Positions 1 through 64,000 of a DNA stretch of 64,000 bases are shown here, one piece after another (position 1 is the first letter of the stretch; the number at the start of each line of letters is the position of its first letter). The notes under the pieces are model-generated. The model was given only the letters and a program-made list of their open reading frames with translations. It made no database searches and was not told where the DNA came from. The translations under genes were made by a program, and so were the position numbers. The stretch is from NCBI GenBank assembly GCA_014905635.1, contig JABVCE010000009.1, positions 992,001 through 1,056,000 on the forward strand, in the 5' to 3' direction. Source of the DNA: Scenedesmus sp. PABB004. Taxonomy: Eukaryota.

Positions 1-1673
1 GCGGCGCGGCGCCGCCGATGATGATGCGGCGCAACGCGCCGCCCAGGCCCGTGCCGTGCGCCTCGGCGTGCTGCAGCAGGCCCAGCAGCACCGTCGGCAC
101 CGCCGCGGTCAAGTCGACCTGCGCGGCGGCGGCGCGCGTTTGAGGCGGCGCCCCCTGCTGCGGGGGCTGGGCGCGGCGCGGCGGCGCCCGCGGTGTGTGT
201 GGGCGCGCGCCGCGCCGCACGCGGTGCGTGTTGATCAGCTGGTGAATGGCCGCGCCGTCGAGGGCGGGCCCCGGCAGCACCAGCCGCGCGCCGACCATGG
301 GCGCCGCAAAGCTCAGCCCCCAGCTGTTGGCGTGAAACATCGGCACGATCTGGGCGCATGTGTGCGCACGGCGCGCCGCGCGGGCGGCGCGTGGGCGGCG
401 CGCACTTTCGGGCGGCGCGAGCGGCCCACGCGGGGTGAAGCGCAGCGCCCGCGCGGGACGCGGCGGCCCGCCCCGCACGCGCGTCACCATGAGCATGGAG
501 CTGGTGGCGCTGAGCGCGAGCGCGTCCGGCTGGGTGACCACGAATGCGTGCAGGAAGTTGCTGCGGTGGCTGTAGCGCACGCCCTTGGGCCTGCCTGCGG
601 CGCGCGCGGGGCGGCGGCGACGACGCACGTGCACACAGGGGCGGCGTGCCCGCTCGGCGGTCCGTGTGCTCGTCGCGGCCAGCCACGCTGCCAGCGCGCG
701 CGGCTGGCCGCGCACCCGTGGTGCCGGAGGTGTAGCAGAGGCCGGCGGGCGCGTTCTCGTCGAGGCGCGGCCACGCAAACCCCGCCAGCGCGTGCGCCGC
801 GCCGTCGAGCAGCTCCTCATAGCAGAGCAGGCGGCGCGGCAGGCCCGGACCGCCCGGCGCGGGCATGTGCTGCCGGTCCGTCAGCAGCACGACCGCCTCG
901 AGGCGGGGCAGGCTGCCGGCGATGCGCGCCAGCACAGGCAGGAAGGTCACGTCTGCCAGGATGACCTGGCGGCGCGTGCGCGCGGCGCAGCAGGGGGCGG
1001 CGGCGCCCCGTCGGCCGGCGGAGGGGCCGCAGCACGAGCGAGCCCGCAAGGCACGGCGCGCAGGGCACGGCGCGCAGGGCACGGCGCGCACGGCGAGGCG
1101 AAGCGGCGCGCAATAGGCACGGCGGGGTGCCGGGGGCGGCGAGCCCCCGCGCGCGCGCCCCGGTGGCGGCGGCGCGGCCGCGCCTTGTCCTGGCCGTGGT
1201 CGGCGATGTACCTGATGTCCTCGTCGCTCAGCCGCGGGTTGAGCGTGTGGCAGACGGCGCCAATGCCCATGATGCCGTACCTGCACGCGCGCCGCCGCGG
1301 TGCGCGCCGCCGCTCAGCGCCCGCCGGTGTCGCGCCGGCCGGCACGCCGTGCCAGCGCGGCGCGGCGCGGCGCGGCGTGGCGCGTCGCGCACCAGGCCTC
1401 GAGGTGGCGCGTCGTGTTCCAGGCGAGCGTGCCGACGACATCGCCGTGGCGCACGCCCAGCGCGCGCAGCGCGAGCGCGGCCAGGCGCGCGCGGCGGCCG
1501 AGGTCGCCATAGTTGCTGATGACCGTGGGGCCCTCCACCGTGCGGCACACGATCTCCGTGCTGCTGTGCCAGCGCTCCGCGTACTCGAGCACGGCCGTCA
1601 CCACGAGCGGCCAGTCCTGCATGCGCCCGCCGTCGTCGTCGGCGTCCATGGCTGCTGTGGACGCCCGCCCCAT
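1..1673 (-). CDS. Medium/long-chain acyl-CoA ligase, bacterial AlkK/DmdB-like family; multi-exon, 3' end runs off the window
   Basis: Spliced translation: [93 protein letters not shown]..|IVPMFHANSWGL..|VDLTAAVPTV..IIIGGAAP. The AMP-binding motif YTSGTTGxPKG is present. Candidate ATGs at 1673 or 1649. Confidence 0.9.
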
Positions 1674-2089
1674 GGCAGCGCGCGCCGACGGCCGACGGCG
1701 ACGGCGGCAGCGCCTGGTAGCGACGGCGACGGCGCGGCGCGGCCGGCGGCCGGCGGCGACGGCGCGGCGCGCGGAGACGGCCGAGCAGCGCTTGGCGGCA
1801 GCCGCGGCCGGCCGTGCAACCGTGCGACCGCGACGATGAGTGGCACGCAACGCGCTGCGCGGCGTTGCGGCAGGCGGGCTGAGGAGCGCGGGGCGGCGCG
1901 GCAGCAGCAGCGTGCGCGGGTGCTGAGCTCCTCGAGCTGCGGAGCCCCGCAGCGGCGCGGCGGCTGCTACGGCGAGTGACAGCTGTGGCGGGCCGGACGC
2001 GCGGTCACACAGCGGGCGGCGGAGCCGCACGGGGCCCCGGCCCCGCGCAAAAGCGCCGCCGCGCCGCTCGCCGCGGCGCGCCCGCTGGC

Positions 2090-4996
2090 TCAATCGTCCG
2101 CGAGGACGAACTCCTCCTCCACCATCTCCTCGCACAGCTCCTCGCACGCGCCCTCCAGCTCGGCCGCGGCGGCCGCGAGCAGCTCGTCGAGCAGCAGGTC
2201 CGCCACCGCCTCGACGACAAACGTCGGCTGCAGCGCCCGCCGCGCGCGCGCCGCCGCCGCCGCCGGCGCGGCGCCGCCGCCGTCGCCGCCGCCGGGCTCG
2301 GGCGAGGCGCCCGCGCTGCCGCCGCCGCCGGCGCCGTCCAGCAGCTCGAGCGCGCCGTCGACGCGCGCCTGGTGGCGCAGGAAGCGGCGCCGCCCGGCCT
2401 TTATCGACTTGAGCGCGGCGCGGCTCAGCCACTCGCCCTCCGCCGGCGCCGGCGCCGGCGCCGCGCGGGCCGGGCTGGGCGGCGCGAGAAGCGCCGCCAC
2501 GCTGCTCGCCGCGCGGGCCACCGCCGGCTCCCACGGCCGCGGGCTCGCCGGCGGCGCAGCCCCCGCCCCGGGCGCCGCCCCGGGCGCCGGCGAGCCGGCG
2601 CCGTCGGCGTCGCCGCCGCCGCCGCCGCCGTCGCCGCGCTCGCCGCCGCCGCCGACGCTGCGCTCGCCGTCGCCGCCAAACCAGCGGCTGTGGATCTCCC
2701 GCTCGGCGGCCTCCATGCGGTCCAGGGCGCTCAGCAGCTGCGCCGCCTCCGCCGGGGGCGCTGCGCCGGGCGCGCGCGCGGCGCCCGCGCCCGCGGCCGG
2801 CGGCGGGCCGCCCTCGAGCTGCTGCTCCAGCCGCCCAAGCACCCCCAGGATGTGGGACGCCGTCTCCTCGAGCCGGCTGAACCTGCGGCGGCGGCGGTGT
2901 CGGGGGCGGCGGCGTGGGCGCAGCCAGGCGGCGAGTGGCGTAGCATCCACGCAGCGTCCGCCGTCGGCCACACCCCCATCGGCCCACCTGGCCTCGTCCT
3001 CGAGCGGCCGCTGCGCGTCAGCCCAGCCGGCCGGGCCGCGGGGCGCTGCGCCGCTCGCCCGGCCCGCGGCCCAGGGCTGCTGCTGCGCGCGGCGCGGCTG
3101 CGACCTCGCCCGCGGTCCGCCGCCGCCGCTCGCCCTGCCCTGGGCGCGGCCGGGCGCGGGCCTCACGCCGCCGGGCCTCGGCCGGCCCGGCCTGCTGACC
3201 CCTGCGCCCGCCGTGCCCGGCCGCGGTGCGCCTGCGGAGGGTGGCGGAGGGGGGTGTGAGGAGGTCAGCCTGTGGCCGGGGGCGCCGCCGGCGCCGCGCC
3301 CCTCGCGGCCAGCCGGGCGCCGCCCTCGCGCCCGGCGCCACCTGCAGCGCGGCGCGGCGCTGCAGCGGCCGCGATGTCCCAGGCCTCGGCCAGGCCGCTC
3401 CGCTTGCGCCGCATCAGGTGGGCCGGCGGCGGCACAAACGGCTCTGACTGCCACTCCGGCCGCGGCCGCTGCGGCACCGGCTCTCGCGCCTGCTGCTGCG
3501 GTTGCGGGCCAGCAGGCTTGGTCGGCGCCGCCGCCGCCACGGCCGCCACCTCCTGCTGCAGGCGCTGCCGCTGCCGCTGCTGCGTGCGCTCCAGCAGCAC
3601 CTGCCGCGCGCTGCCGCCGCGCGGCTGCGGGCTGGTCTGCTCCCAGCCGGGGGCGTCCAGCGTCGGCGGCGGCGCGTTCTCGTCCTGGCTGCCGCGACGC
3701 GCCGCGCCCGGTCGCGGCGGCGCACCGCCGCTGCTGCTCCCCGCGCCCACCAGCGCCGCCTGCAGGTCCGCCAGCGCCGCCTCCTGCTGCTGCGGCTGCC
3801 CGCCCAGCAGCGCCTGGAGCAGGCCCGCCGCGGCCGCCTGCTGCGGCGCGCCGCCGCCAGCGCCGCCGCCAGCGAGCAGATGCCGCAGCGCCGCCTTGAT
3901 CCGGGCACGCCTGTCGGCGGCCTGCTCCTGCGGGGGCGCCCGCGGCTGCGCCGGCTGCTGCTTCTTTCGCGGCGTGCCGGCGCCGGCGATGCGAATGAAC
4001 TCGGGCGGCGCCGGCCCTGGGCGGACAGCGACGGCGGCGGCGGCGGCGGCACAGCGTGAGCGCCGGCGGCGCCGCGGCCGACCCAGCGGCGCCCGCCCGC
4101 CCCCCGTCTCGCCCAAGCCCCACCTGGCGCCTGGCTGCCGCCGCCCGCGCCCGCAGCCGCGGGCGTCAGCGCCGCGCGGACCAGCCAGGAGCTCTGCACA
4201 GCATCGGGCAGCTGCTGCAGCGGCGCCGCGTCGGGGCGCGGAGGCGCGGCGCCCGCGCCGCTCAGCAGGCCCTGCGCGGGGCGCGGCGCGTGAGCGGGCC
4301 GGCGTCGACGCGCGGCCCCGCGCGCGCTCGGCTGGCGGGCGCGCGCACCTCGTGCCGCTGCAGCTGCGCGTTGGCCTGCTGCACCGCCTCCTGCAGCAGC
4401 TCGTTCTGCGCCACCACCCGCTGCGTCAGCGCCATGACCTGCTGCAGCTGCGCCTGCTCCGCCGGCGGCGCGCCGAGCGCGGGCGGCGGGGGCGGCGGGG
4501 GCCGCAGCCCCAGCGCCAGCTGCGCACGCGCGTCGGCCGTCGACGCCGCGAGGCGGCGCGGCCGCTCCGACGCGGCCTGACGCGCCGGCACCGCTTGCCC
4601 CGAGTCGCGCAGCGCGCCCTGCAGCCGCGCCGCCGCCACCCACTGCGGCTGCCGCGGCTGCGGCTGCCGCGGCGGCGGTGGCGGCGACGCGGGCCCGCGC
4701 GCGGGCGCCTCGGCAGGCGGCGGGGTCTGCCCTTGCGCGCCCGTCTGCGTGCTGGCGGCGGCCCGAAGACGACGGATGATCCACTGGTCGTAGTCAACGT
4801 CGGCTGCGGGACGCGGCGGCGCCGGAGCGGCGGTTGGCGCCGCCGCTGCTCGCCGCGCGGCCGCGCGGGCGCATCCGCTGCCCGCACCGGCGCTGGACTT
4901 CAGGAGCTCGTACTCCCTGCTCAGCGCGGCGAGCAGGGGCTTGTTGGCGATCAGGGAGGGCAGCGATAGCGCCTCGCTGCCCGGCGCGGTCGCCAT
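2090..4996 (-). CDS. Low-complexity/coiled-coil protein with a Moonraker (KIAA0753/OFIP)-like C-terminus; multi-exon
   Basis: ATG 4996 (MATAPGSEALSLPSLIANKPLL). Last exon reads ..ALDRMEAAEREIHSRW..ALKSIKAGRRRFLRHQ..FVVEAVADLLLDELLAAAAAELEGACEELCEEMVEEEF*, resembling the KIAA0753 C-terminal pattern as I recall it. Internal exon boundaries are less certain. Confidence 0.6.
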
Positions 4997-5296
4997 CTTT
5001 TCGCCCGCGCCGCCGCCGGCCACGTAGCGTCCACCGCGGCGTTGCTGTGACGCTGCTGACAGCGCAGCCGCAGACGCCACGACCGAAGGTGGGTTCAAAA
5101 ACACATGCCGGCTGAAGCGCGTTCACAACGGCGGCGTCGTGACGACGCCTGTCCCGCCGCGCCGCGCCTCGGCGCCACAAACACCGATTTTCATGCGCAG
5201 CTGCTGCCAGCCGCACTCCCGTTCCTGACTGACCGCCAGCGGCGGCGCCGGCGCCCCCCGCGCGAGCGGCGGGAGCAGCGGCTTGCGCCCCCCTGG

Positions 5297-6012
5297 ATGG
5301 ACTGCGCCATCTGTTTGCGCAGCCCCATCGACCTGGCCGACGAGGCCTTCCTGCTGCCCTGCTGGCACCGGTTTTGCTGGTCCTGCGCGGCCGCGTGGAC
5401 CGATACGCAGGCGGCGCACCCTCCTGGCTCCCCGAGCTCTTCACGGGGCGGCGGGGATTGCTTCACGTGCCCGCTGTGCAAGCAGCCGTACACCCAGATC
5501 GTCTACGACTGCGTGGGCGCGTCCTTCCAGGTCCGCGCCGTCGGCGGCGCCGGCAGCGCGGCGGCGCCGGGCGTGGTGCTGACCGCCGCGCAGCGCCGGC
5601 GGCGCGCGCTGTACGCGATCGGCCCCGAGCTTCTACTGCAGCCGCACGACCAGGCGAGCAACCGCGAGGCGGCGCCCGCGGGCCAGGTGGGTTGGGGCGG
5701 CGTTCGAGCGGCGAGCCGACAGCTGGGCGGCGGCGAGCCCCCTCGGCTGCCGCCCGCGCCCCCGATCGCGCCGCCCGCCCGCGCGCAGGCGCGGCCGCCC
5801 CGCGCGCGCGGCCCGTCGCACCACCAGACCGCCGAGTGGGTGGGGCGCGAGCTGCAGGCTGTGCTGCTGGAGAGCGATGTGTCGCTCATCACGCAGCACG
5901 TGCTCGGCCAGCTGCAGGGCCTCGCGGCGCGCCAGGCGCCCGGCAGGTGGGCGCGGCGGCGCCGAGCGCGGCGGCGGCTGCGCGCGCCGTGCAGCCCGTC
6001 ACCCGCCGCCGC

Positions 6013-6063
<51 letters not shown>

Positions 6064-6369
6064 TGCCGCCGCTGCCGCCCGCCGCCCGCTGCCAGCGCGC
6101 TCTACGGCAGCCGCGAGGGCTTTGTCGCCGCGCTGTCGGCGGCGCTGGCGGGCTTCCTCAGCGAGGCCGCGCCGCGGTTTGCGGCCGAGCTGCACGCCTT
6201 CCTGCACAGCGGGCTGTCCGTCGCCGCGCACGACCGCGCGGTGTTTGGCGAAAGCGGCGCCGCGCGCGGCGGCGCGGGGCCAGGGGCGGAGCAGCAGGAG
6301 CAGCACCCGGAGACGCAGGAAGCGTGGGCGGGCGCGGACGACGAGGGCTGGGGCCTGGACCGCGAGTGA
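5297..6369 (+). CDS. TOPORS-like C3HC4 RING E3 ubiquitin ligase (exons 5297-5686, 5789-5946, 6096-6369)
   Basis: CAIC..LPCWHRFCWSC..CPLCK RING. Downstream WVGRELQAVL..LITQHV and FLSEAAPRFAAELHAFLHSGLSVAAHD are typical of TOPORS-like proteins. GT-AG introns keep the frame. Confidence 0.8.
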
Positions 6370-6531
6370 GGGAGGCGGTCGTGCGCGCCCGCTTGTGACG
6401 GCCGCGCCGGTCTCGTGCCCCCCGCTGACAGCCTCCCCAACCTCACGGCGCAGCGGCGCGGGCGCCCCGCGGACGGTGGTGCGTCGCGGCGCGCAGCGCG
6501 CGTCGCGCCTCGGCGCCGCGCGGCGCGTCGG

Positions 6532-6858
6532 GGGGCGGCAGGGATTGCTTCACGTGCCCGCTGTGCAAGCAGCCGTACACCCAGATCGTCTACGACTGCG
6601 TGGGCGCGTCCTTCCAGGTCCGCGCCGTCGGCGGCGCCGGCAGCGCGGCGGCGCCGGGCGTGGTGCTGACCGCCGCGCAGCGCCGGCGGCGCGCGCTGTA
6701 CGCGATCGGCCCCGAGCTTCTACTGCAGCCGCACGACCAGGCGAGCAACCGCGAGGCGGCGCCCGCGGGCCAGGTGGGTTGGGGCGGCGTTCGAGCAGCG
6801 AGCCGACAGCTGGGCAGCGGCGAGCCCCCTCGGCTGCCGCCCGCGCCCCCGATCGCGC
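6532..6858 (+). repeat. Direct partial duplicate of 5445-5771 (3' half of RING exon 1 plus most of intron 1); gene fragment
   Basis: About 327 bp at offset 1087, identical except G->A at 6540, 6797 and 6816. Lacks the start codon and the first RING cysteines. Confidence 0.95.
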
Positions 6859-7154
6859 GGCCCGGCCCCGCGGCGCCCAGTCGCCGCGTCCGTCACCGTT
6901 GCCTGCCCCCAGCCGCGCTCGCCCCACGCGCCGGCGGTTGGCCCCCGCCCCCGCGCGCCCCGCCCGCCCCAGCGCCGGCGTGGCCCGCGACCTGCGCCCC
7001 ATCACCGCACGCCGTCGCCCCGATGCACTGAGCGGCTCGCCGGGCACGCTGCTGGCCGGAGGTTGCTCTGCTGCTCGCGCATCCAGAGGCCGGCGCTCCC
7101 GGGGATGGCAGAGCGCCCGCCCAGGCGCGCCGCCACCGCTCGCTGAGCCCGCCT

Positions 7155-8021
7155 ATGGACCCGACGGCAGACGCCCCCAAATGGCAGCGTGCCCTGCGCC
7201 CCGTGTCCAGCAACAGCAGCCAACCCACTGACCCGACCGCGACCGCCAAGACCAAGCCCAAGGCGCCCCCCGGCTCGCCCGCATCCAGCGCCAAGGGGAA
7301 GGAGAACGCCTCCGGCAAGCGCCTGAGCGTGGGCAAGACCAGCGGCACGCCCATCCGCAAGCCGCGCACGAGCGGCGTGCTCACGCGCTCCGCGTGCAAG
7401 CCCGCGCCGCCGGCGGCGCCCGCGGCGCCCGCGGCGGGCCGGCCCAGCACCGGCGGCCGGCCCAGCACCGGCGGCAGCGGCCACAAGGCGCCGCGGCAGC
7501 AGGCGCCGGCGCGCGCGTTCGGCCGCGCGACCACCGCGACACAGCCGCGCAGCGCGGAGCGCGCGGCAGCGGCGGCGGCGGCAGCCAGCGCGCCAGCGGC
7601 GGCCGCGCGGCCGGCCGGCGCGCGCTCCACGCGCGCGTCCGCCGCGCGCTGCGGGCGCAGCATCCTCACGGCCGCGCCCGCGGCGGCCGAGGACGAGCCG
7701 GGCGCGCCGGCGGCGGCGGCGGCGGCTGCGGCCGAGCCGCAGCAGCCCGCGTCGGGGCGGCCGGCCCGCGACTCGGAGCGCTCGCGGCGCCGCGTGTCGG
7801 GCCAGCTCGGCATGGACAAGCTTCAGAGCGAGTATGAGGCGCTGCAGCACAAGCTCGCGCTGCTCAAGCGCGACACGAACCGGGACGGCGGCCGGCTGCA
7901 GGCCGCGACGCCGCTGTCCGCCGCGCCGCCGCGCAAGGCCGAGCCGGCGGCGCCCGGCAGCGTCGCGGGCGCGAGCGCGCCGGCGCCCGCCGCGGCGCCG
8001 GACAGCATCCTCGCGCCGCGC

Positions 8022-8052
<31 letters not shown>

Positions 8053-11000
8053 ACACGACGTCGCTGGGGCTGGGCCTCGCGGCGGCGCTCGCAAGCTGCG
8101 AGAACCAGCTGCACTGCAGCGACCCCGAGGCTGCGGGCGTGGTTGCGGGGCTGCAGTTTGGCGGCAAGCACCCCGGCAGCGCGCTCGGCGCGCTCGCGGC
8201 GGCCAGCTTCAGCGAGCCTGAGTTCCTCGCCGCCTGCGAGGCGGCGCTGAGCGCGCAGCTGCAGCGCACCAAGGACGGCGCGACCGCGCAGAGCCGCATC
8301 TCCGAGCTCGCGGGTGCGCGCGAGCGCCGCCGCGCCGCGCCGGCGCGCGGTCCGCCGCCGCTCACCCGCCGCCGCCGCCGCCGCAGGGCTGGTCAAGGCG
8401 CTGCGCCGCTGCGTGCGCGACCTGGGCGCCAAGGCGGCGGGCTACGTGGAGGGCGCGGTCAAGGCGGAGAAGGGCATGGCCCAGGAGGTGCGCCTGCGCC
8501 GACGGCGGCGGTGGCGGGCTGTCGAGTGCGCCAGCCAGCCGGCGTGCAGGGCGCGGCAGCGGCGTGGCCGCCGACTCGCCGCCGCTGCCGCCCCGCCGCG
8601 CGCCGCCGCAGCTGGAGAAGGTGCGCCTGGACGCGGAGGCCTCGCTGAAGCGCCTCGAGGCGGAGGCGGCGCTCGCGCGCGCCGCGGCGGCGCAGGCCGA
8701 GGCGACGTACAAGAGCGAGCGCGCGGCGTGGGTGACCGGCCTCGACGCGCAAAAGTTCGAGGTGCGCCCCGCGGGACCGGGCCCGCGGCGCGTCGCGCGG
8801 GCCAGGGGCCCGCGGCCGCCCACGTGCGCCGCCGCCGCGACCGCGACACTGCGCGCCGCGCGCAGGTGTCGCGCCTGCAGCGCGAGGTGGAGGGGCTCGA
8901 GGAGCAGCGCGCGCGCGCACGCGAGGACGCAAAGCGCTCCGAGCAGGCCCGGCACCAGCTGGAGGCTGAGATCAAGGTGGGCTGCACAGCGGCCGGGCGC
9001 CGCGGCGGCGGCTGCGCCGCGCTCGCGGTCGGCCGCGGCGGGCAGCCGCCGAGCGCGCGCCGCGGCGCCGCCGCAGGAGCTGCGCAAGGCCTCGGGGCAG
9101 CAGCTGCGCGAGGTGCAGATGACGCAGGGCGAGGCGGTGAAGCAGCTGCGCGACGAGCGGCAGCAGGCGGAGCGCAAGGAGGCGCAGCTGCGGGTGCGCG
9201 CCGCGCCGCGCCGCGCCGCGCGCCGCCGTGCGCCGGGGTGGCGCCGGGGGGCCTGACCCATCGCACGTGCGTGCGTGCGCGCGCGCGCGCGTCCGCAGGC
9301 CGACAATGAGCAGCTGGAGGCGAGCCTGGCGGCCGCGACGGCGCAGCTGTCCAAGGTGCAGGCGCAGCTGTCGGCCATGAGCGAGCTGCAGGACGGGCTG
9401 CAGGCGAGCCTGGAGGGCAAGCAGTCGGCCGAGGCGGCGCTCGTGGGCCAGCTCAGCGCGGCGCGCGGCGAGCTGGAGGCGTGCGAGGCCGCGCTCGCGG
9501 CCGCCAACGCGGAGCGCGCGGCGCTCGCCGCCGAGCTGGGGGCCAAGTCGGACAAGCTGATGCTGCTCGAGGGCGAGCTGAAGCTGAAGGCCAGCCGCCT
9601 CGACGCGGCGCAGCAGCAGCTCGCCGCGGAGGGCGACGAGCACGCGGCGGCGGCGGCGCTGCTGCAGAAGCAGCTGGAGCAGCTCAAGGTGTGTGTGTGG
9701 GGGGGGGGGCTTCGGGGCCGGGCGCTGCTGCTGCTGCCGCCGCTGCTCTCGCTCTGCTGCACTCTCCGCTGCTGCGGGCGCTGACGCCCCCCCCCTTCCA
9801 CCCCACCCAGGCTGACAAGGAGGAGGCGCGCAGCCAGCTCGCGGCGGCGACCGCGGAGCTCGAGGCGACCGCGCAGCAGCTCGCGGCGGCGACGGGCGCG
9901 CGCAGCGCGGCTGAGGCGACGCACGCGGAGCTGCAGCAGCTGCACGACGCGCTCGCGGCAGAGCACGGCACGGCGCGCGCCAAGCTGCAGGAGCTGCAGG
10001 CGGCGGCCGAGGCGGGTGCCGCGCAGGCGGCCGAGCTCTCGGCCGCGCTCGAGGCGGCGCAGGGCGCGCTCGCCGAGGCGACGGCGCGCGGCGCGCAGCA
10101 GGCGTCGCGCCTGGCGCACCTGGAGAGCGAGTTTGAGGCGCTGCAGGAGGTCATGGGCGAGGGCGAGCAGCGCGACATCGTCGGCCGCTTGCTGAGCCGC
10201 ATCTCCAACCTGCAGGCCGCCGCCGCTGCGGCCGAGGCCACGCGGCGCGCGCTGCACAACCAGATGGTCGAGCTGCGCGGCAACGTGCGCCGCGGCGCGC
10301 GGGCCTCGGCGCGCGCGCCGCGCCCGGCTGCGGCGGGCGCCGACCGCCCACCCGCCTGACCGCCCGCCTGGCCGCCGTCCCGCTCGCCCCTCCCCCCGCG
10401 CAGATCCGCGTCTTCTGCCGCGTGCGGCCGCACCCGCAGAGCGCGGTGCGCTGCCTCGCGGGCGGCACGTCGCTCGCGCTGTCGCTGGACGGCAAGGAGC
10501 ACAACTTCGCCTTCGACAAGGTCTTTGCGCCCGGCACCAGCCAGCAGCAGGTGCGCCGCCGCGGCCGCCGCGGCCGCCGCGGCCGCTCCCCTGCCGGCGC
10601 CGTGCGCGCGCCGCGCCGCGCCGTGCGCGCTGAGCCGCGCGTGCGCGTGCACATGCACCGCGTGCGCAGGTGTTTGACAGCGTGAGCGAGCTGGTGCAGA
10701 GCGCGCTGGACGGCTACCACGTCTGCCTCTTCTCATACGGCCAGACGGGCGCGGGCAAGACGCACACGATGAGCGGCGGCGCCGCGCCGGAGCAGCAGGG
10801 CATCATGCCGCGCGCCGTCAACCAGGTGCGGCCGCGCGGCGCGGCGCGGCGCGGCGCGGCGCCCGCCGGCGCGCCCCGTCGCTCACCCTGCTTCTCTTCC
10901 TCTCTTGCCCGCGCGCGTGCGCGTGCGCCGCGCGCAGATCCTGGAGCGCGTCGCGGCGCTGACGGAGCAGGAGTGGGAGTACACGCTGACCGCGAGCTGC

Positions 11001-12330
11001 ATTGAGGTCTACAACAACACCCTGCGGTGGGCAGAGCGCGCTGTCCGCGGCTCCTGTGGCTGCGCCCGTGGCTGCGCCAGCGCGGCCGCCGACCCGCTGC
11101 GCCTGCGCACCGCGACAGCCCCCGCGCCGCGCCGACCCCCGCGCCGCCGCGCCGCCGACCCCGCGCGCCGCAGCGACCTGCTCGCGGACGGCGCGGGCAG
11201 CCGGCCCGACGCGGGGCGGCTCTCCGACGCCAACGCGATTAAGCACGACGCCGGCGGCGGGCACACGGTCGTGCTCGGCGCGAGCCGCCTGCCCGTGCCC
11301 GACGCGGCGTCCGCGGCGGCGCTCATGGCGCGCGCGGGCGAGGCGCGCGCGTGCGAGGCGACGGCAATGAATGCGAGCAGCAGCCGCAGCCACTGCGTGT
11401 TCATGCTCTACATCGCCGGCCGCCACGCCGCGAGCGGGACGGCCCTCACCGGCAGCCTCTGCCTCGTCGACCTCGCCGGCAGGCGCGGGGCGCGGCGGCG
11501 CAGAGCGCTGGGCGCGCGTGTGGCGGCGCGGGGCGGCCAGCGCGCGCACGCCACGTCCCATGCGCCCTCCCACTCTAGAGTCCTCACGCCCGCCCGCCCG
11601 CGCCACGCCCGCGCCGTCCCCGCCGCGCAGCGAGCGGCTGGACCGCAGCCAGGTGGAGGACATGCGCAAGCGCGAGGCGTGCAGCATCAACCAGAGCCTC
11701 TCCGCGCTCGGCGACGTCTTTGCCGCGCTCTCGTCCAAGACCAGCCACGTGCCGTACCGCAACTCCAAGCTCACCTACCTCCTGCAGGTGCCTCCCGCCT
11801 CCGCCACGCGCGCCCAGGCACCCGCGCCGCGCCCCGCATGGGGGGCAGGCGCCGACCGCACACGCCCGCGCGCCGCGCCGCGCTGCGCCGTGCCGCGCCC
11901 ATCCCGCCCGCCCGCGAAACCGCGCGCAGCCCTGCCTCGGGGGCCACGGCAAGACGCTGATGTTTGTGCACATCAACCCGGAGCCCGCGTCGGCGCAGGA
12001 GAGCCTGTGCAGCCTCAAGTTTGCCGCCAAGGTCAACGGCTGCGACACCGCGGCGCGCGGCGGCGCGCGCCGCAACGTCACGCAGGGCGGCGCGCCGGCG
12101 GCGGCGATCGTGAGCGGCGCGCGGCGCCGGGGCCGGGCGCACGCGCCCGGGAGGGCGGGGCGGGGGTCGCGGCGCGCCGCCGCGCTCGCGCGCACGCCGC
12201 GCGGCGCGCTCACGCGGCTGCGCCCGCGCCCGCGCAGGAGGCGGCCGACGCCGGCGGCGGCGGGCTGGGCAAGCGGCCGGCGGCGGGGCAGACGCTGGGC
12301 GCAGGCCCTAAGCGCAGCAAGCTGGGCTGA
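7155..12330 (+). CDS. Kinesin-14 (C-terminal motor, KAR3/KIFC1/ATK-like); about 14 exons
   Basis: Basic N-terminal tail and long coiled coil, then neck [31 protein letters not shown]-loop [64 protein letters not shown] at 12330. Confidence 0.95.
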
Positions 12331-12999
12331 GCAGAGGCGGGGTTGGGTTGGCGGCAACACCGAGAGGCGGGGCGGGGCTCGGGCGGGCGGGGGGCGGGCT
12401 GTGTGGGTAACCTAGCGAGCAACAATTGGCGCGCCGGTCCGTTTCGTCGTCGGCAGCGTTCGCCCGCCGCGGCCGCCGCGGGGCAGACGCCTGCGGGGCC
12501 GAGCTGCAGGCGGGCCGTCGCGGCCGCGTGCAGTCCTGCCTCAGCCCATCATCATCATCAGGGTAAAGTGGGCGCGCCGGCTGCGGGATGCGTGGCGTAC
12601 ATGGCCGTGCCGCCGCCACGACGGTGGGTCTTGTGTTTGGAAAAGTGCAGTCGCGAGGTCAAAAATGCAAAAGGTGTGCCGAAAATGCCAGGCGTCGCTG
12701 GCTCACCCGGGCCTCCGCTCAGCCATGTGGCTCGGCGTCATGTCTGTTGCTTCGAAAGCGTTTTGTGGCGCCGCACCCCGACTACACGCGCGCCTGCCCG
12801 CCGCAACACACGGCTGCAGGCGAGGCCGTGCGGCAAATTTCAGCGCTGCTCGTGCGCGGCTCGGCGGCGCCCCGCACGCGCGCGCGTCCCGGGCGGGTGC
12901 CGGGTGGGCTGCGCGGCGCCGGGGCGGCGCCGCGGGCCCTGGGTGCGCGGGCGCGCGCGCGCGCGCGGGGCGGGGCGCCGGCCGGCCGCCGCGGGCGGC

Positions 13000-13347
13000 C
13001 TAGTGCACGGGCAGGTCCAGGCTGCGCCTGCGGGCGTGCACGCGCGGGGGCGCGCGCGTGAGCCGCCGGCACGCGCCGCTCAGCAGCGCAGCGCAGCGTT
13101 GAGCAGCCAGCACGTGCGCGGCACGTGCTGGCGCAAGCCCGCATCGCGCTCACTTGCGCAAGCTGTTGGAGAGTGCGAGGCGCTTGGCGTGGGCGTCCAT
13201 GTGCCCCATAATCGTCGCGTGCTCGGTCGGGCTCAGCGCGTGGCCCTGGCGGTCGTCAACCTCCACCTCAATCGCGACCATGCGCGCGATATCCATCCGC
13301 AGGCTCTTGCTGGCCGTGCGGGGCAGCGGCCCGTCCTCGGCGTCCAT
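13000..13347 (-). CDS. Small hypothetical protein (about 74 aa, 2 exons)
   Basis: GCC-ATG-G start, non-low-complexity frame MDAEDGPLPRTASKSLRMDIARMVAIEVEVDD..SNSLRK, GTGAG donor, CAG acceptor, then RSLDLPVH and TAG at 13002-13000. Confidence 0.5.
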
Positions 13348-13971
13348 GGCGGCCGTCTGCGGGGCGGTGCGCCCGGCGTGAGCGGCGGCGGCCGCCAGGC
13401 TGGCCGGCCACCCGCGGTGCCGCGCTGGCCGGCGGCGCCCCAACTGACGCTGCCGCCCCGCCGGGAGCTGCCCCTAGAGCTGAGAGGCGTTGGGCGAGCT
13501 GGCGGGGCTGCACGGACGCGCTGCGGGCCGTGTCGGGGGCCGTGTCGGGCGGAACCGGCACTGGAACGCGGGCGCGCCAAGCCACACCGAGCCGCTTCGC
13601 AGCTGTCTGGGACCAGCGCGCGTCCACCGCGATCGTCTGCGGCGCCGCGGCAGCACGGGGCGGCCCGCGCACCTGCGACTCGCTCTCGGCTGCAATCGTC
13701 GACGGCCGGGCGGGCTGCGGGCGGCGTATCCGTGCGCTGGTGGCTGGCTGAGTCTCTGCGCGCCGCGCGGGCGGGCCGCCACGCGTGCTCGCCGCAGGGG
13801 CGCGCCGCTGACGGCGGTTTTCTGAAGCCGACGCGCCTGCGGCAGAGCACGCCGCCGTGGTCGAGCACACCACGGAGCCGCCGGCACCGGCTGCGAGCTG
13901 ACCGTCGCCGCGGCGTGCGCGGGCGTTGACCACGGAGCGCCGCTTGCAGCCGACGCCACAGCGCAGCGCGC

Positions 13972-15563
13972 ATGGAGGCGATGGGCGGCCTCGCCGCCGA
14001 CCTGGAGGCGCTGCTGGCGCAGTTCCAGGGCGCCGCAGCGGAGGGGGAGGACGACGCTGCTGCGCCGCCGCCGCGCGGCGCAGAGCAGCTGGAGGAGGAG
14101 CTCGTGGGTGCGGCGCGCGGCCAAACGTGGCCCGCGGCGCGCCCCGCGCCGCGCAGCCCCCGACGCGGCCGCCCCGCCACACAGGCCACGCGGCGGCGGC
14201 GGCGGCGGGCGCGCAGCGCGGCGCGCAGCTCACGACGCGACTGGCCGGCCTGGTCAGCGCGGCCGTGGCGCGCGCCGAGGCCGCCGACGCGCGCGCGGCC
14301 GCGCACGGCGCGGCGCTGGCGGCGCTCGCGCGCGGCCGCGCCGATGCGGAGGCGCGCCTGGCCGCGCTCGAGGACGAGCAGCGCGCGGCGGCGCGCCAGG
14401 GCGGCGCGGTGCTGGGCGTCGCCAAGCAGCTGCAGGGGGCCGTGGAGGAGCTGGCGGCGGGGCTCGAGCGCGAGCGAGGCGCGCGGCGGCGCCTGCAGCA
14501 GCAGCTGGAGGCGCTGCAGCAGCAGGTGGCCGGCCAGGCGTCGAGCGTGGAACAGCTCCAGGGCGCCGGCGCCGCGGCCGCCGCGGACGTGGAGCAGCTG
14601 CAGGCGGCGAGCGCGCGAGCCAGGTGGGGGGTGGAGAGAGCAGGGGCGTGCCGGCATGGGTGCTTCGCCCCGGCCGTCGCGACCACTCGCCGTCACGCGC
14701 GCGCACCCGCACCGCCCGCCCGCCGGCGCAGCGAGGGCCTGGCCAGCCTGGCGAGCGGCAAGCAGGCGCTCGCCAAGCAGGCCAAGCGCCTGGTGCAGCA
14801 GCAGGGAAAGCTGGAGGGCGAGCTGAGCGACACCCAGGCGGCGGTGGCTGCCGAGCTGGCAGCGCTGCGGCGCCACGTGCAGCTGGTGCGCCACGGCTGC
14901 GCAGTGCACTGCAGCTCGCGTGCGGCACGCAGCCGCATGCACGCAGTGCTCCGCGCCGCCACCGACGCGGCGACCACCGCCGCCCGCCGACTGCCCCCAC
15001 CGCGCAGGCGAGCGGCCGCGCCGCGCAGGCGTCGAGCGCGCGGCACGCAGCCGCTGCGGCGCGCGCGGCAGCGCAGAGCGAGCGCCTCGCGGCGCTGGGC
15101 GCTGCGCGCCGTCACCTCGGCGCCCGCCGCCGCCAGCCGGCGCCAGTCGCGCGACGCGTGGCAGCAGCCGCAGCGCCGGGCGCCCGGCCACGCGGCGCGC
15201 CGGGGCGGGCGCGCCGCGAGCTCCAGCGCGCTGGCCGAGGCGCTGCTGAGCAGCGAGCCCTCGTCGGCCGCCTCCCAGGGCGACGCGGAGCCTGCCGGGC
15301 ACCAGAGCGACAGCGGCGTGTGGGCCAGCCCCGACGGCAAACCCCCGCGCCCGCCGGTGTGCGTGGGGGCCGTCGACGTGCGACTGCGCCAGCCCCAGCC
15401 CGGGGCGGCGCGGCCCTGCTCGGGCGCCGCCGCCGGCAAGGGCGCGCCGGGCCGCACCGCGGGCGCGCGGCGCTGCGTGTCTGCGGGGCGGCTGCCGCAC
15501 GGCGCGGCCGAGCTGCAGGCGGCGATGGCGGGCCAGGCGGGCGGCGCGGCGTGGCTGCCGTGA
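13972..15563 (+). CDS. Hypothetical coiled-coil protein, multi-exon
   Basis: MEAMGGLAADLEALLAQFQG.. followed by heptad-like exons (LAALEDEQRAAARQ..LQQQLEALQQQ; KLEGELSDTQAAVAAELAALRRH) joined by GT-AG introns. The 3' structure is uncertain. Confidence 0.5.
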
Positions 15564-16167
15564 CCACGAGGCACGCGCGGCGCAAGGCAACGGCGAGCTG
15601 GGCGGTCGTCACCTGGGTCCGAGCAGGCCGCACCCGAGCAGCAGCAGCGCCCCTCAATTCGCGGCCGCCCCGCACGCCGCGCCGCCTGTACACGCTGGCC
15701 GAGCCCCGTGCGCCGCGGCGGCGCCCCGCCCTCACCGGCGCTACACCACGCCCGCAACCGTCGCGCGCGCGGGGCTGTCAGCAGGCAGGCAGCAAGCAGC
15801 AGAAACGCGTCAGCAATCGGGAGCAGAACCAGCAGCACCCCCCGGCCCCAGCGCTGGGTGCGCCAGCGACCCCAGCAGGCTGCCCCGTTCAGTTGTCGTT
15901 GCCAGGCCAGCGCGGTGAGTCCCAGGCATCGCCCAGAGAGGATGCAGCCAAGCGCGCACAGCATGGCGGGCGGGGCGGCGCTCGCCCGCCCGCCGCGCCG
16001 CCGAGGTGTTGGTCGCGTGCACGCTGCCCTGCCTGCGCGCCCGCCGCGGCCGCGCGCTGCCGCCCGCCCGCGCGCGGCGCCCGTCGGGGGCGCCGCCCGC
16101 AGGCGCGGCGTGTGCTCGCCACGCCACCAGGGGTGGCGCGCGCGCGCGCGGCCGGGCCGCGGCGGCG

Positions 16168-16172
16168 TGTAA
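16168..16172 (+). terminator. TGTAA green-algal polyadenylation signal
   Basis: TGTAA downstream of the + strand gene at 13972-15563 and before the convergent cyclin stop. Confidence 0.55.
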
Positions 16173-16300
16173 CAAAACTGACCGCGTGTCGCAGCGGCGC
16201 TCCGGAATCAAATGGCCCCCGCCCCCCGCCCCCGCCCCGCGCCGGGCCTCCCCCGCAGCCGCTCATGGTACAGGCGGCGCCGCGGCGCGCGCGCGCCCGC

Positions 16301-18104
16301 TCACAGCAGCTCCATGTCGCTGCTGCCGTCGGCGCTGCCGCCGCTGCCGGGGCTGCCCGCGCCGGGGCTGCACGCCGCGGCGGCGGCGGCGGCGGCGAGC
16401 AGCTTGGGGCAGGGCGGGACGGCCGCGACGTTGAGCAGCTTGTCGCTCGCATACTTGTCCCGGATCGCGTTGAACTGCCCCTCCCCGAGCAGGCGCGCGT
16501 GCGCGGCCGCGAGCGCCGCCGCGACGGGCGCGGCGTCGGCCGCGGCGTAGCGGCTGTAGTGCGCGAGCGTCGCGTCCCAGGGGCGGCGGCCGAGCATGGC
16601 GTTGGCGGCAAACACGCTGCCCGCCGCGAGCTGGCTCGGCAGGAAGGCGAGCAGGGCCTCGTCCATGAGCGACAGCTCCAGCAGGAAGGCGGAGAGGTAG
16701 TGCAGCTGCTCGTCCGCGCCCGCGGCCTGCAGGTAGCGCCGCTGGAAGGTCTTGGCCGTCGGCACGCTCAGGCGCCAGCCGAGCGCGGCCAGCAGGCGGC
16801 CCTCCATCGCGACGAGCTCGGCCTGGTCGTAGGTGTTGTCGGTGATGTAGCAGAAGTTGCGCGCGGTGGGGGCGTAGATCTCCTCAAACTTGGCCGCCGC
16901 CCACATCGCGGCGATGCCGGCGAGCTGCAGCTCCTCGCGCGGCACCGCCGCGACGGAGAGGAAGCGGTCGAGCAGGTTGAGCGTGAGGTGCAGCGTGTCG
17001 CTCGTGAGCCGGTACTCCTGCGCGACCTCGACCAGCCAGTCGACCAGGATGCACCGCATGTGCGGCGACATGTCCGCCTGCACCGCCTCCAGGTAGCGCG
17101 GGTTGGGCCGGTTCAGCAGCTGCGCGCGCCGCGGCGGCCGCGGCGGCGGCGGCGGCGGCGGCGGGGGTGCGTCAGCCCGGGCCGCGCGGCGCCGCGACCG
17201 CGCGCGCAAGCAAACGCGCGGCGCGCGCGCCGGCGCCGCTGCCTGCGCGCGCGCGCGCGCGCGCTGTGTGCCGCGCGCAAGCGCGCACACCTCGCTGGTG
17301 TTGAGGTGCGCAAAGATGCTCTCCGCGTACTCGCTGCACGCGAGCGGGTTGTCCCGGTTCTGCTCGTCGATGTCCACCCACGCCTGGCGCTTGGCCGGCG
17401 CCGGCAGGCCTGCGGGCGGGCAGCGTGCGCAGCAGCAGTGAGCGGCGGCCGGGCCGGCGCGGCGCGGCGCGGCGAGCTGCGCCCCGGGCGCGTCCGCCCC
17501 CGCCCGCGCGCGTGTCTCACCGGGCGCGCGCCGCTGGCCGGTGCCCGCGCTGGCGCGGGGCTGGCCGAGCTCGCCCAGGGGCGGCCGGTTTGAAGTCGAC
17601 GCCACGGGCGCCTGCGGGCCGCGGGCGGGCGCCGGGGACGCGTGAGCCGAGCCCCGCGTCGCGTCGTGGGGCCGCGCGCCCCCGGCGCCGGGGCGCGCCG
17701 GCGCACCTGTTGTTGCGCTCGCGCAGCACAGCACGCGTCGTCATAGACCAGGAAGCCCTCCGCCGGCAGCTCCTGCGGCGCGGCGGTGGCGTCAGGGCGC
17801 GCCCGCGAGCGGCGCGGGGGCGGGCGGCGCGCCAGGGGGCGCCGCGCACCGCGTAACACCCGTTGCTGATGTTTGCGAAGGCCGTGTGGCTGTTGGCGCT
17901 GCCGCCCTGCGGCGCGCGCGCGGGTGGTGAGGGCCCGGCCCCGCCTGCGCGCCCCGGGCGGGCGCCCGGGCCGCGGCGCACCTTGGAGGCGCCGGGGGCG
18001 GCGCTGCAGTAGTTCTCCTTGTGGGGCTCGAAGCCCGCCCCGAACGGCTCGCTCATGGCCAGGGCGGGCGCCAGGACGACGGTGGGGCCGTAGCCGAAGG
18101 ACAT
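16301..18104 (-). CDS. A-type cyclin (6 exons)
   Basis: Cyclin box MRCILVDWLVEVAQEYRL..TLHLTLNLLDRFLS..LQLAGIAAMWAAAKFEEIYAP..FCYITDNTY, preceded by WVDIDEQNRDNPLACSEYAESIF. Start at 18104 (or 18056). Confidence 0.92.
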
Positions 18105-18568
18105 GGCGGGCAGCGGGGGCGCCTGGGCGGGCTGTTGTTGGCCGCCAGGGCGGGCCAGCATGCTCGGCCCCAGGGGGCGGCGGGGGCGGCCGGCGGGCGA
18201 CAGCTGGCGGGGTGGCGGGCGCAGAGTGGCCGGGGGCAGCGGGGGGCGCCGCCTGCAGGGTGGGGTGCTCAAAAATTCGTGCTCGTTCGGCCGCTGAACC
18301 CTTGCGGCGAGCTTTGAACGGCGAATGCAACGCACCCTGAGGACGTGCGGGGCTGCGCCGGCGCTTCACGCACGCCGAACGCTGCAAGGTATCTCATACA
18401 GGGGCGCCGGGCTCGCGCGCTGTCTCTCGCTCCGGCCCGGTCAGCGGCGCGCACAACGCCGCCGATTGCTTCACAACCGCGCAACAACGCGGCCTCCGCC
18501 GGCCACTGTTGGCGGCCCAGGGAAGTACCCTACGTATCGCGGCACCTGCCGAAGCGCACAGCGCCAGC

Positions 18569-19459
18569 ATGCGGACGCTGGTGCACGCTGGGCGCATGCC
18601 CGGCCCTCAGCGCGCCCACTGCGCGTGGAGGTGCCGTGCCGCCGCGCGGGAGGTGGTGCGCTGCCAGGCCCACGCCCGCAACGCGATGGCTGCAGCGGCA
18701 GCAGCAGGTGCGGCGGCGCCGGGACCGGCCAGCAGCAGCCCTGGCCTCAGACCACTGCCGCGCGGCTGGGCCGTCCCACGGCCGCGCACGTGGGGCGGGG
18801 CCGTGCATGAGGACCCAATGCGCCCGTCGCGACGCCCGCGGCACCGCCAGGCCTGCTGCTGGCGAGCGGCGGCGCGGACGCAGCGGCGGTCGCAGCAGCG
18901 CTGCTGGACGGCGGCGCGGCGCCCAGCCCTCCGCGCCACGCGCTGGTGCTGCTGGACGGCAACGCCGCCATTCTGAGCGACTTGAGACGCCTGTCCAAGG
19001 CGACGCAGCGCTTCGGCAGCCAGGAGGCGGTCACGGGCGGGCTGGCGGCGCGGTTCGCGGCCGCGGCGGAGCAGCTGGGGCGCATCGAGCTGCTCGCGCG
19101 GGCGGGCGAGTACGACAACGCGCGCCTGCAGCTGCGCGAGGGCAGCTTCAAGTCGCTGCGCCAGGACCTGGCGTACGGCCAGGAGCTGACGCGCGTCGTC
19201 TCGCCCGCCGTGCGTGCGCACGCGGCGCCGAGGGCTGGCGGCGCGGCAGCGGCTCGGCCGCCCCCGCAGCCGCGCCGGGCGCGCACGCGTGCCGCCACCG
19301 CCGCCGTCGCAGGTGGTCCGCGAGGTGGTGGAGGGCATCGAGCGGCTGGACCGGCAGCTGAAGACGCGAGAGGCGCCGGGCGCGGTGCGGCCGGTCGTCG
19401 CCGCGCTCGAGGCGCGGCTGGGCGAGCTGTCGGAGGTCGTGGGGAGCCTCCAAAAGTGA
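18569..19459 (+). CDS. Plastid/thylakoid-lumen-targeted helical protein, possibly PsbQ-like (3 exons)
   Basis: Arg/Ala-rich transit peptide (..VVRCQAH), hydrophobic segment [17 protein letters not shown], then mature part ..QLGRIELLARAGEYDNARLQLREGSFKSLRQDL..|VVEGIERLDRQLK. The family assignment is inference. Confidence 0.5.
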
Positions 19460-19526
19460 CGCACGCGGCGACCGTGTCACACGCGTGGCCAACTCTGCGC
19501 GCCCCCGCCCGCGCGCGCGCCCGCGC

Positions 19527-22374
19527 TCACGCGCCGCCGCCGCCGCCGGGCGCCTGCAGCAGCTGAAGGTAGGCGGCGATCGCCTCCCCGTCCTCCTCCA
19601 CGTCCACGTCGTACGCCGCCAGCGCGTCACGGCTGCGCCCGCCCACCGCCTGCGCGAGCTCCGCCTCCACCTCCTCGTCCGCGCCGCTGCTGCTGCCGCT
19701 GCCGCTGCTGCTGCCGCCGCCGTCGCTCTCGCTGCCGCCGCTGGCGCCGCTGCCGCCGCTCGCGCCGTCGCCGCTGCCGGTGGCGCGGCGCAGCGCGCGG
19801 CGCCGCCCGCCGCCCGCGCTGCGCAGCCGGCGCGCGCGGCGCCGCTGGCGCGCCGGGGGCGCCGCCGCAGCCGCCGCCGAGCTGCCACCGCCGCCGCCGC
19901 CGCTGCTGCCGCCGCGCGCCTGCTGCTCGCCCGCCGCCTGCAGCTGCTCCAGCGCCGCCTCGACGCCGCCGCCGCCGGCCTTGAGCGCGCGCCGCGCTGC
20001 GCGCTCCTCAAAGCCCATCTCCAGCAGCACGGCGACGTGCCGGGCCTTGACGTCCTGCGGCCCGCGCTCCTCCTCCAGCATCTGCGGGCGGCGGCGGGCC
20101 GGCGGCGGATGCAGAGCGGGCGCGTGCGCGGGCGCGCGCGCGACGCCAAAGGCAGCTCGCGCTCACGGCGCGGCGGCAGCCAGCCCCCGCGCCGCGCCGC
20201 GCCAGCCGCCGCGCCAGCCCGCGCGCGTCGCGGCGTCCGCCACGCCGCGGGCGCACCTGCTGCGCAATGATGCCGAGCTGCAGCGCGCCGCGCTTCACAG
20301 GGTCGGCCAGCACGTCCAGCGCGGCGTCGCGCTCGTTCTCCGCGCCCCGCAGCGCCTCGGCCGCCAGCGCCCGGTCGTAGCCGAGCTGCGCCAGCTGCTC
20401 CAGCGCCTCGCCGTCCACAAACTTGCCCTTCGCCGTTTTGCCGAACCTGCCGCGCTCGTCCGCCCAGCGCCGCCGCGCGCGCGCCGCGGCGCGCCGCTCC
20501 TGCGGGGCGAGAGAGCCCGAGCGCGGCGCGCCGCGCGCGTGGGCTGCCCGCGCCGCGCCCCGTCAGCACGCACCGCGACCCATCAGCCCGCGCCGCGGCC
20601 GCGCCGCACCGCCTCGGCGGCGCGCGCGCGCGTGAGAAAGTCCACCGCCGCCGCGAGGTCGCCGGCGGCGAACCGCAGCGCCCGGCGCGCCTCGAGCTCT
20701 GTGTAGCCCATCTCGCTCAGCGCCAGCACCGCGGCCGGCGACAGCTGCGCCGCGGCGGCGCGCGCGGCGGCGTCGGCGGCGTCGGCGCCGCGGCGGTGCC
20801 CTGCGGCACGCGTCGCACGCGCGGCGGCAGAGGCTGCGGGCACGGCGCCGCCGCCGCGCACCTGCATCCGCTGCCAGCGCGCCTGCGCCGCGGCGAGGTG
20901 CTGCGCCGCGGCCGCGCGCTCGCCGCTGTGGAAGGCGACGACGCCTTCGAGGAGCTCGAGCCGGACATAGCTGCGGCGGGTGGCGGTGCGGCGGCGGCAC
21001 GAGGCGTTGGGTCGGCGCCCTGTCGACGCGTGCGCGCGGCGCGGCGCGGCGCGGGCGGCGCCCCTCCGCTCACATTGCCTGCTCGGGGGTGAAGCCGCCG
21101 TGGAGCTGCCGCAGGCGCTCCTGGTGCGGGCCGTGCGCGCGCTCGAGCATGCGGCGGCAGGACGCGAGGCGCTCGCTGCACACGCCGAGGCGGCGCATGT
21201 CGCGGAGCTTGAAGCACACCCTGGCGCGCGCGGCGCGGCGGCGTAGGCGCCAGGCCGCCAGGCCGCCCCCGCGGCCCCGCTCGCGGCGTGGCGCGGCGGC
21301 GCGGCGGCGCGGCGCGCGCGCCCCACCACACGATGTCCAGCAGCAGCATCGCCAGATTGTCCACGCCCTCCAGCAGCGCCGGCGCCGCCGCGGACAAGCT
21401 CTCCTCCGCCAGCAGCAGCTCGTCCAGCGCCGCCTGGCGCCGCGGCGCGGCGCGGGCGGGCAGCGGGGCTGCGTGGGCCAACGGCGGCGGCGCGGCCACG
21501 GCAGCGACGGTGGCAGACCGCGCGGGCGTCGGCGGGCGCGTCTCACCTGCAGGTCCCCCGCCCCCAGGCTGGCCTTCCCCTTGTCGTGCAGCGCCAGGCC
21601 CAGCACCAGCGCGCGGCGGTCCGCCTCGCTCACCGCCAGCCACGCGCCGTCCTGCGCGGCGGCGCCGCGGCCGCGGCCGCGCGCTCGCGCGGCGCCGGCC
21701 CGCCGCGGGGCCGCGCCTGCCCGCGCTGGCATGGCGCTGGCGCCGGCGCCGCGCGCCCGCCGCCGCGCCTGGTTCTCCAGGCTGAACTCGTATCGGTCGG
21801 TCAGGCCCCGCCCGTCGCGGGCGGCCATCTTGGCGACCGCCGCCTTGACCCGCTCGAGCCTGGCGCGCCGCGCCGCCTCGCCCGCTGCGCTCGCCTCCGC
21901 CGCGCCGAGCGCCGCCTGCGCCGCGGCGCCCGTCGTCACGAGCACGCGCGACGCGGGCGTGAGGCCGCACGCGCGCAGGCCCTTGCTGTCGTCCTGCGCG
22001 CGGGCAGGTCACGCGCGGGCAGGGCGCAGGTCGCGCGCGGGCAGGTCGTGCGCGGCGGGCGGCGGGCGCGGGAGCGCTGTCGCCGCGGCCGCCGCGGCCG
22101 CCGCGCGCACCGCGAGCGTGCGGCCGCCGACGATGAGCTTGATGGAGCCCGGCTCGGCCGCGCCTGCGGGGCGTGGCGCGGGCTCGGCGGCGCGCCGCAG
22201 CATGGGCAGCAGCAGCGCGCCGGCGCTGCTCCCCGAGCGCGCACCGAGCAGGCGCGCAACCTCCGCCCGCAGGTCACCGACGCTGCCGCTGTCCAGAGAG
22301 ACGTGCACCACGCCCTTGAGCGCCCCCGCGACGCGCAGCTGCACAGCGGGCGGCGCCGCTGGTGGCGCTGCCAT
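19527..22374 (-). CDS. NUB1: NEDD8 ultimate buster 1 (UBL + NUB1 core + UBA domains), multi-exon
   Basis: N-terminal UBL (IKLIVGGRTL|DDSKGLRACGL), SLENQ|DG..DRRALVLGLALHDKGK, VDNLAMLLLDIVW, YVRLELLEGVVAFHSG, and UBA repeats (LSEMGYTELEARRAL; LAQLGYDRALAAEAL; LLEMGFEERAARRAL). Confidence 0.9.
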
Positions 22375-22618
22375 CGCGCCGGTCGGCTGCGGCGGTGCGC
22401 GGGATCGCGCTCCAGAGATGCGACGGACCGCGAGCGCGCCGACGTGGGCAGTGAGGGCGGCGGCGGTGCTGCGTGCGGGGGCGCGGCGCAGCAGCAGCAG
22501 CGGCGTCGGCGAACCGCCGGGGCTCCCAGACCCGCTAACAATCAACACCCGGCACAAGGGCGCTCCTGACAACAACGCCAACGCTCTGCTCACGCGCTGG
22601 CATCGCCGCGCGGCGCGC

Positions 22619-23759
22619 ATGCTGCCGCTGCTGCGGTCGCTGCTGCGCGCCGCGATGCTGGGGCCCGGCGCGCCGCACCCGCGCCCCTGGCCTGCCTGCA
22701 TGAGCAGGCGGCGCGCGCACGCGATGGGCGCGGCCGCGGCGGGCGGGCGGCGGCGGCGGCGCGGCAGCGCGGGCGACGGCCCGGCGCTAGCGGCGGCGGT
22801 GGCGTCGCAGCAGCAGGGCGGCGCGCTGCCGCCGGCGCCGGAGGCGCCGCCGGGGCCGGGGCCGCGGCGGCGACGGCGGAGCCACGGCAGCGACAGCAGC
22901 AGCGGCGGCGACGACAGCGGCAGCGACAGCGGCGGCGGCGGCGGCAGCATCAGCGACGCGTGGCGTGAGCAGGCCGCGGTCGCGGCGGCGGCCGCCCGCC
23001 TGTCGCGCTTCCTGGACTTCCGGGAGCGCGCCGCGAGCGAGGTGTCAGCCAAGCTGGCGGCGCTCGGCTACGACCGCCAGCTCGCCGCGCGCGTGCTGGC
23101 CTCGCTGCAAGACGCGGGGCTGCAGAGCGACGCACGGTTTGCTGAGATGTTTGTTCGTTCCTACTGGCGAAGCAAGGCGCAGAGCCCCGCACGCCTGGCC
23201 TACGTGCGTGCCGGGGGGCGCGCGCGCGTGCCGCGCGGCGCCGCCAGCGCGCGCGCCGCTCGCCGCGCCCGCCGCCGACGTGCACGGCGCGGCGCCCCCG
23301 CGCGCAGGAGTTGCGCGCGCGGCAGGTGGCACAGCCGCACATCGACGCCGCGCTCGCTGCCGTCTTTGGCGAGGCGCGGCAGCTGCCGGCGCGCGAGGCG
23401 TCGAGCGAGCAGGAGGAGGGTGCGCCTGCCGCGCCGCGCCGCGGGCGGTCGGTGGTCGGCGCAGGCCGCTCGCGGCTCACGCGCGGCCCGCGCGCCTTCA
23501 CGTGCATGCACTCGCGCAGAGGCGTGGGTGCACCTCGTGGAGGTCTGCCGGCAGCGCGCCGAGCACACGCGCGGCGAGCCGGCCCAGAAGCGTCGGTGCG
23601 CGGCGGCGGCGCGGCGCGGCACGGCGCGGCACGGCGCGGCGCGGCGCGGCACCCACGCCGCTCGCCGCCCGGCGCAGGGCCAAGCTGGCGGCGTGGCTGC
23701 AGCGCCGCGGGCACGGCATGTCCACCATTTTCCGCGTGTTCGCCGAGGTCGGCGTGTGA
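22619..23759 (+). CDS. recX: RecX family regulator with organellar-targeting N-terminus (4 exons)
   Basis: LSRFLDFRERAASEVSAKL..GY..VLASLQDAGLQSDARFAEMFVRS..SPARLAY|ELRARQV..|AKLAAWLQRRGH matches the RecX helical repeats; MLPLLRSLLRAAML.. looks like a presequence. Confidence 0.85.
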
Positions 23760-24071
23760 CGTGTTGTGAAGCTGGCGCGCTCTGCTGTCATGGCGCAGTC
23801 GCGCAGTCGCGGCAGCCAGCCGGACGGTTGCCCCCACGGTTTTTGCGACTGCGCTGGATGCGGTCTTGTGACTCGCTGCCCGACCCCGCCGCGAGAGGGC
23901 CACGTCTCCTCTGCGCCGCCACCGCGCGCCCAGCTGTCGGCGTCGCGGTCCGCGCGCCGCCCCGTTCGGCGGCTGCCAGGCCAGCTCGCAGCACCGTCTG
24001 GATATCGTCCTGGGCCTGGGGCCGGGCGCCTGAGGCCAGCGGCGCGCGCGCGTGGCCGCGGGGGCGCTGCG

Positions 24072-26689
24072 ATGGACGAAGCGGCGCCAGCGCCGGCCGT
24101 GCGGCCCGTGGAGGAGGTGCTGCCGTCCCCGCAGCTGCTGGAGCACTACCGCAGCCGCATCGGTGCGACCGCATGGCGACCTGCGGTGCACGGGGCCCGC
24201 GCGCGCCGCGCCGCGCCGCCGAGCGCCGGCGCTGCTCGCGCGCGCAGACGAGTTTGAACGGGAGCGCTCAGACCTCCTCTCGGCCGTGGAGCGCTGCGCG
24301 GTGCAGCATGACGAGGTGCACCGCCTGGAGTGGGAGAATCGCAAGCGCGCGGACGAGATCCGCGAGCTGCAAAAGGCGCGGCGGCGGCGCGCGCGCGCGG
24401 CGCGGCGCTCGCTGGCCGCCGCCGCCGACCGCGCCCGCCGCGCCCGCCGCAGGCGCTGAGCGACGCGCAGCAGTTTCTGTTCGAGGAGCGCCAGCGCCTG
24501 CTCGCGCTGACGGCCGAGAACGACGAGCTCAAGCTGCAGGAGGTGCAGGACCGGCAGCGCATCCAGGCGCTGCTGTCGATGACGCAGCCGCTCGAGCAGG
24601 CCATCACCTTCCCGCCCGGCGGCGGCCCGCCGACCGCGGTCACGGCGCTGCCGCGCGCCGGCGGCGGCAAGGCCAGGGCCGGCGAGCGCGTGCTGCGCAC
24701 CGTGTTCCTGCCCGCCGCCGACCCAGAGTTCCTGGTGATGAAGGTCGAGTCCCTGCAGGCGCAGCTCGACGAGCAGGTGCGGCGCGGCCAGGGCGCGGGC
24801 GGGGGCTGCGCGCGGCGCCGGCCGAGCGCGGCGCGGCGCGGGGCCGCCGCGCGCGCTGACCCGCGCACTGACCCGCGCCCGCGCCGCCCCCGCGCCGCCA
24901 CGCCCCGCAGCGCCAGCTGCACGAGGAGCGCGTGGCGGCGCTGCTCAACGACCGGCAGCTGCGCGCACAGGAGGAGGAGCGCCAGCACGCCAACATGGCC
25001 GTCCAGGTGCGCGGCGGTGGCGGCGCCTGCGGTGGTGCCGCACTGTGCTGGCGCGGGCTGGTGCCGACGGCCGGGACGGACACGCCGCGGCCCCGCAGGT
25101 CGAGGCGCTCGCCAGGCAGGTGACGCAGCTGGAGGAGACGCTGCGCACCACGACGCGCGAGTACATCCTGGGTGCGGCGGCAGGGAGGGGAGGGGGCTTG
25201 GCTCGTGGGCTTGCTCGGCCCGTCTGCGGCGCGTGCGCCGGCGCCGGCACGCGCGCCGACCGACCTCGGCCGCGCTGCGCCCCGCCGCCCCGCGCTGTGC
25301 ACCGCCGCCGCCCCGCGCGCAGCGCGGCGCGAGAAGCAGGAGGCGCAGGCCGCCGCCGCCGCCGCGGCGGCGCAGATGGCGGCCGAGGTCGGCGCGGCGC
25401 GCGGCGAGCTCGCGGCGGCGCGGCGCGCGGCGCGCGCGCAGGTGGAGCGCGCGGCTTCGAGCGCGGACGGCAAGATGCGAGAGTATGTGGAGCGCTTCAG
25501 GGAGCAGGCGCGGCGCCGCGGCCTGCTCGCCCGGCGGCGCCGCGCGTCGCGGCCGCCGCGGCCGCCAGCTCACGGGCGCGGCCGCGGCGGCCTGCCGCGG
25601 CGCCGCAGGTGCGGTCCCGCGACGAGGAGCTGCTGACGCTCGGCAGCGTGCACGCGAGCAGCAAGGAGGCGGCTGAGCGGCGCATCGCCGAGCTGGAGGG
25701 CCGCGTCGGCCGGCTGCTGGAAGCCAACAGGCGCGGCGCGGCGGCGGGCGATGGGGAGGGAGGTGGGGGAGGGCGGCACGGCCGCAGCCCGCACCCTGAG
25801 CCGCGCCGCCGGCCGCCGCGCCGCCGCGCAGGCAGCTGGAGCTGCGGCGGCAGCTCGACGCCGACGGCTGGGCGGCGGACGTGACGCGGCTGCGGCAGAG
25901 CCTCGCGGTGGTGGACCGCAAGCTGCTGCAGATGCGGCTCATCGATCGGTGGGCCCCTTTGAAGGGGGAATGGGGGCGGGGGGCTTGTGGGGGCTTGCGC
26001 GCCAGGGCGCCCAGCGCCTGCTTGCCGCGCGCGCTGCGGGCGTGCCGCCCACGCCCGCGCCGCGGCGCCCGGCCAGGCTGGACGACGACGAGCGCCTGGA
26101 CGCGCTGCTGGACCAGCTGGAGCGCAAGACGCCGGGGCTCAAGCCCCAGCAGCCCCAGCAGCCGCCCGCGGGCGGCGGCGCGCGGGCGAGGAGCGCTGGC
26201 GCGCGGCCGGGGCGCCCGCGCGCGCGGCGCGCGGCCGGCGCCGGCGCGGCCGCCAGGCGCGGCGGCAGGGCGGCGCCGGCCGGCCGGCGGCCGCGCGGGA
26301 CCAGCAGGCGTGGCCCGTGCGCGCGGGCGGCAGCGTCGCGTCGGAGCAGCCGCCCGACAGCGCCGGCGACGACGACAGCAGCCTTTATGCCGCCGGCGGC
26401 GATGACGACACCAGCTGCGCCTCGGCGCCTGGCAGCGTCAAGTCGGGGCTGGCGGCGGAGCTGCGCGCGGTGCGGCAGCAGCTGGAGGAGCTGGAGGTGA
26501 GGGCCCGGCAGGGGCGGGAGGGGGCTCGCGGCCGCGGCCCGCGCCGCACGGCTCGCCGACCGCCGGCCGCCGCGGCCGCCGCAGGAGCGCGCCGACGCCA
26601 AGGCGCGCCGCGCGCTGGTGGGCCTGCCGGGCGGCAGCAACAGCGGCGGCGGCAGGGCGACGGGGCTGCGACGGCTGCTGCCGGCGTGA
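24072..26689 (+). CDS. CCDC77: Coiled-coil domain-containing protein 77 (centriolar), multi-exon
   Basis: LPSPQLLEHYRSRI|DEFERE..HRLEWENRKRADEIRELQK|ALSDAQQFLFEERQRLLALTAENDELKLQEVQDRQRIQALL and LELRRQLDADGWAADVTRLRQ match CCDC77 conserved blocks; TGA at 26687-26689. Confidence 0.85.
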
Positions 26690-26699
26690 GCGGCGGCGG

Positions 26700-26704
26700 T
26701 GTAA
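26700..26704 (+). terminator. TGTAA poly(A) signal of CCDC77
   Basis: TGTAA about 10 nt after the stop codon. Confidence 0.6.
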
Positions 26705-26733
26705 GCGAGTGATGCTCGAGCAGCCGCGAGCGG

Positions 26734-26738
26734 TTACA
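26734..26738 (-). terminator. TGTAA poly(A) signal of the RS-rich gene
   Basis: TTACA on + (TGTAA on -) about 65 nt after the TAG at 26804. Confidence 0.6.
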
Positions 26739-26803
26739 GTGCGCCGCCTGCCGCCAGAGCCGCTCCCGCCTGCAGGGCCGCTCCCTCCAGCTGGGCCCCT
26801 GCG

Positions 26804-27356
26804 CTACATGGCGACGAAGCGCTGGACCCCCAGGCCGCCGTGCTGCTGCTGCAGCTGCTGCTGCTGAAGCTGCTGCTGCTGCAGCTGCTGCTGGTGAAGC
26901 TGCGCCCCCGACACCATCGGCCGTGGTGACGGCGCGCCGAGCCCTGGCTGCAGGTGCATCGGCCCGCCGTGCGGGCCCGGGCCGGGCGCGCCGAATGCGC
27001 CGGGAGGCGGCCCAAAGCCTGGGGGCGGCCCTGGCCTCGGGGCCATGCCCATCGGCGGCGGGCCGCCAAACTGCTGTTGCGGCGGCGGCATCTGCCAGGG
27101 CTGCCCCAGCGGCGCGGCGCCCGGCGGCGCCCCCGCTGCCAGGGCGGCGGCTGCTGGGCCGGCGGCCCCTGCTGCTGCCAGGGCGGCTGGGCCTGCTGCT
27201 GCTGGGGCGGCGCCCACATGCCGGGCGGCGGCTGGCCGATCGGCGCCCTGAACTGCTGCTGCGCCGCGAACGGCGCCATGCTCGGCGGAGCATGGCTGGC
27301 GGCCATGGGCAGCCCCGCTGCAGAGATGCCGTAGGGCGCCGACGGGGGCGGCGCCA

Positions 27357-27395
<39 letters not shown>

Positions 27396-28949
27396 TCACC
27401 ATGGGCGGCGGTGGCGGCGGCGGTGGCGGTGGCGGCGGCGGCGCGACGGCCTGCCCGTCCGCGCCGCCGTCCGCCGCCGCCGCCGAAGCGGCCGCCGACG
27501 ACGCGGCCGCCTCCGCCGCGGCGTCGCACGGGTCGTACGCGCCGCCGCCGTCGGCGGGCGCCTCCGGCGGCACGCCCTCCGCCTCCTCCGCCTCGCGCGG
27601 CGGCGCCGCGGCCATCTTGGCGGCGGGGCGCAGCGGCGTGCGGCGCTGCGCGATGGTGCCCTTGCGGATGACCATGAAGCCGCTGCCAGGCTTCTTCTGC
27701 AAGCCCTCCGCCGCCTGGGCCGTGGCGCCCGGGCCCCCCGCACCCTCCGGCGCGGCTGCCGCCGCGCCGCCGCTGTCCGCCGCAATCGCGCCCTGCTCGA
27801 CGAGCGGCTGCCGCGTGGGGCCCTGCGGTGGGCGGCGGCACCGCGGCGCGTCAGCGGCGGCGCGTCGGCGGCAGCACCGACGGCGGCGCCGGCGGCGGGC
27901 GGCCGCGGCCGCGCACCGTGTAGTCTGGCGGCGGCTTGAAGCCGGCGTCCGCCTCGACCAGCGCGCGCAGCAGCGCCTGCTTCGCCTCCAGCGCCTCCAC
28001 CTTGGCTGTGATGATGGTGTCGGCGTCGTACGACCCCTCCGCAGCGGCGGCCGCCGCCGCGAGCGCCGCGGCCGTCGCGCCCGCGCCGAGGCCCGCCGCC
28101 GCCGCGCCGCGCCAGGCGACCAGCTTGGCGTCGCTGGTCAGCGCGTCCTGCAGGTTGGCGAACGCGGCGCGCAGCTCCGCCAGCTGGCGGCCGGGCGCGC
28201 AGCGGCGGTGGGGAGGCGTGCGGGAGTGACGAGGTGCGCGGCGGTGAGGAGGCGCGCAGCGCAGCGGGCGCGCGCCCCAGCCTGGCCGGGCCACGCCGGC
28301 CGGGCCGCCCGACCCACCTTGTCCTCCTCCCCACTCAGCGCCGGGCCTGCAGCGGCGCCGTCACCGGGCGCCGCGGCCTCCTCCTCGTCCGCCTGCAGCT
28401 TCAGGCGCAGCAGCTCCTGGTGTCGGGCGCGCAGCAGCAGCAGCAGAAACAGCAGCAGCGGAGGAGGTCGGACGCCGCCGCCCGCCGCCGCCGCCGAGGC
28501 CGCGGCCGCCGCCAGCCCGCCGCCCCGCAACGCCGCACCTCGAGCCGGCGCTGCTTCTCCGTCCGCGCCGCCGCGCCGATGCGCAGCTCGGGCGGCATCA
28601 CATCCACCGCCTCGCGCGCCGCCTGCTGCTGCCGCATGGCCGCCTCCACGCCGCCGGCCACGAGCGCCGCCGCGGCGAGCGCGCCGTGCACAGGCACGTT
28701 GCCGACGGCGACCGCGAGCGGCGCGTCGCGCCGGCTGGCCTCCGGCACGAGCGGGGCGGCATACGGCGCCGGTGCGGCGCCGCCGGGCGCGGTGTAGGGC
28801 GCGGGCGCGGCGCCGCCGGGCGCGGTGAAGGGCGAGGGCGCCGTCGACACCGCGGCGAGGCCCAGCGACGCGCCCTGGCTGATCCTGGCGCGCGCGCGGC
28901 ACGGCGCGGCGGCGGCGGCGGCGCGGCGGCGGCGGCGGGGCGGCGGCGG

Positions 28950-28993
<44 letters not shown>

Positions 28994-30532
28994 GTGAGCG
29001 GCGCCGCCGGCGAGGGCGGGGCGTGCCCGCCGCGGCGCGCGGGCGCGTGGCGGCGCCTGCTGCTGCGCATGCGCCCGGTGCAGCGCGTGGCACGCACTTC
29101 TGGGAGAAGAGCGCCGCCTCCTCTGCCGTCACAGCGCCCGCGACCGCCGCCGCGCTCAGCGCCGCCGCAGCCATCGGGCCGAGCAGCGGCCTGTCGAGCA
29201 GCTGCGCCCCAATGTGCCGCCGGTCTGCCGCGGCCGCCGCCAGCAGCGCCGCCTGCAGCGCCGCCTGCAGCGACGCGCCCTCGCCGCCGCCGGGCGCAGC
29301 GGGCTGCGGCGGCGCGCGGAGAGGGCCGGCGCCGGCGCCGCCGGGCGCCGCCGCGAGCAGCGCCGCCCGCAGCGCTTCGACGCCGTGCCTGCCCGGCGCC
29401 GCCGCCGCGGCTGCCGCGGCCGCTGCGGCCTCTGCCACAGCTGCAGCAAGGGCGGCCGCGCCGCCGGGTGCCGCCCCGGCCGCCACCGCTGCGTCCGCCG
29501 TCTGCGCCCCCGCGCCGTGGCTGGCGGGCTTGCCCCCGCCACCCGCGCCCGCGTCGGACTTGCCAGGGCTGCCCTCCCCGCGGCGGCGGGGTGCGCGTGA
29601 CCGCCTTCCGCGCTGCGCGTGCGCTCCCCGCTGCGCGCGCGCTCCCGGCTCCGCGAGCGCTCGCCGATGCGCGCGCGCTCCCGTCTGCGGCCGCGCTTGT
29701 CGGGGCTGGCGCTGCGCCTGCGGCCCCTGCTGCCGCCGATGGCGGCGGCGCCGTTGCGCCGCTCGCGGCTCCTGCTCCGCCCCCGCTGCCCGCGCTCCCG
29801 GCTGCTGCTGCGGGGCCGCCTGGCTGGTGACCGGCTGCGCCGTCGCCGCTCTCGGCTGTCGCTGCGCGCGCCGCGCAGGCCGGGGCTGCCGCCGCGCGGC
29901 GGCCTGCCCCGTTCCCGGCTGCGCGACCGCGCCCGGGGCGGAGCCCGCAGACCCGGGCTGGCGCGCCGGGGGCCGCGCCCGGGGCTCATGCGCCGCGCAC
30001 CCCGCAGGCCGGGGCTGCCGCTGCCGCCGCCGCCGCCGCCGCCCCGCCGCGCGGCCCTGCTGCGGCTGCGGCTGCGGCTGCGGCTCGTGCGCGGCCTGCG
30101 GCGGCTGCGGCTGCGCTCGCGGCTGCGCTCGCGCTCGCGGCTGCGGCTGCGCTTGTCGCCGGCCCGCTTGTCGCTCTTGTCGCCGCCGTTCTCATCCTCA
30201 CCGTGCGCCTCCCCGCCAGCCTGCTTCACTTTCTCGCGCTTGCTGCGCTTGCTCTTGCCCTTCTTCTTCTTTTTCTTGCTGCGCTTCGGCGCTGCGTCGC
30301 CGGGCGCTGCCCCCTCCTCCACCGCCGCCTGCTCGTCGCCCTCGCCGCCCTCGCCGCCGTCGCCGCCGGAGGCGGCGGACAGCGGCGGCGATCCGGCCGG
30401 GCTCGCGTCGCCGCCGGCGTCCGGCTGCTGCTCGTCAGCCGACGGGCTGCCCTGTAGCTGCTCACCGTCGTCGGGCGCCGCCGCGCCGCCGTTTTGGGCG
30501 GGGCTGCTGCCCGCCGCGGCCGGCGAGTCCAT
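26804..30532 (-). CDS. RS-rich protein with an SF1/BBP helix-hairpin-like motif and Pro/Gln-rich tail; two apparent 1-nt frameshifts
   Basis: MDSPAAAGSSPAQNGG..KRSKKKKKKGKSKRSK, long RSRSR tracts, RTEKQRRLE|ARHQELL, KVEALEAKQALLRALVEADAGFKPPPDY (SF1 has FKPPADY), and a PPGMWAPP/GPPPGFGPPPG tail. Confidence 0.6.
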
Positions 30533-30979
30533 CACGCTGCTGCCGCCGCTGCTGCCGGCTGGTGCCCGGCCACCCGGCCGCGCGGCACGGACAGCCGCCG
30601 TCCACACACGCCCTGGAGCGCTGTCAGCCGCGGTGGCCGCCCATGTTTGCCCGGTCGTGGCAGGCCCAGTGCTGTTTCGCCCGCTCAGCCCGCACAGACC
30701 GTGGCCCTCGCCCGTCCGGTGTGTGTGCGCCCCGGCATGCCGCGGCTGGGGAGCAGGCGGGATCGGCAAGCCGAGCGGCGGGCTTTTGTCACGCGCCGCA
30801 CCGCTGCCCGAGCGCTCCGCCGCCGCTCATTCGCGGGCCAGGCGCCGACCGACGCCCAGCCGTGTGTCCTGCCCACACGCCACGATCGCCGCCGCTCTGC
30901 CGTGAGGGCCGCCCGCGCCGCAGCGAGCGCGCCGCGGAGCAGCGCGCGGGCGGCGGCCTCCCAGCGGCATGCTGCCGCC

Positions 30980-31327
30980 ATGGGCGACTGGGACTTCCTT
31001 GACGACGCCCCACCGCGCGCCGGCGGCCGGGCGCCACGGCGGCAGCGGTGCGCCGCGGTCGCCGCGCATCGCAGCGCCGCGTGCTGCGCGGCCTCACCCC
31101 CGCCGCACCTGCGCGTGCCGCAGTCCCCAGCAGCAGCAGCATGTGCAGCAGCCGGCGGCGGCGCCGCCAGGCGGCGCCGCCGGCGGCGACCAGGGGACGG
31201 CAGCTGCGGCGGCAGCAGCGGGCGCGCGGCCGCGCATCGCCCTCCCAAGCCTGCGCCAGGTTGAGGCCGCGCAGCGCAGCTCGGCGACCCTCAACGCCTT
31301 CACCCCGGGCCTGCTGACCCGGGTCGC

Positions 31328-31358
<31 letters not shown>

Positions 31359-32971
31359 GCGGCGGCAGCGGCGCAGCAGCAGGCGCAGGCGGCGGCGGCT
31401 GCGCGCGCGGCGCAGCAGCAGGCTGCGGCCGCCGCCGCCGCCTCGGCAGCAGTCGCGGGCGCGGCCATCAGCAACGCCGCCAGTGCGGCGGCCTTTGGCG
31501 CCGCGCCGCCGCTGGGCGTCGCGCTGCAGCTGCCGCGCTTCGGCCAGGGCGCGGCGCCGCACGCGCCGCCCGCGCCGCGCGCGCCGGCGCCGGCGCCGGC
31601 GCCGCCACCGCACGGCGCCGCCGCGCCCGGCGGCCAGGGCGTGCCGCCGTCCAACGCGGTCCTCGTCAGCGCGCGGCAGCAGGGCAACCCTGTGCTCAAG
31701 GCGCTGCGCGGCGTGCGCTGGGCGTTTGCCGACATCGTGCCCGACTTTCAGTGCGGACCCGGCACGGGGGTCATCTTCCTCAGCCTGCGGTGCGCGGCGC
31801 CTCGCAGTGCCGGGCGCGGCAGGGGCGCCGCGGTGGGCGCAGCCGCGCGCCCGCGCTGCCCGCGCCGCCGCCGAGGCGGCCGCCGAGGCGGCCGCCGCCA
31901 CCGCCGCCGCGCCCCTCGGCGCCGCCTTGGCCGGCCGCGGGGCTGCCACAGGTACCACCTGCTGCAGCCGGAGTACGTGCTGCACCGCCTGCGCGCCGTG
32001 CAGCGGGGCTTCCGCCTCGCGGTGCTGCTGCTGCTGGTGGACACCGAGGAGGTGGTCAAGCCCCTCGCGGAGCTGCACCGCGCCGCGCTCGGCGCAGACG
32101 CGGCGCTCATATGCGCGTGGAGCAACGAGGCGCGCCGCGCCGCGCCGACCGCGCCCGTGCCCGCCCACGCGCGCGCGTGCACAGCGCCGCCGCACGCCGC
32201 GCGTGGGCGCCACGCGCCGCCCGCGCGCTCACGGGCCGCGCGCCGCCGCTGCGCCGCCGCCGCGGCGCCTGTCAGGAGTGTGCGCGGTACATTGAGACGC
32301 TGAAGGCCTACGAGGGCCGCCCCGCTGGCGGCATCATGGAGCGCACCGACCCGGACTACCTGGGCCGGCTGTCCGGCGCGCTCGGCTGCGTGCGCGGCGT
32401 GAACCGCGCCGACGCGGCGATGCTGGCGAGCCGCTTCGGCAGCCTGGCCGAGATTCTGACCGCCGAGGTGGAGCAGCTGACCGCGTGCCCCGGGCTGGGG
32501 CCAGTCAAGGCGCGGCGCCTGCTCGAGGCGTTCCGACAGCCCTTCAAGCGCAGCCTCGCGGCGCCGGGCGGCAGCCAGCAGCAGCCCGGCGGCAGCCAGC
32601 AGCAGGCCGGCGGCAGTCAGCAGCAGCCGCAGCAGCAGCCCCAGCAGCAGGCGCAGGAGCAGCAGGGGGGCGGAGGCGCGGCGCCTGCAGCGGTCCTGCA
32701 GGGCGAGCCGCTCGACGGCGACGTCGGTGACGGCGGCGCGGAGGGCAGCGAGGAGGACTGGGAGGGCGACGGCGGAGACGGCGAGGGCTGGCAGGCTGAC
32801 GGCGACGACGAGGGCTGGGAGGCCGACAAGGGCGACGCGGCGGCGGCCAGCGGTGCGGCGGGCGGCGCGGCGGGCGAGGCCGAGCTGCTGCCGCCGCTGC
32901 GTGGCGGCGGGATGGTGGAGGAGGCTGACCTTGACTTTGACATTGACGACGAGTTGCTCGAGGCGTTTTGA
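30980..32971 (+). CDS. ERCC1: DNA excision repair protein ERCC1 (4 exons)
   Basis: NAVLVSARQQGNPVLKALRGVRWAFADIVPDF..FLSLR|YHLLQPEY..LLVD..CAWSNE|ECARYIETLKAYE, then HhH2 region VRGVNRADA..FGSLAEI..CPGLGPVKARRL. Confidence 0.96.
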
Positions 32972-33079
32972 TTGGTGTGCTTGGTGTTGCTGCTGCTGGT
33001 TCTCGAGGACGACAGCCGTGGCGCTCCACGACTGCTCAGCACGCGGCGCGGCGTGCCGCAACCGCCGCAGTTACTGGCA

Positions 33080-33084
33080 TGTAA
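33080..33084 (+). terminator. TGTAA poly(A) signal of ERCC1
   Basis: TGTAA about 110 nt after the ERCC1 stop and about 36 nt from the convergent channel stop. Confidence 0.6.
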
Positions 33085-33120
33085 CCGCGCCGCCGCCGGG
33101 ACGGGCCGGGCGCCGGCACG

Positions 33121-34256
33121 TCACTCGTCCGCCACGCCCCCCCACTTGGCGCCGCCGTGGCGGCTGGCCTCGGCCAGCGCGCGCGGCAGGGGGTCGGCGA
33201 GCGGGTCGAACGTGGCGGCGTCCGCCCAGAGGCCCTCCAGCTCTGGCAGCTCTTCGAGCACGGCCGCGTAGCGCGCGCCCAGGTCGCGCAGCGTCGCCGC
33301 GGCGCCCTCGTACTCCCGCAGCAGCTCTGCAAACGCGGCGGCGTCGAGCACGAGCAGGCTGCAGTTGCTGAGCGCGCGCACGGTGAAGAGCGTCGGCCAG
33401 TACGCGCCGCTGAAGCCGCTGCGCCGCCACAGCGCGCGCAGGCGCGGCGGCAGGTCGTCCAGGGCCGGCACCGCCAGCAGCGCCTGCGCGCACAGGGCGG
33501 GGCGGAGCGCGGTGAGCGCTGAGCCGGGCGCGGCGCTCGCTGCGCGCGGCGCCCGCTGAGCGCCGGGCGCCGCACCGCCTCGCCGACCGTGTCGCCCGCG
33601 ACCAGGGTGTCGAGCAGCGTGTCGCCGGCGTAGACGTCGGCGTAGCCGTGCTGCAGGAACACCAGCGCCTGCTGCGGCGTGCCCGGCAGCGCGAGCAGCG
33701 TGCCTGCGCCGGCACGCACGGGCGGGGGTGAGGCCGGCCGGCCGGCCGGTGCCCGCCTGCCCGCCTGCCATGCGCGCGCGCGCGTCACGCACGCAGCACG
33801 CGCAGCGCGCACCCTCGGGTGCGACCTGGTCCGCCACCAGCAGCGCCGCGCGCTGCAGGAGCTGCGGATAGTCTCGCAGCACCGCGCAGCCGCGCAGCGC
33901 CGCGCCGCCGGTCGCGAGCGCAACCTGGAGCTTCAGCCCGGGCGCCAGGTCGGACAGGCCGCCGCCGGCGGCCATGTTGTCCTTTTTGTAACGCAGCTGG
34001 TAATACTTGACGACGCGCTCCTCCAACGAGGTCGGCAGCCGCCGCGCGACCAGCTCGCGCCGCACCTGCGCGGCGGCGCGCGCGGGGGCTCGGCGCCGCG
34101 GCGCCGCCGTGCGACAGCGCGCGCGCTAGGCGCTGGCGTCTTGCGCGGTGTGCGCGCCTGCGTCAGCTTGGCTTTGTATCTAGCCTTGCCCGCTAGGCTT
34201 TCGAGCACGGCCGAAAGAATAAAGCCATTCACGATCGCCCAGCCCCTGCGACCCCC

Positions 34257-34287
<31 letters not shown>

Positions 34288-36579
34288 GTCGCTGGTGGGG
34301 CGGCACGCGGGCGCGCGCGCGGGGTCGCCGGCTGGCCTGGGCTGCGCAGCCGGGGGCGCGGCGCGGCGCGCCGCGCTCACGCTGCCATGGCGATCATCTC
34401 AAAGGTCCACAGCACCGCCTCCGCAAAGGTCTGACGCGGGCGGCGCGGCGCGGGCGGAGGTGAGAGGAGGAACAGCACGCAGCGGCGGCCGCTCGCCTCA
34501 AGGGACGGTCATGGCAGGCCCCAAAACCCTCCCACCGCAGCACCCCAGCGCCGACCGCACCTGCGGCGGGTAGCTGCCGTAGCCGAGGCCGATCATGGCC
34601 TGCGAGCGGGCGGCACGGGCGGCGCGGCGGCCGATCTGAGGCCTGCCCCGCCCCTCCCCCGCCCCTGCCAGTCGCGCGCCAGGCCAGGGCGCCCTCCGCC
34701 CGGCGCGGGCCCTGCTCACGCTGGTGACCGAAAAGATTGACCACAGCCAGCATCTGAACACGCTCAGCTTGTGGGTGGCCAGGTTGATGAGCCCAAGCTC
34801 CAGCGGCCACGTGAGCTTGGGAAACTTCTGCGCACAGCAGCCGCGCGCAGCGCCGCCCGGGCAGCACGGAGCGTGAGCGCCGGCGCCGCGCGGCGACTGC
34901 GACTGACTGACCGCGCGCCCCGCACCTGCAGGCGCAGCACGAGCCAGAGGCTGCAGGCAAAGTAGTGCAGCGCCAGCAGCAGCGCGCTCGCCGACACGAC
35001 GACCAGCCGCAGGCTGCGGGCGCGCACGGCGGCGGACAGCGGGCGCGCTCGGCGGGCGGGCCCGCGGCCGCCGTCGCCGCTGCCGCCGCGCGGCGCGCGC
35101 GCGCGCCCGCCGCTGCTGCCGGTGCCCTCGCCGGCGCGCGCCTGTAGTTGTAGTTCCTCCGCGTGGCCGGCAAGTAGTTCATGAAGCGAAAGGGGTCGCC
35201 GTGCGCGCGCCGGGTGAGGCCGATGACCTTCAGCAGCCTGGGGCCGGTGGGCGGCGGTGGTCAGGGCGGTCAGCGGCGGTCGGGGTGGTCAGCGGCGCGC
35301 TCGGCGCAGCGCGGCCGGCGGCGCGCGGCGCGCGGCGTGCAGTCAGCCGTTCAGTCACTCGCTCACCGGTTGGAGTAGCCAAGGTTGAACGACCTGTGCG
35401 CGCCGAGCGCGGCGAGGATGCACTCGCCGGGCAGGCAGCTGACCACGTCCAGCAGCAGCCAGGTCCTGGCGTACCGCCACGCGACGACGCGCAGCCGGTA
35501 GCAGTACTCCTGCGGCGCCGCGGGGCGCGCCGGGGCGCGCGTCGCGCCGCTGCCGCTGAGGCTGCCGGCGCCGGCGCGCCCACGCAGCGGCGCGGGCTGC
35601 GCCGGCAGCTGTCTGTCGTCGTCGTTCACTGTCCGCCCGCACCGTCATGTTGGTTTCCTTGTTGAACACGTGCACGCCGGTGAGGAAGTTCAGGACGATG
35701 TCCAGCTGGCGGGCGTGACCGCAGAGTCCGGGGCGGAGGCGGGGCACGGGGCCCGCGGCGGTCAGCGTGGCGCGGCCGCCGGCCGGCGTGCGGCGCCGCG
35801 GCCCCGGCGGCCCCGGCGACTGCGGCGCACCAGGAAGGCCGCGTTGGTGAGGCCCATGAAGCGCACGCTTGGCGGCGGCTGCGGCGGCGCAAACGGCTCG
35901 CGCAGCGACACGGGGCTGCGGCCGATGAAGAAGCTGCACTCGATAGCACTCGAATAGAACGCGACCAGCACCGGGACGTACAGCAGCAGCGCGACAATGA
36001 ACACGACGAGCAAAAAGTCCCACAGGCTCCTGGGGGCGCGCTCGCGCGGGGGCGGGGATGTGACGCGCGCGGCGCGGCGCGCGGCGCGGCGGCCGCGCCG
36101 CGCCGCACCGCGGCCAGCCGTCCGGGTTCAGCATGTACCACGGCGCACGCGGGAGGCCCTGAAGCAGGATGCTGTACAGCTCCTGGGGCAGGCGGCGGCG
36201 GCGGCACCGGCACCGGCAGCAGCGGCGAGCAGCGCGGCGCGTCAGCGGTGACGCCGCCAACCGCTGCCCAGGCTGCTGCCACCCGGGGCGGGTGCGGCAC
36301 CTTGGCCTTCTGCGGGCCGTGGGGGTTGAGCTGCGCCGCTGCTGCAGCGGCGGCGCCGCCCTCGGACGCCGCCGCCACGCTAGTGAGCGGCCAGAGCGTC
36401 GCCGCCAGCAGGGCGCCGGGCTGGTCCAGGTAGCGCTTTGGTCCCCCCTCCGGAGCCTCCGGGTCCGGTTCGCAGTCGGCGGCGACGGGGCAGTCATCAG
36501 CGCGCTCGAGCTCAGCGATGCGCCGCGCGAAGGTGCGCTGCAGCTTGCGCCGCTGCTTCGCGGCGATGGGCGGGACCAT
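33121..36579 (-). CDS. Six-TM cation/K+ channel with cyclic-nucleotide-binding(-homology) domain (HCN/KCNH/Shaker-like); about 13 exons
   Basis: MLNPDGWP|RSLWDFLL (S1), LDIVLNFLTG (S2), RYARTWLLLDVVSCLP (S3), LHYFACSLWLV (S5), pore AMIGLGYGSYPPQ, C-linker RRLPTSLEERVVKYYQLRY, CNBD GDTVGEA|ALL..TVRALSNCSLLVLD. The start codon is uncertain. Confidence 0.88.
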
Positions 36580-36993
36580 CCCGCTGGCGCTGCTGCTGCC
36601 GACCGCGTTCACGTGCGCGCAGGCTGGCGGGGCGGCAGGCGGTATGCGCCGAACGCACGCCGGCAGCAGCGGCAGCGCTGGTGACACCGCCGCGCCCGGG
36701 CGACAGGGGGACGCGCGTGGACTGCCGCGCCTGCCCCAGGGACGCCGCCACGCGCGAGTGCGGCTACTGTGCTGTGTGCAAGACCGCGGCCGCCGCGGCG
36801 CGGCACGCGATGGGCGCGGCGCTCGTCATTATCGGTGGTCGCCGGCGGCTGCGCTGCGGCTGCGTCTTGCAGCAGCACGCAGCAGCGCAACTCCCAGTCG
36901 CACGCTCGCCCGCCTCGCAGCGCCCCCTGCACCGTGGGCACCGCCCCGCGGCGTGCCGCGGCCCAGCGCGCGCACCGCGCCCCTCCTCGCGTG

Positions 36994-39638
36994 TCACCGC
37001 GTGGCGAGCTCCTCCAGCAGCTCCTGGTCCTTTGCGGAGAGCGCCGGCAGGAAGGTGACGTCGCGGCACGCGGCCGCAAACTCGGCGAGCGCGGCGGGCG
37101 AGCAGCCGCCGCGCATGCGACGCATCAGCCCCGCGTGCATCAGCCCGAGCAGCGCGCGCGCAAACGGCGCCGAGTACGGCGGCGCCACGCTCTCCAGCAT
37201 CTGCGGGGCGCGCGTGCGGGTGCATTTGGGTGAGGCGACCTGTCGGCGCAGCACCGAACCCCGCGGCGGGCACAGCGGGCGCGCAGGTCGGCTAGCGCTG
37301 CCGGCGCGCGCACCAGCTGCACCAGGTGCCGGATGAGCGAGGGGTCTGCCGACGCGCTCCACTCGGCCGCCATGCGCAGCACCGGCTCCGCCGCGCCGCT
37401 GACCATGATAGCGACCAGGAACACCAGCACCGCCTTGGCGAGCTCGGGCCGCGTGCTGCCCAGCGCGGACAGCACCGAGCGCAGCACGCCCAGCACCTGC
37501 GGCGACCACGGCCGCGGCGGCGCGTCGGCACGGCGCCGCGCGCGCGCGGCGGCGGGCCCCGCGGCGGCGGCGGCGCGGCGCGTGGCGGCGGCGGGCGCGC
37601 GGCGCCGGGGGCGCGGCGCGCGCCTGCGGGATGAGCGACGGCTGCTCGCACGCGACGCGGTGCAGCAGCGAGAGGTGGTTGGGCAGCACAAGCGCGATGC
37701 GGTCCTCGGCGTACAGGGCCTCGTCAGACAGCGCGGCCCGGCTGTGCTGCAGCAGCCCTAGCGCCGCGACCGGCTGCTTGCACACCTCCGCCGCGTCCTC
37801 GAGGTCGGCGGGGCGCAGCCTCGCCGCGCCGACCTGCTCCGCGAGCGCGAGCGCCTTGTGCAGCAGCGCGGCGACGCCGCCGGGGCTCAGCGCCGGCGCA
37901 ACCGCGGCGGGGCTCGCGCCGCGCTCGAGCGCCGCCTGCGCCGTGTCGCGCGCGCCGCCGCCGGGTCCGAGTCCCTGCTGCTGCTGCTGCTGCTGCTCCA
38001 GCTGCTCGCGGCTACTGCCCGCAACCGCCAGCGCGAGCAGCTGCGTGCACGTCTCCCGCAGGCCGCCGCGCCCGCCGTCGGCGCCGCCGCCCGGGGCCTT
38101 GCCGTCCGCGGCGGCAAACAGGCCTGCCCGGTCGCGGTGCGGCGGGCGGGGCGCCGCCGCGTCACACCGCGGCTCGCGCACCGCCGCGCGGGCGGTGGGA
38201 CACACCGCACACGCGCCCGCCGCGCCCCAGGACGCCGCGCAGCAGGCCGCGCCGGCGCGCCCCCGCCGCCGCCGCACCTGAGAGCAAGAGCTGCATGACC
38301 TGCGGGTGGCGCAGCGGGTCGACTGGCACGGCGCCGGCCCCTGCCTGGTCGTGGTACAGCTCGTGCAGCTGCACGAGCGGCGCCGCCGCGGCCGCGAGCT
38401 GCGCCGCCGCGGCGCCGGGGCCGGCGCCGGCGACGACCGGCCCCGAGCCGCCCGGCAGCGTCGGTGCGGAGCGCATGAGCACCTCCGACACCAGCTGCGC
38501 CGCCTGCCGCTCCTCGGGCCCCGCTGACAGCGGCACAAACAGCGGCTGCGCGGCGGCGCGAGGGCGGCGCTGTGAGCGGGCGGGGCGCTCCGGAGGCGGA
38601 GCGGCCAGTGACGGCGCGCAGCAGCGCGCAGCAGCGGGCGGCCCTGCCCGCCTCACCAGCAGCTGGTAGACCTTTGCTCCGCCGTGCTTGGCCACGGCCG
38701 CCGCCTCGACCTCCTGCGACAGCCGCCGGAACACGCCGCCGCCGGGCCAGCCCGCGGCGGCCGCGAGCAGCTGCTGCGCGTGCACGTACGTGTGCTGGCT
38801 GCCGACGCAGCTGCCCGACACCTCCGCCGCCAGCTGCGCGAGCGCGGCGGGGCTGGCCGCGCGCGCCGCGGCGGCGAGGCGCGTCGCGAGCAGGCGGTGA
38901 TACACCTCAAAGTAGCTCGCCAGCGAGCCGCCGACCATCGACACCTCGTCCTCGTGCCCCTGCGCGCCGCGCGACGCGTCGCCGGGCGGCCGCTTTCGTT
39001 CGCGCGCGCCCGGCGCGCCCCCGCCGCCGCCGCTGGCGCCGCCGCCGCTGGCGCCGCGCCTGCTTGAGGATGCGCTGGATGGCGTAGTTGAGCAGCAGGC
39101 TGTTGCGGTGGCTCGCTGAGAGGTCGTAGATCAGCTGCCGCCCGCGCCGCTCCGCGATGAGCGCGTCGAGCCACGTCGGCGCGCCGCGCCGGAAGAGGCC
39201 GAGGAACTTGGTGGGGTCGAAGCGCTCCTTGGCGAGCTCCTGCAGCAGGCTGAACTCGTCCGGGACCTCGCCGTCCGGGGGCGGGCCGGCGCCGCCGGCG
39301 GCGCCGCCGCCCGGCCGCGGCGGCGCGGGCGCGGGCAGCCGCACGTCCGCGATGTCCAGCCACTGGCACATGATGTCACACATCTGGGCGTAGCCTGGGC
39401 AGCGCGGGCGCGGCGCGGCGCGGCGTGGCCCGCCGCCGGTGCGCGGCGGCGCAGGCGCAGCAGCGGCCGGCGGCGCACCCTGGTAGTTTTCGCTCAGGTC
39501 CTCGATCGCCGACTGCGGCTTGCCGCCCGCGCGCAGGTACTCCTTGAGCAGGTCCAGCACGCCGACCTCCAGGACGCTGTCGGGCGCGCGCAGCTGCGCC
39601 TCCAGCTCCGCGAGCGCCTCGTCGTTCGCGGCCGCCAT
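36994..39638 (-). CDS. NELFCD: Negative elongation factor C/D (TH1-like), 7 exons
   Basis: PDSVLEVGVLDLLKEYLRAGGKPQSAIEDLSENYQ|GYAQMCDIMCQWL..FDPTK..PTWLDALI..RQLIYDLSASHRNSLLLNYAIQRI..SQHTYVHAQQLL..RRLSQEVE..DPSLIRHL|..PPYSAPF matches the TH1 family. Confidence 0.9.
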
Positions 39639-40056
39639 CGCCGCGCCGCGCCGCCGCCGCGGGCGCTCGGCGGGCTGCGCGCGCTACGGCATGCGGTGCG
39701 GCGGCCGCGGGCGCTTCTACTGTGACCGATGCAGGGCCGCCAGCAGGGCGCGGGCGGCGCAGCAGCAGCGGCAGTGCCGTCTGTCTCGTGTGCGGTCTGT
39801 CTCGTGTGCGCCCTGGCCGGCGCTGCGCGTGTGTTTGTGGCACGCATGCGGCAGCGCTGGCAGCGCTGGGGCGCCGTCGTGGGTTAAACCAAAAATCTTC
39901 GTGTGCGCCGCGCGCGGGGCCGCCGGCGGCGCCACGGGGCACGGCCGGCCCTGGCCCCCGCCCGAGCAGCAGCAGCCCTCCCCGCACCGCGCAGCCCCTC
40001 GTCGCCTCTCCCCCCTCGCCCCGCGCCCGCGGTCACTCAGGCGCCGCGGTCACACG

Positions 40057-40592
40057 TCACTTCTTGCGCTTGTAAATCTTGGCCAGCAGGCTCGAGAACA
40101 CGGGCTTGGGCAGCAGGCTCTGCTCCTCGATCGTCGCGAGCAGCTTTGCGTGGCTGGCCGCCTCGTACGCCTCAAACTTGGCCGCGATGCCGAGCTCGCC
40201 GTACACGGCCTTGACCGCCGCGACCGCGGCGGCGTCCTTCTTGCCGTAGTTGGCCTGCGACCGCGGCGGCGGCGGGCGAAGGGCGGCGGGCGGGGGCGGG
40301 GAGGGTGGGGGTGAGGGGGGCGTGGCGGGAGGGGCGGCGGGAGGGGCGAAGCGTGCCGGCGGCGGCGGCGGGTGCGGGTGGCGCGGCCGCGCGCGCCTTG
40401 ATCGTCTCGCGCTGCGCCTTGCTCGCGCACTGCAGCGCGGTGCACACGAGCCAGCAGCACTTTGCGTCCTCGATGTCGGTGCCGACCTTGCCGATGACGG
40501 CGGGGTCGCCGTAGCAGTCGAGGTAGTCGTCCTGGATCTGTGTGTGTGTGGGCGGGTGGGTGGGTGGGTGCGTGGGTGTGTGGTGTGTGTGT

Positions 40593-40624
<32 letters not shown>

Positions 40625-42807
40625 CGGCGGGTTGAACCGCGGCGGGTCGAGACCACGGGGGCGACCATGCAGCGCGTCGCCACATGCCTGCCGCGGTGCG
40701 CATGCCCCTCGCCGGCCGCCCTCCCTTGCACTGCTCCCCTCCCCTCCCACACCCACCCACACACACGCCCACCACCCCACGCACGCCCACCTGGAAGTAG
40801 CGCCCCATCTCCTCGCACACCGAGCGCGCGAGGTCGTACGCCTCGGGGCGGCCCTCGCCCGCGAGGCAGAGCCCCGCCGCGACGGGGAGGTAAAAGGTGT
40901 AGTACGCGGTCTTGAATGTCACGATGCGCAGGTACGCGTCCATGGTGTAGCGCGAGAGGTCCTCCGCGCCCGGCGGCGCGGTCGTGAGGTCGAGCAGCTG
41001 CCCGTGCGCGGTCTGGTACGTTGTCTGGGCGGCGCGGCGCGCGGCGCGCGGCGCGCGGGGGCGCGGGTCGGCGCCGGCCGTCGCGCTGCTCCCGCCGCCG
41101 GCCGTCGCGCTGCTCCCGCCGCCGGCCGTCGCGCTGCTCCCGCCGCCGGCCGTCGCGCTGCTCCCGCCGCCGGCCGTCGCGCTGCTCCCGCCGCAACGCG
41201 CGGCGCGCGCAGCAGCGCGCGCGTTCCCACGTGCAGCAGCACGCACAGCGCGCGCGCAGCGCGCACGGGTGCCGCCGCCGCCGGCGCCGCCCCACCTCGA
41301 GGAAGAGGTCGAGCAGGCGGGCGTAGCCGGGGGTGGCGGCAAAGTGCGCCTTGAGTATGCGGTAGATGCAGGCCTCCAGCAGGATGTAGTCGTTGCACGC
41401 GACCATGCCCACCTGGCGCGACCGCGGCGCCAATGCGTCATGGCGTGGCATCGCGCGTGCGGGCGAGCGAGCGAGGCGCGCGCGTGCAGCCCGACGCGCG
41501 CGCGCGGCGCGTGGGGCGGGTCGCGGCTGGCGCGCGCGGGCGCACGCGCCGCACCTTGGGCTGCTTGTACCAGCAGGGCTGCCCCCGGCGCGTGATGGAG
41601 CCGTCCATGATGTCGTCGGCGACCAGGAAGAAGGCTTGCAGCTGCGCGGCGGCGCGCGCGGGCGGGCGGGACGGCGGCCGTCGGCGCCGGCGTCGGCGCG
41701 CGTGCGGCGCTGCCCCCGCCAGCCCCCCCCCCCCCCCCCCGCCGCCGAGGCGCCGCGACGCACCCACTCGATGCACCAGCCCAGCGCGTTGGCCTTAAAG
41801 ATCTCTTCCTTGCTCAGGTTCTGCGGCCGCAGCCGCAGCAGCAGCCGCGTTCGGGGGCGCTGCCGCGGCACGCGCGCGCGCCGCCGCTCGTGCACGGGCG
41901 CACGCGCACGGGCGCGGTCGCGGTCGCGGCGCACCTCCGCGCCCTTGATGCTGGCCAGCACGTCATACACCGCCATGCCGCGGTTCAGCTTGCCGCCGGG
42001 GACGTTGTAGTCCAGCATCTGCGCCGCGCGGCAGCGGCAGCGACAGCGGCAGCGACAGCGGCAGCGACAGGGCGGGGCGCGGCGCCGTCGGCGCACGCCG
42101 CGCGGCCGCGCGGCCGCGGCGCCGCCCGCGGCCGAGCAGCCGCGGCGCCGAGCAGCCGCGGCGCCACTGCGGCGCCGGCCGCCTGGCAGCGGCGGCTGCG
42201 GCGCCGCCGCCTCCGCCGCGGGCGGCCGCCGCCGCCGCCCCTGCCGCGCGCTGGCACCGGCGCCGGCGCATTCGCCGCCCGGGCGCGGGGCCTGGCCGCC
42301 CGCCGCGCGGCGGCGGGCGCGCACCTCGCGCATCCAGCTGCGCGCGTCGGCGGGCTGGCCCTCCAGCAGCTTGTCCGCGAGTATCTCGTCGCGCAGGACG
42401 GCATAGACGTCCAGGAAGGCCTGGCGCGCGCAGCAGCAGCGGGCGCGCGCGACGGCGGCGCGGCGGTGCGCGTGACGGCCCCACATTCGGGCCGCGTCAG
42501 CTGCTGCTGCTGGCCGGGACCCCGACGCGTCTGGGGCGGCGCCCGCGCGGCCCTGGGCGCGGCTCTGCGCGCCGGGAGGGCGTCCCATCACGCGGCGCTG
42601 CTGCCCAAACCGCCCAACCGCGCCCCTCGGCCGCCCTGCGCCGCCGCGCACCTCGCGGGTGTGCATGTAGTCCGACCGCGCCTTCTTGGCGCTGGGCGGC
42701 GCCTCCGGCGGGGCCGCGGTGGCCATGGTGGCGGGCCGGGAGGCGCCCTCGAGCGCGACCAGCGCTCGCTGCGCGAGACAGGGCAGGCGCGCCAACCGTG
42801 CCAGCAT
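40057..42807 (-). CDS. FPS: Farnesyl diphosphate synthase (9 exons)
   Basis: [45 protein letters not shown] (FARM), [33 protein letters not shown] (SARM), C-terminal KIYKRKK. In-frame ATGs at 42807 and 42726. Confidence 0.97.
40593..40624 (+). repeat. Poly-G homopolymer (about 32 nt) preceded by GGGT/GT repeats, inside an FPS intron
   Basis: Read directly from the sequence. Confidence 0.9.
41073..41192 (+). repeat. Perfect 24-bp minisatellite x5 (GCCGGCCGTCGCGCTGCTCCCGCC) in an FPS intron
   Basis: Five consecutive identical units with no spacers. Confidence 0.92.
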
Positions 42808-43027
42808 CGCCCGACTGCGCGCCCGCCCCCGGGCGCGGCGTCTTGTGCCCGGGCCGCTCCGCCCGCCCCGCTGCCCGCTGCCCTCGCTGAAGACGCACGC
42901 CCGCCCCGCGCCCGCCACAGCGCATGGCACGCACCGCTCCGAGCGCCTGCTGTGAGGCGGCCCAGAGCAGCACACGGCGACAAGCGCGGACCTGAGCAGC
43001 AGCGACCTCAGCTCGACGCCGTGCGCG

Positions 43028-43327
43028 ATGTCTCGCGGCAACCAGCGCGACGTGAGCCCGCAGTGCGGTGGTCCTGGGCGCGGGGGCGGCGCGGCGCGGC
43101 CCCGCGGCGCCGGGCGGGCGGGGAGGCCTTCGCCGCGCCCACGCACGCCCGCCGCGCCCGCGCCGCAGACGGACCGGGCCCGCGCGGCCAAGCGGGCGGG
43201 TGCCAAGGGCACGCCGGCCAAGGAGAAGGACGGCCTGACCGCGGCGCAGCGCAAGGAGCGCGACGCCAAGGCGCTGCAGGAGAAGCTGGCCGCCAAGCAG
43301 GCCTCGACCGCCGGCGGCGGCAAGTGA
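43028..43327 (+). CDS. SERF: Small EDRK-rich factor (SERF/4F5 family); exons 43028-43051 and 43169-43327
   Basis: MSRGNQRD|TDRARAAKR..DGLTAAQRKERDAKALQEK is the 4F5 signature; GTGAG..CAG intron. Confidence 0.92.
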   Translation: MSRGNQRDVSPQCGGPGRGGGAARPRGAGRAGRPSPRPRTPAAPAPQTDRARAAKRAGAKGTPAKEKDGLTAAQRKERDAKALQEKLAAKQASTAGGGK

Positions 43328-43811
43328 GCCCCTCCCAAAGGCGCAGGCGCTGGCCGTCATGCCGGCAGCTGCGGTGGCCGCCGCGGCGGCTGAGCGCGGC
43401 GGCTGAGCGCGGCGGCTGAGCGCGGCGCGCGGGGGAGGTGTTTTCGCCGGGCGAGCGCGCCCGGGCAGCGGCGAGGAGAGTGTGTGCAGCAGCACTGGCG
43501 GGCGGGGCTGTCCGCCCTCGTGGGGAGCTTTGCGGCCGCGCCAGGCCAGGAGAGAGAGACTGACTGAATTGCCAGCGGCGGCCGCGCGCGGGCGGGGAGC
43601 GGGCGGAGGCGGGCTGGGCCGCCGCCGCGCATGCTGCGACGCATGGCGCGGCCGCGCGCCGCGCCGCCTGCTGGCACTGGGCGCGCCGTGCGTGTTCAAG
43701 CACTTGTGCTAGGGGCGGAGCGTCGTGGCAGCGAGCGCCCTCGCTCAGGGACGCACAGTAACACTGTGCACACTCGCGTGGGCGCCGGCGCTCTCGCGAT
43801 CAATCGCCGCC

Positions 43812-45325
43812 TCACGACCGCCCCGCCGCCTGCTGCTGCTGCTCCGCCGCCTGCTGCTGCGCCGCCTGCTCCTTGAACTGCTGCAGCGCCTCCCGCGCCC
43901 CCATCACGCCCGCCAGCGCGCCGCTCGCCTCGCCGCTCGCCTCGCCGCCCCATGCCACCGGCTGCGGCGCCGCCTGGGCGTCGACCACCACGGTGTAGCC
44001 GGCCCCGCCCGAGCTGCTGCTGGCGGCGTCGCCCTCGCCGCCCGCTGCGTCGCCCTCGCCGCCCGCTGCGCTGCCGTTGCCGCCCGCGTGGCTGCTGCTG
44101 CCGCCGCCGTCGTCGCTGCCGCGGCCGCTCGCCTCTGCCGCCGACGCGGCCGCGGCTGCGGCGGCGCCCGCGCCCGCTGCCGCGGGCACCCCGGCAGCGG
44201 TGCTGGCGCCAGCTGGGCTGCTGCCGGCGCCGTCGCCCTCCAGCACGCGCTTCCGCGCCGACAGCAGGCCCTCCTCCACGAGCCGCGCCTGGCGCTCCAG
44301 CTCGGCGCGCTCCGCCTCGGCCTCGGCGAGCGCGTTGCGGCGGTCAATCTCAGCCTCGAGCGCAGCCGACTCGAGCTCGAGCGGCGGCGGGCCGTCGTCG
44401 TCGCCGTCCTCGCTGCCGCTGCCCGCCGCCGCCCACGCGGGCGCGGGCACGGCCCGCGTCGGCAGCGGCTCCGCCTGCGCCTCAATGTCGGCCTGCGTCT
44501 GCGTCTGCGGCGCGCCCTCGTCGTCCTCGCCGCGCTTGCGCGCGCGCGCCATCGCCTCGTTGGCGCGCGCGATCGCTGGGAAGAGGCTGCGGTTGTTCTC
44601 GGCCGCCACGGTCACCAGGAAGAGCGACGCGGCGCCGCCGATAAAGACCGTCCACACCTGCGGCGGCGGGCCGCGGGCGCGGGGGGTGAGCGTTGCTGGC
44701 CGTCGTCGTGGCGCGCTGCTGGCTGTTGTGGCGCTGGGCGCGCGCGTGCGCTTGCAGGGCTGCTGGCGCGGGCGTGCAGCGCGTGCCGGCCGCGCGACAC
44801 GCAGCACAGCGAGGCGGGCGCGGGGCCGCCCCACCTTGCCCTTGTCGATCGTCTGCTTCGGCAGCGCCTTGGCCATCGCCGTCACCTGGCTGGCAGGCAC
44901 CGTCTGCGCGGCGGCGGGCGGGGCTGGGCGCGCGGCGCGGCACGGCGCGGCGCGGCGGGACAGCGCGCCGTCGCCGGCTCGCGCCGCGGCCGCCCCCCGC
45001 GCGGCCGCACCTGCACCAGGTCCGCCGCCGCGGGCAGGGGGGCCAGCAGCGCCGCGCCGGCGAGCGCCGCGCCAAGCGCGCAGCCCGCGATCCGCTGCAT
45101 CGCCGCCGGCGCCGTCTGCTGCTCCTGTACGCGGGCGCGCGGCGCGCGTGAGCGGCGCGCCGCCTCGCCGCCGGGCGCGGCCGACGCGCGCCGGGGCCCG
45201 CGCTCCGCCCCGCCGCGCACCCGTTGGGACGCTGCGCAGGCCAGCCTGGCGCGGCGCGGGCCCCCCGAGGCCGCGGCCGGCGCAGGCCGCAGAGCACGCG
45301 CATGCGCGCGCGCCGCCGTCGCCAT
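43812..45325 (-). CDS. Plastid (probably thylakoid) single-TM protein of unknown function (4 exons)
   Basis: Transit peptide MATAARAHARALRPAP..RLACAAS, lumenal-type signal ..GAALLAPLPAAA, TM segment VWTVFIGGAASLFLVTVAA, then ENNRSLFPAIARANEAM and an acidic coiled coil. Confidence 0.65.
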
Positions 45326-45653
45326 GGTCGTCCCCGGGCGCCTGGCGATCTGTGGGCCGTGCGCGGCCAGGATCCGGGGGCGCGATTGGCCGCAGGCGGG
45401 CGGAGAAGCCTGCTGCGTCTTCGTCGGCCCGGGGCGTTGCGGGGAGGGCGCTGGGAGTGCGCCTGGGAGGTTGAAAACCGGCAGGGCGCCGCGAGCGCTC
45501 GCCTCGTCGCCGCCGCCGTCGCGACGCCCGCGGCTGGCCGACTGCCGCCGCGTGCGACACAATTCGCGGCCGCCGGGCGGCCGCCCATTGGGGCCACAGG
45601 CTGTGGCTGCAGCAGGCAGGGAGCCCCACGCCCGCCGCCGCCGAAGTCGCTGC

Positions 45654-47753
45654 ATGCGCAGCAGCGGCGTGGGCAGCGGCGCGGCCGGCGCGCGGCGGCG
45701 CGGCGGCGTCGCCGCAGCCGCCGCTGCCGCCGCCGCCGCACGGCAGCACCAGGTCGGCTGCAGGCCGCCGGCGCGGCGCGGCGTCGCTGCGGCGGCGGCC
45801 GCGCCGGCAGCGGCGGCGGCGTTCGGGGAGCTCGCTGCCTGGCTCGCGTCGCGCGGCGGCGAGGTCGGGCCGGTCAGCATCGGCGACTGCCGCATGGGAG
45901 ACGCCGTCGTGCGCGGCCTCGTGGCGACGGCCGACGTGGCGGCCGGCGACACACTGCTGCGCGTGCCGCTGGGCGCCGCGCTGCGCGACGACGCGCCGCC
46001 CGACCCCTTCCCGGGCGCGCCCTGGAACGCGCGCCTCGCGGCGCACCTGCTCGAGCAGCGCGCCGCCGGCGCCGCCGCGCCGGCCGCGGCCTACCTCGCG
46101 ACGCTGCCGGCGCCGGGCGCCGACGGCCCGCTGCTGCTGCGGCCCGGCGAGCTCGCCGAGGTGCAGTACCCGCCCGCCGTGGCAGCGATCACCTCGTACC
46201 AGGACGCCGCCGGTGCGGCCTTTGACGCGTGGCGCGCCGCCGGCGGCGCGGCCGCGGCGCGCGCGACCTGGGAGGAGTGGGCCTGGGCGCTGCACATGGT
46301 GCAGAGCCGCAGCATACGGCTCGCCATCGCCGGCGCAAAGGTCATGATCCCAGGTGCGCCCCGCGGCAGCGCCCGCCGCGGCGGCGCCGCCCGCCGGGCG
46401 CAGCGGGGCGCTCGGCGAGGCGCGGCAGCGCGCGGCGCCGGCCCGCGCCAGCTCGCAGGCCCGCGCGCCGGTCGCGCCCACGCCGTGCCGCGGCGCCCCC
46501 GCCGGCCGGCAGGCGTGGACATGCTCAATCACGGCGGCGCCGCGGCCAACGGGCAACTCGTGCTGGGCAAGGCCACCTGGCAGCTGGAGGGCGAGCCGGC
46601 GATCTGCTTCGTCGCCACCGCGGCCATCGCCGCCGGCGAGCAGGTGATCACGCGCCGCCCGCCCGCGCGCCCGCGCCCGGCAGCTCGCCCGCGCGCCGAC
46701 GTCGCCCACGCCGCCGCCGCCGCCAACGCCTGTGCGCCCGCGCCCGCGCTCGCGCGTGCCAGGTGCTGTGGAGCTATGGCACGCGCGGCAACGATGACTT
46801 CTTTGCGTACCATGGCTTTGCCCTGCCAGACAACCCAGACGACGACGCCGCGCTCTTTGACTCGCCCGCCGCCGCGGCGGCCTGGGCGGTGTCTGCGCTG
46901 CCGGCGCTGCGCGGCGCGGCGGGCCTCGGCGCCGGCGCGCTCGCGGCGCTCGCGGGTGCGGCGCCGCGGCGGGGCGGGACGAGGCGGTGGGGCGGGGCGC
47001 GCGCGCTGCGGCGCCGAGGCGCCGCCGCCCGCCCCCGCCGCCCGCAGACGCCGCGGCGGGCCGCGCGGCCGCCGAGGCTGGCGCCCACTGTTCCGCCGCC
47101 GCTATCCAGGGCACCAGCAGCAGCCTGCTGCTGCCGCCCGACGCGCTCACGGCGCAGCTGCAGCGCGGCGCGTCTGCCGTGAGCTCGGCGCGGGGCGGGC
47201 GCCGCGACGCGGGCGGCGGCGGGCCGGCCGAGGCAGCCGTGCTGTCCGCGCTCAAGGGCCTGCCGCTGGCGCGGCGGCTCGCGTCGTTCCGGTTGCACCG
47301 GTGCGCCGCCGCGCGCGCGGGCGCCAGCGCGCGCCGGTAGCCGCGCCCATGCCCGACCCCCGACGCCCGCCGTCCGCTGGCCGCCGCCGCCACAGCCCCG
47401 AGTGGGGCACGCCCGCCTGCGCGCCGACCGTGCCGGAGCTCGTGCTGCGCCGCGACGGCGCGCTCGACGTGCGGCTGCCCGCGGTGCTGGCGGCGCTGCT
47501 GGACGCGGCGGGCGGCGGCGAGGCTCCGGAGCGGGCGGTGCCGGCGCTCGTCGCCGCCGCGACGGCCGCGCGCGGCGCCGAGCTGCTGGCCGCGCTCGGC
47601 ACGAGCGCCGCGGCCGACGAGGCCTGCCTGCGCGCCGGCGGCGGCGGCGAGGGCGTGGCGCCGGCGGTGCTGGCGTACCGGCTCAGCAAGAAGCAGGTGC
47701 TCGCCGGAGCGGCGGTGCGCGGGGCGGCGGCGGCGGCGGCGCAGCGCTGCTGA
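45654..47753 (+). CDS. SET-domain lysine methyltransferase, Rubisco LSMT/SETD3-like class (5 exons)
   Basis: LAAWLASRGG..RGLVATADVAAGDTLLRVP..YLATLP..WAWALHMVQSRS..MIP|GVDMLNH..GEQ|VLWSYG..NDDFFAYHGFALPDNPDD; C-terminal LAYRLSKKQVL. Confidence 0.88.
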   Translation: MRSSGVGSGAAGARRRGGVAAAAAAAAAARQHQVGCRPPARRGVAAAAAAPAAAAAFGELAAWLASRGGEVGPVSIGDCRMGDAVVRGLVATADVAAGDTLLRVPLGAALRDDAPPDPFPGAPWNARLAAHLLEQRAAGAAAPAAAYLATLPAPGADGPLLLRPGELAEVQYPPAVAAITSYQDAAGAAFDAWRAAGGAAAARATWEEWAWALHMVQSRSIRLAIAGAKVMIPGAPRGSARRGGAARRAQRGARRGAAARGAGPRQLAGPRAGRAHAVPRRPRRPAGVDMLNHGGAAANGQLVLGKATWQLEGEPAICFVATAAIAAGEQVITRRPPARPRPAARPRADVAHAAAAANACAPAPALARARCCGAMARAATMTSLRTMALPCQTTQTTTPRSLTRPPPRRPGRCLRCRRCAARRASAPARSRRSRVRRRGGAGRGGGAGRARCGAEAPPPAPAARRRRGGPRGRRGWRPLFRRRYPGHQQQPAAAARRAHGAAAARRVCRELGAGRAPRRGRRRAGRGSRAVRAQGPAAGAAARVVPVAPVRRRARGRQRAPVAAPMPDPRRPPSAGRRRHSPEWGTPACAPTVPELVLRRDGALDVRLPAVLAALLDAAGGGEAPERAVPALVAAATAARGAELLAALGTSAAADEACLRAGGGGEGVAPAVLAYRLSKKQVLAGAAVRGAAAAAAQRC

Positions 47754-48015
47754 GCGGGGCGCGGTGGGTTAGCGGCGTCGGGGCCCCGACCGTGCACGCC
47801 ACGCCCCTCCGCAGCTCCCCGCGCGCCCCTCCACACACCGCGCACGCTCCGCCCCTGCGCCCGTCTTCTGCTCCGCACGCCGCCCGCCAGCACCCGATCG
47901 CCCCGCCCGCCGCACGCGTCGCGTTGCCCCGGCCGTCTCGCGGATCGGCAACCCTCCAGCGCGCAGCTCGCGCGCGTCGACGGCAGCGCCAGCGAGCGGC
48001 AGCCCGGCCATCAGG

Positions 48016-49462
48016 ATGGCGGAGGACGCGCCCGTGCAGGGCGGCGCCGCGGACGACACGCCCGACTTTTCCAAGCGCCACCCGCTTGAGCACAAGTGAG
48101 GAGACCGCCAATGCCGCCGCGCCGGGGAGCCGGGGGCGCGGGGCGGCCGCCGAGCAGCAGGGCAGCTGCCGGCGCGCGGCCCCGCGCGCCCGCCGGCCGG
48201 GATGCAGCGCTGCGCGGCGCCCCGGTGGGCCACGACGGCCGGGAGGCGCTGGCACGTCGTGCCGCGGCGCCGGGGGATGCGCCGGGGGCGGCGACGGCCC
48301 GCAACGGCAGAGCGGCGGCGGCGGCAGCGACAGCACGCGGCGCCGCAGATCGAGCAGCGCCGGCGCGCCGCAGCGCGAGCGGCCGCAGCAGCCCCGCGGG
48401 GGCCCTGCGCCGGCGCCGATCGCCGGCGCCGATCGCCGCCGCCGCCGCCGCCGCCGCGGCGCGCCAGGTGGACGTTGTGGTTTGACAACCCCTCGACGAA
48501 GCAGAGCCTCACGCGCTACGGGCAGGGCCTGCGGCCCGTGTACTCGTTCGACAGCGTGGAGGACTTTTGGTGGTGCGCGCCCCCGCCGCGTCGCGTCCCG
48601 CGCCGCGCCGCTGCCCCTTGATCCTCAATCTCAACGCTCAATCCCTCCTCACCCCCTCTCCACTCGCGCACCCCGCCCACCCACCACCCCGCCCGCACCC
48701 GCCCCCAACCCGCCCAGCCTGTACAACAACATCAAGGCCCCCAGCCAGCTGCAGCCGAGCGCCACCTACTACCTGTTTAAGGACGGCATCGAGCCAAAGT
48801 GGGAGGACCCCATGAACGCGCACGGCGGCAGCTGGGTCGCAAACGCGCCGCGCACGCCCAACGGCCGCGCGACGCTCGACGCGTGGTGGCTGCACGCGGT
48901 GCGCCATCACCGGCCGCGCCGCCGCCGCTGCCCCGCTGCCCTGCTGCCGCCGCCGCCGCCGCCGCCCCCCGCCGCGGCCGCCGCCGGCGCCGCCGACCCC
49001 GCCCCCGCCGCGCCGCGGCCGCCGCCGTCGCCAGGTGCTGGCGTGCATCGGCGAGCAGTTTGACGAGGGCGACGAGGTCTGCGGCGTCACGGTCAACATC
49101 CGCGCGGGCAAGGACCGCATCGAGCTCTGGACCAAGACCGCCGCGAACGAGGCGTTGCAGACGAGCCTCGCGAAGCAGCTCAAGCAGATGCTCGACATCC
49201 CAGACTCCAACAAGATCGGTTTCGTAGTCTTTGTGAGGCGCCGCCTCGCAGCGCCCGCGCCCGCACCGCCGCCGCGGCCCCGCGCCGCGCACGCCGCCGC
49301 GGCCCCGCGCCGCGCACGCCGCTGCCCACAGCACGCCGCCGCGCACGCGCCGCGCGGCGCTGAGCCGCCGCCGCCCGCCCCCGTCCCTCTCCCTGCGTGC
49401 GCGCGCGCGCGCAGAGCGAGAAGCTGACCAGCGGCAAGAGCAAGGACAAGTACAGCGTCTGA
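48016..49462 (+). CDS. eIF4E: Eukaryotic translation initiation factor 4E (5 exons)
   Basis: [76 protein letters not shown]. Confidence 0.96.
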
Positions 49463-50299
49463 GCGCGCGACGCGGCCGCCCGGCCACCGGGCGCGGCTGG
49501 GCCCGTTCGTCGAGGCCAGCAGGAGGCCGGCGGCGGCGGCCCGGGGCGGGCGGCGATCAGGCGCGGCCGCGCAGAATTGAAACGGTGCTTGCTGCGCGCG
49601 GCGGCCTGCCCGCGTCTCTCTCGATCGACCGTTCGCGCGTTTACCTGAGCCGAGCCCACTGAGCGTGCGCGCCGCTGTGCCGAACGATCACGCCGCCCGG
49701 CCTCTTGCAGCCGGCCCGCCCCGTTACCCCCAAAAACACGGCCGACCTGCTGCGCTGCGCCCGCGGCGGCCGCGCGCGCTGCCGTCGCCCGCCGGCGACG
49801 GCGCGGTCTGCGCGCGCGTCGCCGGCGCGGCGCGGCGCGGACCGCTTCAAGTGCTTTGGTGGCCTTGCCGCTGACAGCACACCAGCTCATCCTGCCTCGC
49901 TATGTGCACAACCGCCTGTCTGCCTGCCCGCCCGCCCTGCGCGCCGCCGCGCCGCGACGTCGCGCCTGGCCCCGCTCCCTCCGTGACCCTGCCCGGCGCT
50001 GCACACGCATGTACACCGCTGCCGCCGCTGGACCGAGCCTCCGTCCGTCCTGTGCAGACTGCTGCCTGTCGGGCGCTCGGCCCCGCCTGTGCAGTGCTCG
50101 CACACACACCGCTGCCGCTGCAGCCGTGCAATGATCGTTCCGGCCGCCGCCAGCCCCGCAGCGACGGGCGGCGGCCGCACGGGGCGCGCGCGCGCGAGCG
50201 CACGCGCGCCCTGCCTCCCCGGCCGCGCGCGGCGCACGCCCGCCGCCCCAGCCACCGCTGGGGCCCGGCGGGCGCGCGCGCGCCTGCCAGCGCGCGCGC

Positions 50300-50363
50300 T
50301 TAGTGCGCGGGCGCCTGGTGGCCGCCGCCCATGCCCAGCTTCATGCTGAGGTCATCGGCGACG

Positions 50364-50396
<33 letters not shown>

Positions 50397-52565
50397 GCCG
50401 CAGCCGCCGCCGCTGCGGCGTGCTGCGCCGCTGCGGCGTGCTGCGCCGCGGCGTGCTGCTGCGCGGCCGCGTGCGCGGCCGCCGCGTCGGCGTGCGCCGG
50501 GTGGCCGCCCGCGTGGCCCGGCTGCGCCGCCGCCGCGGGCGGCGCGCCGTGCCAGTCGTCGTGGTGCGCCTGGTACACCTCCGCGCCGTGCTGCCCCGCC
50601 GCGCCGGCGTGGTCCCACGTCTGGTGCGGCGCCGCCGGCGCGCCGCCGTGCGCCGGCTGCCCCGCGGGCGGGTGCAGCTCGTGGTGCGGCACGGGCGGCG
50701 CGTGCGCGGCGTGCGCGCCGGCGTCGTGGTGCTGGCCGCCGCCGGCGTCGCCGTGGTGCTGGGCCTCGTCCACCCAGCCGGGGTAGTCAGCGTAGTGCAT
50801 GTTGTGATCAAAGTACTTGTCGTAGTCAGTCTCGTGCCATTCGTGGGCGCTCTCGTGGTGGAAGTCGTAGTGGGGGTTGTGCCGCAGCTCCCCGGGCGGC
50901 GCGGGCGACGCCGGCGTCGGCGCGGGCGCGCCGACGGCCGCGCCGCCGGCCTGCGCCGCGTGGTCGTGCGGGTGCATCTGCTGCGGCGCCGCCGCGGGCA
51001 CCGCCTGCGTCGGCACCGGCGTCGGCACCGCGTGCACGGGCACGTGCGCCGCCGCGCGGCGGCGGCCGCCGCCGCCTGCTGCTGCGCGTGCGCCGCCGCG
51101 TGCGCGTCCGCCGCCGCCTGCTGCTGCGCGGCCGCGTGCGCCGCCGCCTGCTGCGCCGCCGCCGTCTGCGCCGCCGCGACGTGCGCGGGCGGGAGGTTGT
51201 CATACAGCGGGTCGTGCCCGCGGGGCTGCTCCGGGGCGATGTGGGAGGGCATCTGGTGGTGCTCCTTCACGCCCGCCGGCACCGCCAGCTTGGCAGCCTG
51301 CAGCTCCGCGCGCAGCCTGCGCGGGCGCGGCGCGGTGGCGGCGGGGGGAGGGGTGCGCGTGAGCGCCGCCCCGCGGGCCTGCATTGACCGCCGCGCGGCG
51401 GCGGGGGCAGGCACAGGGGCGCTCACGTGTGGATCTCTGCCTCCATCTCCCGCTCGAGGCGCTCCCAGTCCTCCTGCACGCGCATCCACGCCTCCTCGCG
51501 CGTGTGGTGCGCGGCGACCTCGTCGCTCAGGTGCTGCTTGTACGCCTCGATCAGCGCGTTGGCCGTCTCCAGGCTGCGTGGTGCACGACGGCGGCGGCGG
51601 CGGCGGCGCCGGTTGTCAGCGGCGGCAGCGGCACGCGGCGGCAGCCGGCGCGCAGGCGCGGCGCGCGGCCGCGCGCAGCGGCAGCGCGCGCATCACACTC
51701 ACTCCTGCTTGAGCTGCGCGGACTGCTGGTTGAGCGAGGCCACGTGGGTGTTGGCCGCCTGCACCGCATCGTCCACCAGCCGCTTCTGCAGGCGCGCGCG
51801 CGGCGACGTGCGCGGCACGGGTGAGCGCGCGCGCCTGCCCGCGGGTCCGCCGCCCGCCGGCCCAGGACCGACGCGCGGCCCCGCCGCCCCGGGCGCCGCC
51901 GCCGCTGCCCCGGGTGCCGCCGCCGCTGCCCCGGGCGCCGCCGCCGCTGCCCCGCGCGCACCTCGCGCTGCAGACGGTCGAGCTCGTGCACCGACTGCCC
52001 GCTGTGCTCGCTGAAGCTGTGATACTCCGCCTGCAGGTGCTGGTAGTCCGCCTCGCGGCTCGCCAGCGTCGCCTGCGCGCAGGCAAACGGCGGCGCTCGG
52101 CGCGCCGCGCGCGCGCCGGCGGCGGCGCGCCCGGCGGCGGCGGCGGCGGCGGCGGCGGCGCGCGCGCAGCAGCAGCGGCGCGCCTCGAGGTGGTGGAGGT
52201 GGTTCAAGGTGTGGGTGAGCTCCTCCTGCGAGACCTCGTGGTGCATCCGCGCATCCCGCAGCGAGGCGCGCGTGGAGACGAGCGCGAGGCCCAGGCCGCC
52301 GCTCAGGACGAGCAGCAGGGTGAGGGCGACGGTCGCCCCCGCGCCCGCGCCCGAGCTGCCCCGGCTCCGCGGCCTGCGGGCGCGCGCGGGCGGCCACGCC
52401 ACGGTCTCGCCCCAATGCGCGTCTCCGCGCCCAACGGGGCGCCCGCGGGCAGCGCGCGGGCCGCAACTGCTGCCGCAAGGCGCCGCGGCATCCGCTCCCC
52501 GCGCGGCCGCACCCGCCGTAGCCGCCGCCGCCGTAGGCCCTGGGAAGGCTGTGTTGCTGGTACAT
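50300..52565 (-). CDS. Type II membrane coiled-coil protein with His-rich C-terminal region (one apparent frameshift)
   Basis: MYQQHSLPRAYGGGGYGG|PRSR.., TM segment ATVALTLLLVLSGGLGLALVS, coiled-coil exons, then HNPHYDFHHESAHEWHETDYDKYFDHNMHY..; stop at 50300. Confidence 0.6.
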
Positions 52566-52984
52566 GGTGCCAATCATCCGCCTCGCGCCCTCAGGCCGCC
52601 GCGCGGCGCGCCGGGCTGGCCTGCTGCTGCCGCGGCTATCTTCTCCCCGACAGCAGCACGGGCGTGAGGGGGCGTGTGGGGAGGGGCGGGGTGGGGCCGG
52701 GCCGGAGCCAACGCGGTGGCAGGGCAGCGCGGGCGGGCTCCAGGCCGCGCGGCACAGCACCGAAGAGCCGCGCGCCCTGTCACATGGCGCACGACGCGCA
52801 CACCCCGGCAGGCCGCTTAAGGGTGTGTCACACAGAGCCTCAGCAAGCGCGCGGCGGGCGAGAGGGGCAGCAAGGCGCGCGGCGCGGCCTCCAAGGATTG
52901 CGCGCGCCGTCGCCGCCACCTGCCTGCGCAGCCCCGCGCGCCCGCGGGAAGCTCGGCCCTCGAGTGTACAGCTACAGGCCAGCG

Positions 52985-54731
52985 TCAGGCGCCGCACTCG
53001 CGCTGCGCCGCTCGCGCGTAGGCGAGCACGGCGTCGGCCGCGGCGCGCAGGCCGCCCTCGCCCGCGATCGCCTGCGGCGGGGCGGCCGCAGGCCTGGTCG
53101 GCCGGCGCGCGCGCCGGCCACCCGCCTGCACCGCGCGCGCGCGCGCGCACCTCCCTGACGCGGCGGCAGGAGCCCAGCACGCCCGGCTGCCGCGCTGTGC
53201 GCGCCTGCGCGGCGAGGCACGCGGCGCCCGCCGCGACCGCGCCCGGCGGCGGCGCGCCCGCGGCGCCGCCGCCACCGGGCAGCAGCTCCTCCAGCGCCAG
53301 CTGCGCCGGCGGGGAGCAGCCCAGCTGCGCGACGGCCTCGGCGCTCCGGTACTGGTCAAACTGCAGCGGGCAGACCAGCTGCGGCGCGCCGGCCGCGAGC
53401 GCGGCGGCGACCGTGCCCGACCCGCCGTGGTGCAGCAGCGCGGCGCAGTGTTCGAGCAGGAGGTGGTGGCAGGCCAGCGGCTGCGGCCACGCGAGCAGCC
53501 GCGCGCGGGCGCCGGGCGGCAGCGCGCCGTGCGCGTCCGCGAGCGGCGCCCAGCCGCCGGTGAGCAGCACACCGCGCCTGCGCGCCGGCGCGGCGCGACG
53601 CGCGCGTGAGCGGGGCCGCCGCCGGCAGCGGCGGCGGCGGCCGCGCGCCGCGCCGCACCAGCCCAGCAGTTCCAGCGCCGCCGCCAGCACCGCCACAAGC
53701 AGCGCCGGGTCGCGCAGGAGGCCGAGGCGGCCCATGGAACCGAAGTCGACCGCCAGCAGCGGCGGCGCCGCGCCGCCGGCGCCGCCGTCGCCGCCTGCCA
53801 CCCAGTCAGCCAGCGCGCCCGGCAGCGCGCAGCGCCAGCCGCCCGCGGCGCGGCGCTGCGCGTGCACCTCGGACGCCAGCCACAGCCCCGTCAGGCGCAC
53901 GCTGGGCGGCCAGAAGCCCGGCCGCGGCACGGTGCTGGGGCTGAGGCCGTAAAAGACGGGCAACGCGGCCGGCAGCAGCCCCGCGTCGCCGCCGCCCGCG
54001 TCGCCGCCGCGCCCGCGCGCGGTGCAGAGCCGCCAGCCCTCCGCGACTGCCTGCTCGAGCGGCAGCGCCCGCAGGCCCAGCTCCTCCTGGCGCCAGGCGC
54101 CCCAGCGCTCGGTGAAGAGCGGCCACATCCAGTGGGTCACGTCGCCCCAGCACACGCACGGCAGGCCGGCCTCCTGCCCGCCGGCCGCGCCGCCGCCGCC
54201 GCCGCCGCGCTGCAGCGCCGCCGCGAGGCGCGGGCGCGCGCGCGCGAGGCGCCGGCCAAAATTGGCCGGCGCGGCGTATGGGATTAGATAGGGCTGCACC
54301 ACCGCCGCGGGCACGGCGAGCGCCTCTGCCAGGTGGTACCCCTCCAAAGCAAAGAGATTGAACAGAATCAGCCGGCGCGGGGCTGGTTGCTGCTGCTCCT
54401 GCTCCGGCTGCTGCTGCTCCAGCGCCGCGGTGCAGCAGGCTGCCAGCTGGCGCCGCGCGGCGGCGGCATCGACCGGCGGCGCGGGCCCGTCCGGGCCATC
54501 GTCGCCACCGCCGCCGCCGTGCCAGACCGCGGCGGGCGCGGCGTCGACGAAGCGCAGCGCCACGCCGCCGTCGCCGCAGTCGGCGCCGAGCAGGTCGCGG
54601 AGCCAAGCCGCGTGCGCCGCGTGGCTGATGAGCGTTGCCTCGACGCCGGCCGTGACAGCGAGCTGCCACGCGAGCAGGGCGAGCGGCTGCACGTCGCCGC
54701 GCGTGCCGAGCGCGAGCACGGCGACCCGCAT
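52985..54731 (-). CDS. GT-B glycosyltransferase, sterol 3-beta-glucosyltransferase-like (3 exons)
   Basis: MRVAVLALGTRGDVQPL, FNLFALEGYHLAEAL, WMWPLFTERWGAWR, VDFGSMG, HHGGSGTVAAALAAGAPQLVCPLQFDQ. Confidence 0.88.
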
Positions 54732-54987
54732 TCGCCGCCGCCGCTGCTGCCGCGCGCTGCTGCTGGCGGCGGCGGCGGCGGCGCGCGTGGGCCGCGGCGC
54801 GTTTGGGGATGCTGCCGCGTTGTGGGAGCCTTCGGGCTGGGCGAAAGCACGCTTGGCGCCCGCTGAACCCCGCACAACCGCTCAACCGCTGCTGCCGCGT
54901 TCGCGCGCCGCGCACGCCGGGCGCCCGCTAGGACCCCGCAGGCAGGACCGTCCTGGCGCACCACCGCCTCACGCCGCAAGCACCACG

Positions 54988-55656
54988 ATGGCGAAGCGAG
55001 GCCTGCTGGGCGCCGCGGCTGCGGCGCTGGGTGCAGCAGAGGCGCTGGCGGCGCTCGCTGTCGGCCACGGCTTTGGCATCGCGGTCGGCGTGGCCTCTGC
55101 AACCGGCGGCGCCGCGCTGCTCGCGACGACGCGGCTGCCGCGCCGCGCGGCGCGGCTCGTCGTGGGCTTCGCCTGGGCGAGCGGCGCGCTGCTGCTGGTG
55201 CGCGCCGCGAGCCGCGACCCGGCGCGGCCGGCGCGCTTCCCAGAGTCCTGCGCGGCCAAGCCGCAGGGCTGCGCGCGCGTGGCGGCGACCGCGTCGCACC
55301 GCTCGGGCGGCCTGGCCCCGCTGCGGCTCGACACCACCGTCGCCGCCGCGAAGGGCGCGGCGCTCAATTGGATCTCCGCGCAGCCGCGCGCAAAGGTCCT
55401 GGACGACCTCCGCCTGCTCGACGGCGAGGCCCTGCTGCACGCGAGGTTCGTCTCGCGGCTGTGGGGCTTCTCGGACGACCTGTGGGTCCGCGTCACGTGC
55501 GCGGAGGGCGGCGCGGCGCTGGTGGAGGTGCAGGGCTCGCTGCGCCTGGGCGTGGGCGACATGGGCGTCAATCCAGCGCGCTGCGCCGCGCTGCTCGAGG
55601 CGCTGCGGGCCGCCGGCGGCGGCCTGCCCGCCGGCGGCTGCGGCGGCGGCGGCTGA
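54988..55656 (+). CDS. DUF1499-family membrane protein (intronless)
   Basis: N-terminal hydrophobic helices, then HARFVSRLWGFSDDLWVRV..VEVQGSLRLGVGDMGVNPAR (DUF1499 signature S..GFxDD..R.G..D.GVN..R). Confidence 0.8.
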   Translation: MAKRGLLGAAAAALGAAEALAALAVGHGFGIAVGVASATGGAALLATTRLPRRAARLVVGFAWASGALLLVRAASRDPARPARFPESCAAKPQGCARVAATASHRSGGLAPLRLDTTVAAAKGAALNWISAQPRAKVLDDLRLLDGEALLHARFVSRLWGFSDDLWVRVTCAEGGAALVEVQGSLRLGVGDMGVNPARCAALLEALRAAGGGLPAGGCGGGG

Positions 55657-55772
55657 GCTCGGGGCTGAGCAAGCCCTGGGGTCGGCGGAGGTGCGCGCGC
55701 GGCCGCCGGCGCTGCCCGGCTGTTAATTGAGCCGCAGAGCAGCCCGCCCCCCTCCCCCGCCGCCGCCGCGCG

Positions 55773-57850
55773 TCATATGGTCTGATCAGCGCCCGCCCCC
55801 GGCGGCCGCGCCGGCGCGAGCAGCCACGGCGGCGCGCGCGGCGCGCCGCGCCCGAGGCGCGGCTGCGCGCCGCCCGCGGCCGGCACCCGGTCCTCGTCGA
55901 CGCTCGCCGGCACGCCGGCCGCGTAGACGGTGACGCTGTAGGCCAGCGTGTCGCCCGGCAGGCCGAGCGAGGCGTGGAGGCCGGAGATGGTCACCGAGTA
56001 TGTGACCTCCGCCGCCGGCCGCACGAGCATCCAGCTCTCGTTGCCGCGCTGCGTCGCGAGCGCGGGGCGCCACGACAGCGCGTGCAGGTCCCACTCCCCG
56101 CGCGGCTCGAGCGCGAGCGGCACCGCGGCCGGGCCGCCGCCGGCCGCGTCGCGCGCGGTCATGGCCACACTCGCGGTGCCAAACAGGTCTGCCTCCCACC
56201 AGCTGTCCGGCAGGGCCGCCTCGAGGCCGAGCCCCTCAAAGCTCACGTGCCAGCGGGGGAAGACGAGCGGGTACGGCACGTACCCGGGCGGCGGCCAGGC
56301 GGTGAACGCCAGCCCGGCGCGCCCGCCCGGCGCGGGCGGGCCGCCCGCGCTGCCGTCTTCGACGACCCACAGCGCGTGCGCCGGCACCGCGCCCGGCGCG
56401 GGCGACGGCCACGCGTCGCCCGGCGCCATCGCGCGCGTGCCTGCGGGCGCGCAGCGGCGGCGGCCGGGTCTGGGCCGGGCGGCGCAGCTGCCGGCGCGGG
56501 CCGCCGCCGCCGGCGTCCGCCGCGGCCGCTCACTCGGCAGCAGCAGCCAGCGGCGGTGCCCCACGCCGCTGTTGAACTCGCCCTCGTCCGCCATAAAGGC
56601 AATCACCGCCTGCGGCCCCACCGCGCCGAGCGCGAGGTTGCTCGCCGCCGCGGCAGCGCGTGCGGGCGCGGTCGCGCAGGGCCAGCCGTCGCCGGGGTCG
56701 TGCGACAGGTCCTGCGCCGCCGCCATCGCGAGCGCGGCCGCGAGCGCGCCCGCGGCCTCGCCGGCGTCGCCCGACAGCGCGACCGGGCCGGCGCCGGCCA
56801 TGGCGCGAAAGAAGTTGACCTGCGCGCGCGGGGGCGGCGGGCGGGCGCGCCCGTCACGCGCGGCGGAGCGCGTGCCGCCGCCGGCGGGGCTCCTGCACCA
56901 CGCGCGCCCAGCTCGCCAGCCGCCCCCCTCCCCTGGCCGCCCCGCCATGGCCCGCGCACCATCGCCAGCGTCTCGGCCTGCCAGCCCGCCGGCAGCTGGA
57001 ACGGCGTGCAGGCGTCAGCGCTGCCGGGAAAGCCGTTCTCGGCCGCCGTGCAGCACGCGGGGTGGTCCGGGCCGCCCATGTAGCAGTCGAGGTGCGGCAG
57101 GAACGCCGCCGTGAACGCGGACGTGACCTCGGCGCGGCGGCTCGTGTCGATGGGCCCCGGCGGCAGCGGCGCGGCGCCGCGGCACGCGCCGTCGGCGCCG
57201 CGGCACCGCGCCGGCGCGCCGGGCGTGGGTGCGGCGCAGACGTCGAGCGCGCGGGGCAGGCCGTGCAGGTCAGCGTGCCGCCGCAGCCGTCGGGCAGGCC
57301 CGCGCCGCAGACGCCGTCGCCCGCCAGCAGCTCGCAGCTCGCCGGCGTGCACACGCACACGCCCGCATCGCACGTGCCGGGCTGTCCCTCGTCGTCGATG
57401 CAGGCCTCCGGCTCCGGGAAGCTGCGGCGCGCCGGCAGGGGGCTGTACCTGCACGTGCCGGTCACGCCGTCGCACGCCGCCTCCTGGCAGACCGGCGGCG
57501 CGCACGTGCAGGGCCGGCAGGGGCCCGCAGCGGCCGCTGGGCTGAAGCTCCCCGCGGTGCAGGGGCGGCAGCGCCCGCCGCGCCGCCCAAAGCCCGCCAC
57601 GCACAGCGCGCAGCGCCGCTGCCCCGCGCCGTTGGTCGTCGCGCCGGCGGGGCAGCGCCGGCAGGCTGCCGGCCGGCCCGCGCTGTCGGTGAAGGTCCCG
57701 GGCGGGCACGGCACGCACGCGCCGGCCTGCACGAACTCGCCCGGCCTGCACGACGGCACGCCCACTAGTGGTGCTGCCGGCGGCGCGCCTGGTGCGTCCT
57801 CTTGCGGCGCTGGCTCTTCCGATGCTGCTGCTGCTGCTGCTGCTGCTGAG

Positions 57851-57911
<61 letters not shown>

Positions 57912-58101
57912 AGTCCGCTGCTGCGCCTGCTGCTGCGCCTGCTGCTGCTTCTGGTGGCGCTGCCGCGCGAGCCGCTGGCGCCGCTGCGCCAGCCGCCGCA
58001 GCCGCCGCCGGCGCCGCTGCGCCGGCCGCCGCTGCTGCCGCCATGCCACACAACAGACACATGAGCCACAACTTGACTGCGGAGCACCTGTGCCCAGCCA
58101 T
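55773..58101 (-). CDS. Secreted protein: signal peptide, poly-Ala linker, Cys-rich (GCC2/ephrin-receptor-like) repeats and a bacterial-type CAP/SCP domain; one apparent frameshift
   Basis: MAGHRCSAVKLWLMCLLCGMAAA; CVPCPPGTF..CRRCPAGATT..CRPCTAGSFS; CAP motifs VNFFRAMAG..LSHDP..SNLALG..GHRRWLL, then WPPPGYVPYPLVFPRW. Confidence 0.7.
57823..57923 (-). repeat. Interrupted (GCA)n trinucleotide tract encoding poly-Ala in the CAP gene
   Basis: (TGC)n on +, interrupted twice by GAGTCC. Confidence 0.85.
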
Positions 58102-58458
58102 GCGAGCGCTGGGCGAGCCGGGCCGGTGCGTGTGAGCGGGTGCTCAGCCTGCTGCCCTGGTGCGCCGCCTGACGCGAGCGCACGCCCTGCGCCGGCCTTG
58201 TACGAGGTGTGTTTTGCTCCCAATGAGCTCCTGCGGAGCTGCGAGGCCTGGGCGGCCACGGCGCGGGAGTGTTCGCGCGCTCGCGCCCCGCGGCTGCGCG
58301 CGGGCCAACTCGCAGGCGGCCCCCAGGCCGGGGGCCGGGCCGGTAGGGATGGAGAGAGTGCGAGGAGCATTACCGTGGCCGCGCGTCGAGCGCCGGCGGC
58401 CGCGGCAGCCGGGCGGGCGCGACGCCGCCGCGCGCACGCCACACTGCGCGGCGCCCGC

Positions 58459-61400
58459 TCACAGGCCCACCCAGTAGCTGCGGCCGCCGGGGTTGTGGAT
58501 GGCGCTCGTCGCCGGCGCGCTGACGGCCCACTCGTACCAGACCTTGTGCTTGCCGGCCTTGCGCCACATGTGCGCGACGACCGGCGCGCCCGGCGGCAGC
58601 GGCAGCGGCTCCCGCAGCGGGAAAAAGATGGGGAACCAGCTGAACATGTTGGGCGTGTGCGTGGGCGGGTGCGTGTTCAGCGTCACGCCTGCGGCGGCGG
58701 GGCGGGTGGCCGTGCACGTCGGCGTCGGCGGCGGCCGCGGCGGCTGAGCACACAGCACGCAGCGCGCGAGCGCGCGGCCGCCGCCGCGAGCCGCCCGGGG
58801 CGCGCACGCACGCGCCGCGCCCCACACACACGCGCGCGCAGGCGCACCCGGGTACAGCACGCTCTCAAAGTAGCCAGCGAAGCCGTGCAGCACGCCCGGC
58901 CCGTCCGCAGCGGGCCGCGGGAACGTGAGCGTCGCGCCGCGGTCGTTGTCGGCGGGCTGCGGCGTAGGGTGGGTGAACGTGAAGACCGGCTGCGGCGGCG
59001 ACAGCTCAAAGTACCTGCGCAGCAGGGCGCGGCGCAGAGCAGTCGTCGGGCGGCGTCGGGCGGGGAGGCGGGCCCGGGCGCCCGCGGCGGCCCGCGGCGG
59101 CCCGCGGCGGCCCGCGGCGGCCCGCGGCCGCGCCGCGCCGCGCCCTGCCCGCCGCACCGCCGCCGCCTGCTCCGCGGCGCGCCCCCGCCCCGGCCGCGGC
59201 CCCGCCTGCGCCGGCGGCGCCGCGCCTGTGGAACTTGACGACGTAGGGCGTCTCCCAGTGCTCCAGGTCCTTGTACGCGCGCACGCCCTCGTGCAGCTTG
59301 GTCGTGCTCACTGGCGCGAGGAAGCTCGTGTAGCTGCGGCGCGCGCGCGCGCGTGTGAAAGGAGGCGGGCGGAGCGGCGGAGGCGGCGAGGGTGGCGGCT
59401 CAAGAGGGGCGGCGGCGTGGCGCGAGTGAGGGGCGGCGAGGCGGGGAGGCGGGCGGCGGCGGCGCGGCCGCCGGGGCCGCGCCTGCAGGGGATGCTGATG
59501 CCGTCAGGCTTCAGCAGGCGCTGCGCGCCGTCGAGGCACTCGGGCGAGAGCTCGTTGTCGCCAAACGACCCCAGCAGCTCGCTGACCAGGATGTCGGCCT
59601 GCGCGTGCGGCGCGGTGCGCGGCGGGCCGCCGGCTCGGGCGCCGGCCGCGACGCTGCGCGCTGCGGTGCCGAGCGCGCGCAGCGGCGGCGGCGGCGGCGG
59701 TCGCGGCGGCGGCCGCGCGCCTTCTCCGGCGGCTCCCAGTCGCGCATGTCCTGCGCCACGATCGTCACGTCGTCGGCCCAGCCCTCGGCGTCGACCATCG
59801 CCTGCGCGCGCGGGGGGCCGTGGGTGGACGGGCCGTCAGCGCCGCGCCGGCAAGAGGAAGCCCCCCCCGCCCCACGCGGCGGCGCTGCGGCGCCGCGGCG
59901 CCGCGGCCGTGCCTGGATGTGCACGATGGCCGCAGGGTTCTTCTCCACCGCGTACACGCGCAGCCGCCGCCCCGCCTCGCGCGCCGCCGCGAGCGACGCG
60001 CGCACGAGCGGGCCGCGCCCTGCGCGCGCGGGCGCGTGGGCGCGCGGGCGCACGCCAGGCGGCTCGCCGCGCCCCCGGCCGCCCGCGCCGCGCCGCGCCG
60101 CGCCGCGCCGCGCCGCGCCGCGCCGCGCCGCGCCGCGCCGCGCCGCGCCGCGCGGCGCGGCGCCCGACGCTCACCTGCGCCGACGACCATCAGCGTCGTC
60201 ACGGCCGCCGCCGCGTCGGCGTCGGGCACGCGGTCGGCCAGCGCCGCGCGCACCGCGGCCTGGTAGCAGGCGTACTTGGTCACGTCCTTCTCAAACGTCT
60301 CGTACGTCTGGCTCTCAAGGTTGTCCTGCAGCGGCTGCAGCGGCGCCTGCGCGCGCGCGCCACGCGCGTCGGCGGTGCGGCGCGCGCGTCGGCGCAGTGC
60401 AGCAGCGCAGTGCAGCGACGCAGGCGGCGCGTGCGACAGCAGTGGCGGCGGCGGCGGCGGCGGCGGCGGGTGGTGGTGGTGGCGGCGCGCCTGCAGGTAG
60501 TCCCGGTACCCGGCCTCCAGGAAGTCCTGCGGCACGCCGCTGTCGATGCGCCTGCGCGCGCGCGCGCGTCGGCACGGCGGGTGCGTTGGCGCGCGTCGGG
60601 CGCGGCCCCGCGCGGCGCGCGTCGTCGCGGTGGCCGGGCCGGGCCCCGCGCGCTGCAGGCGGGCCGCAGCGTCTGCGCGCCGCGCCGCGCGGCGCGCGCC
60701 TGAAGATGTAGCAGAGGTACTCCCAGTAGGGCCGCAGCGCGTGGCTCTCCCCCGGGTCGGTCACGCTGAACGGCAGCGGCGCGTCGCCGGCGGCGGCGCC
60801 GCCGGCCTCGCCGTCGCCCGCGGGCGTCGCCGGCGGCGGCGGCGCCGGCGCGGGCGCGACCTTGTGCCGGGCGCCGCCGGTGAGGATGACCTGTGTGTGC
60901 ATGGCGCCGCGCGGCGGGCAGCCGCCCCGCTGCTGAGCGCGCGCGGCGCGCAGCGCGCGGGCGTCGGTCCTGCCGCGCCGCGCCGCGCGGGCGCGCCTGC
61001 ACGCTGTGGCTGTACGCGAGGCTGACGAGCTCCTGGTGGGCGCGGGAGAGCACCGGGTAGCCGCGCTTGTTGGTCGTGAACACGCCTGGAGGCCGCGCGG
61101 CGAGGGGCAGCGCGGCGTGTGGGCGCGGTGCGGGCGCGGTGCGGGGCGCGGGCGCCAGAGCGGCGCCGGCGCGCGCACTCGTGGGCAGAATCAGCGCCTT
61201 GAGCGGCTGCGCGAGCCACCGCTTGACCGCCGCCTGCGGCGGCAGGTCGGCCGGCACCTCCAGCGCGACGCCGAGCAGCGTGCTGTGCTCGCACAGCGCG
61301 TGGACCATGAGCCAGAACTCAAACCAGTCGCCGCCGCCCTGCGCCGCCTCTGGCAGCGCCATGGGCATCTGCAGCCACACGGCCATGTGCGTGAGGCCGC

Positions 61401-62087
61401 CGAGCGCCTGGTTGATGGTCTGCACCCAGTTGAACGCGGCGCGCGCGTCGGCCGGCGCGGGCAGCAGCACGGCCTGCAGCCCGAGGAATGCCGCCCAGCT
61501 CAGCTCCTGCTGCAGCGCGGCGCCCGCCTTCTTGGCCGCGGCCACGTCGCCGGCGTCCGGGTTGATCCAGGGGCTGACCTTGCCCACGATCTGCCAGCGG
61601 CGGCGGCGCGATGGGGCGGCGGAGCAGGGCGCGGCCTCGGCCGCCGGCCCGCGCCGCGCGCCGCGCGCCGCGCGCCGGCCGCTGGTGGTGCCAGCTGCCG
61701 CTGCGCGCGCGGGGCGCGGGGCGCGAGCGCGCCGCCGCGCCTGGCCGCCCCAGGAGGCGCTGGTCAGCATGATCTCCTTGCGCAGCCGCGCCGGCACGGG
61801 CCCGCCGCCCGGCAGCGCCAGCGGCGGCTCCGCGTGGCCCGGCGCGACGAGCGGCGCGACGACAAAGTCAAAGCCGCACAGCAGGTACTCCTGCGCCGCC
61901 GCGCGCGCGCACGCGCCGCGGCGCGAGCGCGGGCGGCCGTCGGCGCGCCGCGCGCGCCAGCGGCGGCGGCGGCCGCGCGCGCGGGCGGCGGGCGCGCCTG
62001 CATCGCGCCCGAGATGTCATGGGCGAAGTCCACCTCCACGCCGCTGTAGCGGGCGTCCCCAAAGTCGGTGCGCTTGCCCAGCGGCAT
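58459..62087 (-). CDS. PRMT5: Protein arginine N-methyltransferase 5 (13 exons)
   Basis: MPLG.., [150 protein letters not shown]. Confidence 0.98.
60086..60150 (+). repeat. (CGCCG)13 pentanucleotide microsatellite in PRMT5 intron 7
   Basis: Read directly; shorter runs of the same unit occur in many other introns. Confidence 0.85.
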
Positions 62088-62566
62088 GGCGGCCTGCTGC
62101 CGCGGCACGCGGCCGGTGCGCAGCGCCTGCGCGAGCGCGCGGCGGCCGGCGTCGGCTGCGGCGGCCGTGCCGCGGCGCAGCCGGGCAGGCACGGCCGCGG
62201 CGGCGCCTGCGCTGGGAGCGGCGGCCGGCGCTGTCACTGATAGCGAGGCGGCCGACCACCGCCGCAGCAGCTCACCCCCGAAGTGCCGGCGGTGGCGCCG
62301 TCTGCTGCTGCGCTGCGCTGATGCCGCGGCGAGCCCGGCAGCGCGTGGGCGCGAAGACCGAGGGATTGAGAGCTCGGGCCGTCGACGGGCGGCCAGGGCG
62401 TGAGGGTGGCGCAGGGCTTTGCGGCGGCGGCGTCGCTGATGTGCCCCGGCTCCGCCGCCGCCGCCGGCCACACCCCTCCACGCCTGCCGCGACGTCACGC
62501 TCACGCCGTGAGCTGTCAGAGCCGCCAGCTCCTCGGCAGCACCAGCAGCAGGGGCGGCGGGCGAAA

Positions 62567-63316
62567 ATGCTGCGCCAGCCAGCAGCGCGCCTGCTCGCGC
62601 GCTGCCTCAGCCTGCAGCCCATCAGCAGCGGCGCGCCGGCGGCAGCGGGCCAGGTCGTGGCAGCAGCGGCAGCAGCGGCTGCCGCGACGCAGGCGCAGGC
62701 AGCGGCCGCGCCAGCGCGGGCGCAGCAGCAGCAGCGCCGAGCGCTGTCGAGCAGCAGCGATTGGCAGGCCGAGGTGCTGGCGCGGGTGGCGGCGCCTGGC
62801 GGCCCGCCAGCGCGCTAGGTGACCCGCGCGCGCCGATGCCTGCGCCGCTCATCGCCGCGCTCCGCCCGCCCCCGCCCGCCCGCTGCGCGCTGCGCTGCTG
62901 CTCTGCCGCCGCTGCTCTGCCGCCGCCGCCCGCCCTGCCGCCAGGTGGACCTCATCAACGAGAAGTTTGCCGAGGCGCGGGAGGAGATTGAGATGGCGCG
63001 CGACGACGCCGAGACTGTCTACTTCAACGAGAGCGCAGGCGCGGCCTGGCCGGCGACGCCCTGCGCCGCTGGCGGGGCCGGCTCACCCACGCCGCACAGC
63101 CGGCGGCCACAGAATCATCGCGCGCCGCACCACAATCACCGCGCGCGCCGCACCGCAGAGCTGGCGCGTAACGTCGTGGGCGAGGTGCTCGAGCGCTGGG
63201 GCGGCCTGCTCGCGTCCCTGCCGGACGAGGAGGCGGCGAAGCTGCAGCGCAGTATGGGGCTCAAGATCGAGCAGCTCAAGGCCGAGCTCAAGGAGCTGGA
63301 CGAGCTGCACGCGTGA
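62567..63316 (+). CDS. Conserved mitochondrial-targeted small helical protein (plant embryogenesis-like family); 3 exons
   Basis: Presequence MLRQPAARLLARCLSL..RRALSS, then VDLINEKFAEAREEIEMARDDAETVYFNESA|ELAR..LQRSMGLKIEQLKAELKEL, which I recognise from plant homologues. Confidence 0.8.
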
Positions 63317-63596
63317 CGCGTCGGCGTCGGCGTCGGCGGCGCGACCGCGGCGCGGGTTCAGGGCTGGTGGTGATCGGTGCAGCGCGTGCGGCGCAGCCGT
63401 CGCCCTGGAAAGCAGCTGTGTGTATCGCAATCAGCTCTCCGCATCCCGCACGCTCTCTATTGCTCCGCAGCGACAGCCGCGCGCCGGCGACATCTGCTGC
63501 GCCGCCGCTGCTGCCGCCACCGCACGCGCGCCGCGAACCAGCGCGCGGCTTTGCGCAGATGTTCATACAATAGCCGTGCGTTTCTCGGACCTCGCC

Positions 63597-63943
63597 ATGG
63601 CCCTCGAGAAGGGCCATTCGGGGCAGCAGCAGTGGCCCGCGCCCCGGGGCGCGCCCTCCTGGACGGCGCTGCTGCTCCTGGTGTCGCTGGTGGCGGCCGT
63701 GGTGGTCACGGTCAGCGTGGGCGCGCACGTCATGCGGCCGCGCGACTGCGCCGGCGCCGGCGGCGCGCTCAGCGGCGCGGGCAGCAGCAGCGCGGCGCTC
63801 GGGCGCCGCGCGGGCGTGGCGCTGCAGCTGCAGCAGCGCGGCGCCGCCGCCGCCAACGACACGGGCTACGTGGGGCTCAAGGAGCACCCCGCGTGCGCCT
63901 TCTTCCGCTCCGGCAACGTGCACGTCGGCGACGAGCACCACTG
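63597..63943 (+). CDS. First exon of a type II membrane protein (Golgi enzyme-like); continues beyond the window
   Basis: GCC-ATG-G start, short tail, TM segment WTALLLLVSLVAAVVVTVSVGA, stem, then a GTGCGT donor at 63944. Confidence 0.6.
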
Positions 63944-64000
63944 GTGCGTGGGCGGGCCCCCGCGCGCCCCAGCGCGGGCGCGCGGGCGCGGGCGTGGCGC

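Follow-up and report, generated by a model that had tools for sequence, protein, structure and literature searches.

Nine of the 12 introns predicted in the PRMT5 gene of the alga Scenedesmus sp. PABB004 begin with GC instead of GT, and this cluster appears to be real and probably ordinary. In our judgement the nine donors are probably GT-to-GC substitutions that arose under a pull towards G and C across the whole genome, PRMT5 being a gene that lies by chance in the tail of the distribution among genes. About one in five introns of this alga is predicted to begin with GC, and this use of GC appears to be almost wholly gated by an exonic AG in front of the donor. The gene lies on the minus strand of the window, a stretch of 64,000 nucleotides (positions 992,001 to 1,056,000 of contig JABVCE010000009.1), and its introns are listed in Table 1.

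The joined exons form an open reading frame of 1974 nt without an internal stop. Their product has the TIM barrel, methyltransferase and oligomerisation domains, and over its whole length it is the same as residues 1-657 of a protein (P0001) that NCBI labels PRMT5 of Scenedesmus sp. PABB004. When aligned to three algal homologues, nine of the junctions are gapless in all three and the remaining three in two. Within 30 nt of five of the nine GC donors there is no in-frame GT; the other four have alternative GTs upstream, the use of which would remove 2-10 aligned residues. The observation of nine GC and three GT donors, with splicing predicted from reading frame and homology, was thereby confirmed as genuine. 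The preliminary description of this DNA had placed all 12 donors at exactly the positions found here, and the three junctions it had singled out (DYLQ-APLQPL, EK-ADILVSE and SIPCS-YTSF) are indeed restored in the gapless alignments.

Table 1. The PRMT5 gene and its predicted introns (window positions; a slash marks the exon-intron border, and the donor lies at the higher coordinate)
Feature	Position	Strand	Ends	Donor	Phase	Length (nt)	Remarks
PRMT5 coding gene	58459..62087	-					13 coding exons, 657 aa
Intron 1	61891..61997	-	GC-AG	CAG/GCGCGC	0	107	GT at equal position in locus L061
Intron 2	61591..61740	-	GC-AG	CAG/GCGCGG	0	150	
Intron 3	61086..61178	-	GT-AG	CGA/GTGCGC	1	93	weakest in the gene by predicted U1 pairing
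Intron 4	60891..60996	-	GC-AG	CAG/GCGCGC	0	106	GT at equal position in locus L080
Intron 5	60552..60699	-	GC-AG	CAG/GCGCGC	2	148	
Intron 6	60347..60490	-	GC-AG	CAG/GCGCGC	0	144	junction DYLQ/APLQ
Intron 7	60020..60174	-	GT-AG	CAG/GTGAGC	1	155	sole AG-ended GT donor of the gene
Intron 8	59802..59912	-	GC-AG	CAG/GCACGG	0	111	
Intron 9	59599..59720	-	GC-AG	AAG/GCGCGC	0	122	junction EK/ADILV
Intron 10	59334..59482	-	GC-AG	CAG/GCGCGG	2	149	junction SIPC S/YTSF
Intron 11	59015..59225	-	GC-AG	CAG/GCGCGG	2	211	GT at equal position in locus L080
Intron 12	58689..58847	-	GT-AG	CGG/GTGCGC	1	159	
Possible 5' UTR intron	62127..62275	-		G/GTGAGC ... CGCAG		149	read from sequence

All nine GC donors are preceded by an exonic AG and carry G at +5; together with the canonical 5' end of U1 this provides a match to U1 outside +2 in each of them. 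As these introns start with GC, end in AG and would restore the frame on excision, they are predicted to belong to the U2-type GC-AG introns. Ten PRMT5 donors follow an exonic AG, nine of them GC and one GT. The introns range from 93 to 211 nt in length and from 84 to 95% in GC content, and the acceptor scores are average (46th percentile among 71 genes). The commonest branch-like motif, CT[GCA]A[CT], is present in only 1 of the 12 PRMT5 introns, compared with 310 of 977 other introns, which hints mildly at weaker signals in this gene. Retention of six of the nine GC introns would shift the frame, and retained introns 2, 6 and 8 would be read through in frame without a stop as peptide insertions. 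A putative intron in the 5' UTR, if real, would make the PRMT5 count 9 GC donors in 13 introns.

The genome has a GC content of about 79% (75-84% across the window and 78-80% in six blocks of the genome); for most Sphaeropleales about 56% is reported (PMC12571836). The frequency of GC donors across this genome was estimated with our own ab initio gene finder, in which both GT and GC donors were permitted and for which PRMT5 and a kinesin gene served as seeds. The finder was self-trained on the window and 500 kb of the genome (the untargeted set), where 989 of 1113 predicted introns had a posterior above 0.95 and the other 124 were dropped. GC donors are found in 184 of the 989, or in 170 of 974 under a GC prior of 2%. 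The final set, which adds targeted loci with their flanks and excludes introns shorter than 60 nt, covers about 0.94 Mb (2.3% of the genome) and holds 1546 predicted introns in 329 genes. With PRMT5 set aside, GC donors open 284 of 1534 predicted introns (18.5%). If an exonic AG precedes the donor the share is 255 of 762 (33.5%), against 29 of 774 (under 4%) at non-AG exon ends in the whole predicted set. Among predicted introns the share of GC-AG is thus far above 1% genome-wide. Such a background, about 19% of predicted introns and a third of those after AG, was missing from the preliminary description. Raw counts of donor motifs were uninformative, since GCGCG is ubiquitous in the genome.

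The finder was checked against homologues of exportin-1 and DHX16, where 28 of 35 junctions are gapless in at least three of four homologues. The seven that fail comprise three with the right donor but an acceptor too far downstream, two false GC calls and two unalignable stretches. Donors of the AG/GC type were right in 11 of 12 cases across these two genes and in 8 of 8 in a third gene checked by homology, coatomer beta; the acceptor of intron 7 of the FPS gene was misplaced. These checks indicate that the GC-donor rate is approximate, yet no artefact.

In the AG class GC donors nearly always continue as GCG or ACG, and there are none among 46 donors in a GGG context. First introns are poorer in GC donors (13 of 61, versus 34%). 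Genes poor in Ala, Gly and Pro have 106 GC donors among 268 after AG, compared with 149 of 492 in the others, and in conserved-type, intron-rich genes the share is about 40%.

PRMT5 has the lowest P of the 266 genes with AG-ended donors. The binomial probability of at least 9 GC donors in 10 that are AG-ended is 3.7e-4, or 1.9e-3 with gene covariates and 3.8e-3 with donor context, for a gene that was chosen post hoc. How many equally extreme genes are to be expected in a 40-Mb genome depends on the gene-level spread, rho: 0.14 at rho 0, 0.40 at 0.02, 0.86 at 0.04, 1.5 at 0.06 and 3.7 at 0.10. Without PRMT5, the per-gene counts of the untargeted set fit a binomial (X2 145.9, df 145, permutation P=0.47), as do those of the full set more loosely (X2 283.9, df 264, permutation P=0.11); within the AG/G_GCG context the spread among genes other than PRMT5 has a permutation P of 0.047. 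The maximum-likelihood estimate of rho is 0.05 (interval 0-0.12), a value inflated by coatomer beta, which was fetched at full length after 4 GC donors in 4 had been seen there. Few genes of the genome are likely to be as extreme as PRMT5, though about one such gene is expected.

In coatomer beta, the next gene after PRMT1, 8 of 16 introns have GC donors, as do 8 of 10 AG-ended donors (P=0.0035; 7 of 9 at a posterior above 0.95), and all 8 GC junctions are gapless in five of five homologues. A gene unrelated to splicing can therefore resemble PRMT5. Spliceosomal and related genes were located by family search and modelled with the trained finder. Taken together, Sm/Lsm, LUC7, Prp8, Snu114, pICln and four DEAH helicases show GC at 30 of 76 AG-ended donors (39.5%, against a background of 190 of 586; one-sided P=0.14), which is no enrichment and the same rate as in conserved-type genes generally. 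For RRM genes the count is 20 of 57 (P=0.39); the DEAH and RRM groups include some factors that do not act in splicing. Within the core group pICln has no GC donor in 3 introns and LUC7 one in 8. PRMT1 and a second PRMT gene, PRMT3-like to judge from its predicted protein, have 5 GC donors among 6 that are AG-ended (one-sided P=0.016, uncorrected, one of four groups), and this is the best point in favour of a family-specific effect.

Kinesin and FPS had been set against PRMT5 in the preliminary description as evidence that GC use is gene-specific. The counts are correct, with one GC donor in 13 introns for kinesin (8 AG-ended) and one in 8 for FPS (7 AG-ended). At a rate of 33.5%, however, both are within chance (P=0.19 for kinesin), so neither gene demonstrates gene specificity. 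What stands of the claim is the position of PRMT5 at the top of 266 genes and its departure from a binomial conditioned on exonic AG; against it, the other genes are close to the random distribution that had been named as the contrary outcome, and coatomer beta comes close to PRMT5.

The snRNAs of the alga appear to be conventional. Two copies of U1 were found, both starting ATACTTACCTG, which is the canonical 5' end, and the ACAGAGA box of U6 and loop 1 of U5 are canonical as well. The copies found thus show no change in an snRNA that would compensate for GC donors. A variant U1 matched to GC was looked for and not found; the 41 scored candidates included the two canonical U1 copies, which are identical, though divergent copies may escape such a search. 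Pairing energies were calculated in a fixed register with the U1 found, and cover U1 pairing only, not the later roles of the U at +2. On this scale CAG/GCGCG has -4.5 kcal/mol, close to the median of GT donors at non-AG exon ends (-4.7 kcal/mol; that of AG/GT donors is -6.8 kcal/mol), and for 322 of 1187 GT donors the pairing is no stronger than -4.5 kcal/mol. Mean pairing is weaker than that of PRMT5 in 14 of 94 genes with at least six introns. As far as U1 pairing goes, the donors of PRMT5 are not unusually weak for the genome.

A pull of the genome towards G and C would account for these observations as follows. In intron interiors C outnumbers T by 6.8 to 1, and by 10-13 to 1 in G_G contexts. 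If this ratio is taken as the neutral equilibrium, the log odds of GC at +2 relative to it are -2.4 to -3.0 after AG and -5.2 to -5.8 elsewhere, so that selection on +2 would be weak after AG and strong otherwise. The exonic AG and the G at +5 would offset the mismatch of +2 to U1, and +2 may stand at a balance between mutation or conversion, selection and drift. PRMT5, as a conserved-type gene with ten AG-ended donors, would be the one or so gene this extreme per genome; its GT-to-GC changes would have accrued one by one, with no regulatory role needed, and splicing of its GC introns is predicted to follow the ordinary U2-type route. In human genes some GT-to-GC changes still splice (PMC8375439), and GC donors are reported to be compensated by a better match elsewhere (PMC3167603). 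The background for this explanation consists of ab initio gene models, and several results speak against it: PRMT5 is the most extreme of 266 genes, a pure binomial predicts 0.14 such genes genome-wide, PRMT5 is a known splicing regulator, which is rare for a random tail gene, and the two other PRMT genes, the scarcity of branch-like motifs and the spread in the AG/G_GCG context point the same way.

Three of the alternatives place the cause in the locus, in the introns or in the data. A hot spot of gene conversion or mutation biased towards GC at the PRMT5 locus, the local bias proposed in the preliminary description, would be in keeping with the GC of the PRMT5 introns (89.7%) and the GC3 of the gene (87th and 81st percentile of 109 genes) and with the wealth of GC donors in both PRMT1 and the adjoining coatomer beta. 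Neighbours of PRMT5 are nevertheless ordinary: GC donors number 15 of 51 among those in the window and 4 of 23 across the 30 kb that follow. On the opposite flank of PRMT1, GC stands at 1 of 8 confident AG donors over 10 kb, and intron GC and the share of GC donors are uncorrelated at the gene level (Spearman 0.01, P=0.89). Such a hot spot is very unlikely and was rejected; a genome-wide bias fits better. The GC introns of PRMT5 might instead be recent insertions of an introner-type element with a GC donor, elements of this type being known from Aureococcus and Micromonas. Short repeats are indeed present at the junctions (mean 4.9 nt), but GT introns after AG have repeats of similar length (4.1 nt), none of the PRMT5 introns matches any of 977 others, and within the gene there is one weak match of 71%. 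In a scan of metagenomes for orthologues, 80 of 207 confirmed loci were kept; 75 of the 80 are transcripts or genes poor in introns that align in a single piece, introns were read in three (L033, L061 and L080), and no close relative with introns was seen among the 80. Two distant algae share intron positions with PRMT5, L061 that of intron 1 and L080 those of introns 4 and 11, and GT is present in all three cases. These positions date far back and the GC there is probably derived, which leaves an introner burst largely refuted and scarcely credible. An artefact of annotation or assembly, in which the true donors would be GT or the introns unspliced, is also extremely unlikely. Splicing of PRMT5 is here deduced from frame and homology, and probable single-base assembly errors do occur in the genome and resulted in a false GC intron call in DHX16. 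Against this, the reading frame is intact, the protein aligns gaplessly to homologues and is identical to the NCBI model, no usable GT exists at the junctions, and nine T-to-C errors, all of them after AG, would be implausible.

The other two alternatives concern selection on the gene itself. If the efficiency of PRMT5 splicing mattered little, for example through low expression or an excess of enzyme, its AG-ended donors might have drifted to the neutral share of GC with no function attached. The 9 of 10 observed equals the neutral share of 0.87-0.93 calculated from intron interiors, the estimate of gene-level spread is above zero, and branch-like motifs are few; the acceptors, however, are average, GC donors show no relation to codon bias, which served as a proxy for expression (P=0.94), and the spread without PRMT5 is not significant. 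We regard relaxed selection of this kind as rather unlikely. It is quite unlikely that the donors form a feedback device, in which selection keeps weak GC donors so that PRMT5 mRNA follows the supply of snRNPs, which PRMT5 itself aids through Sm methylation. Since less PRMT5 would yield less PRMT5 mRNA, the simple form of such feedback is positive, a switch or amplifier and not a homeostat. In its fuller version, which we hold equally doubtful, PRMT5 and perhaps the PRMT family would be held near complete GC by selection, with nine small penalties multiplying into a switch that links methylosome output and snRNP supply. The place of PRMT5 in the extreme tail (P 4e-4 to 4e-3), the 5 of 6 GC donors in other PRMT genes and the frame shift on retention of most of its GC introns are consistent with this idea, and the role of PRMT5 at weak 5' splice sites on which it was founded is in print, PRMT5 being reported to buffer weak donors in Arabidopsis (10.1101/2024.11.26.624665). 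For this genome, though, the weakness of its donors is nothing unusual, pICln and LUC7 are poor in GC donors and core splicing genes show no enrichment, coatomer beta is nearly as extreme, three of the GC introns would be retained in frame without a stop, and the shared positions have GT in distant algae, which are too distant to test recent conservation. Of the sensor proposed in the preliminary description, the extreme count has been upheld and the regulatory idea is without direct support.

An excess of GC-AG introns in GC-rich algae is already known, and the PRMT5 cluster is most likely an extreme of such a background. GC-AG shares of 39.6% in Aureococcus anophagefferens, 22.2% in Micromonas pusilla and 7.7% in Chlorella sp. 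(PMC3033335), 56-65% in Emiliania huxleyi (PMC4028052) and 14-17% in pelagophytes (10.1101/2024.10.30.620910) have been reported, and all three sources tie the excess to high genomic GC; the average for plants is given as 1.2% (10.1101/428318). Scenedesmus sp. PABB004 resembles these algae in its very high GC, a GC-AG share far above 1.2% and canonical AG acceptors. It differs from them as a chlorophycean (Sphaeropleales) host, with a share that is predicted and not based on RNA, and here the analysis separates the share by context, 33.5% following AG and under 4% at other exon ends, and tests it per gene. As in the U2-type GC-AG introns described from animals and plants (PMC3167603, PMC7242645), the mismatch of C at +2 appears to be offset elsewhere, here by the exonic AG and the G at +5. 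Unlike those, GC-AG introns are about 20 times commoner in this alga, and their intronic part is GCGC or GCGG and not a strong consensus of the AAGT type; the poverty of first introns in GC donors is the reverse of the first-intron bias described for human genes.

Known cases of autoregulatory splicing involve one regulated, usually conserved intron or a poison exon. PRMT5, in contrast to autoregulated splicing factors and MAT2A, has nine apparently constitutive donors. What it would share with the feedback of splicing factors and MAT2A reviewed in PMC12179342 is that the pre-mRNA of a regulator could report on the process it supports; neither PRMT5 nor GC-AG is mentioned in the text of that review. 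The literature searched, with supplements and most subscription papers outside its scope, gave neither a GC-AG figure for this alga or its lineage nor a report of self-regulation of PRMT5 through its donors.

The main solid result is the background itself, in which about one fifth of predicted introns begin with GC, gated by AG, while the recognition sequences of the snRNAs are unchanged. Gene predictors that allow only GT will err in this alga, which offers a clean setting for measuring selection on +2 against GC-biased mutation or conversion. Regulation of PRMT5 through its donors, if true, would add a new form of self-control in splicing, which the present evidence does not require.

Among introns predicted ab initio in the untargeted set (the window plus 500 kb of the host genome), all 7 donors of the form AG|G_ACG (exon ending in AG, then the intron with its second base left blank) carried GC, as did none of the 46 of the form AG|G_GGG. 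GC donors in predicted introns were also scarcer in first introns (13 of 61) than in inner ones.

In the host genome, half of the introns of the coatomer beta gene are GC-AG (8 of 16), including 5 consecutive ones. Its neighbor PRMT1 has 4 GC-AG introns out of 7, and one of these GC donors is preceded by CG, not AG. PRMT5 of a distant GC-rich alga, recovered from a metagenome scan, has a CAG|GC donor (L033:5343-5440) at a position different from any in the window's PRMT5.

Locations of features discussed in the text (G000, host genome; L137, L189, L001 and L002, host loci)
Feature	Position	Strand	Remark
Coatomer beta gene	G000:C1 about 4,754,937-4,760,458 (L137:4937 to L189:3458)	+	directly follows PRMT1
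U1 snRNA genes, two	G000:C46:321585-321743 and 327202-327360 (L001, L002)		opposite orientation
CAP-domain gene	window 55776-57447	-	separate, downstream of PRMT5
Possible GT-AG intron, 149 nt	window 62127-62275	-	PRMT5 5' UTR

The NCBI protein model of PRMT5, P0001, extends into the downstream CAP-domain gene. Because a stop codon in the window falls where PRMT5 homologues terminate, at YWVGL, this fusion is probably an annotation error. On the other side of PRMT5, its divergent neighbor begins at about 62567. In DHX16, a one-base frame offset in a conserved helicase motif (L143 about 4240-4330, minus strand), probably an assembly error, produces a false 50-nt GC intron in the gene-finder model. 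The DHX16 intron preceding the exon at about 3975 (L143, minus strand) has two CCCTAAA telomere-type units immediately upstream of its acceptor.

A stretch of about 320 bases in the window's RING-finger gene (about 5450-5770, plus strand) recurs near-exactly just downstream of the gene (about 6530-6850, plus strand), representing either a real duplication or an assembly artefact.

Both U1 snRNA genes have the same sequence, and 5.5 kb separates them; a truncated copy of U6 is found 3 kb past the full U6 on C77 (L004).
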